From contig RBZT01000383.1 in assembly GCA_003693705.1 (NCBI GenBank), positions 1-39,434 on the forward strand: 39,434 nt of DNA, in the 5' to 3' direction. The position numbers and the translations under genes were made by a program. This document shows, one piece after another, positions 1-39,434 of this stretch; position 1 is the stretch's first letter, and every line of letters begins with the position of its first letter. The notes under the pieces are model-generated. The model ran no database searches and was not told the origin of the DNA. It saw only the letters and a list, made by a program, of their open reading frames with translations. This DNA is from Polymyxa betae A26-41. Taxonomy: Eukaryota > Protista > Endomyxa: Phytomyxea.

Positions 1-9639: not shown

Positions 9640-12143
9640 CAGTATGTTTTTATTAAGGTTTTCTCATATAAGCCCTGAACCCTGATTTCGGATGCCTAAG
9701 ACCCTGAAATCCGGTCCCAGGGTCTTATTTGGAACATTCCCTTACTACTAATGCTATTTTCAATATGCTCGATAGCGTAAACTTGCCCTGGCCATGGAAT
9801 CGAAAGCTCAATTTAGTTGGAACTTTTTTTCGATAATGAATACTACAAAATCGATTTTGCGAAGCCTTTCTCTCCAATCTAAAAATAAAATCGTATTTTG
9901 GCTATCAACACCTATCTCTCTTGAGGAAATGACGAATTTGCTAGAGATTTTGATTCAAAAGTGATTAGGTCCGCAGTTTCTTTATTAACGCCCTCAGAAA
10001 GACGTTGGCACCTTGATTGGATTGGATTGGATTGCACTATTTGTTCGCACCTTTCGGCAGAGTGGGCGGCACAATAACCCTAGTGCGGGGCCTGAACCGA
10101 GGTCCAGGTTCTCCTACTTAAAATTTTCGGAGATAATTCAGCCCATGAATGATAATCGTATTTCAGCCCTACAGAGGACTTAGAGACTTTGACAGTGAAG
10201 GCAGCCACCTGTTGGCCCAATCCTACAGGGAGTTGAACCCTGTACCTTCAAGAGGCTGTCGAGATCCCCTGCTGGTTTCCCAGCTTTCAGTATAATCGCG
10301 GCTATATCTCACAGCCAGCTTTCGTTGCTTTACGCAAAAATTTCGCCATTATTTTGCTGTGTCCATAGAGCGTCGTTAAAATTTTTTATTTTAGCTGCTT
10401 TGTATTTTGCCCGATGCTTAGATAGCGATCGTTTCAGTTTTGAGCATTTTATTAATAGGTGTTCGAGTGTTTCGCTCTTGCGTAAACAAAATCGGCATTT
10501 ATCGTTGGATTCGATGCCCAAGTTCTATAAATGGGCTTTACATCTGGTTTGACCAGTACGAGCTCTATTTAATAGAGGTCTGTTGTGTTTAACTATAAAT
10601 ATTCTCTGGGGTCGTGTTTGCACCATATATTTATCGATCATGAATGGATATCTCTGTGGATAATCATTGAATTGACTCGATTTAACATTTGTATCAAGAT
10701 ATCTCTGTAATCTAGCTCGGGTATGTTTCTTCAAATGTAAACGATATGAGCTTAGTAAAGGATCGTGCTGGGTTGGATCCCCAGATTGTGCGGCGTCCTT
10801 TGCTAATTCGTCGATAGTATTGCTTTCCGGGATCGCCGGCTCTGTATGACTAGGAACGAAGTGCAGTTCCACAGTGTTATTTCGGGCCAGTTTGGCAAGA
10901 TTTTTTGCACAGTCCTTGACAACTGCGTGGACATATTGTCGTTTATATGGGAGTGTTGCAAGCTGTTGTAAACAGGATAGAGAGTCACTAAAGATGTGAA
11001 TTTTTTGATTCTTCGGCCGTAGCCGTTTGTACACGTTTGCGATCCCATACTGGAGGGCAATAATTTCTGTCTCATAGCTTGATGTAGCGTCTGGGATGAG
11101 AATTCTCTCACAGACCTCGATTGAGGAAGTAACTTTATTGGTTTCAGGGTCGATAGTGTGAGTTATGAGAGGTGTGGAATCTGTTGGGAAATCCGGGCCA
11201 TACAGGCAGCCTTGCGGTATAATCCATCTATCTATATAAGCTGCACCGCAATATATCTCATCTGTATCTTCGTCTCTAGTTAGACTACCATCTGTTCAGA
11301 GAGTAATTCCGTCGCACTCTGGAATTAATGTTCCAGCTTTGTATTTGTTCAGAGCTTCTTCCTTTGTACTCAAATGAAAGATACATTGGCTCATATCCTC
11401 GAGTAGTATTGTGGCAATGATTTCCTGTGTATGAATGTGTATCTGTCCATTTCCAATGTATTTTTTAGGGATGCGATAATCAAAAGCGGCCTGAGCTATT
11501 CCAAACGGAGTCCAGTTCTCTCCATAACCGTCCCAATTTTCGAAATCTTTCTCTATCAAATTGCTACGCGAAATGGCTGTAAGAATTGCCATGGTTGTGT
11601 CTGTTCTGATTTTATCGGTTAACAGAGGGAATTTGGACATTGAATGCAGTAAGGGTATGGGGGTAGACTTCATGCAGCCAGTATAAGTTCTCATATATTC
11701 ATTGTATGCAGATTGTAATGGCTTCATGATCGCTGAATTGTGCATTTCAGCCCCAATCCATGTTGTGTAATAGTTCAGTTTGCCTCCTATGAAAGAGTGA
11801 CATAATTGTTGAAAAATCTTTTGACTGTTCGCTTGGGAGCTAAAACGATGCGAGGCTAACGAGATTAGTAGCAGAATGAAATTGTTTATCAGATAGAAAA
11901 AGGTCAGTACCAGCAGTGAGAGGATTGATCGGCGCCAAAGCGACGGTACTGGACCGTACTGGACCAGATTGTGGTCACGTGATCAGGCACGTGACTGGGA
12001 GCCTCGACATTTACTAATGCGGTATTTGCGCAACGCTTTGAGCGCTGCACATTTGGCACCTTGATAAGACCCTCAACACTCAGTTTGGCTAAGACCCTGG
12101 ACCCTGCCAATATTCCCCAGGGCCTTATTAGAAACTTTTACTG
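9640..12143. mobile_element. pogo/Tc1-like MITE interrupted by a LINE
   Basis: TA|CAGTA...TACTG|TA ends, imperfect TIRs, and shared TAAGACCCTG/CAGGG(T/C)CTTATT motifs at both ends. Confidence 0.55.
10018..12052 (-). mobile_element. Defective non-LTR retrotransposon (RT thumb, RNase H, C-terminal CCHC; I/Tad1-like group)
   Basis: RNase H motifs TL*TDGS, IHIFSDSLSCL, LHFVPSH, NTIDELAKDAA; zinc knuckle CRFC..ETLEHLLIKC; in-frame stops; (CCAAT)n 3' tail; 13-bp TSD TTGGCACCTTGAT at 10005-10017 and 12053-12065. Confidence 0.92.
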
Positions 12144-13269
12144 TATAGTCTATAGTGGCACAATAGTGCGCAGGCTGCAGACGTAGCACTTAGCAGATTG
12201 GATTCCGCACTGATGCAGTCCCGTGACTACACTCTCGGGAGAGGCCACCGCCTCTCTTTAGGTGTGGTCACTTTGGTGTCTTCCACTGCTGGAGCGCAGC
12301 CCTGGTAAAACCATGACGACGACACTCCACTCTGATTCAGTCACTCCTGTTTGATGCCTTCGCTCTGTCGTTGATCGTCGCATCTATTGTGCTCATTCAT
12401 ATATTTGATCTCCTCCTTGTCTATCAATCCCCGTCATCATTTAAGGTCAGCCCTTTACCCTCATATGTCCTTATTTGTAGAGCTTTGTTATTCATCGCTT
12501 GTTTGACGATCGCATGCTCGGCTCAAGATAATTCAACCGATCCAGCTCCAGTACGACATTCTAATTGCCATTCTGCTTCATGACTTGATTGCATGTTTTC
12601 AGTTCCTCGGATCTCTACAGTATTTTCGGGAAATGTGGTGGTGCTTAACGTGCCCATCTACGTTGCCCGAAGGGCTATTATTGCAGCCAATGGGGATAGT
12701 ACGTCGTGAAAACATCAAAAGTTTTTCATATTTTGCATTTTTCAACAAAACTTCTGAAGTACATATTGGGAAATTTTGTATTGCTTGTAAGAGTTCAATA
12801 TCTTACAGAGTATCTGAAATAGTCGAAGAACTTTTCAAAACTTCCGATTGGCTTTGTCGTAATTTTTATCATGAAATACGCAATGTGACGAATTCTGTGC
12901 TAATAATTCACTTTCAGCTGTGGTAATGCCCCCGAATATCGTAACAACGCTCTATGTGCTACTGAGGAACGTGATGATCCGGAACAAATCATGGTCGGTT
13001 TGGACCGTGGCTGCTCTCAATCATTCCATCATGATTATGTTTATAGCGTGGATTCTCCCCCGACGATTTGGTTATACAGCCCTTCCGAAACTTGACAACA
13101 TCATTTAACAATTAGTTAGGTCCAGGATTACATGCCACAGGATGAAACCGAAAACCCTAGCCAATATAACACCGACAATTTCGACAGGAGGAATTGGACA
13201 AATTCGACACCGAATCCCGCGAGATGCAAACCCTAAAACCTTAACCCCAAAATTCATCAACTGTCTAGT

Positions 13270-14800
13270 GCCAAGTCGAGAAGTTCCATTGGTGGGGCAA
13301 GTGCGGCATGGAAGGACACGGCAACTTCCGCTGCAAGTACGGCGAATGGTGCAACAGTTGAGGGCTAGTACGACTCCGGGATCCTTCTGTCGCTGAAACC
13401 CTAAACCCGATCCTTAGCTGCAGCAAATTTAACGGTGCCGCGAAAAACGCAGTTTGCCCGAAGGAGAGCTGCCCCAACCCTGAGACTATTATTGTAAGTC
13501 CAAATTTCACTAACACTGTATGTATCGTAACTAATGCGTCGTCCAGTACGAACTCACTCCTGACGATGACGTCCCTGTAATGATTTTGTGATGCGCGGTT
13601 TTCAAACTGAATGTGTTTCGTTCTAGCTTAAATACGTTCGACTTCCCCCAGCTGCTTGAAGTCCTAAACCCTAGTCATATGTCCAATCATGGTCCATATC
13701 ATCATGAATAAAATGCAGTTTTCGATTTCTTCCAAAACTGCAATCTCGTTGCTTTTCGAAAACAGATGACGAAAGAGAAAATTTTCAAAAAATTTTAGCT
13801 GTTTGTAATGCTCAGATTGGAGTTCTATAATCGCTGCGTTCTTCATGATCGGGTCGCGAACAGAGCCTGCCTGGCCATGGTGGCTCACACAGCCGCTTCC
13901 GACAGGATTTGTCGATGACTTTTTCGAGCTCTCTCTTCATGCCTGTGGTTCATCTTGCCAAGAGATAAATCTGCCGCCTGACTGACAGTGAATTTCGAGA
14001 TGAATGCTAAAAACATGCTCAGCCAGGGAAGATTCCTCATCATCCATCGCGGTGTTCCGGGCCAGCATGACCTGACTTTCCATTGCAATCGATACGTCTT
14101 CCATTCTGCCATAGAAAAACTTCGACTTCAACTACAATGAGTTGGTCTCCCTTAATATAGCCGTCATGATTATCAGCAAGAAAGCTGTGGCAGAGCGATT
14201 ATGAACAAAGGATATATTGTATTGGCAAGTTGAAGATAAAATCCACAAGTTCCGAGCGCGCCCTTTCGGGCATTGGGAAAATCGAATCCTCTGACCCGAT
14301 CTGCTCAGATGCACCTCAAGGTCATTCATTATCAGAGTCATGATACACGGTAGCATAACATTGTAGAAGATGTAGCTTTCTGTGATTTCTCGCTCTCAGT
14401 TTGGTCAGCGGCTCGGTCACATCCGCTGCAATATGTGTAGCAAAATCGCTTCTCGGTCAGCGTTGGCAAACACAACGAGGGGACGATCGAGAGAGAGCTG
14501 TATCGAACTTCAACTCAAGCCATGTAAAGCTTTTGAACGAATCATGCGTTATTTGGAAGGCACGTGGGATTGCGACATTTGTTTTCAGGCCCGGCCAGGC
14601 GGTTCTCAAGTCGATGTCCACAATGATGCCAATTTTGCCGGCGATCCTGACGATCGCAAGTCTACCTTCTGGCGGTATCATTTTATGCAACGGAGGTCCA
14701 GTTTTGTAGGTATTCAAGAAAACAGGGCTGTGTCGCACGTTCAGCAACCGAAGCCGTCATTCATCTGCATGGCGATTAAGCAAGCATGCTGGCATTCGAT
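13270..14800 (+). mobile_element. Degenerate Ty1/Copia remnant (gag knuckle to RT/RNase H)
   Basis: KCGMEGHGNFRC knuckle at ~13300. KAFERIMRYLEGT, NDANFAGDPDDRKST and frameshifted SGGIILCNGGPV..SRKQGCVARSATEA are Copia RT/RNase H hallmarks. Confidence 0.85.
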
Positions 14801-15006
14801 TTCAACGCCATTATTAGATTCCTCCGATGATCGCAGTCCGCAGACGTCAATGAGCTCAGCAAGAGACGTCAATGCAGAAAAGAGACGGCTCAGAGGTTAG
14901 AATGTGAGAATGACCTTCGGGTCAGGAATTTCAAGAAAACATTTTTACGCGGTAGAGTTTGGGTCAATTAGAAAATCAGTGCAAGTTTTCATGGTCGAAA
15001 AAGCTA

Positions 15007-15223
15007 CCGTATATCCCGGGCAAATAACCACCATTTACGCACTTTTTTTAATCCATTTTTCTCAATAACCAAAATGCTGTATAAAAGTGTTTTTATATCA
15101 CATGTGTACAATCCAACGATCTTTATTTTTATGTAAAAATTTTTGGTGAAGCTCATTTGCCGTCTCCAGAAATTGAATTCGAAAAAAGGTGCGTAGTGGT
15201 GGATATTTCCCCGGGATATACGG
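15007..15223. mobile_element. 217-bp Tc1/mariner(pogo)-type MITE
   Basis: ~40-bp near-perfect TIRs (CCGTATATCCCGGG.AAATA.CCACCA..TACGCAC) flanked by a TA TSD at 15005-15006 and 15224-15225. Confidence 0.88.
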
Positions 15224-15310
15224 TACCGTGTCAAAGTTGGTAAATACATTTTCGAAGGCAACGGTAGCGTTTCTGAAGCAAAAGTTGCGAACTCCGTAGC
15301 ACAAAAACAA

Positions 15311-15381
15311 TGCACCGACCGAGAATCGAACTCGGGTCAACTGCTTGGAAGGCAGCTATTCTACCATTGAACCATCGGTGC
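15311..15381 (-). tRNA. trnG-UCC: tRNA-Gly(TCC)
   Basis: GCACCGATGGTTCAATGGTAGAATAGCTGCCTTCCAAGCAGTTGACCCGAGTTCGATTCTCGGTCGGTGCA folds into a cloverleaf with anticodon TCC and A/B boxes. A T-run Pol III terminator follows. Confidence 0.97.
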
Positions 15382-16232
15382 TTTCTTGTTTAAGTATCTT
15401 CACATTTGCACATTCAACACGTCCCATTGCGAATTTCCAGCATTAACATTCGCAGCAAGGAAATGTTTTCCAACACACCTTTCATATTCATGATTGAATG
15501 AATCATTAGTACCTTGGCGGGTTCAATTTTAAACTTCATTGGTGTGAGCTTCGGACAGCGTTGGTGAAAGCTTGTTTTTTTTTCAGGTTGAATCAAACAA
15601 TGGAAAAGCTTTTACTATAAATCACCACGCTCTATAATTGTAACTTATGATCACGAAAACTTTATTCGAAGCTTGTAGTAAAGCCTTGTGGAATTCTACT
15701 GCTACAATTAAAATCGAACTTGTTTGATGGTATTTGATGCGTTAGTCATCATCATCCCTGCAGTCGAATATCAATGTGAAGCTGTCCATAATACATTCTG
15801 ATTAATTGTCCAAATATATTCCGCAATTTGCATCACCGAGACTCCTGAGAACCACGAAGGTGCCACGCCGGCGTACAGTCGGGCCTTGTACAACGAACTG
15901 AGCACCGCCCGTGTATATTAACAAGCTAGTCGAATCCAATCTCAATCCAATCGACAAAGTTGCAGAACACTCTCCTGCTATTTGAATTCAGCGCGTTCTT
16001 ACATTTTTACTTCATTCCAATTCAGATTTCTGCGGTTTGAAACCCCCCAAACGATGATAACGAAGGTATCCGATCAGCAAAACAAAATTTCATGATTGCA
16101 GAACCAATGGGGTTCGCCTCATTATCACGCACTTTGTGAGTTCGTGCACGGTGTTATGGTGCGACTTGACTACCTGGGTAACACCCTCATCAACATAGCG
16201 TTACCATTCCACTGTACCTAGTCGGTAACGTC

Positions 16233-17622
16233 ATGTCCAATGACATCCCCTATCAAACATGGCTACAACCCGGTGCCTTCCTCATCCTGATCCCCCTCGC
16301 CTTCGCGACCGCCGAGCCCACGTACCCGCTGGGGTCGCACCAACCCCACGTAGAATCCGTCGGGATCGTCCCTCGCGATACGTTACTGATTTCGGTTACA
16401 GGAGGCTCCCGCTTCTGATCCGTCGCCTGAATGTGTATCGTATGGTGGTTGCGCCCCTATCTCCAGCAGTAACATTACTAATCTGGATACTCTCCCATAC
16501 GACTGTCTACAACGTATGGCAGAGCTCTGTGATTCGCCCTCCAATCTCGCATTACGTTTCGTCTCCAAGGCATTGAACGAGGCCGCCAAGGACGCCGATC
16601 CGAATCCAGCCTCGCACGCATTTGTTCGCGGGCCGTACCCGCCCCGGCCGATCTCGCGACTCCGCCTGGACTCATCTGCGCCCATTACTGGGAATCCGTT
16701 GGGCTCATTTCCATTGCTGGATAATCTCTGGAAACTGAGAACGTTCCGTATCGGGAGATATGTGGTGGCCGTTCTCCAGAATAGATTGGTGATCATGACA
16801 ATCAATCTGCATGTGATAAGATCGCACACACTGGAACATGACGCTCTCGTGTTGAATTCCAGCTCCGGCTACTCTCCCTATCTCTGCCTGTCTCATGGTC
16901 GTACTGTCCTGTTTATGGACCCGGGGACGGGCCGTACCGTTTATTCTCTAGATGCCGATCATGCTGCATGCTACTATGATGATCTCCTATTAACTGCCGA
17001 TCAGCACACTATCAGCCTGATTCGAATCAGGTTTCATTCTCAGCAACATCATACAGTATGGTCCAGAGCAATACCAACCGGTCCGAAATCCAGATTTCTG
17101 ATTCGAAACGGATTCATTCTGCATTGGCAACCGAGGCCCTCTCCTGCCAGTATCTTCGTTCTGGACGCGAAATCCAGCAACTTTCTCTGGCGCCGAGATT
17201 CGCGAGCTACGGAGCAGTATCAGAATGTGTTAATGTCACATTCATCTATTACAGGCTCACGTATCGTCTATGGAAAAGGCAGTGGCGATAAGCTGGAGCT
17301 GCGACATTTCGATCTGAACTCGGGTGCAGAATCCGTTAAAGAACTGGACGAGACCTGGATGATATTCGGGAAGTATTTCGAGGTGATTTTGGCTGGTGAT
17401 GGATTCCTCATAGCTCGGGGTGCTACCGAGACCAGCGAATTCCAATACACCATCGTGGTCGTGGATTTCCTGACAGCGACCATCTCAAGGAAGAGAATTG
17501 ATCGAATGCCATTATGGCAGCCACATGTTGGGATCGCATTCCGTCCGGCTCCTTTTGCACCTGTTGAAATCAAGCTGGTCATGGTGAAAGAATTGATGCC
17601 TCTGTCTTCTGATGCATCATAG
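16233..17622 (+). CDS. Signal-peptide + F-box-like + beta-rich C-terminal domain protein (~445 aa)
   Basis: Exon 16233-16349; intron 16350-16401 (branch site TACTGAT); exon 16402-17622 in frame. Leader AFLILIPLAFATA; F-box-like LDTLPYDCLQRMAELCDSPSNLALRFVSKALN. Confidence 0.72.
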
Positions 17623-18305
17623 CCGTTTTTGCAAGGAATGGAAGCTCGCGAAGATATCGAGTGTGCTAAAAACTAACCGATCGGAGCCTTCGTCAATAGT
17701 TTTGATGAATCTTCAACAATGTAAAATACTACAGAAACCCTTCACTATTGTGGAAATCTGATACATTGCTGTGTTGGATCAATAGAAGCACAGACATTCC
17801 AGTTCGCTTGTTCATGTTCAGCTGCCATCAGCCCAAATTGTTATGCGAGCAGTCGGTTGAACCTGGTCCCTGTGCCGTCAAGGCGATCGGGGCTCTCCAT
17901 CCGATCCCTTACAGCCTAATCCTGTTCTAACGAAGGTGAATTACATTTGAGATTCGAATTCGCTTGAAGTGAAAGCGTGTCGGAAATTCAAACAAAAACT
18001 CGAACTTTGATGCCACCCTGCAAACACCGATTGGCAGCCACAGTCAACTTGCGACAAGACGTTCTCAACGGCTTTACTCAACGTCCAGGTGTTCTGTTGC
18101 ATGCTTCATTCAACGAACGATAATCTGGTCGACTACTGATTACGCTTTGACTGAAATTATCACACGATAATAACCGCAATGCAGTTTCATTGAATTAAAT
18201 AAATTACCAATAGGGGTGTTTACAGAAAACAACAGGAAAACTTCATATTTCCTCTAGCGTGGATTGTATATAACAGGCCACAAACGATATCGACCCGTGC
18301 TAGCC

Positions 18306-21231
18306 CTATGACCAGTTGCGCGGCTCCAGACGCAGATCCCATCGTCGATATGATGACGGCGATAAATCCATTGAGACGCTTTTCTTCAAGGTCGGCTTGT
18401 GATTACGCCCGATCCCAACGTGCTGGTCCTGCCCGTTTCCGTTTTTGTGAGGTTTCAGCGAACGCAGCCTGTCAAGAGATGTTAGCAGCAGCTCATCAAC
18501 GTTCAGCTTGCAGCGACCTTCTAGCGATTCGCATGGACATGGGCGCGATGCCGGCCTCAATCTGGTCGATTTCAACCTTCTCGCCAACCTTCAGATCAAC
18601 GTCGGCGCCGTCGTCGCACAGGAACTCGAACAGTTCCGGACTGCTGATATCGTTACCCTCGACCTTGATCACGATCTGGTTGTTGGCGACGGCGCTGATC
18701 GTTCCCATCTTCGGCAGCAGTTGGATATTTGTGCATCTAGAAGCAGCTCAGCAACACAAGTTAAAATTCAACAATGCCACCTAATGGCAAATTGCAGAAA
18801 GAATGAGTTCTCTTCAAAAGTACCGAAAAGCACATCAAAAAGACAAAAATCAATAAAAATATCTCGGAAATGGTTTACCGCCTGAATTTGGGTGCGGGTG
18901 CCAATGCCAATGATACAACATCGCCAATGCGAACAGCCGGCGCCGAATTCTGGTCGAGATCGGCCATCACGAACCGTACCAGCTCTTCATCGCCGTCGGC
19001 CTGGTAGCGCAGCTTGGCGCCACGCTGCAATGGATTGAACTGCTCGCTCAGAAGGCGGATCGTGCCGTAGACTGGAGTCGTCTCCGCCGCTCGCGAAGAG
19101 GAGGGCGAAGGGCGCTGGTCGGCGGTTAAGGCGCGGCGTAACGGCTCTGGGACGGCTGGATAGATCATGGAAGGTTGCTCGGTGATGACACCGAAAACGC
19201 GGTCGTCGTACAGCTGGACTGCTCCTGTAATCAAATGTATCAGTACAGCGTGACGATGCTCAACGAGAATGAGCAACAAGAAGCATGAAGAACAAAATAA
19301 ACACAAAATTGTGGAACAAATTAAAACCAGCAATAAAGATGCTTTCACGATAAAAGCTGGCAGGAAATCTTCAAAAACCAGCAGTTCAGAGTAGATGAGG
19401 CGACAAAATTAAAAAATCTGCAGAAAATGAGCAGTTTTGTACCCTTCGGAAGAACGGAGATACGGATGGCATTCTCCTGTCCATGATTGTCTAGAGCGAC
19501 GTTAAATTCGAGCTCGTCGCCGACAACGGGCCGATGCGATTTCTCAATAAACTCGTTCTGGTGGACGAACCTGCAACGACCCGATCAGCAACAATGCAAT
19601 CAGTTGGTGTGTGTAGCCGACATTTGCTCTTTGCTGCCATCCATCTTCAGGAATCCATAGAGATCTTTCCAGATTGTCAAGATGCCGCGTTTCCGGCCAT
19701 TAGCCGCACATCGAATCAGGAAGATATCGGTGGCAGAATAGGCATGCGTGCGGCGATCGAGCTTCAATCGGAAACCAACCTGGGATGGGGTTAAGGTTTA
19801 GGCTTTCGTAATCTGTGTAATGTTACCTGATCGCCATGGACCAGCTTGATGCCGGGAAACTTCAGGTCGACGCCGGTAAACGATAGGACCGTATCCTGGC
19901 CATAGGGAAGTTCGGAAACCGATTCAAGCCGGGCGCGCTCCTTCGATGGCAGCACAAGAGTGCCGTTGTCGTTGCTGCTGGGACGAGCTCGGCGACGGGT
20001 CTTCTGCGAGCTGGTATGCGAGCTTTCCAATCCCGAATCGATGAATCCATACAAAACCTGGCGATAAAAACATCAAAACGTAATCATAGTTTTGTGATTG
20101 AAAGAGAATAATGTAGATTATTATTAATGAAAAGTTGCAAAAAATATAAAGCACTGAAGATCACAATCAAATTATATGAAATTCTAATAAAACAGGAAAA
20201 GAGTTGCGATTGGCATACCGAGCTTTCGATGGTATAGAAGGAGATAGTTCCAGGCGGAAGCGTCTGGATTCTGGTAGCGACAACCCGTCCAGATGCAGTG
20301 GTGGATAGCGAGAAGAGGACCTCGAGCCCAGGCTGAATGTGGGCTTGATCATGGACACCAATGACCTCTGAGAAATGAAAGAACACCTGCTTATGCTCAC
20401 GTTCGGCGCACTTAATGAACCCATAATTCTGTTTAGCAGACACCACCACCCCAGTCTCACGAGCTGCATGTGGATCATGTACCGATTTGTAATCATCAGG
20501 GTTGCTCGACTAGAAAAGCTATCAGACAAATGATAAAAAAAGCGGAAAAAATTGCAAGAAAAAGCAGGCTAAGCTTTGAAAAAATTCATTTGAATGGATC
20601 TTGAAGGGGGTTCGTACCGTAGCGGACTCCTGATGCTGTAGTTCAGGTTTCGGATCGATGGCGACATTGCGGGCCGGGCGCTTCACAACTTCGACCTTGA
20701 TGGCCTTCTGCTTGCCGGTCGGCTCATCGATCACCTTCCGGAATCGGACTTCGTCGCCGATAATGACGGGCGGCAGGTCCGGAGCCACCTTTTAGACGTT
20801 AACCACGGACTCCGGAGCCAAGTACAGATCAACGCACGTACCGGCCCGAATCCCTTCGCCGTATTCGGATCGATATCGCTGTAGTGGAAGAAGATACGCT
20901 CGCCGGTATCCTCGCATTTCACGAAGCCGTACGCATGTTTCAGGTTGTGTACGACGCCGGTCATGGGAATACTGGAGTCTTTATCAACGTCGTCGACGAC
21001 CGCGGCCAGCAGCGGCTTTTCAGTCTTCTCATGAGTGTCATCGTGATATTCTTTGTGAGTGAATCCCGTTGGATAGAAAGCAGGTGATGTAGGCCGCAGC
21101 TTGGTCTTGATTGGGACGATGGCGGCGGCTGTTGTCGACCGATCGAACGAGACGTGCTGCGGTTCGATCTGGTGATGTTGGCGGGCAGCGGCGGCCGCCG
21201 ACGTGAGCGAGGGGGAATGTAACTTCGACAT
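18306..21231 (-). CDS. Multi-cold-shock-domain RNA-binding protein (CSDE1/UNR-like), multi-exon
   Basis: Repeated CSD RNP motifs YGFVKC..RIFFHYSD, YGFIKC..QVFFHFSE and YGFIDS, plus GDEVRF/GDELEF strands. N-terminal PAM2-like KLRPTSPAFYP. Confidence 0.85.
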
Positions 21232-21310
21232 GGCGTTTATGATGTTCTTGGACTTATTCACGAATGGAGGGAGGCGTGCCTATTCTCATCGGGCACGTGC
21301 CGATCACGTC

Positions 21311-21349
21311 TAGGGTTTCAGCCACTCTAGTAGGGTTTCTCTAGGGTTT
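21311..21349 (-). promoter_or_regulatory. Three clustered telo-box motifs (AAACCCTA) upstream of the CSD gene
   Basis: TAGGGTTT at 21311, 21331 and 21342, 80-120 bp 5' of the ATG. Confidence 0.5.
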
Positions 21350-21686
21350 CACAAGCCCGGGATCACGCCTGTGGAATCAAGACCGCTTTCAGTAGAGCGG
21401 CATTACTGCAGCAGTCGTCGTAACGCATGTAATGTTATCAATTGATTTTGTATCAAACGCATCGGTGTGAATTACGTTCTGCTGTAGCGAGTTGGAAATA
21501 GAAAGGCGTTTAGCGAAGAGATGGTAAACTATTATTGAATTTAATGCAATTAATAAATACCGTTTTGCATCTGGGTTATCTTGCTTGTCAGAGTTTGTTT
21601 ACAGGAGATGTTGCAATCTCGAATGATAATAAATGGAATAAATATTGAAGATTGGAGTTTAATCAGGATTTCCGGTTGGGATCTTA

Positions 21687-22049
21687 TTACATTCGATCTC
21701 TTCTTCGCTCAAGCTTATACGGTCCATTATCAGATGATGATACCGGCTCAGGTGGCAGCTGCGACTTCTCAAAGAACAGTGCCTGAATCCATAAATCGGC
21801 CAGGGCTTGGGTGGAGGCTCGAATGAAGGCCAGCTGACGACCGCTAGCCGCTACGAGACGAAACCCCTTTCGAACAGCAACGACGGCCTTGATATTGGAC
21901 AGATTGATGACTTTAAGAGGGCGTTGTAGAGTGCAATCGTGGAGAAAGACGGTCTGGTCACGAAGCTCGAGCTGTATGCGTCGCCAACATCGAGGTCCAA
22001 TCAGGCCGGTGATAGCCAGGCGCATGGGTGTTGATAAGCAAATCGTCAT
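21687..22049 (-). CDS. Small PH-domain-like protein (5' exon unresolved)
   Basis: WRRIQLELRDQTVFLH..PLKVINLSNIKAV..FRLV..QLAF..ADLWIQAL follows the PH-fold pattern, including the C-terminal W helix. Confidence 0.5.
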   Translation of the reverse strand: MTICLSTPMRLAITGLIGPRCWRRIQLELRDQTVFLHDCTLQRPLKVINLSNIKAVVAVRKGFRLVAASGRQLAFIRASTQALADLWIQALFFEKSQLPPEPVSSSDNGPYKLERRRDRM

Positions 22050-22924
22050 GATAGAGATTTGAATCGCCGATCAGGACTGGTGATGGACAAGGGCACCCGG
22101 TCGCAGCATTGCCAGTTTCCACATGATCGGCCGATCCAGCTTCTGGTGATTATGTAGCAAAAGTACAGGTAACTTTACAGCTCGGTCATGGTCCGAACAT
22201 TGCAGCTATTAGTATTATGTTACGGTAACAATACACTTCCTCTGTTTGAAACAAAGTGAGATCAGATATGCTGAGTGTTTCTGGATCTCATGGGGAGTCA
22301 TTGCTCCACTGTTAAGTTGCCTTGTAACAATGCATGAAAGGAGACACAGCGCGAAGCGCTTTTACGATTCTTGTCGATTGAAACAGAGCGGATTTGCAGC
22401 CAAGCCAGTAACATTACAAATCCGAATGGTGTACTTCCAGCAATTCATGAGCTCCTTGTCTTCGTATGGCGATACACGACCCTGGGTCGTTGATCGGCCC
22501 CAACGTTAGAGCATAAATCAATATATCATACTCGGTCGCGAACCTCCCTCGATGTTGAATTGAATTGGATTGGAATGGATTGGATTAAACTACGGTAGTT
22601 TGTTGATGGCTGGAAAAATGCACTTCAGACCGTGGTTCATCACTACCTATTGGGAAACCTCTTCTTGTTTTCTATCTAGAATGCTTTCGTTCTATTTATG
22701 TGTTATTGGGATACAAGACCAAGGTACAGTACTTCCTACGAACTTCGTAAAGTGCGTGGAGGGCTCTATGACATAAGACGCTACAAGGGAAACATTATCC
22801 TTGGAAGAAGCTTCCTAGGCTGTGCGAGTTGCTCCAAAAATTACTCATTTCAGAAACGAATAAGGAGTTATTCGAATCAACGGACAACGATCTCAGTTCG
22901 TCGTCTGCCATCTGATCTGTACTC

Positions 22925-23173
22925 ATGAGATTGCTAACAGATGTGCTCCTAGCAGTATGTATGACGGCATCTATGGCTTTGAATCAAAAATCTGAACGGC
23001 GTCACGGTTCAAATTTTGCAAAATGCAAACCGTCTAGTGCCGCAATGATAAGATTGTTTACAAGAACCGAGCTTGTAGTGATCACAGCGATCTTCAAGAT
23101 GAGGAAGTGTTCGTATGAGGAGAAATGTAACGTTTGTCGAAAAGGCAATGCGGTTTGTATTTGTAAGAAATAA
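22925..23173 (+). CDS. Possible small secreted Cys-rich protein
   Basis: Leader MRLLTDVLLAVCMTASMA and Cys-rich end KCSYEEKCNVCRKGNAVCICKK. The middle may be frameshifted. Confidence 0.35.
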   Translation: MRLLTDVLLAVCMTASMALNQKSERRHGSNFAKCKPSSAAMIRLFTRTELVVITAIFKMRKCSYEEKCNVCRKGNAVCICKK

Positions 23174-23698
23174 AACTGTCAATTAATTGTTAAAAATATC
23201 CATCTTCCGTTAATAATGACATTCGTTCGCCCGTCAATAGAATATAATGAATACTGTCTAATAACCATCACTCAGCATGAATATTCCTGCACCCAGTGAC
23301 CTCTTGCTCAATAATTTACATAATCGTTTTCGGTTGTCTTACAGCAACCCTGGACTCATTATTACTACAGTTTCCTAACTTCGTTCAACAGTATTAATAC
23401 GTCGTCAGAGAACTCGAGATCGTAAGTACCTCTGCACGATACCAGAAACATTTTGCTGGAATGTTTCTGCCTCTATGATCTTTGAAACTTGAACTGTAGA
23501 CAGGCTGCAATTCCAAAAATCGCTGTTATTTCAGCGTCTAGACAGACGACATTTGTCCCCAATACAGCACTTGATGATCTTATCGTCGATAATATTTTTC
23601 TGAAAACGACAGTCAACTCTGAGCATGCGAAGAGATTGATTTGATGGATGCGGTCAAGTTTGGTAACATTCCTGATTTTAATGAACAGATTTACAAGC

Positions 23699-26600
23699 TC
23701 AAGCCAGCCATTTCTGCGCCACCCTTCTCGTCAAATGATCATGCGAATACGAGACGTTCAAAAGAAGCAGGCCGACCACCCCCATAGTCAGCCATCTCAG
23801 CCACGACGACTGATGGCAATACTCAACTACGACGGTTGCCGCCGAGCATAACTGGCCGGTGCCGATCTTAACCATCAATAACGTTAGCAGCGAAACTCCC
23901 ACAACGGCGATCGTGGCCGCTACAATACGAAATCGCATGAAATAGCGACGAATTTGAATGTCGGAATGGCGTTTCGAGAGGCGATAGGTCGCATTTGAAG
24001 TTCCCCAATGGGTAAAATATAGGTCGAGGCGAGCCAGCACTTTGAGCAGAGGTAGGAACAGGCCGCCGGTGCAGTACGACACGAGGCCGAGGGCGAGACC
24101 CATTATCGCCAGGAGAGCAGACAATGGCAATTTGATAAGAGAGCAGTAAGTTTTGAGACGAATCGGGGCAATCAGCACCTTCACCAGCCAAGCGCTGTTG
24201 GAATCAGCACTAGATAGATACAGAACCGAACCCGCGAAACGCGACCTGAAGCCAACAGAACTTAGGCTATGGATGACTGTAAAACAAAGGGATAGTTTCA
24301 ACATCACGTTTTCGGCAAAAATCCTTCTAGATGACCCGAAGAAAAGCGAAAATGGTGGAAAAATGTGCATAATACCCATTCAGAAAGACGAGAATCCCGA
24401 GGACAGCCAACAAGAATACCTTGCCGGTGTTAAAATAGATAGAGACCACTGCAATTCCGACCTAAGCGATCAGCATTCAAATCGAAGCGATGGATCCGCA
24501 CTAAATCACTGTACGTTAGAAACTATCCACATAAAGAGGAGGCGAGCTCGGAAGAATTGAAATCGGCGCTGTACGCGACGTTTGATACGTTCACTTGCAT
24601 TAGCATCACCGAATGCAGCCTGATCAACTAACAGGCCAAAATCAAATCCAGCATCATCATCATTGTTCATGGGTCTCACTGTCTTTCGTTCCCCATGAAA
24701 CGTCGTGGACATTACAGAAGGCGAAGATCGGCAGGATGATGAGAAAAGTGGGCATCATGAACAGATATGTCAGCGAGCTGGTCGCCAACGTAACCAATTC
24801 GCCGTGTAAGAACGCCGACAGAATGTACGCCCCGAACGATAAGAAGATCTGGAATGATGATGTCAGAATCGCTAATTTCACGACAAAAAGAATGCAGCAA
24901 ACCAGAGAATAAGAAGTTATTAAAAGCACCTAGAAAACTTCTTACAGTAATTAATATGAGAGGGTCGCCAGACTCAATAAGACGCATGGAGATCACCAAA
25001 ACTGTGCCGTTCAGGAACATGAACAGAAGACCAATAAAGGCAGCACTCAGGTTGTACCAGCTGGCGAATCGAACCGGGTCGTTCTTGGATGCCAGCAGGA
25101 ACTGCACAACGACAAAAAAGCTGCAGCCGAATCAACCGGAGTATAGAACGAACCGAATGGAGTACCAGTATGTCGCAACGAAGGCGATGATCGTAGCATC
25201 GCCGAATTTGAGGGCGCGCAGCACGAAGATGTTAATCAGCGGGAAAAGGCCCAACGCAAACCATTGAGTCAGAAGCGAGACGAAGAAATACAGAAACTCG
25301 AAGGTGATGGCAACTTTGCGAAATGAAGAGTGTGTCGTCTGCGAGTAGAATGTGCCATACTCGGACAGAGCGTATAGCAGAGCGAAGAACGAGCCGTTCA
25401 GCCATCGACGGCGCTGTTTCAACAGCCGAGCGAGATCGTGCGGGACGTCTGTCTCAGCGACGGCCGAATTCAGATACCGCAAGATATGGTCGCAGCCTTC
25501 TTTGGCGATCAACTGCAACAAGCCGTTAACAGATGAGATTGCAATAGGATGCATCGCTTGAAGCATGAACATAAAGTCTAAGATCGGTGAAAAATGATCA
25601 CGAGTCAAACGGCATCGGCATCAAACATGACAGCAAATGTCGAAATTGGGAGAAGCAATTTTCAAATCTCAACAGCAAGCAGGGAAGGCAGATCACACCT
25701 GGAAACAGAGGACGCGATCTTCGGCCAACATCATATTGGCAACAAGCGGATTCAGATCGGCGTCCTTCACGAACAGCTGGGAGAAGTACGCCGTTAGTGG
25801 ATCGCCGCGAATCGCCGAAAACCGATAGGCGCTGAACGCGCCGGGTAGCACGGCCATATAGCCCAAAGTCGATTCAAACGATTTGTCGAGCACCGATGCA
25901 ATCTGGTACAGCGTCAGACTCTGAATCATCAAAGGACCAGTATTCCAAACCTTGTATTCGAAATGTTGCGACCCGATCACTGGAATGCACAGCGCCAGAC
26001 CACAGTCTCGCGTTGTGATCTGGCCACAAACCCTAGAGGCTAAACAGTCAGCAAATGGAGATATTCATTGATCAGATTCTGACCCGGCGACCGACGGCGA
26101 TGCTTCGAAATGCTTCCAGAAGGCATACAGACTCGATGAACGGGGCTTCGTGCCGACATCGATCAGGACACAATATTTCGGCTGAAGGATCTGACAGAAT
26201 CCCTCGAAGAACCACCAATGGCTGCGATGAAGCTCAATATTGAGTCCAACATCCAATTATCAGATCAGTGCCCGAATGAAAGCGATAACAAGGCGCCAGC
26301 TGGTAAGCAAAATGGGAGAGGCGAAGAAACGATTACAAACCTGTTAATTTTGCCGGCGTTCTTCTCCTTGATGGCCACGATCAGCTGCATGTTGGGGAAC
26401 GGATCGGATCCGGAATCGTCGCAGAATGCAGGACAGCTCTCGAAGACGTGCAGGACCGAGTCGTTGCGTTGCGCCATTGAAGCGGGACGAGCCAGGTCGA
26501 GACGCTCCAGGAAGGCCAAGGTCGAAGGAGCGACCTTCTCACGCCCATCGCTAACTATGACCACAACGATCCGCTTCCAGAACTCCTCCTGTAACACTGA

Positions 26601-27156
26601 ATTCAGATATCAAATGTCTCAACAACTGCGCTATTAACAGAGTTTCCGGCTTGAAATCAGTAAGCAGCCAACTGAGCATACAAGCGATAGCATATTGTTT
26701 TGAAAAAGATTCAATCTTGATAGCAAACATAAACGGATGATCAAAACATAAGGTCACTACCTGGCCCAGTTTACGACACATATACTTCAGGCAACGAGCC
26801 AAGCTCTTCAATGTAACTTGCAGCTCATCACTGAAAAAGGTGTCAATCGATGACAGCGTAATAGCAACTTAGTTGACCGACCTTTCCTCGTTGTACATGG
26901 TGATGACAACTGCCATGGCAGGCGGATCTGCAGTTAGCGACAACTTCGGATTGGTTCGGGACCAGGTGACGGGCGATTGAAAAGGCACCGCTGTGTACCG
27001 ATGCGAATCCGGGTCGATTCGAGCGAAATTTGAGCTACCGTTATCCTCAATCTCAACCACGGCTTCGTCATGGCCGGTGATAATATCCACGATCGATGAT
27101 GCTTCGTCTGAGGTTGGGTCGTAATTCACGGCCACGACGCTCTCGACCGACGACAT
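23699..27156 (-). CDS. CHS: Chitin synthase (GT2, division-1/oomycete-like), multi-exon, with an extended membrane C-terminus
   Basis: Motifs [77 protein letters not shown] and FRARLLFMW occur in canonical order. Confidence 0.95.
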
Positions 27157-27284
27157 CGTTTCTGAGGGCCAGTTTGGTATGCGATTGGTAGGAGGATGGC
27201 ACGCGCCATGATGAGTAAAAGGTCGCTCGATAGACGGGGGTTGTGCGAAATGCACCTTTATTCGAACATACAGCGAAGGCCATT

Positions 27285-28596
27285 TTACAAACTGCTGTTG
27301 CGATAGTCCTTGGACAGAATCAAACGGGTCTTGAACTTCGCGCCTGGCTGCAGAACGACAGGGGTTTCAACGGCTGCTGGCTCGATACAGACCATACGCT
27401 GGTACTCAGACGTCTCGAAATCTTTCAAAGCAGATGCTTTGGCCTCAGCTGGGTTCCAGACAACAGCATCGGGAAACGCGTCGTCCTTCACGATTCGAAT
27501 TTCTCCATCTAGGGTAACCATTCATTTAAAACGTATTCCTGATATTATGAACGATTCTACCTTTGTCACCGATTTGGAGCTTGTTTGAAGCCTTGCAGTA
27601 AACGCGATCGATCTCTCCCTCTATCTTCAGGTCGCTGCCCTGGCAGAGACGGATTTTTCCATCATGAGCAGTATCAATATATTTGAGATTGCTGAAGTCA
27701 CGCAAGACCACATTGTTAATATCCTGTGGTGCAATTATAAGCAGGGCTCAAAGCGTTTGGCATTACATTGGCATTACGCTGATCTGGAAGTAAGAATGGA
27801 GAGCGGCTGTGAAAGTGAACGGTGATTTAGAGGTGTTTTCTATCTCCCAATCGCACTGCAAATGGTTCGGTTTCAAACGAACAGTGTATAAGCTGGAGAA
27901 TGAATGAGGCCATACCTACGCTCTGGTATAAGCCTACCGTGAATGGCAAACAGACATCTCTCACTTTCATCGTATCTTCATTTGACGTCAGTTTGTAGAC
28001 AACTTCGACATAGTCTTGTTTTGCATCTTCCTTAATGATCGACCATTGACTTGTGCGAGCAAATCCCTACAAAAGTTTGTTTTTCGTAGGGAATGCATCA
28101 GCCAGAAACCGACATGAGAAACCAGCGGGCCTTTCGGGCCGAATTGGGGAAAAATCAAAGGGATCCCGCCACGAATTGCCTTGGATCCGTCTAGAACGGC
28201 TTTGGAACTCAGAAACAGAATCGGTTTGTCGGCTGATTTAGTATAAAATTGAGTGACGTGCGCACCTAAATAACCATTCAGAATAGGATAGGACACAAAA
28301 GATTCCCAGCTCGTTATTTGAGAAAGAAGTGAGGTTGAATTAAGGCAGATTCTAATTTAGTTTTCAAAGGCAATAATAACCAAACGAATAAATGGCAAGT
28401 CGAAGCAAAACTTACCATAATTATAGACTTCGGCAAAAGCAGAACCGACTCTGAGATGCGTCACTCCAGGCTTCGGATGGGTAATGGTCGGCTGCGATTG
28501 CATCGCCTGAGCATAAGCCCGAGAATGGTTGAAAACCAGGCCAAGCGAGACGAACCCAAGACCGCCGGCTACTAAAGCCGCCTTTCTCGTAAACAT
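27285..28596 (-). CDS. Glucose-6-phosphate 1-epimerase (aldose 1-epimerase family), multi-exon
   Basis: GAHVT, LFLSSKA..KAIRGGIPLIFPQFG, SHGFAR (spliced), FTAALHSYF, EIDRVY, DAVVWNP, MVCIEP. The N-terminal extension resembles a targeting peptide. Confidence 0.92.
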
Positions 28597-29407
28597 CGTT
28601 TTATGTTTGAGGCGAACAGTGCGCCATTACTATATCTTTTTCCACTTTGACCTTTCCATTCGAACCCATTTAGATTTCGAGATGTCTCATTTGTTTTTCT
28701 CACAGTAACCAACTGAATTTCCTTCTGAGCTTAACCAGTAACATATTCGCGATTTTTCAAACATTCGATTGAACGCGCGGCTTCCGCAGGTTGAGCATCA
28801 GGCCTGGATTCTTAGATTGAATTGAACAACATGGCAGATTTAATTCAGGTTACATCCTTCATTGTACCATAGGAATGCACAAAAACACAGATCTGCATCA
28901 AACCAGCAAGACATCCATTAAAAACCCCGCTGAAACACACGTGGCACCTTTAAAAAACCGATGCTGCCTTGCCGAGCATTGTTAACCAGTTTTTAGATGT
29001 TCTTTGTGCTGTAGTAGGATCGACAGCTTTATCCATATCGCTGCCAGTTTCGTAATCATGATCGAGGCTAACGCAAAATAACCTTAAACAATTTCGAGGT
29101 AAAGAAGTATTATCATGTGATCGTTTATAAGATACCGATTCTCTGATGCGTTTTTGAGCTTCCAGATTAATGAATGGCATCGTACGCCTTGCGGTATGGC
29201 CCCAACAATTACCTTAGGCATCTACTGAAAAAGCCTTCCCATGGCATTCATAGCACCCACTATCGTTTAATAAATCAAAAGCGACACATTTGTTCGTCCT
29301 TCCAAAACTTGTTCAAACCATAAGCCATGAGTCATGCTGCGCTTCCTGACCTAGGCTCGGAAGCAAAGAGATCATTTCACAAAAAATCGTTGTCGGATTT
29401 GGAAGCG

Positions 29408-29816
29408 ATGTCTTTCCAGTCGATGCCCCATTTGGTTGTGCTATTCGCTGTCGCGTCGTTGCTACCGATTGCATGGCCTCAACTCATCGATGGGCATCTT
29501 GGCGACCTGGTGGAAGGCATCAGCGACTTCGATCATGGCCATCATCACCACGGTTACCACGACGGAGGGCATTTCGGCGATCATGCAAATTCGCATGGAC
29601 ATCACGATACGCAACACCACAACGATCACGATGATCATGGCACCGAAAACTTTCAAGGGACAGTTACTGGAACCGTGACATGTAAGTGTTATTTTATAGT
29701 ATCTATCAACTGCCTTGTTGATGATCTTTTTGATAGCGACGGGAACTCACAAAGAATCGAACAGCGAAAAGGAAGATGAAAATCACGACCATCGACATCT
29801 TCTTCATCATCACTAA
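29408..29816 (+). CDS. Small secreted His/Asp/Gly-rich protein (~117 aa)
   Basis: Leader HLVVLFAVASLLPIAWP. Intron 29682-29736 (GTAAGT..TAG) gives a second exon ending ENHDHRHLLHHH*, which continues the His-rich character. Confidence 0.8.
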
Positions 29817-30450
29817 TTAACATACCAAATACATACGAATCGTAATGTTCTCACAAATAATTGTTGAATAGAACTCGGTATGATATTCCTACCTGAGTGT
29901 TTTATTCGTCTTTCTAGAATCGTTCCTGCATTGGTTTCGCGTCCCGGCATTGGTCAGTGTGAGGGCTGAACCTAAGATAAGTTTTCCGCCGCTTGGCGCT
30001 GGATCGTTCCAGAGCCAGATTCTAGAGCATTGCCAGCGACGTTAATCTCTGGATACAGATGGAATGCGAGTACATAAGGCCCACGATAAATATAAAGCGA
30101 CATGAACCATCTGTGCTAACTGCTGTTGTTACATTGCTTCGTGACGCGGCCTCCTCTGCACAACCATCAAGCACTGCTCTCACCTTGATTCATTTTCGCT
30201 GGCAGATAGATCTACGAAATATCCCTTGAGGTGGTTGGAGTGAAGACCCACTAAGATACTGACGATACGGGATTGGCATCCCATCGTGTAGGATCGTGCC
30301 GCAAGGTTGAAAGAGTTTTGAATCCCGCGATCTTGTCTCATTTTGAATTCGGCGCTCTGTTTAAAACTAACATACTGGCGAAATCGGAAAAACAACCCAG
30401 AACTCGGTTGTAGCCAACCAATATTTTATTACCTAAATTAACATAGCACT

Positions 30451-32018
30451 ATGAAAGGCTTAGAGAAAGCCTTAAAGGCGGAAGCTGCTGAAATTGCTTC
30501 CCGATGTACAATAAGCAAAATCTCCTGTGATGGAGACGTTCAGGCTCACATCTTGGCGTGTACGCTGGAGCTATTTAGGACTGAAAAGACCTACTTAACG
30601 AAATTGAGAACTGTAAACTCTGAATTCCATCGCCGACTGAGAGCCCATCTCTCGTTTGACGAATCTGATTTCCCGGAACGCTCTGCAGACAGTTTTGATG
30701 CTATGTTCGATTACGCCCATGGCTTGATTGACTGTCATGAAGAGTTACTGATTCAAATGAAAGGTAACTGTGTGGCTTTGTTTTTCTTGCTGTTTAACTT
30801 TGCATTTCGGTGTTGTTCTTTGAATGCACCTGACAATATATTTGCTTTTCAGCGGCGGCGAAATCTTCACGTCTAATTCGATCTCTTGACGATGTCTTTG
30901 TGAAATTTATCGGGAAATCAAGGGAAAAATACATTGAATATGCTTTGTCATATCCCGATGTCACTAATTTACTAATCAAGCATCAGCGTAACAATCATAG
31001 ATTCAATGAATTCATATTTGTAAGCGAAGTATGTGCCGGCGAAAGTATCAACTCGTTGCGCATGGCACCGATACAAAGAAGTCGGTAATTCTCTCCTCAT
31101 TGACTATCATTATCGTTTTCCACCATTTCATTTTTCAACACGAGTTCCGTTTTTTATTCCTTATGCGATATTTCAAACTGAAAGCTCTGTATTGTAGTTC
31201 CCAGGTATAAGCTCATGCTAAGCGAATTGCTGCAGCTGTGTGGAGAATCACCATCAGAGGCTACTGCCATCCAGGGTTGGATTTCTGCTTATACGGAATT
31301 TTGCCCTTCCAACCATTCTAAAATTTTGCAGTGGCTATCAATGGATGTCACAATTTAATGCAAGAGATTGACGACAGTATTAACCAAGGCGAAAAGATAG
31401 CACAAGTCAGGATTATACAGGATGTATTCTTCGAAGGCAACATCAATTTGATGGACTGCAGAAGGATGCTTATCAAATCTGGCGAGCTCACGAAGGTAAC
31501 TCTTCTTCTTTTGAAATGCAAGCTATTTTTAATTCACCGAACTGCAGTTGTTCAATCGACAGAAAGCCCATATGTCTAGAGGGAAACGACACAAGTTCTT
31601 TATCTTTTCTGATTGTCTTCTGTATTCTGATATTGAAGGAAAGCATAAGTGCAGGCACGTTATACATCTATCACAGATAAAGATAATTGAATCAGAGAAC
31701 GATACAAACACTATCAAACTGATTTCAACAATCAAGGTCAGCTTTTACTGTTTGAAAATCAGCTTCGATGCTTGTCCTTTGTTATATGTTTTGGAACTGA
31801 CAGTATTAACCGCTTAGTCGTTGAGACTGTTACCGGATAGCAACGAGGAAAGAGCTGAATGGATAAACGCTTTGCAGTCAGCCATGGCAAATTGTGACCC
31901 ACTTCCTCCAATTACTTCTGCTCGGGTTGGTCATACAAAACATAAATTCTTCCATTTAAAGTCTTGTTCGACAGAACTTCGAAACATGCATCAAGTCGTT
32001 GAACAACAATACTGCTAA
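30451..32018 (+). CDS. Dbl-family RhoGEF (DH-PH), multi-exon; ends approximate
   Basis: DH motifs ELFRTEKTYLTKL and LRMAPIQR/PRYKLMLSELL; PH motifs LIKSGELTK, HKFFIFSDCLLYS and EERAEWINAL. Confidence 0.88.
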
Positions 32019-32815
32019 AAAGGATCGGGGATATAGCCGCTCTTTCTCAATGACACTGTTAAACCAAGACGGTTCTCATTTGAGGCGTCGAAGCTCGTTA
32101 CCATCGATATGGCTAACTCCTGGACGCATAAGATCGTTGACAACAGCATTATTCGGTAGCTCCATATCGTACAAGCCTGCTTTGACTCACATTCTTACAA
32201 ATGAAGCATAACTCTTCAAATCAACTTCAACAGTAAAACATATTTATTTGAGGCGTGTAAAGAAGTCATCTCAAACCTGAAAGGCAATCAGGGACAGCTC
32301 TAGAAAGAAAGTTGAACTGAAAGCAAACTGTGGTTTGCACTTTCAAAATTTTTCTGGTCCACAGATTCAGACATAATTCTGTTACTCTGCAACACACACC
32401 ACGGAACTCTCAAGCACGCTAAGCGCAGGGAACATTGCCAGCACATTTATCAAGTACCGACCATTACGACACAACATCAATCCAGAATCAATATACTGCT
32501 TCATCACTAAGACATTTCTTGAACACTTTGAACATTGGAACTTGATCGGGATGGTTGGACTAGCACATCCGAAATGGCAGGCTATTGCCAGTTTGCTGAA
32601 GCAACCAATTGGAGCCAGGCAACCATCATTCGAAAGCGAACATACTCTGTATTTAACACCGTAAATATTCTGGACTGTCTGTACTCTATAATGGGAAAGC
32701 TGCATATCACAGGTAGAACTGGTGGAGGAGCGGCCTGCCCTATATCATTAGGGTACACATTTAACAGAGGCCCCTCGATATTTGCATTTTCGCTTCTTGG
32801 GCTGATTGGTTCGGG

Positions 32816-35526
32816 ATGGAGTCGTCACCATACGCCGCCGAGCTCGAGCGCGTATCTCGATATGCCCATACCAAGCTGGACATCATTCTTAAGGACATGC
32901 TTGAGCAGTTGTTCTTGCATACGCCTGACGACCCGATTGATGTGAGTTGGGCTCGGTTAGCAGGCGCCGCCAATTCAATCGCTGTAGTTTATGATTGGGT
33001 TCTTAACCGATTATAAAGAACGTGGATCTAGTATGGAAGAAGGCAGTGGATATCACTCCCACCGCAGCAGCCGTCCTCAAATCTTTGTTGATCCAATGGA
33101 TATGACAGAGGAAGCCCCATTTGCTGATTGTCAGTTGTCCAAAGCTCGACGCAGAACAGCCGTTTCTGCAGAGCCAGTATAAATTTTTTTTCGTGCATTG
33201 AGACTATTTTAAGCACAAATTAGGTGGATTTTATGGCAGCTGCCGATGCTCCAGGTCAAGTCATCGCAAAAACCACAGAACAGGTTCAACGAATTCAGCA
33301 ATCTGTTCGAAGCAATATTTTATTTGCTTCTTTGAGCGCCCAGCAGATGCAGCAAGTTGTGGATTCCATGCAAGAAATGCGTTTCCCAGTAACCTCTCCG
33401 TCGGGTTCAGATCAATGTCTTACATTATTTTGTAGGCTGGGGAATCAATTATAAAGCAAGGCGAAGAAGGTGATTACTTTTACGTCCTCAATAGCGGGAT
33501 TGCGAACTGCTACGTTTCGGAAGGCGATGAATCACCTAAATTGGTATTTACGACGTCAAGCAATGTGCCCTCTTCCCTTATATTCTCAGGTGAAAACATA
33601 CAATCAGGAAGGATCTTTCGGGGAACTGGCACTTATGTACAATAGCCCTCGTGCCGCTACTATTACCTCACAAACCGAGTGTGTTTGCTGGGCAGTCGAT
33701 AGGGTGACGTTCCGAAAGGCAAGGACCGAGAAGCCAAATATTTTTGTTTCCAACATCATTTGTCAGGTCCTAATGGAAACAACTTCGTCCTCCAGAAGAA
33801 AATACGAACAATTTTTAGGCGATGTGAAAATTTTAGCATCACTCGATCAAACGGAACGAGCGCGGATCGCTGATGCTCTCGTAGAGCAAACCTTTACCGA
33901 TGGGGAATATGTTATTCGTCAGGGTGAGGTCGGAGACGTATTCCACATAATCGTTCAAGGGCATGCCAAGGTTCTGATGGGTTTTCTAATTTCGCTTCAT
34001 GGCTCATCATTCTTAGGTCACAAAATCAGTTGATTTTCAAGACGATGATGTTACTGTGCTTGAGCTAAACCCTGGAGATTATTTTGGAGAGCTTGCGCTG
34101 ATCAATGACGATGCACGAGCTGCCAATGTTATTGCTGTTGACGATCTCACAACAGTGACATTGGATCGAGGCGCATTTAACAGGCTGCTGGGTCCAATTG
34201 ATCACATTCTGAAGCGCAACCAAGATAACTACAACTTAACTGAGCAAAGAATTTACAACCAGAAGCTACAAGTGGATTGGTTACAATATTTCCTCAACGC
34301 TCGCTAATCCTGGCTTAGGCTGTCAGTGGGGTTCACATTGACCACGATAATGAACCTCGGCCAGAGGTTTCGATGAGGCGACGTCGTACTGCAGTATCTT
34401 CGGAACCAGTCGCCGGTTAGTGATCTGATCTGCCAAAACTTCTGCACTCCTAACTTTCTTCTAGCAATGGTGTCATTGGATTCTATTGCAATTTCTGACG
34501 CTGTCGTTCCAAAAACACAAACGCAACGTGCGTCAATTCTTAAATCGATTCAAGGAAATTTCCTATTTGCCGGTTTGGATGCCTCTCAGCAAGAAATTAT
34601 CATCAATGCCATGTTTGAGAAGCAGTTCAGCGATGGAGAGTATGTCATCCGGCAAGGGCAGCCTGGGAACCATTTCTACATCCTTTCTCATGTGGGTGAT
34701 CTACTGTTTCGGATCTGCAAGTAACATCAATTAGGGAGAAGCTGAATGTTTTGTACAAAGGAAAGACAGTGAATCTCCAGTTTTGGTTAAAACATATAAA
34801 GTAAGAATTAGCAGAATCGGATGGATCACTTTATAACCCTATCGATAAATAGGCTGGGGAGGGCTTTGGAGAACTTGCTCTTATGTATAACAGCCCAAGA
34901 GCCGCCTCAATCCGTGCCAAAGGGGATATCAGTGTCTGGGTTGTGGATCGTCCAACATTCCGAAGGGTGCTTATGGATACAACCAGTCAGAAAAGGACGC
35001 TGTATGAAGGTATGGAGCTGAGTTCAGAACTACGTTCCCTCTGTAAGCCCAATTTTACAGGATTTCTTGGCAGTGTTCAGATTCTTAAATCTCTCGATCG
35101 AAACGAGATTGCCAAGGTTGCAGATTGCCTTTTAGAAAAAACTTATCAAGCAGAAGAATACGTCATTCGACTTGACGAACCCGGAGACAACTTCTACATT
35201 GTCGTGGATGGTGAAGCAGTGGCTACGAAACGCCTGCAAAACAGTACTGAAGCTCAAGAAGTTATGCGGTATAAGCGTGGTGATTACTTTGGAGAGCTAG
35301 CGCTTCTTAATGATCAGGTTGGTTGTTACTTGAAAACGTAGCCTATATTACTTAAACCTTGCAATAGCCGCGCGCGGCTAATGTCATTGCTGTTGGCGGC
35401 CCGCTCAAAGTCGTAACATTGGACAGAGCCAGTTTCGTCAGGCTATTAGGTCCATGCGACGAAATCCTGAAGCGCAACTCCTCAGCATATGTTGCTGTCG
35501 ATGCAACTCTTTATCATGATTCGTGA
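32816..35526 (+). CDS. PKAR: PKA regulatory-subunit-like protein with two tandem modules (D/D, two inhibitor sites, four CNB domains)
   Basis: D/D-like [25 protein letters not shown]; sites [10 protein letters not shown] (33147) and [11 protein letters not shown] (34376); four phosphate-binding cassettes [60 protein letters not shown]. The modules are joined in frame through intron 34272-34318. Confidence 0.88.
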
Positions 35527-35864
35527 ATTATATAAAATCATTTGGTCGTGCTTCTATTTATCTACTTAACCTATTACCGAGCGTAATGTTTAGCAATTTG
35601 TTGGCCGTACTACTGTTTAGGAAGCTATACATTACAGCAATAGCTGTGAGAAATTTGGTTAATTCATTGGATTGATTCAACATCCAGAAAATGCTATTCA
35701 ATCCAGTCCTATCTTTGATTAATGATTGCAAGATCAATCCTATAGGAATAAGCCAACACGGCTGTCGACTCTCCCTATTTCATGTCCATCTTCATTAATT
35801 TATTGTATACGATAGCTGTACATCTCCACTATTATTATACCCAATCCTCCGTCAGCTCTCAATA

Positions 35865-36775
35865 ATGACATCTATACGATCAAAAACACTTGCCATTTTT
35901 AATGTCGTCATCGCCCTATCATGGTTCCAGACAGCAGCGGTATGTGGTCAATGATGAGATTGGAATCTCTGTAATATTCTGCTTAGGTTAGTCATGAGGA
36001 CCACGACCGTCCTTTTTTTCCAACGGGACGTCGTAATGCAATCTGTGCAGAACCTACGTCTGGTTAGTTTCTTGTTCAAAATATTGGTATATTTGATTCT
36101 AAAGGCCAATTTAGTCCTGATGGCGATGCGAGTTAATCCATCACCGCCATCTCCAAACATTGTCGTACCTGAATCAGAAAACCAGCTCGACTTTATACTA
36201 GAAGCATTTGAGAATCATTTCCTTCTCCGCTGTCTAGACCAGGCTGAGAAAAAGCAGGTTGCGAAGGCTATGAATGAAGAAAAATTCAACGACGGGGACT
36301 ATGTTTACCGAAAAGGAGACGATGGTCGACTTTTCTATGTTCTCTCTCAAGCAGAGGCTGATGGAGGAGCTGAAAACCTCGATCAGGAAGCGAATGTTAC
36401 GAAGACCTACAAAGTAAGAAGCCCAAAATGCCATGCTGCTATCGCGTAATAGCTTGCCTATAGGTTGGGAACGTTTTCGGTGACAATGCTCTTGTTAACG
36501 ACTGCAAAAGAGCGGAATCGATTCGTGCCAAAGGCGCTATAAGCGTTTGGGCTCGGAACCGTTCCACGTATCGAAGCATTATCGCAGCCTACAATCAACA
36601 CAAACAGGAATTAGAGGAAGGTACGTTATCCTACTCGATGGTTGCTTGTGATTTCAAAGTGATATCATCTCAATCAGAAGATAATGCTAACGACTATAGC
36701 AGTTTCAACAGTTTCTCTCTCCCTGACAATGAGCTCGACGATATGAGTGACAGTGAGGAAAACATGGAATCATAA
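35865..36775 (+). CDS. Signal-peptide protein with a PKA pseudosubstrate (TGRRNAI), a single CNB domain and an acidic tail (234 aa)
   Basis: Five exons, 35865-35939, 35987-36062, 36115-36413, 36464-36620 and 36678-36775, all GT..AG and phase-compatible (705 nt, no internal stop). Similar to the second module of the upstream PKA-R gene. Confidence 0.82.
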
Positions 36776-37104
36776 AAGAATAATAAAACCTATCCAAATT
36801 ATCGCTGCCGATGGATTATTGACTTCACAAACGAAGACCAACGCCTCGCTAACAAGATTGCCAAAGGTGACTTTGCAGCAGAAACTCTGTAGTCTGGAAG
36901 CACAACGAATGAAATTAAAGAAATGGTCCGATACGTTTTTCTTTGATGAAGCATGAGGCCATTTTCAATATTAAAGACATTATAATCCAATGCAGTTTTG
37001 TTATGATCCCATCGGTGCGCTGCAGCAACGGCTAAATTGCACTCGACGGTGCCCAGATATCCACAAATCGACCACAGAATCGAATACACAGCAGTGCTAT
37101 TCGA

Positions 37105-38150
37105 TCAGCGCTGTTTTTGAATCGAATCTTGCGCCTTGTTTGTCGCTGCTAGCCTTCTTGTTTCTTGCACTATTCCCGGTTCCCATTTCTGAGAATATCC
37201 TTTATTTATTCTCCGGTTCATGACTGACAAGTTATGTGGACAATGCCGACGGGCGAAAAGCGTGCTGGCCTCTTCGCACTGGTGGACATTGCTGCTGGTG
37301 AAGAAATCCTTTTGACTAAGGGCGAGAGTACCTGGACAAAAGCAATTTGACTTGCCTCTGCGGAACCGCCCGCTGCTATTCTCGTCAATAAACAATTTTT
37401 TAATGATTAGTTGTATTGTTCGGCAATAAGTCGATTTGTCCGATGTGCGAATGCACATGCTGTGCATACAAGCTCACGACGTTCGCGGCTTTCTGTGGGG
37501 TTGAACAATAATAACCGCAACCTTTTCGGTGTGCCCTGCGGCCTCAAACATTAATTTGCGTTGACGCTTATCGGTAACATTTTGATGGATAAACGTGTTG
37601 TGCAACGCACGTAACGTTTTCGGAACGATACGATATTCTGGCGCCCATCTGGTTATCAACATTGATGAATATACCCAGCAACCAAGTAGATGACATACTC
37701 ACTCCAAAGGAAGAAAGTACTCTAGTTCTGGGGATTTATGGAATCCCACGTACAGTTGGGTTCGCAACAGTGATTGGCGAAGCGAGCAACGCTGTCGTAC
37801 TGCTGGGCATCAATATACATGCCGGCGTTCGTGGAATAGTAGTTGACAACATAAGCCGATCTCTGGGAGATCTCGGACAGGTTGTCGTTATCGTAAACGA
37901 TTCCGACATACTCCTGTACGAAATCATTCGTCGCAATACTTTCGGCCGCAAACAGTCCAAAACCGCGGTCTCCCGTGTCCTGAACTGCCACAGTCTTGAC
38001 CAGGCGCTTCTGCATGCGTTGGTTGCAGCACCGAACGCCTGCCTGGCAGTATCTCGGATCACATTCCTTTAAGTGATAAACACCTGCACAGCTGTCTCGA
38101 TCATCGCAAATTTGTGTTTGTCCATCGCAACACAGCAGCAGTTCTTAACC
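37105..38150 (-). CDS. AWS/SET-domain (SET2/NSD-like) methyltransferase, partial or pseudogenised; ends uncertain
   Basis: ECDPRYCQAGVRCCNQRMQK (AWS-like), GDRGFGLFA, FVQEYVG and YIDA....VARFANHCCEPNC. The 5' part contains an in-frame stop and the 3' exons are unclear. Confidence 0.7.
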
Positions 38151-38335
38151 GGCTGGAAGCGTTAACAGCTGCGAGATAAATGTATTGCAGACCCATTTTG
38201 ATTTAGTCTACTGGAGTTTCATCTTGGTAGGGTAGTTTAGGCGAAGTGTAGTTACAGCCTATCAATATCAATCATTGGGAATAAACTGATGTAACTCATG
38301 ACAATAGCGGAAAAGCGGACTGGCGCCGAAATGTC

Positions 38336-38820
38336 TAGGGCTCCGACCGGGTACTAACGGGTCGAACCCGACCCGGTTTTCCGAGTCGGATAACGGGTAG
38401 TACCTGGTACCCGTCCATACCAAATCCAAAAAAAGTTGCAAACAGACAAAAAGATGATGGGACTTTATTTTTTCAGACAGTACTTACCAAACATCAAAGA
38501 AGAGAAGGTTTCTGGTTTCAAAGAATGTCGCCGAAGCCCAATCACGTCACGGCCGCAATTGAATATTCGCTCGACAGCGACTGAAGAGCCCGGAGTCGAC
38601 AAAATGTCTGTTGCCACAGCGCTGAGATTAGGAAACTGTTGGGCGTGCGCTTTCCAGTAATCTAAAGGATCAACTGCAGGATCCTCACATCGTAAATCGT
38701 AGAAACAAAGTCCGTGCCTATCAAACTACCCGACGGGTAGTCGAGTCGGGTACCACCCCCTATCCGTACCCGACCCGGTTTTTCCCGGTACTACTGTACC
38801 CGTACCCGGTCGGAGCCCTA
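38336..38820. mobile_element. 485-bp hAT-type MITE
   Basis: 19-bp perfect TIR TAGGGCTCCGACCGGGTAC; perfect 8-bp TSD GAAATGTC at 38328-38335 and 38821-38828; CCCGA/CGGGTA subterminal repeats. Confidence 0.95.
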
Positions 38821-39287
38821 GAAATGTCCTAGGCGATGCAACGCGCAGGCCAACTGGAACCAGACTTCACGTTGCGGATTTAAAGAATTATTTTTATGAA
38901 ATACACATTGACTTAGATAGAAGGTATTTCAGATCATACCATTCACATAAATTGTTGCCAGCCCTACTCTGTATCTTTTTTAAAATAAACAAAATGTTTC
39001 TATTCTCAGTTCCTGCTTGAACTCATCAACTTCCAACAGTCGAAGTATTTGTAAAGCTAGCTAGCGCTCATCTTCTTCGTTACAACCCGACGTTGACACA
39101 TCGGTGCTCAAGCAAAAAGAATCTTGAGTACAATCAGGTCGCAATTGATTTCCCGATCCTTGCTGCCCTCGACAGTTATTGAATCGGCAATCAAATTGCT
39201 GAATGGCCAGAAGGCGGATCACGCGGTCGAAATCTCTCAAAACAAGAACGTTCGCAATACCCGCATCATTTCAACTTTGATACCGGT

Positions 39288-39317
39288 ACATACCGGAGAA
39301 TCGATTCTCCGGTATGT
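39288..39317. repeat. Perfect 30-bp palindrome
   Basis: ACATACCGGAGAATC|GATTCTCCGGTATGT. A second inverted repeat (CTTATAATTAATAC..GTATTAATTATAAG) lies at ~39366-39412. Confidence 0.85.
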
Positions 39318-39434
39318 TTTCCGATTCTTACCTCTGGCCGGAGTCTGGACCCTTACCGTACACTCTCTTATAATTAATACGGTCGGTGGAAGGCCTTTGT
39401 ATTAATTATAAGGGAGTATTTTTATAAGCAAAAT

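Follow-up and report, generated by a model that had tools for sequence, protein, structure and literature searches.

A single gene of Polymyxa betae A26-41 encodes a PKA regulatory (R) subunit in which the whole inhibitory unit is doubled within one chain. P. betae is a plasmodiophorid (Phytomyxea, Rhizaria) that parasitizes sugar-beet roots. Canonical R subunits have one inhibitor site and two CNB domains and dimerize through a docking-dimerization (D/D) domain, and Ala at the P-site makes the inhibitor a type I pseudosubstrate. In the window analyzed here (the 39,434-nt contig RBZT01000383.1), positions 32816 to 35526 are one gene with one fused, spliced mRNA, whose product carries a predicted D/D domain followed by two cassettes, each consisting of an inhibitor site and two CNB domains (Table 1). 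The component parts are all familiar; the layout is real, transcribed, conserved, and recurrent.

A three-frame reading of the window gave a 12-intron model that runs uninterrupted for 712 aa from the ATG at 32816 to the stop codon ending at 35526. The introns are 43 to 52 nt long, 11 with GT-AG borders and one with GC-AG borders (33719 to 33766). The GC-AG intron lies in the A1 hinge, is in frame and without a stop, was removed in all four transcript runs, and is missing from the gene of Plasmodiophora brassicae. The transcript data came from two studies and consisted of contigs from four public runs (X4, X7, X1, and X2), placed on positions 32400 to 37100. These are assembled contigs lacking a library record; they are spliced and hence RNA derived all the same, and they demonstrate the fused mRNA, whereas minor short isoforms could escape them. 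All 12 predicted introns correspond to joints in spliced contigs of X4 and X7, and one X7 contig (contig 8; 2,355 nt, beginning at 32646) contains exons from both halves. A preliminary description of this locus, made from the sequence alone, had proposed one gene and one chain, with an RNA check across 34271/34319. The joint between the halves (34271 to 34319) was found in all four runs and both studies, with 95 to 96 nt on its shorter side in three of the runs. X1 and X2 represent a different strain, with 30 substitutions relative to the gene (22 synonymous and 7 nonsynonymous codons), none of them within inhibitor sites or cAMP cassettes. Two separate genes are ruled out by this joint together with the P. 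brassicae gene, which has no intron at the junction, so that a single exon runs through it. An in-frame TAA (34305 to 34307) lies inside the P. betae junction intron, so its retention would yield a 403-aa single-cassette R subunit; the contigs of the four runs showed no sign of retention.

Table 1. Features of the double R subunit gene (window positions, forward strand)
Feature	Position	Strand	Details
Double PKA regulatory subunit gene	32816..35526	+	13 exons, 712 aa; intron model and spliced contigs
D/D docking-dimerization domain (predicted)	32825..33023	+	aa 4-54; interrupted by intron 32942-32987; profile of orthologues
Cassette 1 (inhibitor site, CNB-A1, CNB-B1)	33144..34241	+	aa 95-382
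Inhibitor site 1, RRRTAVSA	33147..33170	+	P0 = Ala100, type I pseudosubstrate
Phosphate-binding cassette A1	33617..33658	+	Glu, Arg, Ala retained
Phosphate-binding cassette B1	34083..34124	+	Glu, Arg, Ala retained; Pro before Arg replaced by Ala
Extension of B1 C-helix	34227..34271	+	aa 378-392; conserved across rhizarian orthologues; modelled as one long helix in P. brassicae
Junction intron	34272..34318	+	47 nt, phase 0, CTAAT branch point; not in P. brassicae
Linker, variable, predicted disordered	34319..34375	+	aa 393-411; last residue Met411 (ATG 34373)
Cassette 2 (inhibitor site, CNB-A2, CNB-B2)	34376..35499	+	aa 412-704
Inhibitor site 2, RRRTAVSS	34379..34402	+	P0 = Ala417
Phosphate-binding cassette A2	34865..34906	+	Sequence and alignment to RIα
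Phosphate-binding cassette B2	35288..35379	+	Interrupted by intron 35318-35367
Short 3' UTR	35527..35560	+	Ends at a loose poly(A) tail in one X7 contig

Along the 712-aa chain, the order is D/D, RRRTAV (aa 96), CNB-A1, CNB-B1, helix extension and linker (aa 378 to 411), RRRTAV (aa 413), CNB-A2, and CNB-B2. The full frame, which ends before the poly(A) site, holds no kinase domain, and Pfam searches of the exons and of orthologues returned cNMP_binding as the sole domain and no kinase match. A PKG or other CNB-kinase is thereby ruled out; a PKG-like gene sits elsewhere, on contig C505. The two RRTAV sites (aa 97 to 101 and 414 to 418) align with RRGAI of RIα, and FGELAL...RAA recurs in all four phosphate-binding cassettes (aa 206, 330, 527, and 651). 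These results bear out the preliminary description, which had claimed this kinase-free order, Glu, Arg, and cAMP-type RAA in all four cassettes, and a type I Ala pseudosubstrate, now seen at both P0 positions. If the register is shifted, the RRRT stretch could also represent an RRxT site open to phosphorylation. Compared with a canonical R subunit, the chain has the inhibitor site, tandem CNBs, and D/D domain and lacks a kinase, but it departs from the plan of one site and two CNBs in having two and four. With regard to type I, the P-site residue is nonphosphorylatable, but there is no aromatic A-site cap at the position of Trp260.

The N-terminal 50 aa are assigned to D/D domains of the RIIa/Dpy-30 clan by profile comparison. 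Pfam RIIa/Dpy-30 gave no match to the single D/D exon, while a profile of orthologue N termini matched, as its nearest solved structures, FAP385 (9e-13), AK8, DPY30, and the RIIα D/D. Of 13 members, 10 had Dpy-30 matches and 7 had RIIa matches below the cutoff. The P. betae domain is closer to FAP385 and AK8 than to RI or RII.

Alignment to RIα showed that both cassettes have Ala at P0, preceded by Arg-Arg at P-3/P-2 and followed by Val at P+1. Both retain equivalents of the docking tip of the A cassette (L201, A202, and Y205) and of R241, E261, D267, R366, and Y371. Equivalents of the E200/R209 and E324/R333 pairs, Ala after each Arg, and the B-site Tyr cap are also present in both. At the position of the A-site cap (RIα Trp260), cassette 1 has Thr and cassette 2 has Asn, and both A sites may bind cAMP more weakly as a result. 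The position is nonaromatic in all three plasmodiophorids (P. betae, P. brassicae, and Spongospora subterranea) and is Tyr in the majority of rhizarian orthologues, Lapot and Nonionella among them. Other departures from RIα are Asn for D170 in A2 and Ser for K240 in cassette 1. Loss of the cap and loss of the Pro before the B1 Arg (Ala or Val also in the other plasmodiophorids) are common to these three species. The inhibitor sites and all four Glu/Arg pairs are retained in P. betae, P. brassicae, Spongospora, Leptophrys, Lapot, and Nonionella. Conservation of cassette 2 does not fall behind that of cassette 1, with identities to P. brassicae of 85% and 79%, respectively. Of the solved structures, RIα matched the sequence of cassette 1 best (E = 8e-70). 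An AlphaFold2 model of the P. brassicae orthologue folded the D/D helices and four CNBs, with a B1 C-helix of 29 residues (371 to 399) and a disordered region (401 to 446) comprising the linker with site 2; its pTM of 0.33 implies no fixed arrangement between the cassettes in that model. A Foldseek search with the whole model had Plasmodium PKG as its top match (TM about 0.29), which reflects CNB number only.

The arrangement is not an oddity peculiar to P. betae, as orthologues with the same layout occur in other rhizarians. One exon stretch was compared by phmmer with 1.84 billion representatives, followed by searches with database proteins and name look-ups; all database queries were exon stretches or database proteins, and the joined 712-aa model was compared locally only. 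The top phmmer ranks were multi-cassette proteins. Two-cassette orthologues were recovered from P. brassicae (PBRA_003949; CEO95183.1 and SPQ96369.1; 721/739 aa, 76% identical), S. subterranea (CRZ09813.1; 716 aa, 76%), Leptophrys vorax (51%), Lapot gusevi (52%), the foraminifer Nonionella stella (45%), and environmental sequences. Each of the nine introns in the P. brassicae gene coincides in position with a P. betae intron, and P. betae has three more, the junction intron among them. The helix extension after B1 is similar in Nonionella. A search with one database protein (P0041) returned no named single-cassette rhizarian R subunit above threshold, and Bigelowiella and Reticulomyxa were not among the matches. 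Two sequences labeled Ploeotia vitrea (P0157 and P0166) and one labeled Hirondellea gigas (P0158) fall within the rhizarian cassettes, where P0158 is the sister of Nonionella; they are probably rhizarian contamination of those transcriptomes and were not counted as euglenid or animal cases.

The preliminary description had called the duplication old because the halves share no intron positions. In the 12-intron model the halves, which are 52% identical, indeed have no intron position in common; this is weak evidence of age, and the case is carried by a cassette tree, which confirmed the duplication as old. A maximum-likelihood tree of 53 cassettes, from which unnamed nonrhizarian proteins and suspected merged gene models were left out, placed those of the rhizarian group in one clade (99/97), and a larger quick tree of 105 rows agreed with it. 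Within the clade, Phytomyxea and Leptophrys formed mirror subtrees, one of first cassettes (100/98) and one of second cassettes (98/88); the duplication is therefore older than the split between Phytomyxea and vampyrellids. Lapot joined the first- and second-cassette sides with weaker support, and the duplication probably also predates its split. The tree did not resolve the branching of the Nonionella and environmental cassettes, and the rhizarian double chains may have one origin or more than one. Cassettes of other lineages grouped by lineage, which indicates either several independent multiplications or homogenization within genes.

Among about 200 proteins scanned, 65 had at least two cassettes starting at an inhibitor-like position, a count that includes a few near-duplicates and the window protein and in which the divergent unnamed members are candidate R subunits; cassettes were <80% identical in 61, and a D/D was detectable in 24. 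Named cases outside Rhizaria, with two to six cassettes, came from Vitrella, Chromera, Perkinsus, three dinoflagellates, Fabomonas, Diphylleia, and Gefionella. Two proteins of Gefionella okellyi (P0001 and P0151; 3,779 and 3,876 aa) carry six successive inhibitor-plus-two-CNB cassettes at the C terminus. Two others (P0002 and P0004; about 2,650 aa) are very long proteins of repeated CNBs that lack inhibitor sites and a kinase, similar in size to the solved chain PCR12 (TGME49_219070; 2,736 aa). Three matches (P0005, P0025, and P0169/Cladocopium) with cassettes 99 to 100% identical were discounted as probably merged tandem genes.

The P. betae assembly as searched (27,085,814 bases in 1,001 contigs; the published draft has 1,001 contigs, 27,085,946 bp, and 45% GC [PMC6328671]) was queried with an exon of the gene and with bird RIα. 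Strong matches were confined to this locus and the PKG-like gene on C505, and no second R subunit was found in the assembly, a statement limited by its CEGMA completeness of about 89 to 91%. The assembly also has two PKA-C-like genes, one on C883 and one on C535; both carry a TWTLCGTPEY activation loop and a terminal FxxF, and the C883 gene is plain. On C535 (about 2760 to 4700, reverse strand; loci L038 and L059), Kelch repeats lie ahead of the PKA-C-like kinase and are predicted to be in frame with it via a phase 1 intron.

Downstream of the R gene, positions 35865 to 36775 (forward strand) hold a separate expressed gene with its own spliced contig, whose five exons have phases that sum to 234 aa without internal stops. 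Its first exon resembles a signal peptide and is followed by degenerate versions of the inhibitor site (RRNAI) and of CNB-A, the latter without the cassette Glu, and by an acidic tail. It is nearer to cassette 2 than to cassette 1, its four introns coincide with second-half positions of the R gene, junction intron included, and no counterpart was found downstream of the P. brassicae orthologue. Its product is a candidate secreted kinase-inhibitor-like protein derived from cassette 2. A PH-like coding stretch also lies near the R gene (window about 31500 to 32018, forward strand, and L050, 302 to 1808), and in P. brassicae a RhoGEF/PH gene lies about 3 kb upstream of the orthologue on the opposite strand; loose synteny is possible.

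By analogy with the known biochemistry of RIα, we consider it probable that each cassette is a self-contained inhibitor, with two catalytic (C) subunits restrained per chain and each of them released by cAMP via a separate B-then-A relay. Without cAMP, each RRTAV pseudosubstrate would enter the active site of its own C subunit, with CNB-A acting as a clamp, and the cassettes would hang on the long helix and flexible linker with no fixed mutual orientation. Binding of cAMP to the B site and then the A site of a cassette would release the C subunit of that cassette, and fixed differences between cassettes (the lost B1 Pro, Asp170 to Asn in A2, and the Trp260 and Lys240 positions) could give rise to two thresholds. 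This scheme assumes that one chain can sterically accommodate two C subunits. More tentatively, if the D/D dimerizes as in RI and RII, an assumption by analogy, two chains would form an R2C4 holoenzyme that could dock on an AKAP-like helix. This docking may be flagellar, since the D/D is most like axonemal FAP385 and AK8, a likeness that hints at anchoring in zoospores and serves only as a lead.

Other readings of the doubled chain fare less well. The cassettes might prefer different C subunits, the plain C883 and the Kelch-preceded C535 products, and so couple two kinases, which is compatible with restraint of two C subunits yet is a stronger claim. In the assembly, a single two-cassette R subunit is accompanied by exactly two PKA-C-like genes, and the cassettes have diverged to 52% identity while each nonetheless remained stable, as this idea would suggest; the inhibitor sites and A-domain docking tips are nearly identical, however, and so predict little selectivity, and we regard such a division of labor as unlikely. 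Slightly less likely again is a chain that holds one C subunit, with one cassette working at a time while the other is kept in reserve, buffers cAMP locally, or exerts allosteric tuning. Divergence at the A-site cap and B1 Pro is consistent with this, as is the linker of one orthologue (P0159), which extends about 8 residues past the helix and could crowd two C subunits. Yet the inhibitor sites and all docking residues are retained over the rhizarian tree, a pure cAMP buffer would not need a pseudosubstrate, and Gefionella retains six inhibitor-like sites.

It is improbable that the working forms are single-cassette subunits, arising by intron retention (403 aa, with the D/D), by a start at Met411 (without the D/D), or by linker cleavage, although splitting of the chain at the protein level or short isoforms would be compatible with the contigs. 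The in-frame stop in the junction intron, the Met that immediately precedes site 2 in each of the three plasmodiophorids, and the disordered linker of the P. brassicae model would suit such forms; against them, the assembled transcript is fused in every run, P. brassicae has no junction intron, and Leptophrys and Nonionella lack the Met. Gene models do merge tandem arrays, as in the three discounted database matches, but two adjoining genes or an assembly or annotation artefact can be dismissed with near certainty here given that the joint is spliced in both studies, a single contig crosses the gene, one P. brassicae exon spans the junction, and five other taxa have transcriptome-derived orthologues. 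Restraint of two C subunits per chain remains our preferred explanation.

Descriptions of the canonical R subunit give it a D/D, a single inhibitory sequence, and a pair of cAMP domains, and note that the N terminus varies (PMC11006142, PMC10959531). The P. betae chain resembles type I R subunits (RIα/RIβ; PDB 2QCS and 6NO7) in its N-terminal D/D, Ala pseudosubstrate, tandem CNB-A/CNB-B, and docking and salt-bridge residues, and differs in the doubling of the whole unit and the absent Trp260 cap. With apicomplexan-type PKG (Plasmodium PKG, PDB 5DYK; the relative on C505) it shares several CNBs per chain; PKG has a single autoinhibitory site, a kinase on the same chain, and Thr or Ser following the cassette Arg, whereas the P. 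betae chain has two inhibitor sites, a D/D, Ala after the cassette Arg, and no kinase. Among protist R subunits (trypanosomatid PKAR1/PKAR3, Dictyostelium, and Plasmodium), the N terminus and oligomeric state vary, but all are described with one inhibitor site and two CNBs (PMC11006142, PMC10959531). Trypanosomatid R subunits are cAMP independent, in contrast to the intact cAMP consensus of P. betae. The database orthologues with the same layout (PBRA_003949 and CRZ09813.1) are automatically annotated as plain R subunits, the doubling unmentioned, and the P. brassicae and Spongospora accessions appeared in no searchable paper. The preliminary description knew of no report of this architecture, and we likewise found no description of a doubled or multiple-cassette R subunit in the searchable literature, which leaves most subscription journals outside. 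It had also named an already common architecture as a ground for rejection; this is partly the case, because the layout spans rhizarian lineages and recurs with two to six cassettes in other protist groups.

A conserved doubled chain, with up to six cassettes elsewhere, would change the PKA stoichiometry rule. We suggest, with some reserve, that rhizarians and several other protist lineages may have independently arrived at a polyvalent holoenzyme with two to six C subunits per R chain (R2C4 here), released stepwise through differing cAMP sensitivity or C-isoform preference; such a holoenzyme would, if real, represent a second basic PKA design beside R2C2 and RC. Multi-cassette chains would offer a natural test of valency versus cAMP thresholds and cooperativity. 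This is the sole R subunit found in P. betae, the rhizomania vector, and its orthologues occur in the clubroot and powdery-scab pathogens. In Spongospora, a PKA type I regulatory subunit transcript, which may not be this orthologue, changes during spore germination (PMC8256667). Considering that PKA is absent from plants (PMC10959531), the doubled R subunit would be an unusual signaling node of interest for control.

Follow-up and report, generated by a model that had tools for sequence, protein, structure and literature searches.

The obligate intracellular parasite Polymyxa betae lives in sugar-beet roots and transmits rhizomania viruses, and its infections are described as symptomless. In its draft genome (45.1% GC; PMC6328671), contig RBZT01000383.1 carries a gene for a PKA regulatory subunit (PKA-R), and a shorter gene with the marks of a secreted protein lies immediately downstream on the same strand. 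The locus raises the question of whether this shorter gene is real, whether it descends from its neighbor, and what an exported piece of a cAMP-responsive subunit could be doing. We analyzed the whole of a 39,434-nt stretch of the contig, here called the window. An earlier note on this DNA had read the shorter gene as a secreted, PKI-like inhibitor of host kinases, or else as a cyclic-nucleotide sponge, born by local partial duplication of its neighbor and capture of a signal exon.

The feature at positions 35,865–36,775 of the forward strand is confirmed as a predicted five-exon gene, whose 705 nt encode 234 aa and a stop, with introns of 47, 52, 50 and 57 nt that all have GT-AG borders. Its exons were translated, aligned, placed in trees and folded singly and were never joined, and all full-length numbering is arithmetic. 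Translated separately, the exons contribute 25, 25, 99, 52 and 31 residues, plus two split codons, and this reproduces the exon 2 frame with its inhibitor site, the single CNB-A domain and the acidic tail described previously. Exon 1 (35,865–35,939; 25 codons, phase 0) encodes the putative signal peptide, with a basic n-region and a 13-residue h-region. After intron 1 (35,940–35,986; phase 0), exon 2 (35,987–36,062; phase 1) contains RPFFPTGRRNAICAEP and encodes a linker that carries the R-type pseudosubstrate TGRRNAICAEP (36,023–36,055). Intron 2 (36,063–36,114; phase 1) is followed by exon 3 (36,115–36,413; phase 0), which holds the N3A helices and the first CNB-A strands, and intron 3 (36,414–36,463; phase 0) by exon 4 (36,464–36,620; phase 1), which holds an altered phosphate-binding cassette with the letters FGDNALVNDCKRAES, the hinge and the B/C helix. 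Intron 4 (36,621–36,677; phase 1) leads to exon 5 (36,678–36,775), an acidic tail with ten Asp or Glu and not one Lys or Arg in 31 residues, ending in TAA. Two alternative acceptors, at AG 35,991 for intron 1 and AG 36,104 for intron 2, were discarded, as hand translation runs into stops within a few codons of each.

A published annotation contains the same gene. The P. betae secretome (supplementary file 1 of PMC12503489) lists poly_jg1317.t1, positive by SignalP 6 and negative by DeepTMHMM, with a mature length of 207 aa after removal of the signal, a PF00027 domain at 79–165, and a non-disordered AlphaFold model with a pLDDT of 76.9. The corresponding arithmetic for our model gives 234 − 27 = 207 for the length, 106 − 27 = 79 for the start of the Pfam domain and 192 − 27 = 165 for its end. 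Gene order fits the numbering as well: jg1313 is galactose-mutarotase-like and corresponds to the epimerase of the window, jg1314 is disordered and secreted and corresponds to a His-rich ORF, and jg1315 and jg1316 are missing from the secretome, in keeping with the RhoGEF and the parent gene that the window has there. By length, Pfam coordinates and gene order, the candidate is poly_jg1317.t1, and an independent annotation therefore shares both our gene model and the signal-peptide call. The main text of PMC12503489 contains no mention of cAMP or cyclic nucleotides, and poly_jg1317.t1, a single-copy protein, does not appear in the text of its cluster tables; it is catalogued there and not described. 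To speak of an undescribed system nevertheless goes too far, since the protein already stands in that table and the double architecture of the parent is old and widespread.

Several neighbors deserve a remark of their own. The epimerase (aldose/hexose-6-phosphate type, poly_jg1313; 27,285–28,596, reverse strand) is also in the published SignalP6 secretome, which is a reminder that the secretion calls of that list are predictions. Its N-terminal leader exon has a homologue with 57% identity in a Polymyxa-like relative (L040, below), and the protein may be secreted, organellar or a false call. The His/Asp-rich ORF at 29,408–29,850 has a hydrophobic leader and is probably poly_jg1314, listed as secreted and disordered. 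SET-domain-like pieces occupy 37,722–38,830 on the reverse strand, and an inverted-repeat element lies just past the candidate.

The parent gene (32,816–35,526, forward strand) has 13 exons and encodes a single-chain double PKA regulatory subunit of 712 aa, laid out as a D/D-like N-terminus, site 1, CNB-A, CNB-B, site 2, CNB-A' and CNB-B'. The source of the candidate is module 2, that is, parent exons 8 to 11, extending to 12 (34,319–35,317, forward strand). Exon 2 aligns with parent exon 8 (shuffle p = 0.0015), exon 3 with parent exons 9 and 10, and exon 4 with parent exon 11 (p = 0.0005 each), the last two exons having the same length of 157 nt. The three intron matches claimed previously are real by exon alignment with the parent, and the match of intron 1 is additional, so that all four introns of the candidate have a counterpart. 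Intron 1 agrees in position, phase and length with parent intron 7 (34,272–34,318), which precedes the inhibitor-site exon in phase 0 and is likewise 47 nt long. Intron 2 corresponds to parent intron 8, also present in Plasmodiophora brassicae, intron 3 to parent intron 10, absent in P. brassicae and represented by an acceptor at that place in L040, and intron 4 to parent intron 11. The parent intron between exons 9 and 10, common to P. brassicae, has been lost precisely in the candidate, where the segment at that place has 21 residues, as in P. brassicae and S. subterranea. As a separate matter, module 1 of the parent contains a 48-nt, stop-free, in-frame GC-AG intron (33,719–33,766) that is absent from the P. 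brassicae orthologue and whose retention would add 16 residues in the hinge.

Toward the 3' end the likeness fades. If exon 5 preserves anything of the beginning of CNB-B', it is very little (p = 0.13), and neither exon 5 nor the DNA 3' of the stop, read with X at stop codons, significantly matched parent exon 12 (p = 0.09–0.7). One frame of that DNA matched parent exon 13 with p = 0.005 among six tests, out of register, and a full remnant of CNB-B' beyond the stop was rejected, as the matches are not significant.

Phylogeny bears out the local origin for one exon and leaves another undecided. A tree of exon 3 places the candidate within the plasmodiophorid module-2 CNB-A' clade (97/96), as the earlier note had anticipated, and next to the P. 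betae parent with weak support (87/66), whereas exon 4 has no resolved position, its grouping with module 2 not being rejected by the AU test (p = 0.098). Among columns that are diagnostic for module 2 of plasmodiophorids, the candidate agrees with that module at 12 and with the outgroup at three. Taken with the exon alignments and the introns, the exon 3 tree and the diagnostic columns uphold the proposed local partial duplication of upstream module 2.

The duplication is not recent, and the copy has been kept open. Over 156 aligned codons the candidate is 43% identical to the parent, with identities of 0.57, 0.71 and 0.40 at the three codon positions, and dS is approximately 2.0, which is near saturation, with dN of 0.50; the introns of the two genes align no better than unrelated introns. 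When neutral decay of the parent exons was simulated, fewer than 0.2% of runs remained without a stop at 0.5 changes per site, and a stop-free frame together with four intact GT-AG pairs never occurred. Parent residues are kept at 28 of 51 conserved columns compared with 29 of 94 variable ones (p = 0.007). With synonymous sites near saturation and the frame and all four splice-site pairs intact, the candidate is therefore a real coding gene under selection. Nearly all amino-acid change falls on its own branch: dN between parent exon 11 and its orthologues is 0.01–0.06 compared with 0.47 to the candidate, and the exon 3 branch is 2.6 changes per column for the candidate and about zero for the parent. 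The dN/dS of the candidate's own branch is approximately 0.5 if dS is split evenly, a value compatible with new function and with relaxed constraint alike. We consider it very probable that module 2 was copied in an old tandem duplication, reaching from the intron ahead of the inhibitor-site exon to about the start of CNB-B', and that the copy, with a signal-peptide first exon, one intron lost and an early acidic end, has since evolved as an intact coding gene at about 50 times the rate of its parent.

The parent itself belongs to a long-lived family. Orthologues with the double module are present in P. brassicae (SPQ96369.1) and S. subterranea (CRZ09813.1), and four CNB domains with, in most cases, two inhibitor sites are found in proteins of Leptophrys, Lapot, Nonionella, Ploeotia and Fabomonas. 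Because the double PKA-R recurs across these lineages, the architecture is old and spans supergroups. In P. betae, the parent is apparently the sole gene with its N-terminus. Multiplication of R modules can exceed two, as two environmental proteins (P0001 and P0005) have up to six repeats of an inhibitor site plus two CNBs (3779 aa). A contig of 60% GC (JGI Ga0182022_1217549; L041, positions 660–3450) carries a double PKA-R near the plasmodiophorid type in two copies that face opposite ways and both contain frameshifts, which may be sequencing or assembly errors.

The candidate, in contrast to this widespread architecture, appears to be lineage-restricted and fast-evolving, within searches that could have missed distant orthologues. 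The parent orthologue of P. brassicae is followed by a VPS9 gene, and a copy could not be detected within 10 kb. A closer comparison comes from L040 (Logan DRR591303, positions 1–4304), a Polymyxa-like relative of 41% GC that is closer than P. brassicae, in which parent exon 11 is identical at 51 of 52 residues and the C-terminus is the same. There the epimerase and a chitin synthase come directly after the parent stop, and that place holds no copy of the candidate. In the window these two genes lie upstream of the parent on the opposite strand, whereas in L040 they lie downstream on the same strand as the parent, and one rearrangement breakpoint falls immediately after the parent, where the candidate is located. 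As the locus has been rearranged between the two, a copy could lie elsewhere in the L040 genome. Within P. betae (1001 contigs, 27,085,814 bases), a search for a second copy brought up, apart from the candidate itself and its parent, only a distant CNB gene on another contig (C505). Exon 3 found no homologue in a word-based search of a 90% protein set restricted to proteins of 83–264 aa, no match in metagenomes, and generic CNB clusters in an Atlas search. When a profile built from exon 3 and parent exon 9 was run with HMMER against 1.84 billion representatives, the best 150 matches were multi-domain R- or PKG-type proteins throughout, with no evident orthologue among them; a distant single-domain orthologue could rank lower.

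The predicted secretion depends on exon 1, in which two basic residues are combined with an uncharged core of 13 residues, and small residues precede the cleavage region; the hydropathy over 11 residues is 2.47. By implication of the published call, the signal ends with residue 27 and takes in the first two residues of exon 2. An upstream in-frame start is excluded by an intervening stop. By a crude rule applied across the window, 8 of 565 ATG-led open stretches of 25 codons (about 1%) are as signal-like as exon 1. The published SignalP6 call, with our hydropathy check, thus predicts a cleavable signal peptide, and with no predicted transmembrane helix (DeepTMHMM) and a small size the protein has the usual profile of a candidate effector. 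The proposed capture of a foreign signal exon is a different matter and stands unproven: intron 1 was inherited, and neither a paralogue nor a donor of exon 1 was found in the P. betae genome. With intron 1 inherited through the duplication, the leader may have evolved where it now stands, out of neighboring DNA or the end of exon 7 that was copied along. Exon 1 has no detectable likeness to the tail of parent exon 7 (p = 0.45–0.5).

The inhibitor site is inherited as well. A shared phase-1 intron fixes the register between the 11-residue site of the parent and TGRRNAICAEP, and the candidate's site is therefore an inherited R-type pseudosubstrate. It has Ala at P0, as does the pseudosubstrate of RI-alpha (PMC6143667), and its ICAE ending is R-like and unlike PKI. 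Five residues of this site never vary in the alignment of the family (R, R, A, E, P), and the candidate keeps them all; the chance of keeping all five is about 0.01 against a simulated background and about 0.05 at the rate of conserved columns. Exon 2 has no Pfam or PDB match, and the pseudosubstrate core of the PKI family, G-R-R-N-A, is present in it. The changes from the parent at P-5, P-4, P-1 and P+1 all yield the residues of PKI-alpha, taken from PKI(6–22) (PMC7878667), and three of them are single-base steps. In a codon simulation, the nominal probability that all four flanking changes are PKI-like is about 2 × 10−5, which becomes about 0.4–1% by our own post hoc look-elsewhere estimate, which allows for four matches among some 11 positions around the core and for several isoforms of PKI. 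These four changes are suggestive in favor of the earlier reading, as descent alone does not predict them, and would hint at convergence of the site on PKI. Kinship with PKI, by contrast, is rejected: exon 2 has its homologue in parent exon 8, and the candidate has Pro at P-6 and Asp at P-11 where PKI has Arg and Phe. In PKI, P-6 Arg and P-11 Phe confer sub-nanomolar affinity. The P-4 and P-5 arginines of the parent have also been lost.

In the CNB domain, numbered after RI-alpha through alignments to 4mx3_A, structural positions and functional surfaces have fared differently. L135, E143, G169, F198, G199, A202, L203, R209, A210, W222, R226, Y229 and R230 are kept, while the candidate shows K118E, N133H, D170R, G178A, V182G, E200D, L201N, Y205N, P208K, A211E, D225N, M234A, R241Q and Y244E. 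Among strongly conserved CNB positions, 9 of 16 and 9 of 21 are retained in the two sets compared, so that approximately half are changed. The cassette departs from the consensus G-E-L-A-L-x3-P-R-A-A in four places (E200D, L201N, P208K and, at the last Ala, A211E), bearing out the altered cassette reported previously, and D170R, G178A, V182G, D225N and R241Q add to the cassette and relay changes. Of the cAMP pocket, R209, G199 and A202 remain, E200, L201, A211 and V182 are changed, and the capping element is missing. In RI-alpha, D170 acts in the relay, R241 contacts E200, and W260 forms the cap (PMC5359514); W260 sits in CNB-B, which the candidate lacks. Exon 4 has its best RI-alpha match in PDB chain 7lz4, which has Asp at 211 and is presumably a Carney-complex mutant with impaired cAMP binding. 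In one natural double R subunit (P0013, residues 550–601) the cassette Glu of CNB-A' is likewise replaced by Asp, and this change alone is therefore tolerated in a full-length subunit. Exon 3 folded alone, being half a barrel, formed only the N3A helices. From these residues we infer that the CNB fold is probably kept, that cAMP binding is weak or lost, that allosteric release is lost, and that the PKA-C docking surface is remodeled.

In terms of PKA-R membership, the candidate has a homologous CNB-A and an R-R-x-[S/A/G]-hydrophobic site in the linker before it; it lacks two tandem CNBs, and a signal peptide stands in place of the N-terminal D/D domain and cytosolic location. With a single CNB, an altered cassette and no D/D domain, it is not a complete PKA-R subunit. 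The description of site plus CNB-A as a minimal C-binding unit holds for the span but not for the docking surface, where the equivalents of RI-alpha Y205, M234, R241 and Y244, which we take to be PKA-C docking positions, are all changed. Given the lost P-4/P-5 arginines, the absence of P-6 Arg and P-11 Phe and the changed docking residues, high affinity for PKA is not expected.

These results lead us to speculate, with a probability of roughly one in three, that the candidate is a secreted decoy for a host basophilic kinase that is not regulated by cAMP. The 207-aa mature protein would be exported from the intracellular plasmodium, and its flexible N-terminal arm would offer the non-phosphorylatable RRNAI to the active cleft of an Arg-directed Ser/Thr kinase of the host root, with the CNB fold as a scaffold carrying a re-shaped docking surface. 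cAMP would no longer release the kinase, because the cassette, the base-binding strand and the relay residues are altered. The action would be like that of the site-plus-CNB-A fragment of RI-alpha or of PKI, on a target other than PKA. The secretome match, the intact frame, the conserved columns, the five site residues, Ala at P0, the PKI-like changes and the changes in cassette and relay all speak for this proposal. Against it stand the lost arginines, the docking and CNB changes, an own-branch dN/dS of about 0.5 that would fit relaxed constraint as well, the absence from our searches of any orthologue by which conservation of the site across species could be seen, and, above all, the problem of the target: angiosperms offer no biochemical or bioinformatic evidence for PKA (PMC11032487), and PKI-type peptides are highly specific for PKA, barely inhibiting others among 55 mammalian kinases tested (PMC7878667). 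As angiosperms have no known PKA, the AGC-type or basophilic kinase named as target in the earlier note must be regarded as hypothetical. The complete scenario, in which half of a P. betae PKA-R was turned into an exported, cAMP-blind inhibitor that converged on PKI and silences an Arg-directed kinase in the sugar-beet root, is doubtful.

The same observations allow other interpretations. It is possible, if tentative, that the protein is a secreted CNB scaffold put to a new use, as an effector or as a wall or zoospore protein, whose partner is not a kinase active site, with RRNAI a leftover and the PKI match due to chance. Retention of fold-forming residues beside changed functional surfaces, the published non-disordered model (pLDDT 76.9), a host without PKA and the post hoc nature of the PKI match are all in its favor, but it does not readily account for five invariant site residues all surviving at only 43% identity to the parent. 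A duplicate with little or no current function, once or weakly constrained and now drifting behind an incidental leader, would fit the very long branch (2.6 changes per column in exon 3 against about zero in the parent), the own-branch dN/dS of about 0.5, the truncated CNB-B', the absence of a counterpart at the corresponding position in P. brassicae and in L040 and the empty database searches. We regard it as unlikely, in view of an open frame and splice sites that all survive near-saturated synonymous divergence, a clean intron loss, a first exon whose signal-like character is expected by chance in only about 1% of stretches, and a published annotation with the same model.

Still less likely is a sponge, in which CNB-A would bind cAMP, a 2',3'-cNMP or a nucleoside and buffer a host immune signal. 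The equivalents of G199, A202, L203, R209, A210 and G169 are kept and E200 has changed only to Asp; an engineered PKA-RI-beta CNB sponge lowers the resistance of Arabidopsis to avirulent Pseudomonas (PMC7402341), and altered CNB ligand specificity is known from trypanosome PKA-R (PMC10959531). The pocket, however, carries E200D, L201N, P208K and A211E and has lost hydrophobic residues on the base-binding strand, there is no CNB-B to supply a capping aromatic (W260 in RI-alpha), and the trypanosome signature (A202E with R209 replaced) is absent. An uncleaved leader could instead anchor an inhibitor that stays in the cytosol, ignores cAMP and acts on the PKA-C of the parasite itself, replacing the lost D/D anchoring, and would thereby explain retention of a PKA-type, PKI-like site in an organism whose conserved parent gene implies a PKA pathway of its own. 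This is very unlikely, as the hydrophobic stretch has only about 13 residues, basic residues before it and acidic ones after it favor translocation of the C-terminus, the published filter is SignalP6 positive and DeepTMHMM negative, the docking residues are changed, and downstream methionines come only after the inhibitor site. Finally, that exons 1 and 2 are not spliced to exons 3–5 at all is scarcely credible, given canonical junctions, typical lengths, inherited positions, and an independent annotation that agrees on three numbers and on gene order.

Compared with known systems, the candidate is closest to the type I-like PKA-R of plasmodiophorid module 2, with which it shares by homology the RR-x-A-hydrophobic site, the N3A motif, the CNB-A barrel and the B/C helix, and it spans the same region as the RI-alpha site-plus-CNB-A fragments in PDB 3fhi and 3pvb. 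It differs from PKA-R in having a signal peptide and not D/D, one CNB and not two, an acidic tail, and changes in cassette, base-binding strand, relay and docking residues. With PKI-alpha it shares a seven-residue identity around the pseudosubstrate, TGRRNAI (PMC7878667), but PKI-alpha is a small intracellular protein without homology to it, whereas the candidate has a folded CNB and a signal peptide. The engineered plant cAMP sponge (PMC7402341) is a precedent for dampened immunity through PKA-R-derived CNBs in plant tissue, but both of its CNBs are intact and it carries no inhibitor site, while the candidate has one altered CNB and keeps the site. Kinetoplastid PKA-R, nucleoside-binding and cAMP-independent, is likewise a protist R subunit with a rewired cassette; its members are full intracellular subunits, and their diagnostic change of A202 to Glu and replacement of R209 (PMC10959531) are not seen here. 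Other candidate effectors of plasmodiophorids (secreted kinases, ankyrins and G-domain proteins; PMC12503489) also combine a signal peptide with a eukaryotic signaling domain. A keyword search of an open-access library turned up no pathogen for which a secreted PKA-R derivative has been reported, and the candidate is a predicted secreted derivative of a signaling gene that has been catalogued in a secretome table and apparently not described.

One contig thus displays the birth of a secreted-protein gene beside its housekeeping parent, with the source exons, the inherited introns, the lost intron, the new leader and a fifty-fold jump in rate all in view. If the protein inhibits no host kinase, it is one fast-evolving entry in a secretome list. 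If it does, it would help to account for the quiet state of host cells that a symptomless virus vector occupies, and a partner recovered by pull-down would make the long-disputed question of angiosperm PKA-like kinases and cAMP targets directly testable. A converged inhibitor would represent a new route to a kinase-inhibitor effector and could serve as a naturally occurring tool for studying the PKA-like activity that is disputed in angiosperms.
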